The notes under the pieces: generated by a model | The model's input: only the letters and a program-made list of their open reading frames with translations | The model's database searches: none | What the model was told of the DNA's origin: nothing | Origin: Euprymna scolopes | Lineage: Eukaryota | Length of the DNA stretch: 64,000 bases | Direction: 5' to 3' (one strand) | NCBI GenBank assembly: GCA_053919585.1 | Contig: CM132787.1 | Part shown: in pieces, positions 1-64,000 of the stretch | Layout: each line of letters opens with the position of its first letter | Numbering within the stretch: the stretch's first letter is position 1 | Program-made: the position numbers and the translations under genes

Positions 1-241
1 CACGAGCGAAATATCTATCACAGATCAGGCGGAGACCAAAAGACTATTCAGGAAGACTAGTCAAGAAAATGCAACAGACCACCAACACGATGCACAGACC
101 TACTGCCCAGACGTCTGAAACCTACAATGTAGATCCGAAATAGGCGTATGCAGTCAAAGAAGACGGTGTTCAATCACGTCTGAAGCCGCAGCCATATAGT
201 CCTCGTGATTGACGGATGTCAACTGTATACATACATACATG

Positions 242-288
<47 letters not shown>

Positions 289-289
289 G

Positions 290-615
290 TTATGGCTAAA
301 TACAGATCAATCAATATGGCGATTAAAAAAATAAACAATAGAAAATAAAGGTTAGCTAACCAGGTGTCTTTTCTTCGCTCAAGGGAGCTTAATCAGGGAA
401 ATACGATTGAAAAAAAAATAGTCATGCATATGGAGGGGAGTAAACAAAAATAAGGGGAGGAAAATTATTTTTCGGGAATTTTTCGGGTTTTTTACTCCCC
501 CGCAATATTCATGACTATTTTTTAAATCGTATTTTACTCGAACCTTGGTTAGCTAACCTTTACGTTATTTTTTTAATTTTTTTAATCATGTTGAGTAGTC
601 TGTATTTAGCCATAA
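290..615. repeat. Diverged ~325-bp inverted repeat (palindrome), possibly a Penelope-like inverted pLTR pair
   Basis: ttatggctaaatacaga...aaggttagctaacc...aatagtcatg (left) mirrors catgactatt...ggttagctaacctt...tctgtatttagccataa (right). The left arm alone has a degenerate hammerhead motif on the minus strand (373-396). Confidence 0.8.
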
Positions 616-643
616 TAATATGTTGTAACCTCTCGAAAATGTT

Positions 644-695
<52 letters not shown>

Positions 696-2781
696 AACAT
701 TTTCGAGAGATTACATATGTATATATATATAATCCGTTGAAAAAGTATTTATTTTTGTTTTGTTTTTTGTTTTGTTCTTTCAGAAAATAAAACGACGCAC
801 ACCCACTTTTTTTAAACAATAATAAAATAGAATACTTTCCATTGCCAAGGTCACGATTTTTCCTTTCCAAACTCATTACCGATTGTTAATTATAAGACCA
901 CTAGATAAGGAGTTTATTCCGATCTGTTTCCTCATACTTCTGTGCATTACTCGCTGAGTTTCAGGTATGTTTAGGTAAATATCCACACCCTGGGAGTTGT
1001 CAAAGGTCAGAGGAAATTTTCATTTTATTATAATTCTTTCAAGAAATTATATTTCCATTCGCTTCAATTATTTCATTAAATAAAAGTATCAAAATCTATA
1101 AGGAAGATGGGGTAGACATGCTATTATTATGACTTACGTAAAATGAACTCCAGCAATTAAATACGCATAAAAATTATTATTACTACAATAATAGCCAGAA
1201 AAAGACTCGACCAGGTGGAAAATGTTATGAGTAACACTATTTTTTATCAAATATATTAACATGCTTTTGAGGCTTATGTTGTTTTATGTTTTTCTTAAAT
1301 AAATCAATCTGCGTGAATCCATCCGCTTTTCAGAATAGATTTGCGCGAACATTTTGAATAATGCTTCTAGCCATTTTTAAGATTAGAATCACGATCTGGT
1401 GTTCAACCTTTTTTGAACTCTTACGACGTGAAAAGGGAGATAATCCATTTAAATCCTCCAAAATTTTACATTATATATGCAGTCGAATACATTTGCTCAC
1501 TTGGTAAGTATTGAATCCTGTTGTATTTTATTAAGGTTTATCACGTTACTATCGTGTATAAATTCACCTGATGTCTAGGAAATACACTGTCTCTGTATCA
1601 TTTTTTCTNNNNNNNNNNNNNNNNNNNNNNNNNNNNNNNNNNNNNNNNNNNNNNNNNNNNNNNNNNNNNNNNNNNNNNNNNNNNNNNNNNNNNNNNNNNN
1701 NNNNNNNNNNNNNNNNNNNNNNNNNNNNNNNNNNNNNAAATAAATCATTACGATTTGAAAGACTTAATGAAAATAACTTATTTTACAAGAATATAGATAC
1801 AACTGTATCCACAGCTTGTTATACTTGAAGCATTAATTTACACTCATCGTCCTCTCAATTTTCACAAAGGGAAAACTTAGGTCATAAAAAAATTATGAAA
1901 TTCACAGAAAAAGAGTTGATTTTATATTAAGTCATTCTTGGATATTTTTCGCCATATGAAAGGTTGTTTATAACTAAGACTTTTTATGATAAAAATATAT
2001 GAGAGCATAAAATATGCAGAGTTTTGCAGCACTCTTTTCGTTTACATTCTATTCAAATTTCTGCGTCTTGGTAGACTGTGGCGCTACGAAGGAAGTGTAA
2101 AGAAAAACAACAAAGGTAAAGAGGCAATTAGAATAGAACCTTTCAAGAACTAGACACTTAATAAAATCTGGCTGCTAGTCTATTTCCTAGCAATTAATTA
2201 CCTTTACAGTATACAAGTTCAGTAAATTCATATGCATATGTGTAGGATTTTTAAAGAAGCCCATAAATGCAGTATTGCTAAGATAAAACAGGGTATTATG
2301 TCCGGCATATTAGGTTAACATATCATTTAAGTGCATTTGTTATTTGCATCAAAGATTAAATGACAATATCCAATCAATTCTTGTTTGCGCCAAATTTAAG
2401 GGAGAATGAGTAATATACGAACTGTAGAATATCTGGTAGAATTCAGAAGCTTTAAATATTTTATTCTTTAAAAACGAGAGTTTTAATCATCTCAGCAAAA
2501 CTGACGACTCTAACGTTTTCTTAATAAATATTTCAAATAAATTTAACATTGTTAGATGTTTTTATTTTACTATTTATTACTTCAGAGATAATCACCTTTA
2601 AACATTTATCATGTCGTTTTCGTCGTAAATACTTACGGCATAACCTTAATCAGTTGTATCCTGCTGTGCTTAAAATGTAGGGTTTCATATTAGTAGCGCA
2701 ACATATTAGTAAAAATTTAATAGTGGAAACACAAGGAGTGTAGCCTATTCGTGAATAAAACTTAGCCGACTGATCAGAATC

Positions 2782-3619
2782 AATCAGATTTGTTCTAATT
2801 TAAATATCCAATATCTCGCATTCGATGGGTTTGGCTTTATCAGAAAGACGTTAACTTGATCTGTGATTTACCTGTTTTGTTCGTCGTTTTTTTTTACGAA
2901 GTACAATTCATTCTTACTAAATATAGTTGAAAAAAACGGTGACAATTAATTATCAGAAAGTTGATCCCCACTGGCTAACAACAATGAAACTTGAGCAGTC
3001 CAGTGAAAGAAGAGATGCAAAGGAAAATGAATAAATAAATATTATATTAACTTTCAGACATGTCAAATGTTAGTAATGTTGGAATGTCACTGTTACTTCC
3101 GCTCCTCATTTATATTAATAATTTCAAAGTATACTGTAAAATTTATAACATTCGATAAGACTATTGTATCATATATGTAAGAAATAACAGTAATCTCTAC
3201 GGATAGATACATTCGTCATAAAACCGTTTTTCCATATACCGTTAAACTCTTACGTAATTGACTGTATGCGCGTTTAAATCTGATAACAATTGATAGCTAA
3301 TCAATGTTGTATAGCACGTTGATGATGAGGATTATATGGCCTGCTTGTCTGGTCGAAGATTTGTTAATGCTTCGGATTTATTCTGAGCTGGAACTTAACT
3401 TCAGTTGTAGTTGATTTTAATTAATACTGGCGATTGATTATGAAGACGTTCATATTTTAGTTGTCGTATTTGACTGACTCTAAATAAAGTTATACTCAGT
3501 TACTCTACCTGTGTTGATCTGCACTATATGGCTTATACAAGTAACAATAAATACGACTAATATTGCCACATAATAGACACACGCACAAATCTACACACAC
3601 AGATATATATATATATGCT

Positions 3620-3650
<31 letters not shown>

Positions 3651-3798
3651 TATGCATATACATTAAAATGTGTGTATATATTCTTAGTATGTACTTAAAC
3701 AGTTCTCACCACATGACTCGGGCTCGATAGTACGTTTTAAATATACAAGTAACTTAATAAATACGACAAATACAATCACATAACAGACACACGCACAA

Positions 3799-3846
<48 letters not shown>

Positions 3847-4197
3847 GTATATATATATTATGCATATGAATTAAAATTTGTGTATATATTCTTAGTATGT
3901 CCTTAAACAGTTCTCACCACATGACTCGGGCTGGGTAGTACGTTTTAAATTATACATAGCAATTGAGTACACACAATTTTTTGCGTGTCATTTTCGTAAC
4001 GATTCTTAAAGTATTGCATGTAATTGTTGCTACTACGTACGTTTATATACTTAGAAGTTGTTTTAGTTTCCTAATTTCCCAATCAGATTCGTTCTAATTT
4101 AAATAGACATGTCTCGCACTCGATGGGCTTAGCTTTATCAGAAAGATGTTAACTTGATCTGTGATATACCTGTTTTGTTCGTCGTTTTTTTACGAAA
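2782..4197 (+). repeat. Pair of ~118-bp dispersed direct repeats (2782-2900 and 4081-4197)
   Basis: aatcagatt(t/c)gttctaatttaaata...tctcgca(t/c)tcgatggg...atcagaaaga(c/t)gttaacttgatctgtgat...gttcgtcgttttttttacgaa occurs twice, 1.3 kb apart. Confidence 0.9.
3535..3952 (+). repeat. Tandem duplication of a ~208-bp unit containing (CA)n/(TA)n tracts
   Basis: atacaagtaac...gacacacgcacaaatctacacac...cttaaacagttctcaccacatgactcgggct...tagtacgttttaaat repeated head-to-tail. Confidence 0.9.
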
Positions 4198-5596
4198 ATT
4201 GAACCCTTGTTTTGTCTTGTCACACATGTTTGGCTCGTTGCAAGTACGAAAATCAAATTAGAAAAATAGAGTGATAATTAATCAAAATATGAGGGATGTC
4301 TTATTGTTCCTTAATAATTTATCTAAAATCTTAGATGATTAGATATTTTGCTTGGTAAAGATCAATAACTTCTGTTTTAATTAATATTGACTTCAAACAT
4401 GCGNNNNNNNNNNNNNNNNNNNNNNNNNNNNNNNNNNNNNNNNNNNNNNNNNNNNNNNNNNNNNNNNNNNNNNNNNNNNNNNNNNNNNNNNNNNNNNNNN
4501 NNNNNNNNNNNNNNNNNNNNNNNNNNNNNNNNNNNNNNNNNNNNNNNNNNNNNGAGAGAGAGATATATATATTAAATGTGTATATTCGATTCCATAGCGT
4601 CGCCAGTACACATTCTAATAGTTTCGATATTGAAATTAAAACACGTATAATAACATATATTAATGTCACAATCGCCAATTTAGCAAAATTTGTCCTTGTA
4701 TTTATCTTTTTAATAATAATATTTTGAACATTTTGCAATAATTTATTATTATTTTCTACTTTGTATTTTTGTTTACTGTGTGTCCTCCTTTTTCTCTGAG
4801 ATGTTTTAAATTATTTTTCTCAATCATTTATTTTGTGTGTGTGTGTTTATTTATCTTATTCTTATGATTTCTACCTTTGGCCTTGAACGTTCGCACGAAC
4901 GCCTGAAGCGAAGCATCATCCAAACTATGGGCGAGAGATTTGATTCAATACTTAGCCGCATTTCAATAAGCAGTTTTGTGACAGAAAACCGACCAATAAA
5001 AACAAATCTTCATTTATTAGATGGATATGATATCTCGCAGAAATGTATCATTTAACTTACGTCATTTACTTAAAATCCATATATATCGGACCAAATTATA
5101 TAATATTTTACGATAGTGTTGTTTGGCAAGATGTAACATATGATTGTAACTGTATATTTATTATCATAAATAAATTGGACTGTTTTGTTAATGTAATTTT
5201 TGAGAGACAAGCGTCTTCATAACTAGCCAAATCTTAACAAAACCTGACGCAATTATAGATTATCGTCTAACGAAGCATTGATATTATATTGGAATATCTA
5301 GTTCTTATTTAAAGGCTCGGCTCATTGTAAAACTAATGGTTATATTATTGACGATCACATCAGTTTGTTCGTGGTGGAGTCTAGCTGTTTAGAACAGCAG
5401 TTATATGTTATTGACATTTTGCATTTACTTTGTAATTGTCGGTGAAGATGGATATTTTGACCGCATTTAAACTTCCAATTTTCCTTAAACTTTTGCATAA
5501 ATATTCTACGATAACAATTACAAAAATACATATTATCAGCCTGACTAGATAAACAGTTGTAAAGTAATCCATGTTTCTGATTCCATCGACACATAC

Positions 5597-5945
5597 GGCT
5601 CTGTCGGTAGGGCATTAGAATACGCCGACTGCCCCCCCTGCAGAGGTAAAAGTCCCTCAATGGGGGTCCTGGATATGACCTTAAACTATATCCAGTGGTG
5701 AGGCCCCAGTGTGTGGGCTTTGGGGAGTGTGGAGCCACCCTTTAATTACCATTGCTCCCACGTCCACTCTGACACGGAGTGGTAGTACCTGTTAGGGTCC
5801 CAACTATGGGTTAAATAGAAACCGACGTGAAAACAACAAATATATTCTATTAAAAAGATTTTCTTCAAAATCTATGAATTCGGCATTAAATAACCCGAAA
5901 AGCGTTGATATGCCGTAAAACAAAAACAACCAACCAACCAACCAT
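5597..5945 (+). mobile_element. SINE-like interspersed repeat with (AACC)n tail
   Basis: GC-richer island in AT-rich DNA (gtcctggatatgac...ggagtggtagtacctgttagggtccc...tatgggttaaatagaa) ending in gttgatatgccgtaaaac-(aacc)n. Resembles abundant repeats I recall from cephalopod genomes; not verified. Confidence 0.6.
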
Positions 5946-6364
5946 CGACACATACTGATGAAGAGGTAGACAGCCAGGGCAAAAGTCATATATCTCGACA
6001 ATAAAAAAAATGGTAAAACTGTACAATATCCACTGTTTACGAAAAAAGGGTTGCCACAGTTCGCAAAAATAAATTTATCTTAAAAGGTGTACACTAAAAT
6101 CCCGCAAAAATGGATTATTATGTGATTTCTCATTTAGAAAATATAGTTTTTGGTTTATGTACAATTTTCTTTAGCCTGATGACTGTTATATGTGTTCGTT
6201 TATGCTGACTAAGAAAATCTAATTCAAATTTTACAGAAATAATTACAGAGATATAAAGCCCTGTATTATCTACTGTAATCCACTGGTTGCCACGTTTGTA
6301 GGTACGCGCGGTAAACAAATCTCCTTCTCCCCTACCGACACTGCCCCCACCAATTTTTTTACTC

Positions 6365-6417
<53 letters not shown>

Positions 6418-7624
6418 CTACTCCGAAAGCCTATCTTTACTTGACCGCCGATTTTAAGCTCGGGAGGTTGGTATTGTCTATTCCGAAAGACGTTCTTTAC
6501 ATGGGGTCTTTGGCGTGTCTATTCTAAACGCCGTTCTTGACATGAAAATAATCAAAGAAATGAAGTGAAGAGAAAAACTTCGAAATTGCTTTGTTTTACA
6601 TATTGGAAACAGACGACATGAAACTGGAATTTTATTTAATACGTTGGTTGAAGACTTGAAAAGAAGAGGAAGACCTGTACAACAAACGGAAACAGCTAGG
6701 ACTGCTATCTAAAATGCCGATCACTTTCAACAGTTAATACACACTGAGAATCCTTAACCCCTAAAACTTTTGTTTTTACTTTACATTATAATTCTAATAG
6801 ACCCATTTTCCTAATTTCATTAATTCCTACTGATTTACACCTTTACTTAGTTTCATATTTTAAATTCAAAGAGTACATGCATGTTATCAACCTTTACTGC
6901 CAGTTAAATCCAGATTATTTTGTTTCGGCCACGGCCGACAGTGTTTGTAATTGTTCAGGGACGGCAGTGGGCACCTGCCACAACCGCAGTTTCCTATTTT
7001 GGCGAGGAGGGGTACGCTTAAACTGGGTAACGCAAGTTAACAGACACTGCCAGTAATTAATAATCCAAAAATATATCATACATAAACCTCTTTATACAAT
7101 TTAGTAGGAAATGCATGCAAAATATTACGGAAATAGACTAAGATGCTGTTGATAAAAAAAGGATGTTAACAAGCATACCTATCCTTAGCGCATTCGGATA
7201 CGAATAGAAAACTCATCATTGACATAGACGCTAGAAATTAAAGACTAAGTTTTGTACGGTTTTAGAAAATTGTAGACGGATCTAATAAGCTTATTACTCA
7301 TATCTCTAGAACATAAAAATCTGCGTTAAAAAATCACAGTCAAATTAGATTTAGCAATAAGTTACACTGAATACCCGTACTGGTCAAAAAATAGAACATC
7401 ATGTTTTTTGGCGCTAAATTTTTATTGAGGACGATCTGTAGGATGTAACTGGTGCTTAAATATCCTTATCATGCTAAATTAACTGAAATAATTCTTTTAC
7501 GGCAGATTTCTTTTTTCATATCAATTGCAATGTCAGTGTTTGAATATTTCGTGTTTCAAAATATTAGAACAAGGCAGGTAAGTAAAAAAAATAGTTTTGT
7601 ATTATTATAAATACAAATAAACTC

Positions 7625-7757
7625 GATAACAGCATCAATACGCCGGGGCATCGAATCAACAAACTTCTCGCAATCCTATTTAGACACTGAATCCCAGTTT
7701 TTCTTGATTGCAATCTTCATGGCTGAAAGGGTAGTAGGTTTTTCTTTTGCGGAGCTT
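7625..7757 (-). pseudogene. Tc1 transposase C-terminal fragment (downstream of the LINE insertion)
   Basis: Minus strand reads approximately KEKPTTLSAMKIAIKKNWDSVSK*DCEKFVDSMPRRIDAVI, a typical Tc1 C-terminus (SMPRR..AVI). Confidence 0.85.
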
Positions 7758-9336
7758 TTTTTTTTTACATAGGCATCACCACATTATCAAGGTCCAGAGG
7801 CCACTCAAGGATAAGGGTTAAAGAGTGTACAGTAGAAATTGGACAATATAGTAATTATTAGTAATGAAAATTTGGTAAATTTGATAACTTATATGGAACG
7901 GCTCATCAAGAACTTATATACTTTAGACTTGAACACAACCATATTGTAGTCAGCCGGAAAGCAGGGAAACGGAAGACAATTCCACAGGCGTTCAGTTCTA
8001 AGAAAGAAGCTTTGTTCATGGAATCTACGTTTAGGTTTAGGCACAGATAAAGAGTGGCGGAATTATTGATAGTGTTTACAGCTAGACGAGTGTTTCTTGT
8101 GAAAGTTTGGCGAGGGGGAACCATAGATTGAAGCTCAGTTGAACACTTTCCATGAAAATAACGATACATCAGAGACAAACTCGCAACATCTCTTCTGTGA
8201 GATAGAGGTTGCAGGGAGGAGAAAAGGACATCTCCTACGAGGCTACGAAGTCTATTTTGAACTCTATCAAGGCAGGACAAGTCCTTTCTAGCAGCTCCTG
8301 CCCAGATGTGGCAACAGTATTCCATCCTTGGACGTACCTGACTCTTATATAGATAGAGAATAGCATCAGCAGTGAGATATTTACCGGATCGATAGAAAGA
8401 TCCCACCATTTTCCCAGCGGCCTTGGCAACAGATTTGATGTGCGTGTTCCATTTAAGATCAGGAGTAATGGTCAAGCCAAGAAGCTTGTCAAAACTTGAG
8501 GCCTCCAGAAGACGAGAGCCATTCATATCAATTGATGCCAAATATGGATTAGAATGTTGATGATGTAAGGAGAGAAGCTTGGTTTTAGATGCATTAAAAG
8601 TAACCAGCCACTCCTTACCCCATTGTACTACGTGCTCAAGATCAGAGGAGAGAGAATTGGAGAGAACTTGGTCGTTTACTGTCTTAGATGTGGTACGATA
8701 AATGGTAGTGTCGTCAGCATAAATGTCTACAAATGATGTAAGGATGTGATTTGGAAGATCATTAATGTAGATCAGGAAAAGAGTTGGCCCCGGGATGGAC
8801 CCCTGAGGGACACCGGCATTAATACTGTGAGCTTCTGATTTTTGCCCCTCAACTACTACTCTTATGAACCTATCAGAAAGAAATGATTTAATAATTGAGA
8901 AGACTTTTCCAGCTATACCATAGCTAGCGATCTTATGAAGTAAACCTTTATACCATACCCTATCAAAGGCTTTAGATATGTCAAGAGCAATTGCCCTAGA
9001 AAGATTGCCACCGTCGAGAGATTTGCTAATCCTATGTGATATAACTGTAAGCACATCTGCTGTAGATCTAGCAGAACGGAAACCATATTGAGTGTCACTA
9101 AGAAGGTTATTTTTGTTGAGATGGTTGATTACTTCTGTATTTAACATAGATTCTAGCAACTTACTCATGACGCACAGAAGACTTATTGGCCTGTACTGAG
9201 AGGGGGGTGAGCGATCACCTGAATTCTTAAATACAGGGCATACTGATGAGATTTTCCAGGGAGATGGGAAACTATTCTCCTTAAGACAACGTTTACACAG
9301 TTTTGTAAGTATGGGCGCTAGTTCAGGTTGAAGTAT
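7757..9336 (-). mobile_element. 5'-truncated non-LTR retrotransposon (CR1/L2-group LINE): RT domain, 3'UTR and poly(A)
   Basis: ORF 7906-9396 has RT motifs QYGFR, LDISKAFDRV, GVPQGSI, YADD, FNASKT, RPRMEYCCHIWAG and LQPLSHRR. The poly(A) tail appears as a T-run at ~7757-7767. Confidence 0.95.
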
Positions 9337-9960
9337 CCTCTTTATATGGTCCCACAAGAATTCAATAACGTTCAAATCTAGCGAGTTGGCCGGCAATTCA
9401 AGAACAGAGATCGATCGTTCTCGGAGCCAGAAAGATGTGGTCTAAGCAGAGTATGCCGGTGCCAGTCATGTTGAAAAATGATGTCTGTAGACTCCCTGTC
9501 AAACTGGTTATCCAATACTGGCAGTAAATTAGCTTCCGTTTGCGTTTACAGTTCCTTTGATTAATCATAAATTACCAACACCTTTAGCACACAGACAACC
9601 CCAAACCATGCAAGACCGTGGGAACCTCACAGACGTTTAACGCATTCTTGGGTATACGGTTCCGTGGTTCTTCGCCAAACACGTGACTCTTGGAAGCAGA
9701 TACAAAAATCGAGAGTCATCTGAAATGATCACACACCGCTATTCTTCTGCAGTCCACATTTGATGAGCAGTTGTCCATCGCAGTATCTTCAACATATGCT
9801 ACTTGTTAAGGAGCTGTTTGCTGGCACCTATACGATTTCGGTATCTCAGTTACAGGAGCCTTTGGTAGGTAGTGCTTCTCGAAACGTCGGCACCAGAAGA
9901 GTGTTTCCAGGCTTTAGTGCTGTGACTTGTTGATTGGAATTGACCTTTCTTTGCCACCTT
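9337..9960 (-). pseudogene. Degenerate Tc1-family (DDE) transposase, central part
   Basis: Minus-strand translation with stops and frameshifts: VSRSTTYQRL...WTAEE*RCVIISDDSRF...MVWGCLCAKGVG...IIFQHD...PANSLDLNVIEFLWDHIKR. Confidence 0.9.
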
Positions 9961-12452
9961 GTCCAGTCCCCAAGATCGCCATGGGCATGGACTATGTGCC
10001 TACATTAAGATGGCTTCCCGTGTGGCAGGGATATCTCAAGAGAAGATCCTAATTTACCCTATATGTGCTTCAGGGTTGCACTTACTAACACCATTGCATT
10101 TATATTTGCCCTCTATAGGCCCCACAACAGCGGAGTTACAATCTTTAAGAGCATATCTGAGAAAATAGACAACATACTGTCTTCACATCCCTCGGCTAAC
10201 ATCCACATCTGTGGTGACTTCAACGTCCATAACGTGGAATGGCTGACCCATTCAAATAAGACAGATGATGAGGGGAGGTTTTGTCATGATTTTGCCATTG
10301 CTTATGACCTCACTCAGATTGTTAGCGAACCCACCCGTGTGCCCGATACCCCCGGTCACTATGCAAGCCTTTTAGACCTTTTTATCTCAACTTCCCTTGA
10401 GTTATGTTCATGTTCCGTTCATGCTCCTCTAGGATCCTCCGACCACTCCGTCGTATCAGTTAAGATAAAAACGAAATGTAAGAAGCCCCCAGACGTACCC
10501 CTCCACAGTACTGTATACCGATACTCTATGGCTGACTGGGATAGCTTCCGTACATTCATATCTGATTTACCTCTGCACTCCATGTTTAAAAAGGAAGTGT
10601 CCTCTATAGTATCAGATCGGACCGAATGGTTCATTGTAGGCATAGACCAATTCATACCATCTAAAAGATTTCAACAAAAACCTAACAGCCAGCCATGGTT
10701 CTCCCCAGAATGTGCTGCTGCTATCGCGCACAGAAATCACTTTTTCCATAGCTACAAACGTAATAGATGCACTGAGACTAAAGCTGCTTTCAGGACTGCC
10801 AGCAACCACTGTACAAGAGCAATAAAAAATGCAAGAGAGCTATATGCCCAGTCTGTTAAATCCAAGGTAGCTGATCAGCGGCTTGGATCCCACCAGTTTT
10901 GGCAAATAACAAATAGGATCCTGAACAGAAGTGTGCGTTCTATCCCAACCATTATCAATGTACCAGAGCGTCAGACAAGGCCAAACTATTTGCAAAGAAC
11001 TTTGCAGCTAATTCTACCCTATGCAACGAAGGCCATCAACTCCCCATATTTCCTCCTATAACACAGAACAAGCTAGGTAGCATACAAATATCCGTGCATG
11101 AGGTCGCCAAGCTAATCAAGAACCAAGATTCCAGTAAAGCAACTGGCCCTGATGGCATCCTAATTATAGTGTTAAATAAGCTTCAACCAGAACTTGTTCC
11201 CATACTTACGAAACTATTTAAGCGCTGCCTTAAGGAGAAGTGCTTTCCGAATACCTGGAAGATCTCATCAGCTTGCCCTGTATATAAGAATTCAGGTGAT
11301 AATCATCTCCCTCTCAGTACAGACCTTTAAGTCTCCTGTGTGTTATGAGTAAGTTGCTGGAATCCATATTAAATAGAGAAATAGTCAACCACCTCAGCAG
11401 GAATAACCTTCTTAGTGATATGGTTTCCGCTCTGCAAGATCTACCGCAGATGTGCTGACGGTTATATCCCACAGAATTAGTGAATCTCTTGGCAAAGGCT
11501 TCCTTTCTAAGGCAATTGCTCTTGACATATCAAAAGCCTTCGACAAGGTATGGCATAAGGGTCCACTTCACAACGTTTCAAGCTACGGTATGACTGGAAA
11601 TGTTTTCTCAATCATTAATCATTTCTCTCCGATAGGCTCATAAGAGTAGTGGTAGATGGACAAAAATCGGAGGCCTGCAATATAAATGCTGGAGTCCGTC
11701 AGGGGTCAATCCTGGGCCCAACTCTCTTCCTGCTCTACATCAATGACCTCCCTAAACACATACTTAAATCATTCGTTGACATCTATGCTGATGACACGAC
11801 CATCTACGGCAACACATCAAAGGTTGTAAATGACAAAGTTCTCTCTGATTCTCTCTCCTCTGATCTCGAGCGCGTGGTTCAGTGGGGGAAGAGTTGGCTG
11901 GTTACCTTTAATGCATCCAAAACCAAACCCCTATCCTTACACGCTCTGATCCCCAGCTGGAATCAATTGTGATAGATGGCTCTCGTCTGGGTGAGGCCCC
12001 GTGTTTTGACAAGCTTCTGGGTTTGACCTTTACTCATGATCTGAAATGGAACACGTACATCAAGTCTGTTGCCAAGGTTGCTGGAAAGATGGTGGGATCC
12101 TTCTACCGCTCCAGAAGATATCTCACTACTAATGCAATTCTCTATCTATATAAAAGCCAAGTACGTCCAAGAATTGAATACTGTTGCAATATCTGGGCAG
12201 GAGCTGCTAAAAACAGCCTATCATGCCTTGACAGAGTACAAAATAGACTTCGTGGCTTAGTGGGGGATGCCCTTTTCTCTACCCTGCAACCTCTCTCCCA
12301 CAGAAGAGACGTTGCGAGCCTATCCTTGTTTTATCGTTATTTCTAGGCAGGTGCTCGTCTGAACTCCAATCCCTGGTCCCCCCTCGCCAATCTTTCAGGA
12401 AAAACACCCGTCTAGCTGAATCCACTGTTAAAAGTTTCCCCTACTCTTTATC
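9961..12452 (+). mobile_element. CR1/L2-group LINE copy: APE endonuclease plus RT, frameshifted, truncated at both ends
   Basis: ORFs 10063-11061 (LYRP, ICGDFNVHN, LLDLF, LGSSDH = APE) and 11094-12346 (ATGPDG, LDISKAFDKV, YADD, RPRIEYCC). Same family as 7757-9336, in the opposite orientation. Confidence 0.95.
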
Positions 12453-12664
12453 ATATATATGGTTTAGTAAGGAAGTATCTTTTGTTTGGTAAAAGAAATA
12501 CTTAAATATAAATTAGTTTGAAGATGGTTCCATCCCTCAAGCTATTGCAATGAGCGCATATCATTTTGCAAATATGTAGTCACATACTGCTTCAATATTA
12601 AAAGTTGTACAACAATTAATATGAATAGAAATGAATATCTTTTGATGTAAATTAATATATATAT

Positions 12665-12945
12665 ATATAATGAGTGAATGACAAATGTCTATATTCCAAA
12701 GTTTATGATGTTGACCATCTTATAATTGATTCCTTGAATTCAGCTGACATTTACAATTCTCGACAGTGTCTGTTTTGTCGCATAAAGTCAATCACTTAAT
12801 TATTATATGAATTGGTTAATCTATTTTTGCCCGAAATATATACTGTCAAGAATTGTAAATGTCAACTGAATTAAAGGAATAAATTGTATGATGATCAACA
12901 TCATGAGCTTTGAAATATAGATTTTTCTCATCCATTTACTATATT
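12665..12945. repeat. Diverged ~280-bp foldback palindrome (MITE-like)
   Basis: tctatattccaaagtttatgatgttgaccatc...ctgacatttacaattctcgacagt is mirrored by actgtcaagaattgtaaatgtca...gatcaacatcatgagctttgaaatataga. Confidence 0.85.
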
Positions 12946-13002
12946 GCTCTTTAAGTAGATTGAGCTACCACTATATATTATAAGAAAAGTAGATTCCGAT
13001 AG

Positions 13003-13053
<51 letters not shown>

Positions 13054-13649
13054 GTAATGTGATTGATAATTTAAAAATCAAATTATAATTAAATTAAAAA
13101 TACGTTTCATAAGAAGGAACAACAACAAAATCAATAATTTGTACGATCGTTTCGGAAAACAGTGTTTTTATTGTGGTAGACATCAAATTACGGACAATAA
13201 CTTTTACATATAGTGTTTTTAACAAATAAAATTTCCTCATCAGAAAATATTTGGAAGGGTTTTTAGTATATGTAAAAGACACCATAAATAAACCTAGGAT
13301 TACAAGTAAGGCAGATGTATATGGAATTCCGGTTTTATATCTTCCAATGCCTTTTCCTTCATACTATACATTTCCTTTTCCTTCATTTTGTTTGTCTTTT
13401 GATACAAAGAGTCAAAGTTACTGTGATAGTCTATTGTTACATTTTCAAACAGAGGGGGGTTTCCCCTTTCTTTTTCACCATTGAGTAAATTGTTGTTGAA
13501 TGTTGATTTTATTTTATTTTTTAATCATTCGTTTATAAATATGTTAAAAAGAAATTCGGAATTTATGTTTTCAGTAGAAATGACAATGAAAATAATAATT
13601 CTTAAATGCGATGCATACATATGCATATATATACATATGCATATGTATG

Positions 13650-13703
<54 letters not shown>

Positions 13704-13901
13704 GGATGACAAATAGTCTAATCTATGTGTCATGCATAGATATAAACTAATATGTTTATAAAGGTGAGAGTAAGACGTTCATGATTAATGGATATTTTGC
13801 GATTATCATTTCCTCACATATATAGATTAATCAATGCAATTGGAATACCCATATTTCATGATCAATGTAACTTGCATTCATCAAGAAATGAACATTTTAT
13901 G

Positions 13902-13937
<36 letters not shown>

Positions 13938-14290
13938 ATTTCCTGTGTATATTTTAAAATGCATGATTGATATAGTTATAAAATACCTATCATACAAACT
14001 GTTTGTTTGAAATCGCTGAATTTACTTGAATTTATCTTATCCTCTCATTGAAATGTTCTGATGAATGACAAGAGCAATAATATTAAACATAATGTTCCCG
14101 CTTTATTAAATTGATATATCGTTTATTTGCTTTCTTTATGGCGCAATGTAAATAACAGAACGAAGTATTTGTTCTAAAACTATTTGTATTCATAAAATGC
14201 GCAAAACGAAATAACGTGTTATTCTTAGTTTCCTTTTACAAAATATCGAAAACAGTATGAATTATATTGAATAAACAAATAATTACTATC

Positions 14291-14345
<55 letters not shown>

Positions 14346-14522
14346 GTTTTGTCTGGGTGTGTTTGTGTAGGTATGTGTATGTACACTTATGTACAAATAT
14401 AATTCCTACACTAATTTATATGTGTAGGTATACAGCTAATTGTGCGAGTGTTTATTCGATGGAATTGCGTGCATACATAGACAGTTTGCATAGCATTTCT
14501 CAGAAAACTAAAAACACACACA

Positions 14523-14590
<68 letters not shown>

Positions 14591-15509
14591 AAGTACATTC
14601 GAACATTTTAATTTAATATCATATAACGGACAGCCAATCTTTCTGTATGTATCGCGGTCATTCACTTTTTTGATATACTAGCAGGAGGAGGGGGCGCCCG
14701 GCCTTGTCCGTAGTAACATACGGGTAAATCTGTTATAAAGCGCGAATAAAGTGCTTCCTAGTTGAGTTGTTAAAAAAAATCCCGTGAGAAAGCCGAGAAT
14801 CTGAAAAGATAATAGAAAGAAAACGTTATCAATAGGAAAAAAATATGGTTGCCGCAAACTTGCAAAAATTAATTTCGTAAGCAAATACTCTATCGATTAG
14901 ACTAGTACGTCACAGATGCTGTTACTTTACAAATAAAGCTTTATAAAATACAAGCACGAATAGACTGTTGGGGCATGCGTGATGTTTCAACAACGGCGCT
15001 ACAAAGATTTTTATCTGGCGTCACCTTCTAAAAATACTATATTTCTACATGGAAGAATTTACGAATTTCATCTAATTTTTTCATATGAAATAATTGACGA
15101 TTTTCTTCTAATTTTTCGATATAATGTGTCCGGGAGATCACACTTGCTAACAGTTCCTGAGTCATGCCGGTCTATTGAGATGCATATAATACATGACAAT
15201 ATCACAATATTTTGTGTATAGGCTTAATCAGAGCATAATATTCCACGCCTATTGTATGTGTATATATTTATTTACTTCAGAAAAATGTACTTAAAATATG
15301 AAGATAATACATGAGGACACGTAAAATAAAATATATTGTTTTAAAATTAACATAACTTTCAAAAAAATCTCAGGAGAAAATAATTCAAAAGATTATGACT
15401 TTGTTTTAGTTGTAAAACGTAAAGGCAATTTTTCCATTTGTAACTTTTAAATTACTTGGCATTCCTCTCTACATAATTAAAAAGCTATTCATAAAATATA
15501 CTTTTTTGT

Positions 15510-15750
15510 GTATATGCAGATATTGTTTTATGTATATACATATATTTTATTGTTATGTATATTCAGATATTTTTAATGTATATACAGATAATTTTTTATG
15601 TATATACAGATATTATTTTATACAGATAGTATTTATGTATATAAAAATATTATTTAATGTATATACCTATATTATTTATGTATATAAAGATATTAGTAAT
15701 GCATATACAGATATTATTTTATGTATATACAGATATTTTTTATGTATATA
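15510..15750. repeat. Degenerate AT-rich minisatellite (~21-22-bp unit tgtatatacagatattatttt)
   Basis: Repeated atgtatatacagata(t)tatttt motif. Confidence 0.75.
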
Positions 15751-15844
15751 AAGGTACGCGAGTATAAATCTATCTTGCACTTTTGTATTTACTGCATGGT
15801 AATATGTAAATATGATTTTAGTCATTTAGTATACTTTTATATTA

Positions 15845-15911
<67 letters not shown>

Positions 15912-15934
15912 TTAGAATTATTTTGATACCTACA

Positions 15935-16072
15935 AATACTAGGGTTTCATCCCTTCGGGAAACCTCGGTGAAGACGGTCAGGATTACCACCAATCAAGAG
16001 ATTAAGACCCGGCAACGAATCCATCGCTTACTGCAATAGCAAGGCACTAACCATTCACCATTCAGCCAACTT
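15935..16072 (-). mobile_element. Putative tRNA-derived SINE with a hammerhead-like relic at its 3' end
   Basis: Minus strand: TGGCTGAATGG (A-box-like) ... GGATTCGTTGCC (B-box-like) ... CCGAGGT-TTCCC-GAA-GGGAT-GAAAC. Flanked by (TA)n tracts. Confidence 0.4.
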
Positions 16073-16096
16073 AAACTGTGGCGAGAATATAGTTGA

Positions 16097-16175
<79 letters not shown>

Positions 16176-17468
16176 AGATCGTGATGTTTAAATCAATTGA
16201 TCACTCTGGCATTTTTTAATAAGATTTTCGATTTATATCAATGTTAATTTCAGCTAATGACTGATTGGTCGATACTCTCGCGAAGGTTACGTACCACCCA
16301 AAAATTATTTTACTAAGATACTAAGATACCCAACCACTTAAAATAAGAGAAATATGAAAAAGTTTACCTTGGAATATTTTTTCTCCAAATATCCAATCAA
16401 GAATAACAAGCTGTATACGAATATACTCCCGATAAAAAATTTAAAAATATCCAAAAAATAAACTGGAAACCGGTAATGACGGAAACGATAAAACGCAGCC
16501 TTTCATTAAACTTCTTTTGATTTAAAATCAATTAAAAGCCCAGAATTATATTACTGAGGAAATATCGAGAATGACCATTAAATATCATTAACAAAGATTT
16601 ACAAATAAACAAAACAATGCACTGAAAATAAAATAGCTACTGACATCCAGACACTTACATGCACTACTATGCTTTGAAACGCTACGAGATTTCTAAACCT
16701 TGAACACAAAAAAAAAGCATGCCAAAAATAAAAAGAACCAACTAGCATGCAATTAATGTACATGCATAAATATAGCTACAAAATCAGAGACCGGATATAT
16801 AACTAATGATTATCCGAAGTAAATGGATCTGTCAGTCCTTAACGAAGGGGTGCCAAACAAGCCAACGTGCATACTCAATAATCTTGCAAAATGTTATATG
16901 TCTTAGACCAGAAAGTCAATTAGGAAATATATAGTCCAGCTATTGAAAATCAAGATTTACGTTAACTGAAGATCATACATACAACGCGAAACAGATGCTA
17001 CAGGATACCAAAGCCGCATAAACGCAGATCCTCCACACTAGATACAGTATCTTTTTCCTCCAATATTATTAAAATGAATTAGATAAATCTTTGCAATTTG
17101 CACAAACATATATAAAGGCTAGGCCATATCTTCTGTTTGAAGGAAAAACCTGTGGAAATAATAAAACAACGAGTACTCACCTGATGAACCGATAGCCGCT
17201 TACTACAGCGCATACTTCTACGATGTACTACTGGAGACTTCAAAAAATAACTGACTCCACTAATTTCATCGCCTTTTATAGAGATACGTGCATATGTTTA
17301 TTGTTTGACGTCGATGAAAAAACCTTAGATAGGCTTACAAAAAACTTGACTTTAATATTTTATAAAAACTGTTGTAAAGAACTATTAATATCAATATGAA
17401 TGAGGTCGATATACACTAAGACAAATTTCTAAGACATATTCCTATTTCTACAAACAAATTGAAACCAT

Positions 17469-18108
17469 AATATTTTTATTATCTGTCTTAAGAGGTTTCT
17501 CTGTACATATGATATTTGATTGAACGTGCCCTGAATTATATCTATGTATGTTTCGAGCTTTTACTAGCTTGGCTTGTGACACTCGTTCTATTTACAAAAC
17601 CATTTCTCTTTGCTCTTGTATGCAATTATCCTAGGCAGGGTTTTCTATTATCTTCAACTCATTGAGTATATTTTTTCATAAAGAGGATGGCTAAATAATT
17701 TTATAATTTGTGTAGCTCATGAGACCAGAATTTACTAATGTTGCAAGAATGTATTTGAAGAGGGTATAAATAATAACAGGCCATATAATAATATGGCCTG
17801 TTATTATTTATACCCTCTTCAAATACATTCTTGCAACATTAGTAAATTCTGGTCTCATGAGCTACACAAATTATAAAATTATTTAGCCATCCTCTTTATG
17901 AAAAAATATACTCAATGAGTTGAAGATAATAGAAAACCCTGCCTAGGATAATTGCATACAAGAGCAAAGAGAAATGGTTTTGTAAATAGAACGAGTGTCA
18001 CAAGCCAAGCTAGTAAAAGCTCGAAACATACATAGATATAATTCAGGGCACGTTCAATCAAATATCATATGTACAGAGAAACCTCTTAAGACAGATAATA
18101 AAAATATT
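17469..18108. repeat. Perfect long palindrome, 318-bp arms with a 4-nt loop
   Basis: 17469-17786 is the reverse complement of 17791-18108; centre ...ggccatat-aata-atatggcc.... No mismatches noticed by eye. Confidence 0.95.
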
Positions 18109-19089
18109 TAACATTACCTGCTTAGTGCCACCATTAAAACGCAATCAAACTACTTTTAACTTAAGATGGTAGAAATTTAACAGGAATTACAGTACTCTGC
18201 AACCTTGTAAGCTGCTCACTGTGCAAAGCTAAGAAATATCATGTAAAGTCATTAATGATATTAGTTAGCCATCTATGACATTAGAAAAATGTTTAAATAA
18301 CAGAAGCGAACAGTTAAAAGGGAGCATCCACAGAAGCCAGGCATTCTAAATAAGCTGGGAAAATCTTTTGGCGAATATAATAATCACATAACTAATCTGA
18401 AGTGACACAGAAATATAAAATATTGATAGTGTACAAATAAATAAAATACTATCATACACGAAAAAAACCTGTAAATTTCATAAAATTTTACATTAATATT
18501 GTTTTACATTTTATTTAATTTTCTGGTTTATTTATTTCATTTATCTAACATAATGTTAAGAAAATCATGTTAATATCTTTATACAAAAATAATTTTACAT
18601 CTAAAATACAAATGCTATTCTATAAACTCCTGAAAGAATACTTTCTACACTGAAAATAAAATTAATATAAATCAGGAAATATCAAATTTAAACTTTTAAA
18701 ATACAGGATTGTCTGTCTCTTTGAGAACGAAACTCCCTGTTACGAGTCGCTTCCAGTTAATACCTTTAACAAACACTTTTTAAAAGAGGTTTAAAATTCG
18801 ACAACCCACGAACATTTAAAAAATTCAGAAATATTCCAGTTGGAAAAAAAAATTAAGCCTTATTTATAAATTACTCCTGTGATATAGTAGTTTTATAATT
18901 ATAGAACTATTTTTCCGGTTTCTATTTTAATATTAGTTTTTTAATCATACTTTATCAATTAAAAATTGATGTTATGATTTTGGGGGAAAACTTCATCTTA
19001 GAAAACAGGACTTTATACTAAAGTGGGAGTCGGCGAAGTAAACTGTAATATGTATGTATGTATGTATGTATGTATATGTATATATATAT

Positions 19090-19128
<39 letters not shown>

Positions 19129-20010
19129 TTTATAGTTTAGTTAAGTTTCGTGGTTACATTTTAAATTCTGAAAAAAACAACATATAGAGACATATAGAGA
19201 CATATATTCGATTTAAGAATTTATTGTTTAACAAAAGGAATATATAGAGGGGGTTATTTTAATTTCCTTAATCCATGGATTTTCAACAGTGGCTCATATA
19301 ATCAAAGGAAATGAAATGCGGTTAGCAAAATGTTCAGCTGCGAATATAACTCCCAACCACAACAACAAGTGCAACTGATGGAACACCCACAAATCATACT
19401 CAAAACTCATTAACTACTGAACCAGCAACATTAGAGAGCTCCACTGAGTCCCACTATGGCAACCCCATGAATAAGACACATGATAACACCCAAGTTACTC
19501 AGGAACCCCATTCTGAAAATGATTCGAACCTAATAATCCCGTTTCCCTCTACAAGTTTATCCCACACCCATAGTAGAAACTCCGACAGCTTAAACACCTT
19601 AATGCAAATGTAAAATCCCACACGTATATCGGTGCAACGGCAAATCTAATTAAACTGATAATTTCCAACCATATAAGCCCCTTTAATAATGAAAACCCCA
19701 AATAGCAATAGAGATACCTCCATAACAACTCTGATTGAAAACCTCCAATATAGGAATATTCCGTACTCGCTAAAATGGGATTTATAGAAAAAATCCAATT
19801 CATACTCACCTAAATCCAAATTTTGCAACGTTTGCACTTCAGAAGCAGTTGCAATAATAACATATCCTAAAGCCACGATAAACACCAAAAATGAGCTTAT
19901 TTCGTTTTGCAAGCACAGAAAAAAAAAGTAAAGCCAGCTCAAAACCATTCAAGTAACCATACCTGAACTAGTTTTGGCGTGTTGCCCCTATATGTATAAG
20001 CAGGGATTCA

Positions 20011-20130
20011 CGCTTGTAGTAGTGTATATGTATGCACGCATGAGGGGGGATGTAGCTATGTAAATATTTACGCTTGTATGAGTGTGTATGTATGCACGCA
20101 TGAGCGGCGCTGTAGCTATGTAAATATTTA
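20011..20130 (+). repeat. 60-bp tandem duplication
   Basis: cgcttgta...tatgtatgcacgcatgag...tgtagctatgtaaatattta x2. Confidence 0.85.
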
Positions 20131-20537
20131 CGTATGTCTATATCTGTACTTATACATGTGAATGTTTGAGCAAGTATATGTTTGTACATGCCTATATATG
20201 TATGGCTGTACATCTGTATATAAATATATATGTATATATGTGTATATGTGTGTATGTGTATATATGTGTGTATATGTGTGTATGTATATGTGCATGATCT
20301 TGTCTCCTTTAATTTCANNNNNNNNNNNNNNNNNNNNNNNNNNNNNNNNNNNNNNNNNNNNNNNNNNNNNNNNNNNNNNNNNNNNNNNNNNNNNNNNNNN
20401 NNNNNNNNNNNNNNNNNNNNNNNNNNNNNNNNNNNNNNNNNNNNNTTTTGTGTTGAGTGTATATGCATATGATTATAAGCTGTAGTGTATATATGTATGT
20501 ATGCACGTGTCGGTGTGCGTGCATACGCGACTGTATG

Positions 20538-20578
<41 letters not shown>

Positions 20579-21096
20579 GTATGTTTGTTTGAGCATGGAC
20601 ATTTAACGTTGTTACACACCTTAGCCGTATATTAGTAAACTCTAACTGTCTAGATCTCCCTGGACCATATAAATGCGTTGGCAATTGAGTAGTATCCCCC
20701 TCTCTAAAATAGAATCATTAGATTAACCCGATCATTTGTTGATGTCTTTAACGGTAGGTGCACGCTCTCTGTATTTGTATGTTAGATATATCAGTGTGAG
20801 CACTTTTATCTCTTCTTAGACATAACATGTATGTAAATTTTATTTGCTGTACGTCTACGATGGTATGCAAATGGGGGTATGCCTTGCATGCTTGCATTTT
20901 ATTATAGCGATTTTCGGCCGTGCATATGGGCGCAGTTGTACACTCGAGTACATGCGCATGCATACTCGTCCGGCTGTATAAGTAGTTCCCTTCTCTAATA
21001 TGCGTGTTTGCGTTATAATATGTATATATGTAATTGAGTGAACATGTGCATCAGTATAAGGATGCGTGTGTATATAAGTCTGTATTTATGTATGCA

Positions 21097-21657
21097 CTAG
21101 CGGGGAGTACTCGGCGTTGCGCGGGTGTTTTTGGGTGTGTGTGGTCGGGCGAAAAACACGTAAAAATAGCTTAAATAACCCTGTTTAAATATTACAATTT
21201 TTAAAACTCGAATATAAAGACATCTCACACCACAATTCGAACCGAAAACGTTTAGATAATGAGGACGCTCTCTAAGCAACTGAGTTAAGACGACGTTGCC
21301 GAAATTGTGTTTCTTTTTAACATATTTTAAGTAAATCAGGTTACGACGTCGTATGACGCATGCGTAGAAGCGGAATCGTCATGAGAGGACGGTTTTTGCT
21401 GACCCCCTGTAGAAAACTATTGATTTCAGGGTGAAAGAATTAACGGTTTGGCCAATTTTCCGATGTTTGTCGGGCGATGGCTGGAAGTTTAAAATGATAC
21501 CAATCTGGAAAAAAATCCGTGACCCGCGTGGAAATTATTTTACGAGACATGCAAAAACACATACATACATACAAACAAACGCATATACATACATACAAAC
21601 ACACATTTTCGCGTTTATATATACATATATATATATATATATATAGGTATATATAGA
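21097..21657 (-). mobile_element. Complete non-autonomous Helitron (~560 bp)
   Basis: Minus strand: host A | TCTATATA...AAACGCGAAAATGTGTG 5' end. 3' GC-rich hairpin (cccgcgcaacgccgag), then CTAG | host T. No TSD. Confidence 0.75.
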
Positions 21658-21988
21658 TGGTATGGATCAGTGTTTGTGCTTAACTGTATACTATGTATAT
21701 GTGTACGTCTATATATGTATATGTACGTATGTATGTGTGTCTGTGGGTATATATGTGCTTATATCAGCACTTCTGTTAAGATTTGACATATTGATATACA
21801 AGTAATCATTATATAAATAGTTAAAATCAACCACACTTTGACGACCCCATACCCAGCCCCACATTTAAATCAATTATCCTCATTATAAATATAGCTAATT
21901 TACCACAGTATATAAAACACTCACTTAAACCTCAATTCCAAATCAATGAACAACAAAACAAGCTCCTCCATTGATCGCCTCCAAGAAG

Positions 21989-22035
<47 letters not shown>

Positions 22036-23383
22036 GAAATTTTAACAAATTTAATTAAACCAGATCACACTACAGCAACAAGCCTAATGAACTCACTTAT
22101 CTCAACTAATCAAGTCATTTTTAAATATGCACTCAAAATAAAATGAACCAAATATAAAATCACTTAAATAAGTAACCCTCCAAACATTCCATATTTTTCA
22201 CACCATGACTCTTCTATATCTCCACCTCATCGGCTCATCCAGCCGCACAGCAAAAACAGCACACGCACCACTTATCACGCTCACCCCCATTGAAAATCAC
22301 AAGAATATCCATTTCCAATTTGAACTTAAAGTCAAGAGCTCAACGCTTTTAAAAATACTAAAATACAATTCCTCCCCCCACGAAATAATTCCATTAAGAA
22401 CCTCTATGCTCGCCCAATTTTAACCCTCCCTCTATCTTTACCCTCTCTACTTCACACTACTCTTCCCGTACCCTTATCTAAATAGATTCCCTCACCCACT
22501 ATCAACAAGAAAGCGAACTATCTTTCTACCGGGGCTCACACCAGAGTGAGCCGTCCAACGCTCCGTTCTGAATATCATCTCCAGGATTATTTTACTATTT
22601 TGCTACATATACTATTGATTTTGAGGTGCATTGCATACTTTACTCAATGCTCAAATTCTATTACTCACGGAAATAATTACAATGGAATTGTATATCCACC
22701 TAATATCGGATACACTGTGTCAAGACCGAGAGAGCATTGACATCAACCTACACACACTCAACGCAACAACGAATAAGGCTGTCCCGTATACTTTTCGAAA
22801 AATCAATAAGGCGCAATACACTCTCGCTATATGGGAATTTTACTTCCTCCACTGGGCATATTTTCTGCCCACCTGGATTTATAACCCCGAACGACATTGG
22901 ACTCCTTCCGATAATGGATTACTCAGGTTGTATCAACTTCTCTTTTCTTATAATTGTTTCCATGTATTAAATTTTTTTTATTATAATTGTTTCCATATAA
23001 TTATCTACAATCACTCAAAAAACTATTTTCAATAATTGTGCTGAAAAGCAAAAATAGCGTCTATTCGCAGCTGAGCATTTTACTAACCGCATTTCATTTC
23101 CTCGTATGATATGAGCCATTGTTGCAAATCCCTGAAATAAGGAAATTAAAATAACCCCCTTTATATATTCCTTTTGTCAATCAATTAATTCTTTAAATTG
23201 AATATATGTCTCTATATGTAGTTTTTTTCAGAATTTTAAATTTGTACCACGAAATTTATATATTGCTCTATTCTTCAATATTGAGATTTTCCTTTTCGGC
23301 TAGGATCACCTTGAAAGTATCACTTCAAGTAATATCTATCAAGATTATCATCTGAATTCTATCAGTGTCTTATCTCGTGTATG

Positions 23384-23421
<38 letters not shown>

Positions 23422-24208
23422 CCATTTAACAACACATATCGGGAAAATATAACAAAAATATAACACGACGCTAAGCAAAAAATAATAATACAAATAATTA
23501 TATAGCATTGTAAACTACGCATTATAATTCGAAGCGTGCACGAATTTCATAGAGAAAAACCTAAAAAAAGAACAGTCTAAATCAAGTCCAACACAAATCA
23601 GGGGAAACCTTCTCGTTTGTATTTGCTTTGAAACACATCGTACAGATGTATTTNNNNNNNNNNNNNNNNNNNNNNNNNNNNNNNNNNNNNNNNNNNNNNN
23701 NNNNNNNNNNNNNNNNNNNNNNNNNNNNNNNNNNNNNNNNNNNNNNNNNNNNNNNNNNNNNNNNNNNNNNNNNNNNNNNNNNNNNNNNNNNNNNNAGGGA
23801 TTTTATTTAAGAAAACTAGTTTCAGGTAAAGCTATATTGAATTTTAGAGTTTAGATAATCTATAATGAAAAAAATAATTTACAAACAAAAGAAGAAATAC
23901 TATTTAAATCCAACAATTTAGTAAAACTAAAAACAAAGTGATTATGAACAAAATTAACACATTACACAGACGAACATTGGTGCATTTGAGAAGTACTAAA
24001 ACCTCATATGCCAGAAGGTCCGGCATATACATTTCATATTAGATTTTGTGATATTGCAGGGGTGCATCGAAGTTAATGTTTCCATTTAAATCATCATCAG
24101 AGCTCCTTTTGATATATACCTACACCAAGAGAAGCAGTCTTTATTGTAGGCACGCACTCTGCAATCTTTCCAACTTAAATGTAAGGTAAAATAAAACGCT
24201 TAAATAAA

Positions 24209-24244
<36 letters not shown>

Positions 24245-24247
<3 letters not shown>

Positions 24248-24711
24248 GAAAATTTTAAATTGGTTGACTTGCCGAGGGTATGTCGATGAGGAGGAAAGGA
24301 GTGCTGGTAGCTGTGACCAACACAACTGGTGGTCAGTTAAGCAAAGAAACTGAGTGTCTATTCATTATAAGTCAAAGAGATATGTCAATCACGCGTGAAT
24401 TTCCTTGACTAGTAGTTGGAGTAGATAAAAGGCGTGACCGCTCTACAGCTGTGGTAGTAGTTGTTGTTGTCTTTTAGACAAAGTACACTTCCACCATCGT
24501 TACTCATTTGTTACTTTTACAAGGAAAGACTGCTTGTAATGAACGTCGACATTTCGTTGCAAGACTTCAAACGTCTTTTCTCCTCCCCCTCCCTACTCGT
24601 CGGTAAGCTAATTCCGACACATTGCAACGGAGTTATTGAGTAAGGACGTTATTTCTATTTAAATGACTGTGATCTTTTTGTGTGCATACATATCCGTGGT
24701 TTTATAAAACA
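24245..24711 (+). repeat. 5' LTR of the BEL/Pao element
   Basis: Starts TGTGAAAATTTTAAA and shares ggagtgctggtagctgtgaccaacac...gttaagcaaagaaactgagtg...tcacgcgtgaat with 29743-29917. The 3' boundary (..aaaaCA followed by PBS-like gtaatgaccgt) is inferred. Confidence 0.8.
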
Positions 24712-27700
24712 GTAATGACCGTCATCTAATGAAACAAAGTGTAACTGATTCTTTTTTTCGTTTTAAATTGCATACATTGAAACGAAATTGATTTCTCCTC
24801 TTTGGAGTTGGATTATTCTAGTGTTCCATTTAATTTATGCCATAGATGATTCAGTCTCAATGGAGGACCTCAAGCAGAAACAAGAACTTCTTCAAGGAAA
24901 CATACTAATCACCCGTAAATGGTAAGAAAATGAAGAGAAGAGCTCTGAAGAATTGCTTTTTCTATTTAAGCGAGAAATAGACGACTGGTTAGATGAGCTT
25001 GAGGGGGTCTCCTTTGGCATGGAGGAAGACTTGGCTGCAAGCGGAGAAGCGGAAGCATTGGCAAGCTTAAGTCTAGCTTCGATCCGCTTTAAATATGAAG
25101 CGAAACAGCGTTTAAAGTCTCTGCGGACAGCCCACCAGAGTGAAACCCCAGCAGTTACCTCGATGGAAGGAGATGTTGACTCAACTTTAGTTATGGCAAC
25201 CCAGTAGCTCCATAAAATGAGAGAACACCACCTTTCAAACCAAAAGCCTATTCTTCATCTTCTGTGATGCCATATAAATAAAATTGAAGGGGCCACGCAT
25301 TGATGGGAAGGACTTTTACACAACTAGAGGAGCTTCAACGACTTCTTGACAAACTTTGAAAATTGTGCCAGGTCAATAGCATCAATCACGGAAATCTTTT
25401 GAGGTGCTCCTTGGAAGGTAGAACCTTCCAACTCATAAATCATCTCTTCCCCTCTGAAGATAGTTACGCTATGGCCCTTAAGCTATTAAAGGATCAATAT
25501 GTGGACGTGGAGGAGATAAGTAGTGAAATGCCAAAGGAAATATTAGATTCCCGGTTAGATAATCCCAAAAACCTGGAAGGATTAAACAAATTTATGATAA
25601 AGAATCAGACGAGTATGTAACATCTAAGGGCCTCGTATAGTTGTGACTTATGTGAGGATAAGTCAGCTGGAGCAATAATAATAGCACAAGTGTTATTAGC
25701 GAAATTCCCGCCCGAAGTAAAGCGAGAACTTTTACGAATCTCTGGGACTACCTACCCGACATTGTCCACACTATTGAAGGAAACACCAAGAATAGTGAAA
25801 CAAATGCTAGTTGCCAGACAGCCGACCAAGGTACTGATGTCCAAACCTAGGCTGCAACCTAAGGTTAATCATGAGGAGACGACTGAAACCTTGTCTCTTA
25901 AAACTTTTAATACCGAATTGAGATCCGAGGTAAGATGCGACTTTTGCAAAAGCAACAAACATTTGTCTGAGGACTGTGGCAACTATACGGCCCATGAAGT
26001 AAGGATAACCAGGTGTAGAGAGCTGCGACTTTGTTTTCGGTGCCTAAAGAGATCTCACGTTGGGAATATATGGGCATTAAGGACACCGAGAAAAATTTGT
26101 TGTCATAGTTGCAACTCTAAATGGCACATAACTGCTATGTGCTCAACTGTTACGAGTAGTATGCAGGTTGATACTTGCCTACATGCAAAATACGATAATG
26201 CTTTCCTTTCTCCCATAATTGAAATAATAGTGAAAAGAGGGGAAAAAAGTAAAGGTAAACCACTGGCAGTCAAAGAACTTATTTGGATTCTATAATTTTA
26301 ACGAAGTTAAATTGCCTCTCCTTCGCAAAGGATAAAATAATGGAAGTAAAGACCGTTTTAGGAACGAATCCTAAAACCTCTAAGGAAATCTCGTTGGGAT
26401 TGAATTTGATGCCCGGCAAAACACATACTCTTCAGATTCTTGCGACCAAGTTGAACTTGTCTTACATCCTTGAAGGACTTAGCATTAAACTTTGCAGCCA
26501 TTCTGCGATTCTTAAAATTTCCAAGAATCTGAGTAAGTAGGTTTTCAACATACAAACTGGATTTCGGTGCCTCCGAACATTCATCAAATGGAACTTCTCT
26601 GAATGGAACTTCAACACGTAATTTAAAATAAAAGGGCTTGCATTGAAGCCAAACATAAGAGTTATTTTTTTACCTGTAGCAATAAAAATGTTCATGTTTC
26701 CTCAGAAAAAAAGCAAAGTCGATTACGATTATTTCCCGATGCCAGACGAATCATCAGAAATGCTTTTCTGTTATCAGTCAACAAGACATATCGGTTTGTT
26801 TGGAATCGGATCATCAATTTCAACGTGTTGAAGTTCTATTCAGAGAAGTTCCATTTGATGAATGTTCGGAGGCACCGAAATCCAGTTTGTATGTTGAAAA
26901 CCTAGTGAAAACTGCGAATAATGAAGAAAATAAATCTGATGTGTATACCTCTGCGAGAGAGCGTCTGCAGAAGGGAAATGTTAATTTACAATCTTCCAAT
27001 TCCAACTGTGTAACACTCCAAAAGAAAATGGAGGCAGATAGAACGTTATCAGGATTCGACTCTGGTTGGGAAAAGGAGCTGGAGTATCAATATGCCCCTG
27101 TCCAAGATTCAATAAGGGTCTTCCCACCATCATGCGACTTGGAGGCATCAACTAAGAGGAAAATATTATCGGAGAAATCGAAGGTATTTGATCCTTTGCC
27201 TCTGTATCTACCTGTGACAGTGCGAGGTCGTTTATTGATGAGAGAATTATGGAGACAAAACTGGATTTGGATTATATGGTTCCTCAAGGTATGAGTTCAG
27301 TTTGGAAAACCTTGGCAAAAGATTGATCAGCGTTAGACTCTGTATCTTTCCCAAGGAGGGTTATATCAGTGAATGATGAAGGAAAGGATACAAAGTTATT
27401 CTTTTTCTAGGATGCGTCTAAAGCCGCATATGGGTTTGCGGTACAGGCTGTACAGGATGGAAATTCATCCTTGGCATTTGCCAAAGCGAAAATGGCTACT
27501 TTGCAGGGAAGATCCCTACCAACGTTGGAATTTTTAGCAGTATTTTAGCAATGAAATGCTCACCTTTTATAAAAGAACCCCTAAAAGACATTACTATAAA
27601 AGACATCTACGTAATCACAGATTCTCAGGTAGTTCTGTCCAGGATTCTGGTTGACTCCGTCCAAACGGAAAATGTATTTGTGCAAAATAGATTGTAGGAC

Positions 27701-29511
27701 ATAGCTTAAATGTCTGAGAAGGCTAAATCTGATTTTAACATAAAGATAAACTTTCAGAACACGTCAACAGTTGACAACCCGGCCGATTACATCCCCAGAG
27801 GTTTGACTATCAAGAAATTAAAGGAAAACAAGCGTCTTTGGTATGAGGGGCCGAAATGGATACGCCAAGAAGAATCCTCCTGTTGTCATCGTGAGTTGAG
27901 TGACCTTTCTAAAGTTCAGATGAAGCGGATTTGCGCTTCAGTAAATTATGCAGCAGAGAATGAAGTGGCTACATCAGAAGTCAAATTGGAAAAATTCTAC
28001 AGTTTGAGTAAGTTGATCAGCGTAACTTCACTGATATTCAAGTTCATCAACAAGTTAAAAAAGATGGATCCTGAGTTACAGGTAAATGGCTACCTAGTCA
28101 AGACGATGCAAAAGCAATCCTTTTTAAAGAAGTTGGACTTTTTGCTAGTCCCTGGAGGAAATGGTGTGCCTAAACTGGTGAATAATTTTAATCTCTTTTT
28201 GGACCACAAGGGCATTATACGATCGATGGGAAGAATAGGAAAATTGGAATATCACTCATATGAGACCCAAACACCTATTTTATTGGGAAAAAAGCATTAT
28301 CAAACAAGATTGATCATCCAAGAATACTACCAAAACAGCCAACATTTGGGCTTGGCCACAACATTGAATGAAATACGATTGGCAGGTTAGTGGATACCAC
28401 AAGTCAAACAGGCTTTTAAAAATATGGTTAGTACTTGTGTGAAATGTAAACGCTTTAATGCCGTTTCCTTTTCAATCCTAAATTCGACCAACTTACCCCT
28501 TGAGTGAATTTTTTCACGCCCAATCTACATACCGGTGTGGATTTTACCAGCCATATCTATGTTAAAGAACAAGAAAAGGATTATAAAATGTACATTATGC
28601 TATTAACATGTATGAGTATTAGGGCTTTACATTTGGAACTGATTCAGGATATGACTGTAAAATCATTTATTCAAGCATTCATTAGGTTCACGAACGTGAA
28701 TGAGATCCCAACCCACCTTTTTTTCGAATAATGCTTGCAAATTTTATGCTTGCCAGAATCATTAACAGTGGCATGATAGTGGATGAATTCAAGGAAACGT
28801 TTAGCCCATATGACTTAAAACATTGTACAATTCCACTGTTTTCGCCTTGGCAGGTGCTAGTTGGGAAAGGTCTATCAAGACCATAAAAGCTCGCTTATAT
28901 AAAGCAACAGGAAGAGGTAAATTAGACTATTTTGGTTTGCTAACAATTTTGTCTGATGTGCAAATAGCCGCCCCCTGATATTTGGGAGTTCTGAGGATGC
29001 TGACCTGAATGTCTTAACTCCTAACTCTCTAATGAATGCGAATGTTGGTCACGGAATAATAATGCGGTTAGAAAACCAGAACCTGGAAACGATGGATCCT
29101 ATTAGTCGACGTGACTTGATTCAAACCCTGCTTTCCAGGGAAGAAAGCCTGACTAAATTTAGGAAAGTTTGGAATGAGGACTATTTATTGAGTCTCAGAG
29201 AAATGGCAATGAGCTTGGCTGATTGTTCTTTTGAAGATAAACTCTAGAGATATGATGCTCATAAAAACCCTCTGAAGACGAGACCTTTCTGGTCCCTATG
29301 TGAAGTTATGCAGCTAATCCAAGGAAGTGATGAATTTGTGCGCATGGTGAAGGTGAGGAAAGGGAATGGAGCTATAAACACATACCCTATCAAGAATCTA
29401 TTTCCTATGAAATTCTCTGAACAGACTGGAGAACCCGACCCGATAGGCATGGAACCATCGGGTTCACAGGATATAAACCAGGACCCTCAGCGGAGAGAGA
29501 GTACTATAATT

Positions 29512-29651
29512 TGGACCTGCCCTAACTGTAACAGACCTGAGTTTTCTAGACCTATGGTAGCCTGCGATAGATGCAATTACTGGTTTCACTTCAGCTGCGT
29601 GGGTCTAACTGAGCATCACCAGAAGATGAACAATGGTTCTGTCCGACTTGC
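29512..29651 (+). pseudogene. C4HC3 PHD finger (TAF3-like) at the C-terminus of BEL/Pao pol, one frameshift
   Basis: WTCPNCNRPEFSRPMVACDRCNYWFHFSCVGLT/ASPEDEQWFCPTC, with a 1-nt deletion near 29611. Confidence 0.9.
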
Positions 29652-29742
29652 AACACACAAGGAGTTGTAACTGGTAGACCCAGTTTTCAAGGAGTCTAAA
29701 CAAACTGTTTTATTCTCTTAAAGAGTTTTATTGTGGGGGATG

Positions 29743-29917
29743 TGTGAGAATTTTAAATGTATTGACGTGCCGACGGTAGGTCGGTGGGGATAAAGGAGTG
29801 CTGGTAGCTGTGACCAACACGGTCGGTGGTCCGTTAAGCAAAGAAACTGAGTGGCTATTCCTTACAAGTTCAATAGACATTCCAGTCACGCGTGAATCTC
29901 TGAGAGTTGGAGTAGAC
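29743..29917 (+). repeat. 3' LTR (truncated) of the BEL/Pao element
   Basis: TGTGAGAATTTTAAATG... homologous to the 5' LTR; preceded by gtgggggatg PPT. Confidence 0.9.
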
Positions 29918-30300
29918 TTCTTATGGTACATCATTTTAGGAGTTCAATACTTTTTTATATAATACAAACAAGTTGAAAATAGTCAAAAATAATAATAGTG
30001 TGAGTATATTAGCTATTAAAATTCCATTGTGAAATATTTCTTTAACTTTGAAAATTATCAACATTTATCCATTTCATTGTATACCATGAAACGTTTCTAA
30101 TATCTATTGCACGTAAATAGCACAAATCAAATGAAACAGAAATAGTGCAAGCAATGGATTAACTATACATTGAAAAAGATATTGCATTAAATCATGTGTA
30201 GGGAGACACGTAAACTGTTGCATTTCTTCTTAAACTCCCATTTTGAAATAGAAAACGGGTTTCAAATTTTCAAATCATGTTGAGATATATACGTGGATTT

Positions 30301-30367
<67 letters not shown>

Positions 30368-31320
30368 GACGCAGTTCTTCCCTCTAACCCAAAATATCGT
30401 AGGTTTAAACAACAGATGGGGTATGCACATTTATTATGCTTACATTATTACCTTATTTGACTATCGAACGACATGTTAGTCTGTTTAATTCGTATTATTA
30501 AAACATTGCATTTATTCTTAGGATCGAAATCATTATTATGGTTATAACCCAGAGAGGAAGGAGTTGAAATTTTCCCCCTACTTTATAAGTCCTCTTACGA
30601 TCCCATTCTTCACTGCGTGAATTTACTCTATTTCTTCATTCACTGGCTTCTACATTCATATTCATCTACACAATAATTTTCCCTCCTTTTCGTATAATTT
30701 GTTTTTTATTGGCTGAACTATAAGCATTCCTACATTCTAAATTACCGGTATTAGCCTCAAAACAGAGTGTTTACTTGCATTAAATATGGGCGCTTCCGAT
30801 TACATATATACAAAAGAAAAACCTTCTGGCTTCTTAATTATTGCATTAAAGAAACTGGTAACGCATTACACATATATTTACAAATTAAAAAATATTCCTG
30901 CGTGTGTTTGTGTGTGTACGTGGCCATGTGCTGCATAAACCTCCCACGCTTGTGATTGTGTTTGTTTTTGTTTATGTACATACACACATTTTTTGAAACC
31001 CACCAAAATTGAAAGAAAAATAATTAAGTTTTATTAAGTTAAAGAAAAATTATTTAAGTAAAAAAAGAGTAAATAAAACAGGCGGAAGTGTTGAAGCCTG
31101 CTCACTTCTATCGCAAGGGAGCGTCCTTACGCAACACATGCGTGTGTGCAGGGTCCACTTTCTCTGGTATCTTGTCGTACTTTTTTTAAAATACACGAGA
31201 ATCTATTCATAATTGTGAAATTATTCAAAATTGCAGAAATGCAGAACAAATGCAACTGAAAACATATTCTAACTGTCTTTAGAATATAAATATGTCACAT
31301 AAAGTGGTGGTTATGCACAT

Positions 31321-31379
31321 AGGCGGGTTATTTTTAATTAGGCGGGTTATTTTTAATTAGGCGGGTTATTTTTAATTAG
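31321..31379 (+). repeat. 19-bp tandem repeat x3 (aggcgggttatttttaatt)
   Basis: Three exact copies read directly. Confidence 0.95.
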
Positions 31380-32221
31380 TATTCACACGTAACATTTTAA
31401 CGTTTTACAATATATTTTTGTTTATTAAATTGTTAGGTGAAAGTACAGGATAATTGAAATAAAACGAGTTTTGGTAAAACTTATAAATATGTAACAGAAA
31501 TTACAATGTTGATCCGTTCCACGTTCGGTACAATTTTACATTATGGCCAAATCATCGTTAAGATTCGACTTGTAAACTTTTATATGATTGGGGATATGCG
31601 GACAAGTTGGATGTGTACATTCAAAAGAAAAAAAGCCGTTCTTAACATAGGGAGGTTGGGGATATCTATTCCAAAAGCTGTTCTTTACATAGGGAGTTAG
31701 GGGGTTTATTTATTTTGTGCATAACAGTAAACTATGAAGGGTTGCCCCTAAATTGCCCAAGTCTTATATGTGGGGTCGGTATTTATTTGCTCCCCCACCG
31801 AGCAAATTAGGCATAATGCCGATTTTTAATGTGAGGAGTGAAGGGAAAATGGGTGCCAGCTCCCCGGGGAGAAGGGGAGTTGGATAATGACAACTGGTAT
31901 GAAGGGTTTTCCTTACATTTACCAAGGTCTTATATGTGGGGTTGCCCCCACATATGGTCTTTGCTTGTAGTATCTGCCGGAACAGATACTACACTTTGAG
32001 ATATTAACTCCTTTATTCATGTTAAAAATACATTGAAAATCAACAATGAACTAAAAATTTAGGCACATGGCCAACTCAAAAGGGGGGTTTGTTGGTGTCG
32101 TTGGTCATCCTTGTCACTCCAGAACCAAACAAAATCAAGTTTCTCCCAACTAGTCTCTTCTTTCACCATAATACCGCATTCGCCCTTTCATACTGGGGGA
32201 CGTCCTACTTCGCTCCCAATT

Positions 32222-33425
32222 TTTTAAAACATTTTTTATTGACATGTAAAAAAAAAAGATAACAACAAAATTGTACAATAATTCATTGTGTCGAGGGCGG
32301 GGGGGCTGATTAGTAGGACTCTCCCAACCCCGTCTTGTTGATAGACTGCCCGTTCCACTAGATTTGTAAAATGAACCTCGCTTCTGCGGGGCAGTCTCTA
32401 AGTAGGGGTGCCCTTTAGATGGGGGTGAATGGAGAAAAGAAAATTTTGTGGGTAAGGAATGGGGGTTAGTTTGTATTTATTTCTCTCCAAGATGGGTGAA
32501 ATTTAGAGGAGGGGGTGAAAACAAGAATTGCAAGAAGGAGAGGGCGGGGATCTTGGAGGCTTCTTAATCGGGGAGGGATCGAAGACACACTCAGCTAGCT
32601 GAGAGGCTACTTGTTTAATTTCACTTTACGGAACTGCGCGTTCCACACCTAGGCGGGGAACACGTATTCAAATTTGTCTCCTCTTCGTACACACAGACTT
32701 GCTTACATGTATCCATCTTCTTCTAAATGCTACGCAATGCAGCCTTCTTTTATCACATCAGATCTTCACCCGTAGTTAGTGTTTAAAGAAAGTGAGCAGA
32801 CGCTTATCCGAAAAAGACACCCCCCGGCAACCTTGCAGACGCGACGGCTAAATCACCATTCTCGCCACGACCAGGATCATAACGTAGACCATTTGTCTTT
32901 CCTGGTCCCACGGCGGCCTCACGTTGTCCACAACATTGGATACGGTAATTGGGCAAGGATGCTCACGATCGATGCGAGCCGTCACCTCGCTGACATACGA
33001 CCAGTACCGGCGAAGTTCGCGGCAATCGAATAAAGCATGATCAGTCGTTTCTACGGCCGTTGTCTCAAAACGGGGAAATTAGGCGACTCCAAAAACCCGG
33101 AACTGCATTGTATGTTTTTGAGTGGAAGTGCATTTCGGACCAATTGCCAGGCCAGAGTGAACTCCGAATTGTTCAGATGACTCGAACCTGGTGACCAGCT
33201 CCACGCGGAGATGATCTCACTATGCTGCCAACCAAACGCGCGCATAGCGGGTCGTCGGCAACCCCCTTCACTAGATCCCTGTGGAGTTCCCTACGGGTAG
33301 CAGTCACAAGGTCTCGTTTTAGCGCGAGTCGGCACGCTTTCATGTAGGCACATTCTTCCCGCGGGCTCTGATGGCTCTCGATAGAAGAAGGGTCGAGTAC
33401 GAGGTCGGGGAAGGCGGCAGTAACC
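32222..33425 (-). mobile_element. 3' fragment of an L1/Tx1-clade LINE (zf-RVT region, 3'UTR, AATAAA/poly(A))
   Basis: Minus-strand fragments RRELHRDLV...WSPGSSHLNNSEFTLAWQLVRNALPL...ETTDHALFDC. Pyrimidine-rich 3'UTR on the minus strand and aataaa plus A-tail at ~32222-32242. Confidence 0.75.
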
Positions 33426-33429
33426 ACGG

Positions 33430-33586
33430 CGTGCCAAGAAAAAACTTAAAAGCCGAAGAACAGCATCTACTAACAACACACCTTTGATCTTAACCAAAAC
33501 GGTCAAGCACAAAAGTGTTACGGACAGATCGACCGACTGACCGACCGACGGAGTGACTTATAGAGTCGCTTGCATGTTAATAAACA
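33430..33586 (+). mobile_element. Helentron-associated (HINE/DINE-like) 3' end
   Basis: (GACC/GACG)n microsatellite followed by ggagtgacttatagagtcgcttgcatg, a decayed terminal palindrome. Confidence 0.5.
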
Positions 33587-34208
33587 TACAAAAATGTACA
33601 GAAAATTGACTTTTTTTAACTTAAAAATCATATTATTTAATTTTTATGAATAACAGGAGATAATTAGAAAACATTTAGACATGTAAACCGAAAGCAGAAC
33701 TCCTCACAAATAAACAAACAAAAAAAGTCTTAAATCACGGATGCTTTACTTTTCCGCTGAAAAACAATAAACATATAATAACCCGTACTGGTTTATTTTA
33801 TTATATCACACATCTTGACATATTGTTAGCTTAAATTAATAGTGTTTCCGCAGTGTTTTCTTTTTCTTTACCTTTTTTCTAAGGAAAAATTGAAGGCAAG
33901 TTTGCCATATAACATTTTAATTATATAATTGTGTTTTATATCCTCACAATTTTTAGTTATATGTACATGTTAAGTTGTCAACTTAAATTAGATATTGGAT
34001 AGCTAAAATCCGGGAAGCAATTACAAGAGCGAAAAGGCGAGCACAAAAAAATGAAACAATGGTTCTTAAGGCGCTAGTTTATTTATTTGATACTTGTGTC
34101 TGGAAACGTACGTTCAAAATCTAAAATATTAATCAAAAGTTATGATTTCTGTTTATTTGTAACAACGTTTTATTTTTTAAAAATGAAAGAAAGGAATTTT
34201 AGTTTAAA

Positions 34209-35275
34209 CTAGACCACCCGTGACCCGTTGGGTCAGTACGTTATATTAGCTATGGAATTCATGTATGAGCGTGACACTTGTGGCATAAAGAAAATAGTTT
34301 TTTTTTATATAACAGAAGCATTTCTATGAAAGTATATTAAAATGAAAAAGAATATAGATAGATTTCTATGAGTCGTTCTGTTTATTATAATTGTTATTTT
34401 TTTAATTACAGTTACTGAATTATAAGTGGTTGGTCATACTTATAGGTAAATATGCACTGAACAGGTATCATAATCCTTATTATAGTTAAATTCAAATTTT
34501 GATATATCATCTTTTAAATGAAATTGTTAGTTGAAAGTACAGAATAATTAAAAAAAACACTCTCCACATGTTAATAATGGCTTTTTAAATAGAAAATGAA
34601 AATAAAACGGAAGAGAGAGAGAGGGGGGGGAGTCGACATCTTTTCATACACGTGTTTAGGTAAAAATGCTGTTATCTCATATACTCAATTGTCGCGCTTT
34701 CACTATAGCCAAAATCGATGAAGAGGTTTCTTTGTTTTTCATACATCTAATTATTCTTCCGTTGTCATACGTTCGCGCCTCACTCATTCAGATAATTTCT
34801 TTTCTTTTTTTTTAATTTTGCACTCGATCTGGTAAGCTCTCCGTTTACATTTCTATATAACGGTTTATTACTTTTTATAGATGTTTCTTTCCGGATAACT
34901 CGCAGGGATGTAACCTATCATAAAAGGTTTCCCTCTTAATTTTGCCACAAAATACGTCACAATGCAAAATACCATTGAAGTTTAAAACTACTTTTGCGTA
35001 CTTTAATCTATGATAACTATTATTCAATTGTTTTTAACAAAATAGGTCATAAAGCTAAACATTTGTTTTTTTATTATTTCACAGTTTACATCGCGGATTT
35101 ATTTCTTGCTAACCACGCCCACACTCACAAAATGGGATGTATATAGGTTGGAGATGTCAATTCCGATTGCTGTTCTTACCATGAGGAGATTCGTGCTTGG
35201 ACTACAACAATAACCCTAACCGTACTTTCATTTTTTTATGTGGAAGGGGCGGTGCTACCACCCAGCAACGCTAGT
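34209..35275. mobile_element. Helitron-like non-autonomous sequence bounded by hairpin+CTAG ends
   Basis: Minus-strand TGACCC-AAC-GGGTCA hairpin followed by CTAG|T at ~34209-34236, and plus-strand ...cagcaacgCTAG|T at ~35271-35275. Internal motifs are shared with 31400-31700 and 6415-6545. Confidence 0.5.
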
Positions 35276-37403
35276 TAATGGGTCGTGATAGTTAAATATA
35301 AAGTATTTACAGTAAAATATGTTTTTTAAACCAGTAATTGGCTTTTTGAAACTATACAACGATATCCAAAATATAACAGAAATTCAGGTTTAGATAATAC
35401 AAACACTTTTTTAGATCTGTATTTACAGAAATCGACGAGGAGAATACGGTAATGCATTGTATAAGCATGAATAAGTCTTCACTTCTTTTAGTACGCTTAT
35501 AGTGTTTTCCTTGTCCGCTTATCTTAAGGCGAAGAGGCGAATACTCTACTGACCATGTAATATGTGACTATTTTATTAGAAACATTTTCAATTGTCATTT
35601 TCAATATGGCCATATTCGGTAAAGATTCTGTTCTCTGTTGAATTTTCACAAAGTAATAAATATGATTTGCAATGAAAATAACAAAACTGCTTACTTGAAA
35701 TGCATTTTACATTCCCGATAAATCCGGCAATAAGTACAACTGGTTTAAACGGTTATCATTTAATACAAACTAGTGGCAGATTACTAATGATGTTTATATG
35801 TAAAATCTTTTTGTTTCTCTTATTTACATTACATTATATCAAAAGAGATTATGTATTTTTTGTGGCAGTAAATTTCACTGATTTATTCTATACTATTTTG
35901 AATATAAAGTGATGTTTTTTCGTTAGACACATACACATGTTTCGCGAAATAATGGTATTAAATATTTGTAAATAGGTTAGATTTTCTCATCTGTTTACAG
36001 ATTTATTTATACTGACTTACATGTTTCGTACAATTAAATGAAGNNNNNNNNNNNNNNNNNNNNNNNNNNNNNNNNNNNNNNNNNNNNNNNNNNNNNNNNN
36101 NNNNNNNNNNNNNNNNNNNNNNNNNNNNNNNNNNNNNNNNNNNNNNNNNNNNNNNNNNNNNNNNNNNNNNNNNNNNNNNNNNNNNNNNNNNNNNNNNNNN
36201 NNNNNNNNNNNNNNNNNNNNNNNNNNNNNNNNNNNNNNNNNAGATGACTATAATTATTTTGAATACATACAGACAGCAGTGTCTCACCATTTCGGGAATC
36301 ATCCGTGCAGGGAGTCAGAATTAAAGTCGGTCAAGAGATTCAACCCCGGCCATGAAGACATCTGTAAATGAATAAATAAATGAATGAATAAATATGTGCT
36401 CGGTTAATTTTTATCATCAAGACACAAAAGAATCGTTTTGGAATCAGAAATTAGGCTCATGTTTTCCGCGTTTCTGATACCGATACGGATCTCCCAAAAT
36501 GTCGCTTTTTTATTATCGATTCCGATTTATAATCCTAACACAATAAATTTCCAATTTTTTACTTCGTTGTGAAAATCTGATATTTTTAATGCATAGCGTT
36601 CCAAATAAACTTTAGATAATCTTATAAATATAGATTACGTGCGATAAAAAATTCGTTGAAGTGCAAATTTATTCAAATATATAATTAAACCTGACAAGGA
36701 AAAAGAAAGAAACGGCTAATAATATCTTATCAACAAAATGTCGAATGTTGGTTGTTTTTGTTAAGCTATATTTTGTTGATGTAAGTGTTTATGTGCGGAT
36801 TCCTTCCTTATTTTATGATAGTCCCTACAAACCTATACTTAAACCTAATTAACGATTTTCCCAAGGAAAATAAAAGTGTACCATATACAAAAGAAAATCA
36901 TTATTTACTTTGTGTTGGGAACATCATTTTTCACTCGAAGAACCTTCCTCACTATGATTTTATATTTTCTCGTTATTGTCAAAATATATTCAATAAAGTG
37001 CCGAAGCTGGCTAAAAAGTCGAAATAGGTCTCAATATCTCGTCCAATGCAGAATAATTCGGTCATAATATATTTTTATTTCGAAAATAGCCATATTTCCT
37101 GACCAAAACAGTGTTTTAATCGTTGTGGCACAGTTTTTTTTTTCAGAACATATGCTTTTAGTTATGAAATGTAAACAATTATTTAATATCAGAAATGCAG
37201 TATTTTTCATTGTGGGCGTATCCAAGAAAAATATGATTCGTCGTTAAAATATTTATTTACTTATTCATTATGATGGTTATGTTCTTGCTTTCAAACCACA
37301 GAAGAAATACGAAATTTATTAGATCTAAGGAGATATAAAAAAAAATATTCTATTTTAATAGCTAGGATTACACACGGCGCACCTTCCTCGTATCATATTT
37401 GCG

Positions 37404-37509
37404 ACCTGTTTACGTTATTTAAAATAAGCAAATAGATTGTGGAAAATCTATAAATTTAATTATAGATTTTCCACAATCTATTTTTTTATTTTAAATAACG
37501 TAAATAGGT
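37404..37509. repeat. ~105-bp hairpin palindrome
   Basis: acctgtttacgttatttaaaataa...tagattgtggaaaatctata / tatagattttccacaatcta...ttattttaaataacgtaaataggt. Confidence 0.9.
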
Positions 37510-38195
37510 GAAAAACGAAATGAAATTATGAAATCTAGACCAGCAACAGTGTAATCTAGTGTGATTTCATTTTTCCCCGACGGATCTACATAGATCATTT
37601 CATAATACATGTCTCAGATTTACATTGCATTTTGATTTATAATAATTAGACAAATTAAGTAGGTAACCCTCAATACTAGGATCTTCAAACAGTATTTCAT
37701 TCTTAAATTTTAAGTATTTCTAGGCTCAATCTTGCATCGTTAATTTAGTTCAAATCTGGGATAAGGATAAAGGATACTTGCATTATATGCTTCTCGTATT
37801 AGACGTTAGCGATATAATGATGAGACAAAAATTATCTTTCCGCCAAAGTAATTAATTTTACCTGTTCTGAAACGGGATGTTTATTATATGAACATTTGAA
37901 TATTGTATAGATATATGTGGGTTTCTATGTTGTGGACTAGATAGTTGAAGGATCGATCTCTGGCTTGGGATATATCCAAGTCTAGCGAACTTAAATACAG
38001 AAAATGCACCTGTGTGAATGATTACATATGTATATGTGTGTATATAAATAATATTTAATTTATACAAATATTATCAGCTACATAGCCACATTGAGGCTTA
38101 TGTAGCGACATATATACAGAAATCCCACATATCGAACACTCTTAGAAAACAAAACAGTTCTAGTGAGTTTACATCTAGGAAACTAAAACTGTGCA

Positions 38196-38243
<48 letters not shown>

Positions 38244-41200
38244 AATATGAGTATAAAATATATAAGTGTATGTATCAATATACATGTGTATAAACATGAT
38301 GCACGATATTTGTCGCAAATTTAACTAATTTTAATATTGTTTCTTTTTGTTACAATGATATTTTTATAATTCAATATTACTGACTATTTATTCAAACAAT
38401 TTTATCTTTAATAGTACAAATAGGTTTCTTTCACAAAATTCATTTATTCCCTTGATAGTAATATAGTTTCTTGTTTCTCGTGGTTTAATTTCGTGCGATT
38501 TGAAATTTGCAAGTCAAAAGATTTACTTGAGGGGGGGTCAGCATTTGTTAATCCTGAAAAAATAAGTTTTAATGGGTGTCCAGGAGCCGGGAGGAAAACC
38601 CTTTGATTATCGTTAATAGTGAAACTTGGGTAGTGTTTATTTCTTTTTTAGAGGCGAGATTAAAAAGGGTTTATTTATATCACACTTAAAACGGGCATGA
38701 TATAGTAAGCTGGGAGATATGCTTTGGATATTGTGTCCCATAAGGAAATTAACAGTTAGTTTAAAGCAAAGATTGATTAAAAATAAAATTGTTAACTGTT
38801 GTTTTTGCTAGTCGAATATCTGTTGCATATGTAATACAAGGGGGCGATAAGGAGAAGCTAATTTAAGCATCTTTAATGGTCATACACATAGAGTAGAGAT
38901 AGACTTGCTACGTCGTGTCTGTGAGAAAGATCAAGTAGGGACAAGGTTCGGGCTTTGCTGCTTAGTATTCGAAGCCGGTTTTGACCCTAGTCAAGGGAAA
39001 AAGTAATATTGTTTCAACTCTGGAGAAAGTTAACTTATATAAAGTTAAATGTAGCGCCAAGTGTTGGAACATCTCTGCAGCGGTTGAATGATCACATAGT
39101 TTTTCCAGTAACCTTTGTTATGGATCTTATGCACGCCTTCCACTTCAAGTGCATGTGTCAAGGTCAGATCCATAAGCTGTCTAATGCATGATAATATCTC
39201 AGGACGAGAGCAATTGTTTCCAATTGTCACCATACAGAATAGCATCTTTAAACTGAATAATTTAAGTACTTTGCAATCTCAAACCCACTGCGAACATTAA
39301 GTGACATATCCGCACACGTAAATCGATAGACACAACATAAGATACAGACGCACGCAAGCTTATAATGCCGTATATGTGTACATCAAAACTGTTTCTAGTG
39401 AAAAGGGTGTTTATAAAACATCATTAATTTTGCTGCGAATACGGAAACGTTCGACCATTCGCTGACATTTTGCAACCATTCACATATCAGAAGTGTATTA
39501 ATTATTTTTATGTGATGTCATAAGTTTCCACACCAAGATTACAATTTCCCGTTTATGTCATTTACCGACCAAGTGGCATTGCTTTGATTTCCGCTTGTGC
39601 AATAAATTCCCACCTGTCATAGAAACTTCTGCCTTTTACGCAGATTCATGTTAGAGAATCCATACTGCAAGATTAATAAGTCGGTTTTTAACATTAAAAC
39701 GCTTAATATTTCAGCAGGTTTAATTAAGATTTTTGTTAAGTACACACTTTGAATATGGAATGTGGGTCCCATCAAAATAGCGCGATGTAAATCTCCGCGT
39801 AATTCACTAAATATATAATTATATATGAATGTAATTATTATGTTATTATTAATCGTGGCGCATTGGCAATATCGAAGCGTTTACCTTTGAGTCTGTGTGA
39901 CAAAAAACTCCCAATAATTGTAATTTCTCTCGATAAAAATTGAAAATCATTTTGCATTATAAAAATTGCAGTTTAGCTTTGATATTTAATTGGCAACTAC
40001 TTTTCGCAATATGTAAAAATTGAATAGCAAAACCCTACAGAGTGTTTCATTACTGTCAGTACCCTGCCAGTTGGCATATGAAGCTGTACTTGTTTCTAGA
40101 TATTTACTTGTAAGTTACACTATATAACCATATGTACTACATACGGAAAAATAATATATTTTTATTCAGTTCTTATTATTTACTCACTAGTACAATTCGT
40201 ACGCATTGTTATCTTTGTTCGGTTAACGACAATAACAAGAAACGGCTTTTTTATCATTCGTTTCCAACTAGGAGAGAGAGTTGACCCTGTCTGTAAATCA
40301 AGTGACAATAGACCATTTGAACTAGTCTTCGCATATAGTTGAAATATTATGTGCTTACGCTCCTCTGTATATCCCTTTTCTTTGGTGGTACACAATCAAT
40401 TTGTATGGTAACAACTGGGGTTACTGCTACTATAATATGTTTGGCCATGATTTTGCAGGATCACAGATTATAAATAATTTGTCATTTCTGATGATTTCGT
40501 ATATATCTATTTCTATTTACCTTGAATACTATAATGTTTTTGTATGCATATTTCGTTAAGTGTATACAATCTTACAAAAATTCAAAGTGTGTATGGATTA
40601 ATAAATTACTGAATCAAACAATTTACTTGAAGAATAGCAAAATGCGCAAGGTATGTAAAAAAACTGTTAGAAAATGTTGCATCTATGTTGCGCTAGAATA
40701 TTTACAAAATGACATTTTGACAAATAATAACGATGACCTCTCTTCCAGAATGGTTTAATGGAGCAAAACGCACAGATGGAGAATGTTTTTCACTTGGGTT
40801 TATGCGATGCTAGATCTTCTGTGGTGTTTACAGAGGCTGGAACAAGGTGTTTTAAGAGAATTAGAGTTTATATTTGCTTTATTATAGGAAAGGTTTTATA
40901 CTAACATAGAGTTTCCACGTACTCACCCCTTCTTTAGGGCTTAGCTAGTGTCACGTGGAAATGTTTGTTTCATTCAAAAAATGAGTTTAATGTTTAAGCT
41001 GTTTGAATCACTGCCGTATTTTAGATAGTAGAAACGATCTCTTTTGTTATATGTACTTCTTGTATATATCGAAGTTTCAGAAGTTTATCTTTGTGCTCCT
41101 GTATGTATCGGTTTACTGTAGATTATTTTATGTTCATATGAAACAAGACCGATGTATTTATAAAAGCGAAAAGTGAAAAAAATCTCAGAAAAACACTTAA

Positions 41201-41249
41201 TTTACTTTGCTGGATTACAATGGTCATTACTTGACAGGGTTTCTCTTAG

Positions 41250-42210
41250 TATTTTTTATCAAGGAGTCAGTACTTATTCAGGTCCAGAGTCCACACAAGT
41301 ATAAGAGTTACTGATGCATAGTAGCCAATGGGACAATACCGAAGTAATCGTTAGCGGTGGGAATTTCGTATATTTGATTACTTAAAAGGGCAGCTCCTCA
41401 GGAACGTGTGACGTGAAGACAACCATATTTTAATCAGCTGAAAAGCAGGCAAAGAGAAGAGAATTCCGCACGCGTGCAATTCTAAGAAAGAAACTTTGTT
41501 CATGGAATCTACGCTTAGGTTTGGACACAGATAAACGGTGATAGAGAACTATTCATAGTGGTTTCAGTTAGACGAGTATTTTTCTTTAAATTTTTTCATG
41601 GGGGGGGACATAAATTGGAGCTCAAACGAGCTCTTGACATGAAAATAATAACAAAGCAGAGACAAGGTCGCAATGTCTCCTTTGGGAAATATGTTGCAAA
41701 AAAGAGAAAAGGGCATCTCCCACAAGGCTGCGAATCTTTTTGAACTCTGTCAAGGTAGGATAAGTCTTTCTCGCAGCTCCTGCCTATATGTATAAAGGTA
41801 GGGAATTATATCAGCAGTGAGATATCTACTGGATGAGTAGAATGATCTCACCAATATTCCAGCGACATTGGCAACATATATGATGTACGTGTTCCATTTC
41901 AGATCTGTAATAAAAGTCAGACCCAGAAGCTTGTCAACCCGTGGACCTTCTCCAAACTGAGATACATTCATTCAGTTGATGCCAGACGGGGATCAGAGCG
42001 TTGATGGTGAAAAGATAAAAGTGTGGTTTAAATGTATTAAAATTAACCAACCACTATTTCCCTCGCAGCACATGCTCTATATCAGAGAAAAACTTGGTCA
42101 TTTACAGCCTTGTAAATATTGTCATGGATGGTATTGTCGTCTGCATAAATGTCTACGAATGACCGAAGGATGCGATTTGGGAGATCATTTTTGCAGATTA
42201 AAAAGACGTT
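41250..42210 (-). mobile_element. Older, 5'-truncated copy of the same CR1/L2-group LINE
   Basis: NDLPNRILRSFVDIYADD and DKLLGLTFITDLKWNTYI fragments. 3'UTR (aggtccagag.ccac.caag.ataag) matches 7770-7850. Confidence 0.9.
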
Positions 42211-43187
42211 AATTAAGTTGTGTATTGTGATAAGTATTAGGTAGTACGGCGGTCTTTCAGCGTCTATCTCCATTTCTCATCGCTTTCTCAACAGTATCAA
42301 TAATTCATTCTTGTATTGCGTTCATGTATATGCATTGAAATAACCATGACTGATAATTGTGCCCTTCGATTTAATACACTCGATCCATATCAGATAATGT
42401 TTTGTGTCTGATTTNNNNNNNNNNNNNNNNNNNNNNNNNNNNNNNNNNNNNNNNNNNNNNNNNNNNNNNNNNNNNNNNNNNNNNNNNNNNNNNNNNNNNN
42501 NNNNNNNNNNNNNNNNNNNNNNNNNNNNNNNNNNNNNNNNNNNNNNNNNNNNNNNNNNNNNNNNNCCGATAGGATATTTTTTTGGAATTGACTCCAAAAA
42601 TTAACGAATATTAGAGCTGCTCCATACTTTGTAGAGGTAAGGTTTTCCATGTTTTTGTTATGTAAATTATAAATGAAGAGTTGCGTGTGTCTTTCTATTC
42701 TGGCTGTAATTTATAGTTAACGCGATTCCTCATTTAATCATGTATTCCGCTAAATACGCTTCATGCATCTATCTTAGATTTTTCATGTGAATATAATATA
42801 ATGTAATGCATTGTTTGACGCAGAATAGATGTGTTCCTATCGATAACAGGTGCTTGCAAACTATTTTATGTCGTATTATGTTTTGAATAGGTAAAATCGG
42901 TTACACTTAATTCTCTAGTATACTTTTATGTATCTATTAGGATCATGTTTTACTCTGGTTAACTTTTTAATCATTAATGTAAATTTCGGTCCAATACNNN
43001 NNNNNNNNNNNNNNNNNNNNNNNNNNNNNNNNNNNNNNNNNNNNNNNNNNNNNNNNNNNNNNNNNNNNNNNNNNNNNNNNNNNNNNNNNNNNNNNNNNNN
43101 NNNNNNNNNNNNNNNNNNNNNNNNNNNNNNNNNNNNNTTCATTTTAAAAATGAAATCTTACTTAGGACATTTACACTATTATTTACG

Positions 43188-43254
<67 letters not shown>

Positions 43255-46200
43255 CCCTTTCTTGGATTGAGCATATCGGCAAATTGTATACAATTTGCCA
43301 TTAGCGTATTAAGCGACGCTCTTTTTTGCAAACAAATCGAGCGGAGGCATTTGCACGATGTCAAAACATCGTTAAGTCCTTACCCACTCAGCATCAGCCG
43401 TATAGCATAAAGGTGATAACCCTTGACTGCCATGAGCTGTGAAACAGCNNNNNNNNNNNNNNNNNNNNNNNNNNNNNNNNNNNNNNNNNNNNNNNNNNNN
43501 NNNNNNNNNNNNNNNNNNNNNNNNNNNNNNNNNNNNNNNNNNNNNNNNNNNNNNNNNNNNNNNNNNNNNNNNNNNNNNATGGTTTGTTTCAAAGCATTCC
43601 ACTATATTTCATTTCTAATATTATTCCAACATATACTGAGCTAAATATAAAATTCATATGGTATCTCCGTAATTAAATAGATAACTATACACCGTGCACA
43701 ATTATATTATTACATATGCAGAACCAGTTTCTTGCGTATAGCTCAACATTAAATATGCATATAAATAATTCTTAGAAAAACAAGTCAATTGTGATACTTC
43801 ATTTATTATTTGAAAAGTCCGGGAAATCGCGTATTCATATTAGTATTTAATTTTACGTTTTAAAACTTTACTTTTAATTGTAATATTTTATATTTCCAAA
43901 TGTTTACATTCAGATTACTAATTTGCATTATTAGCTTATACGAACAACTGTTTTTATCACAGATTCATTAATAAGTATATAAAGTGCCAGTCTTCTGAGG
44001 AATGAAGGGCAATCCTCGATACTTCAATGATAAGATACAGATATTACTTAATAATTCTATCTGCCATCGATGAGGGAACGATAATAGTCTACCTTTCTTT
44101 ATTTAATAAAGTGTTTAGTTCGAAATTCAATACAAATTAGCGAGTTGGGAAAGACACTTGACATAAGCTTGAGATTAGATTAACCAAACTTTGTACGGGC
44201 AATCACTATGATTAACCCTGTAGTTTTAAATCTTGTATAATTCATTTATTAATTATTATTTCCGCAATGTTTTATACTCTACAATCTAAATATATATGTT
44301 TTAATAACTGAATGGAATTGGTAAGTAAGAATCCAAGCAGCAGATGTTATTAGCGATTTCTAATTATTGACATAGGTTTCACTAATATGTTTAAATTCTA
44401 TCCAATCATACAACATTCGATCGATAGAATAAACAATAAAACATAGAGCCATTAAATAAAGAGGATATTTTATATAAAATAAATGCTGTCAGTAAATATT
44501 CAAATTATCCCATTTCATTTTGGGCATGAAACAATTTACTAAAAATTTGAAATTGTTACTCTAATTTGTGTTATGTTTGTTAAATACAAATAATTTTGTG
44601 TTGTTCCTGAAATTATAATGCATTAAAAATGTGGTAGCAGGAAGGAATATCAAGGAATATATTGATGTGTTTTATCTTCTAGAATACACAATGCGGATAA
44701 TTTTTTACTGCTCCAGCGAGAGAACATAGCTATTTCGTTTTCATAACTTGTCTATCGTCTTCATTATTGGAGTATTCTTCAAGTAGAATTGATATTTATT
44801 CTTGATTTCTCATTATAACAGTTCTCCGAAACATGCTCTATCCACTTCATGAAATGTATTGCACAGGAGATTAAATATATAAGATGATCTTTATGGCGGT
44901 TCCGCATTTACTTTTTTGTATTTTATTTTTATCTCATTATTTAACAAAACGAAGAATCACTAAAACATAAATATTTTTAAAGTTCAGTTGAAGGATATAA
45001 CAGTAATAGAAACAGGATAAAAATTATGATTAATTCTCAAGTACAATCGCAAAATATGCATTGATATTGAACTTGAAATTGTTTATCTTCACAATACATA
45101 GTTGTACATTTCGCAATTGTTTTAAAAGAAACTCTATTTATCGATATTTTTTCTAATTTTATAGAGATAGAGGAAGGAAAGAGAGTTATGTGTAGTATTT
45201 ATCGCAAGAGAATCTTTTGCTGGGAAGTTATTACTGGGTTATCAAGGCTTGAAATGGTGAATCACCGATGTGGTAAGGAAAGCCTAACAATGTGTTTGTC
45301 CTGCTGAAATGGGCTGCAAGGAATATGAGGAATTATGGAACACGAAATTACTTTGTTAGGTGTGTACGCTCTCTTAAAAAGGGAAAACCTCGCAATGTCA
45401 CGCACTTTTTCATAATCGTTAGTATTTCTTGATTTTTAGTGTGAATTTGGCTATAATATCTACAGAAGATTGCATCGATATAGAGTTACTCTTATAAATA
45501 TGAAACCATTTATTTACCAACGTATTTACTGTATGTCTTTAATTTTAAGTCATCGGTAATGTCACTGCTAAGTGTTTGAAAAGGCAATTGTGTTTTAAAA
45601 TAGGTTTATAAGCGGTAGGTTACAAGCATTCTTAAAAAAAACGATTTTCCATCATTTTTTATATTGTTTTAGAATCATAGATAGGTTTTAAGGTAAGGTA
45701 CTTGCAGCAAGTAGTACCGTTTTTTCGAAAACATCGATAAATCTACTTTAATCACTACATGGGATATAGAGAATATGAAAAATTCAGGGTTGGTGCAATA
45801 AGCAGAGTAGTATTTGATAGTTATATATTACCACGTACCGCAACCAATAGCCACACTGTAGATTTCTATGTTTCTAGACTGTGTAAGATTTTATTATTTC
45901 AGAGAACTAATGTAAAATTAAAAACATGTCTACTGTTTAGAGAAAACATTAATCGGTATGTCATGATATTTTAGTGCGATGGATCAGGTAATCATACCTA
46001 ACAAATTAAGAAAATAATGTAATGAATAATTCACTCGTCAAACGTAATCTACCCTTAAAACGAAAGTTAGAAAAATAGCAATCAAATACGATTTGTTTCT
46101 GATCTTAAAAGTAATTCTAATTTTCTCACTTAAAGCGACAATTTTATTGGCAATGCGCAATAATGCCGGAGGACGATAAATACAAAATAAGGGGAATGTC

Positions 46201-47956
46201 ACGACACGTAAAATCTATGGACCAATACAATCTTATAAAAAGATTGCGTCATGAGGACTCGTATGTATTTAGTTAATGTAATAATTAAACATATTTATAA
46301 GCGCCAGTGATGCAATGATAAGTTAGATATGTAAGCGGCATATTTTATAATATTAAACTGATGATTTCCAGAATATAGAAGCACATTTATTTCAAGAAGA
46401 AAGTAAGAAGTTTCGTTCAGTGATATGATGTTTACAATATAGTTAAGTCCCGTACAAATAGGTAATTCCACCTCTAAGAGAACAGAATCACAGACGTGAA
46501 TAGACATTATAATATTTTTTTTCTAAATTCAAGAACAAGTCAATAGAATGCCACCTTCTATTATTTGCGTGTTCAACAGCTAGGATAATACAATATAAAC
46601 CTGACTTCTATTATAATCTGTTCCATCTAATGCAGAAAAGTAAAAAAAATCGCTTTAAATAATAATACGACCCAAGTTCGTTAAATGAACAAATAAAATT
46701 CATAATATGCTTGTCGACATCTAAGAAGTAATTGATTCGTCGATGATAATATGGTTCATTGATAGATAGAATAGAATAGAAACTGCGTCCAAAATAGACA
46801 TATTCAGGTTCAGAAAGAACTTAACAGAAAACTGTTTTTTTAGAATATGCTAGTCTTGCCTCGCGAAGCGTTGAAAAAAGATTCGCGTGTATAGTATGCT
46901 AGTAATCATGTTACAGAAAAAATAGAAATCCTGATTCCATAATAGGCTGGTCCAGTTTCAATAAAAATGGTGTTTACTACTGTCCAAGACGGCACCCTTT
47001 TATTTACATCCCCTTCATGATGGAGAGCGGAGTGTCACTTTTGGTCCGCACCTTATAATGCTTATAATTTGCAAAATATCAACAATTTTGAAGCATTTCG
47101 TACAATTCGACCGAATATAATGCATTGTGTTTTTTCTAGCCGATGAGGAAACAAACGTATTATTATGCTAAATATAAAAGGTGAATCTACTACACAAAAT
47201 ATATATTTGCACCAGTAAATGACCAGAATTGGCGCATTAGTGGGTGCGCCATTCTAGTGAATTTTGTTTAATTATTTGTGGCAAATATTTTTTTCTTAAT
47301 AAAACATCATTATTTGTGAAGTGGTCATACGTTTATATTAAACACTCATGAATATTTTATATGCAGTTATTATTGGTCAGAAATAATGGAACACGGGACA
47401 TTATTCTTATATTCAGTTCTATGCTAACTGCATAAGTGACTGCTGTGAATAAATTAAGTCTGTGACATCGCATCGATAAATTAATGTTTGCAAGCTTATA
47501 TTTGCTAATAGCGTGTAATACTTAAATCTTAAGTTGTAACAATGTAAGATTTTTCGGAATATCATGTTATTAACACATTTTTTTAAATTGCATATTGTAA
47601 AAAAATATAAACATTTCTTAAATACATTAAGGTACAATTTTTACGTGTATTTATTGTTGCGTTTTTCCAACACTTGTAATTATTCTTTTACATCTTAAGA
47701 CTATAAGATTGCATCAATATATGAGTAGTTGTTTTATATATTGGCAACTTAATGATTAACAACAAGAAAAATATCTTGAAACGGATTTAATCAAATGTTT
47801 AATTATTGCACAATTAAACTACATCAACACTTTATTCGATTCTGCTATATATACATTTTCATTTCATAATCAAACATTAAATGTTTTGAAACATGAATTG
47901 TAAATAAATTTCTTTTAAGTTTATTTTTAAAAAATCCTTATTTTTAATTATTTTAG

Positions 47957-48042
47957 TTCGTTTTGTTATGAAGCTTATCATAAGGAATTTGGAATGTTCC
48001 TCCCCATACATAACGGTTTAATGTTTACTTAACCAGGAATTG
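47957..48042 (+). other. Candidate non-coding 5'UTR exon of the GPCR gene
   Basis: Acceptor ttattttag|47957 and donor 48042|gtaagt. The following 147-nt intron has a CTAAC branch point (48161) and ends ttactttcag|48190. Confidence 0.45.
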
Positions 48043-49290
48043 GTAAGTACATGCATGTGTATGGTCATGTCAAGTAAAAATGAACACAATTCCCCCACTA
48101 GGTAGTATAAAACATGTATGAATATATTTGTAATGGAAAATTATGTTTTCTATCATTAAGCTAACACGAGTTTATTATTTTACTTTCAGATTACTGGAAA
48201 ATAATAACAAACTACGCATAGATGTTACTGGTACTCCCTCGTTATTCTGAATAATACTTGAGATCGGAAAATGATATTCAATCCTAACAGGGACACAAAA
48301 AGCCTTCCAATATACATCATTTGAACGTGTCTAGCCTGTTCGATATACGAAAATAAAGACGTGGTAATGTGAACAGAGTTTACGATCCTGTTTCCGTAAA
48401 ATATATCATCATCATCATCATAATCATCGGAAATATTGACACTTCTCTGAATAAAACGAGAATATAGAAATACGAGAGAATATAGACATTATTAATAGTT
48501 TACATAATGATTGTGAAGAACCATGGTTATGGCGACGATAGCCTTCATTTCTTTATCATGACTGTATAAAAATAGAGCGATGTATTAATTGTATTCATGT
48601 CGTTTCCTCCAACTATAAATTCATACATTGCACTTAATAGAACGTTGAATTTAAAGATGCAAAAGGCAACGGATATGGGCACAACCAGTATAAACTGAAG
48701 ATGAGAATAACAGAAAGCTAAAACAAAATCTTGTAATATGATGCTGGCATTTATTAACATCATGAAAAAAGGTGTTGCATTCCAAGTAATTTCCAACCAA
48801 CTAATAGAAAAGAGTAATTAATTAAAAAACATTTATTGTACGAGGTTAAAAGTAAATATAATACTATCTTAAATAAGTTGACCCGTTTTACACTCTGTAT
48901 TGTAAATTTGAATAAGTATTAGTGACACCAATATTTATAATCATTATTTTATATTATGCATGTAGATATGTATTCCAGAGTAAATATAGATAAAGATCAA
49001 CAGAAAGTGCTTATTATTTATAGAATATGAAGGGTTCGCATAATTGCATTCAAAAGATATACAAAAAAGTAATTTACTATAATAAAAGTTATTTTAGCAT
49101 TCGATGCATATAATTAGATAGCCTTATTTAAATATTGGAAGTTGGAAAATTATCTTTTAAATGTAATATAAAATCAATTATTATGAACTTGATTAAACAT
49201 TAAAAAAAAATGCTCTAGTTAAATCATGCCGATGTATTAAAAGTATATGTTTTCGTTTCTGATGCGAATTGAAGAAAATAATTCGTCAAT

Positions 49291-50034
49291 ATGGATGAAA
49301 ATATTACCTCGTCTCAAAGTAATTTTACTGAAATTGATCATTACGAACCTCCTCCAATGTATGTCCAAATAATTTTCGTTATATTCTACGGTTTAGTCAT
49401 TTTAGTTGCAGTCGGCGGGAATGTTCTTGTCTGTCATATTATTCTCGTATTCCAAAGAATGCGGACGGCCACGAACTTCTTCTTATTGAACCTCGCAATT
49501 AGCGACATTCTAATGGCGATACTTTGCATTCCCTTGACATTTGTGTCTAACGTCATGCTAACCTACTGGCCCTTCGGCAACGTGATGTGTCCCGTGGTCA
49601 CTTATATCCAAGCAGTTTCAGTTTTCCTCAGCGCGTTTACTCTCGTCGCAATGAGTATGGATCGATACGTCGCAGTGCTTTACCCACTACGTCCCAAACT
49701 TACCAACAATCAGGCAATTAAAATCATCGGTGTGACGTGGATTCTTGCGTTGGCAGCACCACTGCCTACCGCTGTTGTATCACGCGTGCTCAGCTCAAGC
49801 AACGGGAACGGATCAAACGAGACGGCTGCATTCGACGGTCTTTGTCAAGAAATCTGGGAACACGATTATCAACGTTACAGTTACAGCATGGTCATCATGC
49901 TGTTGCAATACTTCATACCTCTAGTAGTGCTGATATTCACTTATGCCCGAATAGGATACGTAGTATGGATCAAAAGTCCACCCGGTGAAGCTGTACAGAA
50001 TCGGGATCAACGGATGGCAGCCTCAAAGAGAAAG
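49291..50034 (+). CDS. RYamide/luqin-type neuropeptide GPCR (class A), first coding exon, 248 codons (N-terminus to ICL3)
   Basis: N-glycosylation sites NIT/NFT; GN in TM1; MRTATNFFLLNLAISD; WPFG..MC; DRY; TM4 W; TM5 QYFIPL..Y; ICL3 PPGEAVQNRDQRMAASKRK characteristic of RYamide receptors. Ends at the phase-0 donor AAG|GTAAGT (50035). Confidence 0.93.
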
Positions 50035-50299
50035 GTAAGTAATGCGTTATTTTTATTGAGGTATATAATTGCACCATATTAAAGAGAAAAAAACCGTTTT
50101 CATCATTTTACCAATATTCCTAAAAATTATTTAATCAAATAATTCACTTTCAGTGATGGGTGAGCATGTTTAATAATTTCTCTATATTGTGTATATCCAA
50201 ACTATTACCTAGGGAAGTGGAATTTGTTAATTTTATCATAAGCAAATGATCTACTTAATCTCCCTTATTCATTTTTTTCTACGTACGAGTTAGCTTGAA

Positions 50300-50790
50300 A
50301 GTCAACACCTGGATGTGCTGAAGAGTGTGGTGGTACTGGTGTAATAAGGTGGCCGGTGGTATACCTTGAGTATGATAGCTCAGCACACAAATCAAAAGAG
50401 ACTTAGGCTTGGCTTGAGAAGAAGTGCCACGATATTTTCCCTCCGTCTACTCGCGACATGAACCAGCTGGACTGCTCTATATGATTATACGCCGGAAACA
50501 TCCCTAATATAATGCCCCACAACACCAAAACCAGTTTGATCGACGAGTATTCACCGAATACTGGCCGATGATTGGCCACGTATTCGCCGAGCTCCTTCCA
50601 GTGCTTGCGGAAAAGGCATGCTCACAGTTCCTGATCAGTACCAAGGAGGCGATCCAGGCTGAAGGCAGTTACATTGAAAAGATGCCAGGTTTACTACATA
50701 AACAAACCACAATTTATGTTTTCAATAAAAAAAAGTTTTTAAATAAATCGATGGTATTTTCTTTAGGGCGACTAGTTTATCGTGACATGT
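50300..50790 (+). pseudogene. Tc1/mariner-superfamily transposase 3' relic in the GPCR intron
   Basis: PPSTRDMNQLD (~WPPSSPDLNPLD) ... KACSQF...EAIQAEGSYIE C-terminus. Confidence 0.7.
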
Positions 50791-51331
50791 TCTATATATA
50801 TGTGTATTTGACATCATTACATATTGTACAGTTTTGTTTGTTAGAATAAAATATATTTTAACTTAACTTTTAGCAGACATGAGTTTTATAGCATACTGAC
50901 TGTTTTCCATCTTAGACAATATGGGAAAACATAGTTCCTTGTTTTACAATGAACTAATGAAGTTATGCGAAATAACTTATATTTATTTACCATAAAACAA
51001 AATGAAGTAGTTTAAGTTTTTACATATTGAAATATTATCTCATGACCAAAAAAGTGTTAAGATATATCTACACGTCTTAATACATATAGTTAAAACGAAC
51101 CGATCTCAGGAGGAATAGAAGCAAATCCGTCACATTATTTTCCAACGTTAATTTTCGAAAGGATATATGCGTTAGGTTTAAGTGTCAAAGCACAACAATA
51201 ATAATGAAAAATACAAAATAATAATTCGATATAAGTCATGTGTTTCTCAAACTCCGAATTCCATAATTCATAATAATGACAGGAGTAAGGCTATGACAAG
51301 AGAATATTCTTATCATGATTTTGAATCGTAA

Positions 51332-51415
<84 letters not shown>

Positions 51416-51862
51416 CACAGTTAGACAACATTAATCAATCGAGAACCACATCCCTCTATCTAAAAACATATGAGATATTTACTGATATAATCTCGGGAGT
51501 CACAATAATGTACAGAACAATCTCTTGTAATAGCTCTAGTAATTAGGTAGGGAGCTAATAGAGAACATGTCCACTGCTTACGCTTGCTCTCAGAATTCTG
51601 TAATACATAACTGAAGACTTCAGATAGAACAATAATTGTCCTTATGGTTTGAGCTATTTTCAGAGAACGAATATTNNNNNNNNNNNNNNNNNNNNNNNNN
51701 NNNNNNNNNNNNNNNNNNNNNNNNNNNNNNNNNNNNNNNNNNNNNNNNNNNNNNNNNNNNNNNNNNNNNNNNNNNNNNNNNNNNNNNNNNNNNNNNNNNN
51801 NNNNNNNNNNNNNNNNNNNNNNNNNNNNNNNNNNNNNNCGTTGCCAGGGTCGACATGAAGTG

Positions 51863-51940
<78 letters not shown>

Positions 51941-51941
<1 letters not shown>

Positions 51942-52999
51942 TAGAATGGATACCCAGCGTTGTCAGAACATGAAGTTCGGCTTGGCTACACCTGCTATAC
52001 TAAGAATATTGAGCAGTTTTTCATTAATATATGTCAACTCCATCGTTACCCCAACAAAAATTTCCAAGTAAAAAACGAATGGAAACACGAAAATATAACC
52101 CCCTCCCCCCGAAAAAAGAAGTACGTGAGAAACTCTCTACCAGATATTTACGCAGAAGGGATACGTAGAGAAATTATTCTCCGGATACAGAGCGACGTTT
52201 TATGACTATATTCCAGTTCAAGCGAATTTCTTTTATGCTACCTCAGGCAAAATACATTTGTCTTTACGGTATGTTGCAACGAAAACAAACTGTATATAAC
52301 TCAGTTTCAAACATACGAAAGTAGAATTTGTGTTAAGCGAATGTTTATGTTATAAAAATGGTGAGTTATTACTTATTGCGTTATTAAAAGAAAAAATAGT
52401 TAAGATGTCAAAAAATGTGAAGAAAAAAAACTGGTAAAAAACGTAAATGAAAATTTTTGTTTTGTTTTTGTTTTAAATAAAGAATCGCAGTTGTATTGAA
52501 TTGTTTGTTTAGTTTAAACATTCACTGGACCACAACGTTAATTGCGAAGTCGCGGAAATTATTTTATTTAAACTAATTCCAAAAGTAATGCTTGAAATTT
52601 TTTTAGTTTTAATATCCGCCGAATAAGAAAACAACAACAACAACAACAAAAAATGAACACCGATCGTGCCTATGGGAGCTAACTCAAACCGATTCATAAA
52701 AAAATCGATGTTGGTAAAATAAATTAAATCAAATATGTAACCAATATACATCAAATTTAAATAACAAACTTAAATAGAACACTTACAATAATTCTCTCAC
52801 TATAAACAATATCTAATACACCGCTATTAAATAAAGTCCATTTTCCTTAATGTAATATGCAAACGACGTCAGCTCTTTAATCTTATATTTAGCAATAATC
52901 ATAGTATATATAGGAATGAGAAAACAATGTATTTTTATATATATTAATCAACTTGTGAACAAACAAACAGACAGGAATACGAATTTATATATACATAGT
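51941..52999 (-). mobile_element. Non-autonomous Helitron-like element
   Basis: Plus-strand A-CTAG...cccagcgttg is the minus-strand 3' hairpin plus CTAG|T. The other end, caaacaaacagacag...tttatatatacatag, resembles the Helitron 5' end at 21657. Confidence 0.55.
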
Positions 53000-53751
53000 T
53001 AAATAAATAAATGAATACAGAAATTGAGAAAGAATTATAGCACACAATAAATGTAAATAGTTAATTGCGAATAAATACATTTGTCTCACGTTTCTCTCTA
53101 ATGATTAACATACAAACACATAAATCCTGGTCTTGACGATATAAATAGTTTCACTTTTGCGAAATTTTACTCGCTTAATTACCCAGAACAAAATCTACCG
53201 AAGGAAACTCGAGCAACCAAGTTAGTGTTTATTTTCAAATAAATGGGCATCTCAAGGATCAATAAAACAGCTTAAAATACGTAAGTTTGACTACAACCGC
53301 TCAGCTGTCTCCGGTATGAAGAGTGTATTTATTGATAGATATTTAAGTGTTGAGTGTCAGAGATTGCTAAGGTTGCGAAGCGTAGACTTGGAATTTCTAG
53401 CACACGTTAGATGTTAAGATCTTACCAAAACTATAATTAGCTGAACTAAAATTACATGGGGGGGGCATGTTTTCTATTCTTCTAAGTCGCTTTTATTGTA
53501 ATTTTATTAATATGATATGATATTTTTATTAATAAAAAAAACATTATTTTAGCATTGCATCTATTTAAAAGACATGCACAATGTTTGGAATATGAATTAA
53601 AGCAGCCAGTGTAAATTAATTGAAAATCTGATTCTAGGCCAATCTCGTAGGTTGCCATTTTTTAAAATGTAGATTTCCTCGAAGTGGGTGTTCATGTTTC
53701 ATTTACACTATGCTTCATTAGTGAATAAAATGGCGAAAAAAATACACACTT

Positions 53752-54588
53752 TTGTCTGATTTTGATTTGCTTTACATGGGTATATTCTGATTTGCTTTAC
53801 ATGGATATATTTTTATTTGCTTTACATTGGTATATTTTGATTTGCTTTACATGGGTATATTTTGATTTGCTTTACATGGATATATTCTGATTTACTTTAC
53901 ATGGGTATATTTTGATTTGCTTTACATGGGTATATTTTGTTTTGCTTTACATGGGTATATTTTGTTTTGCTTTACATGGGTATATTTTGATTTGGTTTAC
54001 ATGGGTATATTCTGATTTACTTTACATGGGTATATTTTGATTTGCTTTACATGGGTATATTTTGATTTGCTTTACATGGGTATATTTTGATTTGCTTTAC
54101 ATGGGTATATTTGGATTTGCTTTACATGGGTATATTCTGATTTGCTTTACATGGGTATATTTTGTTTTGCTTTACATGGGTATATTTTGTTTTGCTTTAC
54201 ATGATTATATTCTGATTTGCTTTACATGGGTATATTTTGATTTGCTTTACATGGGTATATTTTGATTTGCTTTACATGGGTATATTTTGATTTGCTTTGC
54301 ATGGGTATATTTTGATTTGCTTTACATGGGTATATTTTGTTTTGCTTTACATGGGTATATTTTGTTTTGCTTTACATGGGTATATTTTGATTTGCTTTAC
54401 ATGGGTATATTTTGATTTGCTTTACAAGGGTATATTTTGTTTTGCTTTACATGGGTATATTTTGATTTGCTTTACATGAGTATTTTTTGATTTTCTTTAC
54501 ATGGGTATATTTTGATTTGCTTTACATGGGTATATTTTGTTTTGGTTTACATGAGTATATTTTGATTTGCTTTACATGGTTATATTTT
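53752..54588 (+). repeat. 25-bp minisatellite, ~33 copies (tgatttgctttacatgggtatattt)
   Basis: Strict 25-nt period; the pattern recurs every 300 nt in the listing. Units carry few variant positions and there are no spacers. Confidence 0.97.
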
Positions 54589-56537
54589 TGGCATATGTAA
54601 GATGTTATAAATGCTTTCGCTAATATTTTAAACGCCGAGTAAAGAACATCATGTAAATAATCATTTCCGATTAAAAAATATCTAATATTTTATGAACAAT
54701 AATTGTGGATTATGAATTAATTTTTTTTGTCACCAACTAAGAAGGTAATTTATTATAAATTAATCATGATAATGTAATATGCCTTTCATTCTCTTATACC
54801 CCAATGTATTATCGGTTATTGAATTGCAGATAATTTTAAAGCGGGTATTTAAATCTATTTACAACTCTAATTATCCCCTACACAAAGCACATTACACTGA
54901 GATATAGAGGGCTACTGTGAATGAGGAACTACGTATAGAAAGGGCGTTTTACATTTTGAGTTGAGTAGGGATATGTTTATTTTTATTTTCTTTACATTAA
55001 GACAGAAGGTAATACTAACGACTAGAAATTCGAGAATGGAATTATGAAAATAGAAATTCCCTGAGAACCTAGCGACCTCAAAAATGAATGGATACAATTG
55101 AGCCTATTATCCCATGAATACGTTGTGTTTTATTCGTTGGGGCGAAAATAAGATCACCATGGCATATTTCACTAACATAATTGAGATTCAGATGCGATGA
55201 AGCCTTGTGCTTAGAATATATTAAAAACATATACTTTATAGATTTAGTCACATATACGTTATAGATTTAGTCAACGTATCAAAAGTCAGTTATGTACTAA
55301 CCCGAATGTGACAAAAATCAAGGTGAATTATACTTAATCTATTATACATATCGGGTGCTGAAAGGTGAGGAAACATGTAAATACCAATATTTAATCATTT
55401 TTATTAACGTATTACTAGTAAAAATTGTTCTCCCCTCTCTCTCTCTCTCTCTCTTTCTCTCCCTTTCTCCCTCTCTTCCTCTCTTTAATGGAAAAAAGCA
55501 CGGTCTTAATTTTCGTGTTTACGCATTGTAAGAAATTGTGATACTGGAGTATTGTCCTACTTTAATGAAAATCGGAATAAACCTTCACAAGCAAAAAAAA
55601 AAAACAACAAAACACAGCAAAATATTATTCAGCTAGACTATTCACCGCATTAGAAGTCGAATGGCACTAGAGAAAATATATTTGAATTTGAGTTTGAAGT
55701 AATACCAAATTCTATGCTAGATTTGCCCCCAAACTCAAATACCAATTTTCAGAGCCTCAAAACAATGTTCTAGAGGAAAGGATGTGTAAGACTGATAGAC
55801 ATGATATGATAGATTCAAGCATAGTTTGAAGTCAGAGATGAACCGTTTTACAAATAAAATCATCGAACTGAAAACGAGCATTATGATCAATGTATTAACG
55901 CCATGTTTATGAATGAGGTCAAACATTGCGTAATTTTGTATTTTATTTGTAAGGTGTTTTGAGTGATCAGGTTATAACTATTGTATATATATATATCTAT
56001 ATATATGTATATATATATATATATATACACATATATATATTTGTGCGTTTGTGTGTCGGTTTGTTCGTTTTTTGTTTGTGAGTATGAATGTAAAACTATA
56101 AATTTAAGCACTATTAACGCTGATTTCAGTTCTTTGTTCCAAGGTCATGTGACGTGCCATCTTTATGATTTGATCGGAATCATCACTCGCGTTAATGACG
56201 GTTTTTGAGACAATCATTAACTCACAAACTATGGACTTATTTCCGATCTTTATGAATGACTAGCAGATTCATATCGATACGATGATTTGTGGTAAATTGG
56301 CGAGTGGCTTCGACAGATGAAATGATGCAGATACAAAGTTATCGGTTATGTTCATAAATCAATACAACCCATTTCAAGGTTTACGTTTTTCGCGATTCTA
56401 AGCCAAGTTTGAAAGTAACCAATAAAAATGCATCTCAAATTATATACCTTTCTTTATCACTCTTGCTCCTTTTCTTTCTCTCTCTCCCATTGTCTATGTC
56501 TGTCTGTCTGCCTATCTTTCTCTATATATATATACAT

Positions 56538-56573
<36 letters not shown>

Positions 56574-57438
56574 TTATGTGTGTATGTGTGTGTGTGTGTG
56601 TGTGTGTAAGAGATTATTTTTAATAACTGGATACTTATTAAAATTTAAGCAAATCTGATTAAGATATTATTTGAAAAAATGCCAATTTGTGAATAGATGG
56701 TGCCGGTAATTGAAAGTTACAATGTTTGTAACGTAATGATTTACATTTACAAATAAATATTATGTATATATAATTATGATTTACAATGCAGACATATGCC
56801 AACAATATATTATTCATCAATTTTCTAAGGTGATGAATTGAATTATCACTCAGTTTATGTTATAACAATTAACTTTAATATTTGCAGAGGTGAAAATGCG
56901 AACACATGACTTTATTGTCACAAAAATGTGAGCATAAGGCCAATTATATAATCACCTCTACTCTACTAGAATAAATAACTAGAATGTGATGAAGAGTTAG
57001 AGACAAGAGTACATCGGGTTTATCAAAGGATTATTAAGAAATACAACTTTCATTGAAAATACCGCCAGGTCAAATTGTTGGCTTTGTATGCAGAAGTTGG
57101 CACATAACTGAGATGCCTTTAACACAAGTGTTCCTTCATTAAATCAAGTATATATCCTATGGTATACATAAAGTTGATATATTTTAAGCATGTATACTGG
57201 ATGTTATTTGTAGACTCTCTTTTGCAGTATATACCAATTGTTTACATCTATCTATGCATCTCCAGTAACAGAAGTTGGGTGAATATTTTGTATGCCAAAC
57301 AGACTCTGGAATGTAAAAGTCAGAAACCAATTCCTTGTAAGGCATGAAAATTGGTAATTAAACTATTTTCATATGAAATATAAAAATAAAGGCAGAATAT
57401 ATGTTATTCGAAATTAACCTATTTTCAAAGTTGGATTT

Positions 57439-57470
57439 TGCAATATGTTTACTCCATAATGGGGAAGGAT

Positions 57471-57531
<61 letters not shown>

Positions 57532-58776
57532 ATGGAAAGGTACCCCAGCAGAAATAGAAAACGTACCGATTTTTTTGTGGCCGACAACATGAAAGATTAT
57601 CAACTCGACAATTACTATTGCATGGAAAATACATCAAAACGCTTTAACGAAGCAATTAATTCAGAACATTGTGAGCAACGAAAATTAGCAATGAAAAAGG
57701 AAATAGATTCTTTAACTCAAAATTATACCTACGTGATAGTACCCCTCCCAAAAGATAAACATTTTATTTCTACAAGAGGTGTATTTACAAAAAAAGAATA
57801 CAACATCAGGCGTTGAACAGTACAAAGCTATATTTGTTGCTAAATAATATTTCTCTACGTTTTTACCGACCACAAACCTAACGACAATCAGAATTTTGTT
57901 CAAAATCGCATCGCAATCTGACCTAAACATCCATCAAATGGACATAAACATGCTTATTTGAATGTCCCAATACACTGTGAAGTTTATCTCATCCGTCCAG
58001 AGGAATTAATACTGAAAAATAAAAGTAGCGCGTGGCGAATTAACAGTCATTGTACGGTCTAAAGCAGAGTGCTCCGTATTCCATGATTATATGATTAAAC
58101 AACAACAATTTAAACAATGCCCAGGAGGCCCCTGTTTATTTATATGTATATTTATTTATATGTATATATGTAGCATTCTTTAACTAAACTACATAATCAA
58201 ATTCAGGAAATGTCTTCATTTTTCACATGCCCACCCCGTTTTAAGGTAAAAATACAATTCTATGTTTTATTTCTCTTTTCTGTACACATATATATAAATG
58301 TTTGGCATTTGAAGAAATGTAAAAGTGGCTTCTTTTTACATACTAAAATTTTAAGAACCAAATAATTTCGTATTTTGTTATGTACAATTGAATATAAAAT
58401 ATATATTTATTTTTGAAGAGTATGAAACAAAGGAACCTCCCGATTATTAAAAAAATAGGGGGGTGCAATATTTTTACTCCATAATGGGGTATGACCCCGA
58501 ACAGTCGGTAGATTCTATTTATAAACAACGCTGCTATGAACTGACGAATCGAATTAATTCACGTTCTGCTACTAACCAATCAGAAACCAGACTTGGTCCA
58601 TCAATATTAACCCTTTTATGGTAACTTTGCACATATTTTCTTCGTGTCAACACAGGAAGAAGCTTTTGCTCTGTGGATTCGAACTCGAGAAATGTCTATT
58701 GCGAACCAGTCACCCCTTGGACTTGTGTAGAACAACTAAACATGGGAAACTGTTCTGAGAATAAACATGGCTTACA
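57439..58776 (+). mobile_element. Internally deleted Ty1/copia LTR retrotransposon
   Basis: RT fragments (FNEAINSEH...AMKKEIDSL...IHQMDI...LYGLKQS) at 57530-58140. PPT aaaaataggggggg is followed by TGCAATAT... at 58464, whose first 26 nt recur at 57439 (5' LTR stub). The 3' LTR end (aataaa...cttaCA ~58776) is inferred. Confidence 0.8.
57472..57531 (+). repeat. (GAT)20 microsatellite
   Basis: Read directly. Confidence 0.97.
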
Positions 58777-59408
58777 CTTTTATAAGTTTACAAGTAACGT
58801 ATGAAAAATTAATTGAATTTGGATCTAACCATTTCCTTGGAATCATTTAGCGTTCAACACATTTTGTTTAAATAAATACAATAATCCAAATGCAAAGTAA
58901 ATATAAAAAGGTAAAATACTGAGGAAAATATATTGAATGAAATTATTATGAAAATATAAAATAAATATTAGTCATTATAATAATTTGAATAAATGCTGTA
59001 ATATTCATAAGAAATACAAATAATATTATGATTTTAATCCGAGTTAGAAAAATAGTGCTTTGTGATAACAAAGAATTGGCGTTTACAAGATTAAACCTAA
59101 ATAAAAACAAAGAGAATATCATTATAATTACATGCAAAATGAGAATTACATCATGAGTCGGTATGAAAAATCTTTTAATTAGTTTATGAAAAGTTATTTC
59201 AAATTAACTAACTTGATTGAACAATAAGCTGATAAAATTACGTTAAAACAAAGTATTGGAAAATAACATTTCATTAAGCACATTTAAACTGACAAAACTG
59301 TTTGCCAGAATGCCCCATTTGCTTAATTGCAATATCAAAACTACTAATTCATGTATTGTACACATAAATACACTTATAATTATCTAATTAATAAGGAACA
59401 TTTATTTA

Positions 59409-60085
59409 TTTCGGCTAACTATTCCTCTGGCATTTGTCAGGAGGTAAGACGAGAACAACTACGGATGGCAGTGATGACTGAGAATGCAGTTAGGTTCCTA
59501 TCCGTCGCGGTTACCACCTTACGAAGGACAGAGGAATACTTGGCCGAAACGTCGTGAAACAACAACTAATAAAGATGAGACTAATAGTCCGCAATAAATA
59601 AATTAATATAAAAAAAATATCTCAATAATGAATTTCAATTAAATAATATATATACCATTCGGTACGGATCCGATCATGGAAGATCAGATAATAAATAAAC
59701 GTGGATTTATAAGATCCAAAAAACCCACCTGGATCTCCCTTCGGGACCCGTGGCGCAGTTGATAGAGACGTTGAATCTCTACGTTCCAGATGAGCATTGT
59801 CTGACGATAGAAGATTCAATTCAACGCAAAGCCAGCCAGAGGCTTACTTGGCCAAAAAACGTGGTGAAATGACGGCAACAACTACGAATGGTCGTGATTG
59901 CTGAGAATGCAGTTAGGAGATTCGAAGTTCCTATCCGTCGTAGTTACTGCCTGACGAAGGACAGAGGAATACTTGGCCGAAACCTCGTGAAACATCAACT
60001 AATAAAGATGAGAACAATAGTCCGCAATAAATAAATTAATATAAATAATACTCATCTCAATAATAAATTCAATTAAAATAATATA
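59409..60085 (+). mobile_element. Retrozyme/Penelope-like non-autonomous element with repeated hammerhead motifs
   Basis: Direct repeats at 59454-59650 and 59877-60085 (period ~433 at GAAAC), an inverted partial copy at 59409-59447 and a diverged middle copy at 59801-59870. Each has C(T)GACGA...GGCC-GAAA-like elements. Confidence 0.7.
59936..59990 (+). ncRNA. Hammerhead ribozyme motif (core intact)
   Basis: GUC(59937-9)-GUAG-UUA-CUGC-CUGACGA-A-GGACAG..UUGGCC-GAAAC. Confidence 0.6.
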
Positions 60086-60138
60086 AATAGAATTGTTGAT
60101 AATATTATTATATTTTCTTCCTTTGAAGATTGTAATTC

Positions 60139-60360
60139 TGGGTATTGGTCAGACAAACCATCTGCCAACATTGCTCTGTTTTTATTAAAACTAACCGATA
60201 GCTATTTTTAGTATCCTCCCTGTTCCCTTAGGAAGTATACTAAAAAGACCTCTCGGTTGGTTCAATAAAAGGCAGAGCAATGTTGCCAGCTGGTTTGGCT
60301 GCCCCATACCCTGCCAACATTGCCCTGCTTTTTATTGAAACCAACCGAGAGCTCTTTTTT
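60139..60360. repeat. A / inverted-A / A triplicated ~70-bp unit
   Basis: ctgccaacattgctctgtttttattaaaactaaccga, then its reverse complement tcggttggttcaataaaaggcagagcaatgttgccag, then ctgccaacattgccctgcttttattgaaaccaaccga again. Confidence 0.85.
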
Positions 60361-61079
60361 ATGAATAATAATTATAATGGTTATATTGAAAATCAAAACG
60401 ATAATAAGTAGTATATATCATTAAGCCGACTATATCATCGATAAAAATTTTCTAGACACAAATGAACAATTAAAGAATTTTCACCTTATTTTGAATAAAT
60501 TTTATACTTAGGTGCTAATATTTCAATGCGATAATTATGAGATAATTTCAAGAATTGTAAATATATTTTAATGAAGTGTTTTGTGCTAGCCAAAATGATG
60601 GAACTGACAATTTGTCCTTTTGAGGTGTGTGGTATTTTGATCACATTATTTTAAGATATTTCCTAGAATAATATATCGTGGTATATAAATTGGCGATTAG
60701 ATCGATATATTTGGTAACGCTATGATCAATGATTATTGTTTTCTGATTTTAATAATGAAAACAATTGAGATTATAATACTTGTAAGTATATATTTAAACT
60801 GGCCAGCAAAATAATTGTCATGGTACCTAAGATGTTTCAACTGTTTTTTCTACATTTGATTGCGCTGATTCCAGAGATGCCGTCAGTTGTTGTTTTTTTT
60901 TTTTAACAAAGTTAGTTTTTTCTGCAATGGTATACCCTTTCTGTGAGAAGCTGATAGCCGCAATATGAACAGGCAAATCGAAGAAATAATATGTTTTGTG
61001 TAATTTAAACACATCTTCATAAAATAACACCAAGGTGTTGACAATTAAAGCTTAAGTTGAACTAAATGCTAAACATAGA

Positions 61080-62370
61080 CAGCATCATACAAAAATTGAT
61101 GTTTTACTGTTGTTTGCAAGCACGGTGGCTTCCAAACGACTTTGATAACGAAGTTACATGTCGCTGATAATTTGTAGGAAGCGCTTTCCTTTGCTCGTCA
61201 CTCACATGACCTAGTCTTATGGAAATCGGGCAAGAGAGTTGGGTAAAAAATGTAACCGGATGCTAATAGGGTGCTCTGCTGTTGAGTAATGTTTCCATAA
61301 TCTCTTTGAAGTTGAGCACTTATATTTTTCAAGAAAAATCTTGCTATATTCGTAAACGCTCTCCAGGCACTCAATTCTGCAGGATACATTAACTTACAAA
61401 AATGTTCGTCATTCATTAAAATATGAATCTTAGGTGTATCAAAAATTCCAGCTTTTAATATATCTATTTTTGGGCATGAGAAATATATTTGAGACGGTTG
61501 CCATCTTTCTCAAGTGCCTTCACAAAGTGTTTAGTGATGACAAGCTTTAAAGGAAGTGGAGGAAACACAATTTTGCAACGCACAAATATAGACGAATCAA
61601 GAGCATTTTATGTAGCCACATGATCCATTGGTGCTGTCTGTATGAATCTTTTTCAGAAGAATATTAATTCCATCCAAATTTTCTATGAGAGTCGTTGAAT
61701 GGCCTATAGGTCTGGTCCAAATATTTTGTCACTGTAAAGAAGGACACCTTTTAAACTTCTTTTTGACCTATTTGTGAAAAGGTGCCTATCTTAAGAATAA
61801 TACTTTCGACACCATGCTGCCTAACCGGCCGTTAACGTCGTTGCAATATAGTATGTAATTTTCGTAGGTAAAATATGGAAGGAATTCAATATAGCGGTTT
61901 CTATTGTAAGTTATAAGACCTCACATCTGAAGGTGAGTTTTTTAGGGGGGTCCTGAAGCTACAAGTAGTGGTAGTTAAGATGGAGGAAAACCGACATATG
62001 AAACAGTAGCAATAGGAATTTAATTGCAATGTGGAATAATTGTAGACTTGAAGTTTGGATAAACCAACGAATCTCAGCTATTTATGCTTATTCCATTAGT
62101 TTGGACTGCACAAGCTAGCAGCTATCGAAATGTGTTTTTATCAGCTCAGGCCCGACCATTGGAAGTACAAATCGTAGTGACATTCTATTATTTTTTTCTC
62201 TACTGTTGAAGTTTCTCAACATATTGCTTGCATACGAAATAAGGTGTCCCCGGCCTATCTTTATTCCCCAACATTACTTGGAAGGAAGGAAATTCAGCGC
62301 ACTATACAAATCCACATAAGTCTATTCCATTTTTGAATCTGACATATATTTTTCGCAATTATAGCGAAAC
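61080..62370 (-). pseudogene. Degenerate Chapaev3-like (CMC superfamily) DNA transposase
   Basis: Minus-strand fragments GNKDRPGTPYFVCKQ, RHLFTNRSKRSLKGVLL, PPLPLKLVITKHFVKAL, MNDEHFCKLMYPAELSAWRAFTNIARFFL and SDEQ, in the order expected for this family. Confidence 0.7.
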
Positions 62371-63884
62371 AAAGTCGCCTAGGAATATGCCTAATTTTTG
62401 CTACAAAAATCTGCAACGAACGTAATTGGTGTAGTGTCATTATTCCCTGTTTGACTAGGAAATTAATTCCGCGAATTTAGAGATTAAACTTTTATTAACT
62501 GAGAAATCGACAAAAGCATAACACAATATGTAGGCCTATTTACTACTCAGCGTCCCCTTCTTACCAACTACATACCTTTTTGCATAGACAACTTACCTTT
62601 TACTTTAGGATTTGTGATGTCATGATGAACGCACACCACAATGACAACCTACAATTCTAATTATTCAACTAGAATAGAAACACGCCAAATATGCCGTCGT
62701 CACACGCATATACGCTTCAAAATCATATAAGCTATTCTTAATAATATCCTGAAAATACGATGTTAAATTAGTAAATAATCTACAAGTATGTTTATTTATA
62801 AAGTAAATGTAAAAACTGAAAGAAAAAAATGACGGATATGACAAGGCAAAAACAATAACAGCAAATGCGAGTAGAAAAATTAATGGTTGTAAGAAATCGA
62901 AAGATTAAATATGCTCGTCAATATATAGAACAGGGAATGTCATGTTTCATGACAAAGTAAACTAACACATTATCCAGATGAATAATTGAGTAATACATAC
63001 CGTTGATAGAGGGGATATGAGAAAAGAAAGACGGGGGTTGTGTCGACGGCGGTTGCAAAAAAGGGTGTAAATTAAACTGAAATAGAAAGTTAATAAGACT
63101 TTAAATTTTTTGCGGAGTAACTAAAAGGGAGATAAAGGGTTAATACTGAGAGCCAAAACACTCAATTATAAGGTAGAAAAGGTATAATGTAACAAATATT
63201 TCATCAATGATGAAAAAAACATAATATGATTTACGAGATCAGCACAGCCAAAGATGATAAAATCAGCATAGATATCGTGATGTTGGTCAGGGTTATTTTT
63301 TCCATGAGGCTGAATATATAGTGCGAACTGAGTCATACGTAACGAATAAATATAAAAAAATAATTTGAAAATTACGAAAACGCAATTTATAACTTGGAAG
63401 TTAACCATTGTAAAATTTGTAAAATGCAATATAAAGATTATTTTCTTGTGGAAAAAACGATTTATTAAAAATATTGTGTCATAAGAAGCATTGGATTATA
63501 TTCAATTTCACTAAAGTCTTCCTCACATTTAGAATACACCTTGTCGATATATTTTCGCAAATAAAATGGACCTAATTTATCATGGCTTGATAAACTTGAA
63601 GTGCCAAAAATGTGATCTGAAATAGCCCATTTAATTTTTTACGAAAATCATTGGATTCAATGTGCTAAGTATTTCATAACCATAAGGACATTGATGCTAT
63701 GTAGATTTAAATGACGAAGAGTTTGTTTGTTTCAGCTTCTTTCACTGTGAAAAGTAAATAATTACATTAAATATACATTCAGTTCTCAAGCATAACAGAA
63801 ATGAAAAAAAAATCTTAGTTAAAAATTATAATTTTGCCCTCATTAATAGACATCCACAAAGTATTAAATACACTAAAACGATAG

Positions 63885-63980
63885 TAACTGTCTGTATTTT
63901 GGAGATGAGGTGTTTTCATTTATTGAGATTGTCGGACTGACTTCCTCATATTGGTTGTTATAGTCACAACGTTTCGGCCT
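63885..63980 (-). mobile_element. Truncated copy of the hammerhead-bearing repeat family
   Basis: Minus strand aggccGAAACGTTGTGactataacaaccaatatgaggaagtcagtccg...ctcatctc matches the 3' half of the 59.5/60.0 kb units. Confidence 0.7.
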
Positions 63981-64000
63981 GTAATAATAATAAAGGATTG

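What the first reader, a model, noticed from the sequence alone, without database searches (positions are those of the whole stretch)
29308..29745. BEL/Pao retrotransposon with a TAF3-like PHD finger fused after integrase: a candidate H3K4me3-reading integration-targeting module
Seen: downstream of the integrase and DUF5641-like region, and about 90 nt before the 3' LTR, pol continues into IWTCPNCNRPEFSRPMVACDRCNYWFHFSCVGLT(E)ASPEDEQWFCPTC once a 1-nt deletion at ~29611 is repaired. This is a complete C4HC3 PHD finger inside the element. Established: the spacing and sequence closely follow the TAF3 PHD (IWICPGCNKP...PMIGCD.CD.WYH..CVG....PE..QWFCPKC, recalled from memory), an H3K4me3 reader. 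The W, M and W positions that form its methyl-lysine cage are retained. Chromoviruses carry chromodomains at this same integrase C-terminal position, whereas the PHD fingers I know of in Pao-lineage elements sit at the gag N-terminus. Inference: this lineage captured a host TAF3-type reader and may have used it to tether integration to promoter chromatin.
Basis: partly seen in the sequence, partly recalled or inferred. Interest (0 to 1): 0.85.

Follow-up and report, generated by a model that had tools for sequence, protein, structure and literature searches.

The report
BEL/Pao retrotransposon with TAF3-type PHD finger
This is an old, broken copy of a jumping gene (BEL/Pao retrotransposon) whose DNA-inserting enzyme ends in a histone-reading PHD finger very like that of the host transcription factor TAF3; the add-on is a conserved, in-frame part of a whole group of such elements and may steer where they insert, but that role is untested.

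Summary
Window 29518-29651 encodes a C4HC3 PHD finger, broken by a 1-nt deletion near 29611. It lies after the integrase C-terminal domain (DUF5641) of a decayed BEL/Pao element (24245-29916). The pol stop is at 29697-29699, 43 nt before the truncated 3' LTR.

The finger belongs to the element:
- At least 271 candidate copies exist, and all 40 scored cover it.
- 17 of 29 other copies keep all eight zinc ligands in one frame.
- A family member has one 1061-codon frame running RT, Peptidase_A17, integrase, DUF5641, PHD.

Two further BEL/Pao families in this genome (46-50% Pol identity) end the same way. So do metagenomic relatives (48-55% whole-protein identity for P0180) with gag-pol as a single frame.

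The finger is TAF3-type. TAF3 is the best PDB match by 35 bits, and the model superposes on TAF3-H3K4me3 crystals at 1.1 A. Cage residues W868, M882 and W891 are kept, and D877 is E.

Reading of H3K4me3 and steering of integration remain inference. The only insertion signal I found is that LTR ends abut (TA)n repeats far more often than chance.

PHD fingers in transposons are known. I found no paper describing this position in BEL/Pao. The scan had already noted this module 16 times elsewhere in this genome.

The parts
24211..24244 (.). (TA)n microsatellite directly abutting the 5' LTR (likely target site)
   Evidence: The same arrangement occurs on both flanks of two other copies, L007 and L010.
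24245..24619 (+). 5' LTR, about 375 nt, TGTGA...CCGACA
   Evidence: The start and end motifs are shared with other copies. It aligns to the 3' LTR.
25360..25617 (+). gag remnant (DUF1759)
   Evidence: Pfam PF03564 at E 1.2e-5, above the cut-off.
27151..27291 (+). start of the Pao-specific Pol region (Peptidase_A17)
   Evidence: Pfam PF05380 at E 4e-8. The full domain is present in family members.
28504..28728 (+). integrase catalytic-core remnant
   Evidence: No Pfam hit in this decayed copy. It is plainly collinear with the D,D,E core of relative P0001. Family member L054 has Integrase_H2C2 above its cut-off (37.4 vs 25.5 bits) and a sub-threshold rve match (24.9 vs 32.6 bits) at the same place.
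29245..29247 (+). in-frame stop codon inside the integrase C-terminal region
29287..29403 (+). integrase C-terminal domain (DUF5641)
   Evidence: In the window piece, Pfam PF18701 scores 19.8 bits, below its 23.1 cut-off (E 9e-4). Intact copies score E 1e-10 to 3.5e-7, above the cut-off.
29404..29517 (+). acidic, Ser/Pro-rich linker of about 40 residues
   Evidence: Translation. The model has low confidence N-terminal of the finger.
29518..29651 (+). TAF3-type PHD finger (C4HC3), frame broken by a 1-nt deletion at about 29611-29613
29652..29699 (+). 15-residue tail holding a GRP motif, then the pol stop codon (29697-29699)
   Evidence: The tail aligns with the KRRRGRPSLL tail of family C and its metagenomic relatives.
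29700..29742 (+). spacer ending in a purine-rich run (polypurine-tract position)
   Evidence: Sequence read. The position is immediately 5' of the LTR. The function is inferred.
29743..29916 (+). 3' LTR, truncated (174 of about 375 nt)
   Evidence: It is 85% identical to the 5' LTR, K2P 0.17.

Best explanation
Window 24245-29916 is a dead, old copy of a BEL/Pao LTR retrotransposon family. The Pol of this family ends in this order: integrase core, integrase C-terminal domain (DUF5641), a flexible acidic linker of about 40 residues, a TAF3-type PHD finger, and a short GRP-containing tail.

Shown:
- The finger is an in-frame part of Pol that is kept across diverged families.
- It is shared by a group of BEL/Pao families.
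- It was gained once or a few times, from a TAF3-like source.
- It keeps the residues that form TAF3's trimethyl-lysine cage.

Inferred: the finger binds the H3 tail carrying K4me3. It thereby holds the intasome on nucleosomes of active promoters, as the chromodomain of chromoviruses does for H3K9me heterochromatin. The basic or AT-hook-like tail, or the integrase itself, may add a preference for AT-rich DNA such as (TA)n.
For: Identity and position:
- Pfam PHD and DUF5641 both fall in one frame in natural copies. PHD scores E 2e-12 to 2e-10 and DUF5641 scores E 1e-10 to 3.5e-7.
- L054 has a 1061-codon frame holding RVT_1, Peptidase_A17, Integrase_H2C2, rve, DUF5641 and PHD.

Fixed part of the family:
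- There are at least 271 candidate copies. All 40 scored copies cover the finger.
- 17 of 29 other copies keep C4HC3 in one frame.

Conservation across lineages:
- Families A, B and C in this genome are 46-50% identical in Pol and align end to end through the PHD.
- Metagenomic gag-pol frames P0180, P0032, P0192 and P0193 have the same architecture.
- All of these keep the eight ligands and also M, D and W of the cage region.
- A sublineage of family A differs from the rest at dN/dS of about 0.24-0.26, including within the finger.
- In a tree of the DUF5641 region alone, all PHD-bearing rows fall on one side of a branch. That needs 1 change, against 8.7 for shuffled labels.

TAF3 type:
- PDB phmmer gives TAF3 at E 2e-21 and 78.8 bits, with 33 of 50 residues identical and no gap. 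The next family, PHF2, scores 43.8 bits.
- The best non-transposon hits carry Bromo_TP plus PHD, i.e. they are TAF3.
- The AlphaFold model (pLDDT 82-88 over the finger) superposes on TAF3-H3K4me3 crystals at 1.1 A over 48 columns.
- The TAF3 cage is D877, M882, W868 and W891 (PMC12238850), and M882A weakens binding more than 100-fold (PMC8246079). The element has E, M, W and W at those places.

Plausibility of targeting:
- Fusing an H3K4me3-binding PHD (from ING2) to the LEDGF integrase-binding domain redirected HIV-1 integration toward TSSs (PMC8149907).
Against: - No binding or integration data exist.
- D889, which contacts H3R2 in TAF3, is N in family A. W894 is F.
- The only measurable insertion signal is (TA)n microsatellites at the LTR ends, in 5-7 of about 20 copies against 1.6-3% expected. 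This does not point to promoters and may be set by the integrase or the tail instead.
- Copies of the window's own burst decay neutrally, with flat codon-position diversity. Selection is therefore seen only between lineages.
- The single-gain branch has weak support (SH-aLRT 75). The rows in that tree were picked as best hits of a PHD-bearing query.
- The TAF3 PHD also binds phosphoinositides (abstract of PMC4429956), so a role other than histone reading is possible.
Confidence: 0.55

Rival explanations
1. The finger is a working chromatin or lipid binder but does not choose the target site. It might keep the pre-integration complex in the nucleus or on chromatin, mimic or compete with TAF3 at promoters to favour the element's own transcription, or bind nuclear phosphoinositides. 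On this view, site choice is set by the integrase and by DNA features such as (TA)n.
For: LTR ends abut (TA)n far above background, and on both flanks where both could be read. The TAF3 PHD is reported to bind phosphoinositides (PMC4429956). The tail after the finger is basic or AT-hook-like in family C and its relatives.
Against: The finger occupies the same topological position as the chromodomain that directs chromovirus integration (Gao et al. 2008, cited in PMC6673714). Engineered PHD tethers do redirect integration (PMC8149907). Family A has lost the basic residues of the tail yet still shows the (TA)n bias, so the bias need not involve this module at all.
Confidence: 0.3
2. The PHD fingers of families A, B and C were captured independently from host TAF3 genes, as recurrent exon capture at the 3' end of pol, rather than inherited from one ancestral element.
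For: Each family's finger is as close or closer to TAF3 fingers (27-33 of 49 identical) than to the fingers of the other families (23-26 of 49). In the PHD-only tree, the TE fingers fall in at least three places.
Against: The PHD tree has 52 columns and almost no support. A slowly evolving TAF3 would also be closer to each fast-evolving TE lineage than those lineages are to each other. In the DUF5641-region tree, PHD-bearing elements group together. Families A and C, and P0180, P0192, P0193 and P0115, share the GRPSL tail after the finger.
Confidence: 0.2
3. The finger is an accident of this locus: a host exon, a TAF3 pseudogene fragment or a chance Cys/His pattern next to a decayed element.
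For: Only that this particular copy is frameshifted and decayed.
Against: The same sequence sits at the same place in all 40 scored copies, between DUF5641 and the 3' LTR. It lies in long uninterrupted Pol frames elsewhere. Pfam and PDB E-values are far beyond chance.
Confidence: 0.01

Closest known systems
Chromoviruses (Ty3/gypsy elements with a chromodomain at the integrase C-terminus, e.g. Tf1, MAGGY)
   Same: A host-type histone-methyl-lysine reader is appended directly after the integrase C-terminal domain of an LTR retrotransposon. It is conserved across a clade. It is thought, and for chromoviruses reported, to direct integration to chromatin carrying that mark (Gao et al. 2008, cited in PMC6673714).
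   Different: The superfamily differs (BEL/Pao, not Ty3/gypsy). The fold differs (a zinc-binding PHD, not a chromodomain). The predicted mark differs (H3K4me3 of active promoters, not H3K9me heterochromatin). No functional data exist here.
TAF3 (TFIID subunit 3) PHD finger
   Same: 33 of 50 residues are identical to human and mouse TAF3 without a gap. The model lies 1.1 A from TAF3-H3K4me3 crystals. Cage residues W868, M882 and W891 are kept and D877 is E.
   Different: There is no Bromo_TP/histone-fold domain, and the finger sits inside a retrotransposon Pol. D889 is N and W894 is F. It is a relative of the domain, not a TAF3 gene.
Other transposon-borne PHD fingers: CR1 non-LTR elements, Rehavkus DNA transposons, Chlamydomonas Gypsy-7a_cRei and REM1, Chlamys Penelope-like elements
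   Same: A PHD serves as an accessory domain of a transposon protein, with a proposed chromatin role (PMC9940879, PMC8557442, PMC6673714).
   Different: Those fingers sit elsewhere (between RNase H and integrase, or inside RT or the endonuclease) and in other element classes. In the passages I read, none is described as TAF3-type or as a BEL/Pao integrase C-terminal extension. The main BEL/Pao survey does not mention PHD at all (PMC3118150).
CopiaMBD retrotransposons of arthropods
   Same: A host chromatin-reader domain was captured into Pol, is monophyletic among elements, and is proposed to guide integration (PMC6673714).
   Different: The domain is a methyl-CpG-binding domain in Copia elements, and its DNA binding was tested there by DAP-seq. 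Nothing has been tested here.
Engineered LEDGF(IBD)-ING2 PHD tethers for HIV-1
   Same: An H3K4me3-binding PHD linked to an integrase shifts integration toward TSSs (PMC8149907). This is the artificial counterpart of the proposed mechanism.
   Different: The fusion is artificial and acts through a cofactor, not as part of the integrase polypeptide.
BEL/Pao elements with an N-terminal PHD in gag
   Same: They belong to the same superfamily and carry a PHD-type finger (P0195: PHD_2 at residues 19-61 of a 2000-aa gag-pol).
   Different: The finger is at the opposite end of the polyprotein. It is not TAF3-like (15-19 of 47 identical to the fingers described here).

Membership tests
BEL/Pao LTR retrotransposon (Belpaoviridae) | Direct long terminal repeats flanking the coding region | tested here: met
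   5' LTR at 24245-24619 and truncated 3' LTR at 29743-29916, 85% alike. Other copies have full 375-nt LTRs with TG...CA ends.
BEL/Pao LTR retrotransposon (Belpaoviridae) | Pao-specific Pol and Gag signatures (Peptidase_A17, DUF1759, DUF5641), with the integrase after RT/RNase H | tested here: met
   In the window copy, DUF1759 and Peptidase_A17 score above their cut-offs, while DUF5641 scores 19.8 bits against a cut-off of 23.1. Family member L054 has, in this order, RVT_1, Peptidase_A17, Integrase_H2C2, a sub-threshold rve match, and DUF5641.
PHD finger (Pfam PF00628) | C4HC3 zinc-ligand pattern with canonical spacing, and a score above the Pfam cut-off | tested here: met
   The window piece scores 33 bits against a cut-off of 24, although truncated. 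Intact copies score 41-49 bits. In the window copy the eight ligands are split over two frames.
TAF3-type PHD (H3K4me3 reader) | Closest relatives by sequence and by fold are TAF3 fingers | tested here: met
   By sequence, TAF3 scores 78.8 bits against 43.8 bits for the next PDB family. By fold, the top five Foldseek hits are TAF3 PHD, at 1.1-1.3 A for the four crystal entries. The best non-TE database hits carry Bromo_TP plus PHD.
TAF3-type PHD (H3K4me3 reader) | Trimethyl-lysine cage residues (TAF3 D877, M882, W868, W891) | tested here: met
   The element has E, M, W and W in family A and in the window copy. M and the second W are invariant, and the first W nearly so, across TE and TAF3 rows.
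TAF3-type PHD (H3K4me3 reader) | Measured binding to H3K4me3 peptide or nucleosome | not testable with these tools
   Needs ITC or pull-down with the recombinant finger.
TAF3 gene (TFIID subunit 3) | N-terminal histone-fold / Bromo_TP domain in the same protein | tested here: not met
   The finger lies in Pol frames without Bromo_TP. A host Bromo_TP exon lies on another contig.
Chromovirus | Ty3/gypsy Pol with a chromodomain after the integrase | tested here: not met
   No chromodomain hit; the signatures are BEL/Pao. The resemblance is functional and positional only.
AT-hook | An R-G-R-P core flanked by basic residues | tested here: inconclusive
   Family C, P0180, P0192, P0193 and P0115 have K/R-R-R-G-R-P-S after the finger, but Pfam lists no AT-hook match for any of the three tails scanned. 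The window's family keeps only T-G-R-P without basic flanks.

The most novel reading that the evidence does not exclude
A clade of BEL/Pao retrotransposons carries the first natural integrase-H3K4me3-reader fusion. On this reading, a captured TAF3 C-terminal module (the PHD plus its basic tail) tethers the intasome to promoter-proximal, H3K4me3-marked nucleosomes. It may do so in combination with AT-rich DNA such as (TA)n. This would be the euchromatic mirror image of chromovirus targeting.
Probability: 0.35. Interest if true: 0.8.

Novelty: new variant of a known kind. Interest (0 to 1): 0.6.

Why it matters
How LTR retrotransposons and retroviruses choose integration sites is a central question. 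Known natural solutions use host cofactors (LEDGF, BET proteins, TFIIIB, Sir4) or, in chromoviruses, a built-in chromodomain.

A built-in reader of H3K4me3 would be a second, opposite built-in solution. It would aim at active promoters, in a superfamily (BEL/Pao) for which I found no targeting module described.

It would also be a clean natural case of a transposon capturing a basal transcription factor's chromatin reader. The genome holds PHD-bearing and PHD-less BEL/Pao families side by side. The hypothesis can therefore be tested by comparing their natural insertion sites with H3K4me3 maps, and by simple peptide-binding assays on the isolated finger.

The particular copy in this window is only a fossil.

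Tried and rejected
1. Host TAF3 comparison. A TAF3-like Bromo_TP exon was found at contig C28, about 91.77 Mb. Searching the genome with a TAF3 protein returned only transposon fingers (13,666 first-look candidates). Its N-terminus found nothing.

2. PHD-only phylogeny (72 rows, 52 columns). It is essentially unresolved and cannot decide between single and multiple capture.

3. dN/dS among intact family-A copies (0.29-0.50). I rejected this as evidence because choosing intact copies biases it. The unbiased codon-position diversity over all 30 copies is flat, at 0.047-0.077, which means neutral decay. Only the comparison with the L054 sublineage and the between-family conservation are used.

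4. The AT-hook was not confirmed by Pfam.

5. Expression. The runs that hold the sequence are contigs of uncertain kind ('RNA?' is a guess), so nothing can be said about transcription.

6. DNA of two close relatives in an ENA assembly could not be fetched.

7. Literature searches for BEL/Pao plus PHD, and for DUF5641 plus PHD, found nothing. The REM1 paper is not held.

8. The chance or host-exon explanation is rejected.

9. My first strand-blind count of intact fingers (12 of 29) was wrong, because 13 loci were on the minus strand. The corrected count is 17 of 29.
Full report
**What is in the window**

The stretch 29308-29700 translates in one frame through the end of a DUF5641-like region and a linker. 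It then reads IWTCPNCNRPEFSRPMVACDRCNYWFHFSCVGLTE before leaving the frame. The +2 frame carries on with ASPEDEQWFCPTC, a 15-residue tail containing GRP, and a stop at 29697-29699.

The first piece alone hits Pfam PHD above threshold, at E 6e-8 and 33 bits against a cut-off of 24. It also hits DUF5641 upstream in the same frame, at 19.8 bits, just below that model's 23.1 cut-off. Projected onto an intact family member, the finger has exactly one 1-nt deletion. About half of the contigs from public runs that lie on this place carry one more base behind 29611.

**The element**

- A 375-nt LTR (TGTGA...CCGACA) lies at 24245-24619, and a truncated copy at 29743-29916. The two are 85% identical, K2P 0.17.
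- Between them lie a gag remnant (DUF1759), the start of the Pao-specific Peptidase_A17 region, a decayed integrase core, DUF5641 and the PHD. Many frameshifts are present, and there is an in-frame stop at 29245-29247.
- This is a fossil copy. It is older than typical members, whose LTRs are about 95% alike.

**The finger belongs to the element**

- The 5.9-Gb genome has at least 271 candidate copies of the 3' part of pol. All 40 that were scored cover the finger at 85-89% identity. There are at least 1651 LTR candidates.
- Of 29 other copies read, 17 keep all eight zinc ligands in one frame, and the stop falls at the same place.
- Natural frames join DUF5641 and PHD.
- One family member has a 1061-codon frame holding RVT_1, Peptidase_A17, Integrase_H2C2, a weak rve match, DUF5641 and PHD.
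- I built no consensus. All statements rest on individual natural copies.

**The module is wider and older than this family**

- A search of the genome with a TAF3 protein returned only transposon fingers, many of them inside very long open frames.
- Two further families, here called B and C, have uninterrupted gag-pol frames with DUF1759, Peptidase_A17, Integrase_H2C2, DUF5641 and a C-terminal PHD.
- Families A, B and C are only 46-50% identical in Pol, yet they align through to the finger.
- Outside this genome, P0180 and P0032 show the same single-frame architecture. They are 99.8% alike and come from two unrelated metagenome assemblies, on contigs of 49% GC. P0192 and P0193 show it too. 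P0180 is 48-55% identical to families A and C over the whole protein; over the C-terminal 297 residues, identity to family C is 55-69% for P0032, P0192 and P0193.
- Many other BEL/Pao proteins end 30-110 residues after DUF5641 with no finger.
- In a tree of the DUF5641 region alone, the PHD-bearing rows fall on one side of a branch. That needs 1 change, against 8.7 for shuffled labels, but the branch support is weak (SH-aLRT 75).
- Families A and C and the metagenomic relatives also share the GRPSL motif after the finger.
- Together this favours one old gain, but does not prove it.

**Selection**

- Among the 30 copies of the window's burst, diversity is flat over codon positions (0.047-0.077), so they decay neutrally. 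The dN/dS of 0.3-0.5 among intact copies is biased by the way those copies were chosen.
- Constraint is visible between lineages. A distinct family-A sublineage differs from the rest at dS 0.35 and dN 0.08, giving dN/dS 0.24 overall and 0.26 within the finger.
- All families keep the ligands and the cage region at about 50% Pol divergence.

**TAF3 type**

- Against all PDB sequences, the four best matches are TAF3 PHD fingers: E 2e-21, 78.8 bits, 33 of 50 residues identical, no gap. The next family, PHF2, scores 43.8 bits.
- Against 1.8 billion representatives, the best non-transposon matches carry Bromo_TP plus PHD. Named examples are TAF3 of a mite and of the gastropods Gigantopelta and Haliotis.
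- An AlphaFold model (pLDDT 82-88 over the finger) superposes on TAF3-H3K4me3 crystals at 1.1 A over 48 columns. The other matches at E below 0.001 are also PHD fingers, most of them solved in complex with H3K4me3 or H3K4me2 peptides.
- TAF3's cage is D877, M882, W868 and W891 (PMC12238850), and M882A weakens binding more than 100-fold (PMC8246079). The element has E, M, W and W at those positions. I883, D886 and E905 are also kept, while D889 is N and W894 is F.

**Mechanism**

The anatomy is an integrase C-terminal domain, a flexible acidic linker, a reader finger and a short tail. This matches the chromovirus design, with a PHD in place of the chromodomain.

Established knowledge makes H3K4me3-guided tethering the most likely role:
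- Chromodomains direct chromovirus integration (Gao et al. 2008, cited in PMC6673714).
- A LEDGF-ING2-PHD tether redirects HIV-1 integration toward TSSs (PMC8149907).

Neither binding nor targeting is shown here. The only insertion-site signal I could measure is different:
- In 5-7 of about 20 copies with a complete 3' LTR end, an (AT)n run begins at the first base after the LTR. Background is 1.6-3%, binomial P about 1e-5.
- In the two such copies whose 5' ends I could read, and in the window copy, (TA)n also abuts the 5' LTR.

This indicates insertion into (TA)n tracts. Whether the integrase, the GRP tail or the finger causes this bias is unknown. It neither supports nor excludes promoter targeting.

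**Comparison and novelty**

- PHD fingers in transposons are known: CR1, Rehavkus, Chlamydomonas Gypsy-7a_cRei and REM1, and Chlamys elements. One paper calls retrotransposon PHDs widespread.
- A different, non-TAF3 PHD sits at the gag N-terminus of another BEL/Pao protein (P0195).
- I found no paper describing a TAF3-type finger at the BEL/Pao integrase C-terminus. The large BEL/Pao survey does not mention PHD.
- I therefore class it as a new variant of a known kind.
- The scan has already noted this module 16 times on other DNA of this genome, including one follow-up that reached a similar reading. This window adds a decayed copy of a high-copy family and the points above.

**Limits**

- The host's own TAF3 PHD exon could not be read.
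- The organism names are coded.
- Transcription could not be judged.
- The taxonomic origin of the metagenomic relatives is unknown.

Noticed in passing
window 24211-24244; loci L007, L009, L010, L018, L023, L024, L027 (3' flanks); L032, L033 (5' flanks): The LTR ends of this family directly abut (TA)n/(AT)n microsatellites in 5-7 of about 20 copies, against 1.6-3% expected. Where both flanks could be read, the repeat is on both. This suggests a target-site preference for (TA)n.
   Followed up: partly
loci L051, L053 (family B), L052 (family C), and further places listed: The same genome holds at least two other BEL/Pao families with a C-terminal TAF3-like PHD. Several copies have uninterrupted gag-pol reading frames of about 1,450-1,900 codons. 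This suggests much younger activity than the window's family.
   Followed up: partly
L052 C-terminus; P0180, P0192, P0193, P0115: In family C and its metagenomic relatives the finger is followed by K/R-R-R-G-R-P-S-L-L, an AT-hook-like motif. The window's family keeps only T-G-R-P-S-L. Gastropod TAF3 also has a basic G-R-G-R-G tail after its finger, so the finger and the tail may have been captured together.
   Followed up: partly
P0195 (ENA contig of 573 kb): A 2000-aa BEL/Pao gag-pol carries a different, non-TAF3 PHD (PHD_2) at residues 19-61, i.e. at the gag N-terminus.
   Followed up: no
P0039, P0035, P0076, P0092: These short predicted proteins hold two tandem TAF3-like fingers. P0035 also has DUF5641, so some BEL/Pao lineages seem to end in tandem PHDs. 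An earlier scan note on this genome reports the same.
   Followed up: no
P0037 (Halotydeus destructor TAF3), P0044/P0182 (Blomia tropicalis), P0050, P0081: TAF3 homologues of mites and of some unnamed sources carry two or three PHD fingers, not one.
   Followed up: no
L023 (C140) and L027 (C16): Two copies share the same flanking sequence after the LTR and its (AT)n run. This is one insertion duplicated with its surroundings, or an unplaced contig that repeats a chromosome segment.
   Followed up: no
window 29917 onward: The 3' LTR of the window copy breaks off after 174 of about 375 nt. The following sequence is unrelated, so no target-site duplication can be read for this copy.
   Followed up: partly
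window 8001-12000 and 32001-34000; 1331 N in the window: Two segments have about 43% G+C against a background of about 30%. They were not examined. The masked or gap letters were left as they are.
   Followed up: no
G000 C28:91772935-91773090 (-), locus L055: A Bromo_TP exon whose N-terminus resembles TAF3 as I recall it (no alignment was run). It is probably the first coding exon of the host TAF3 gene.
   Followed up: partly
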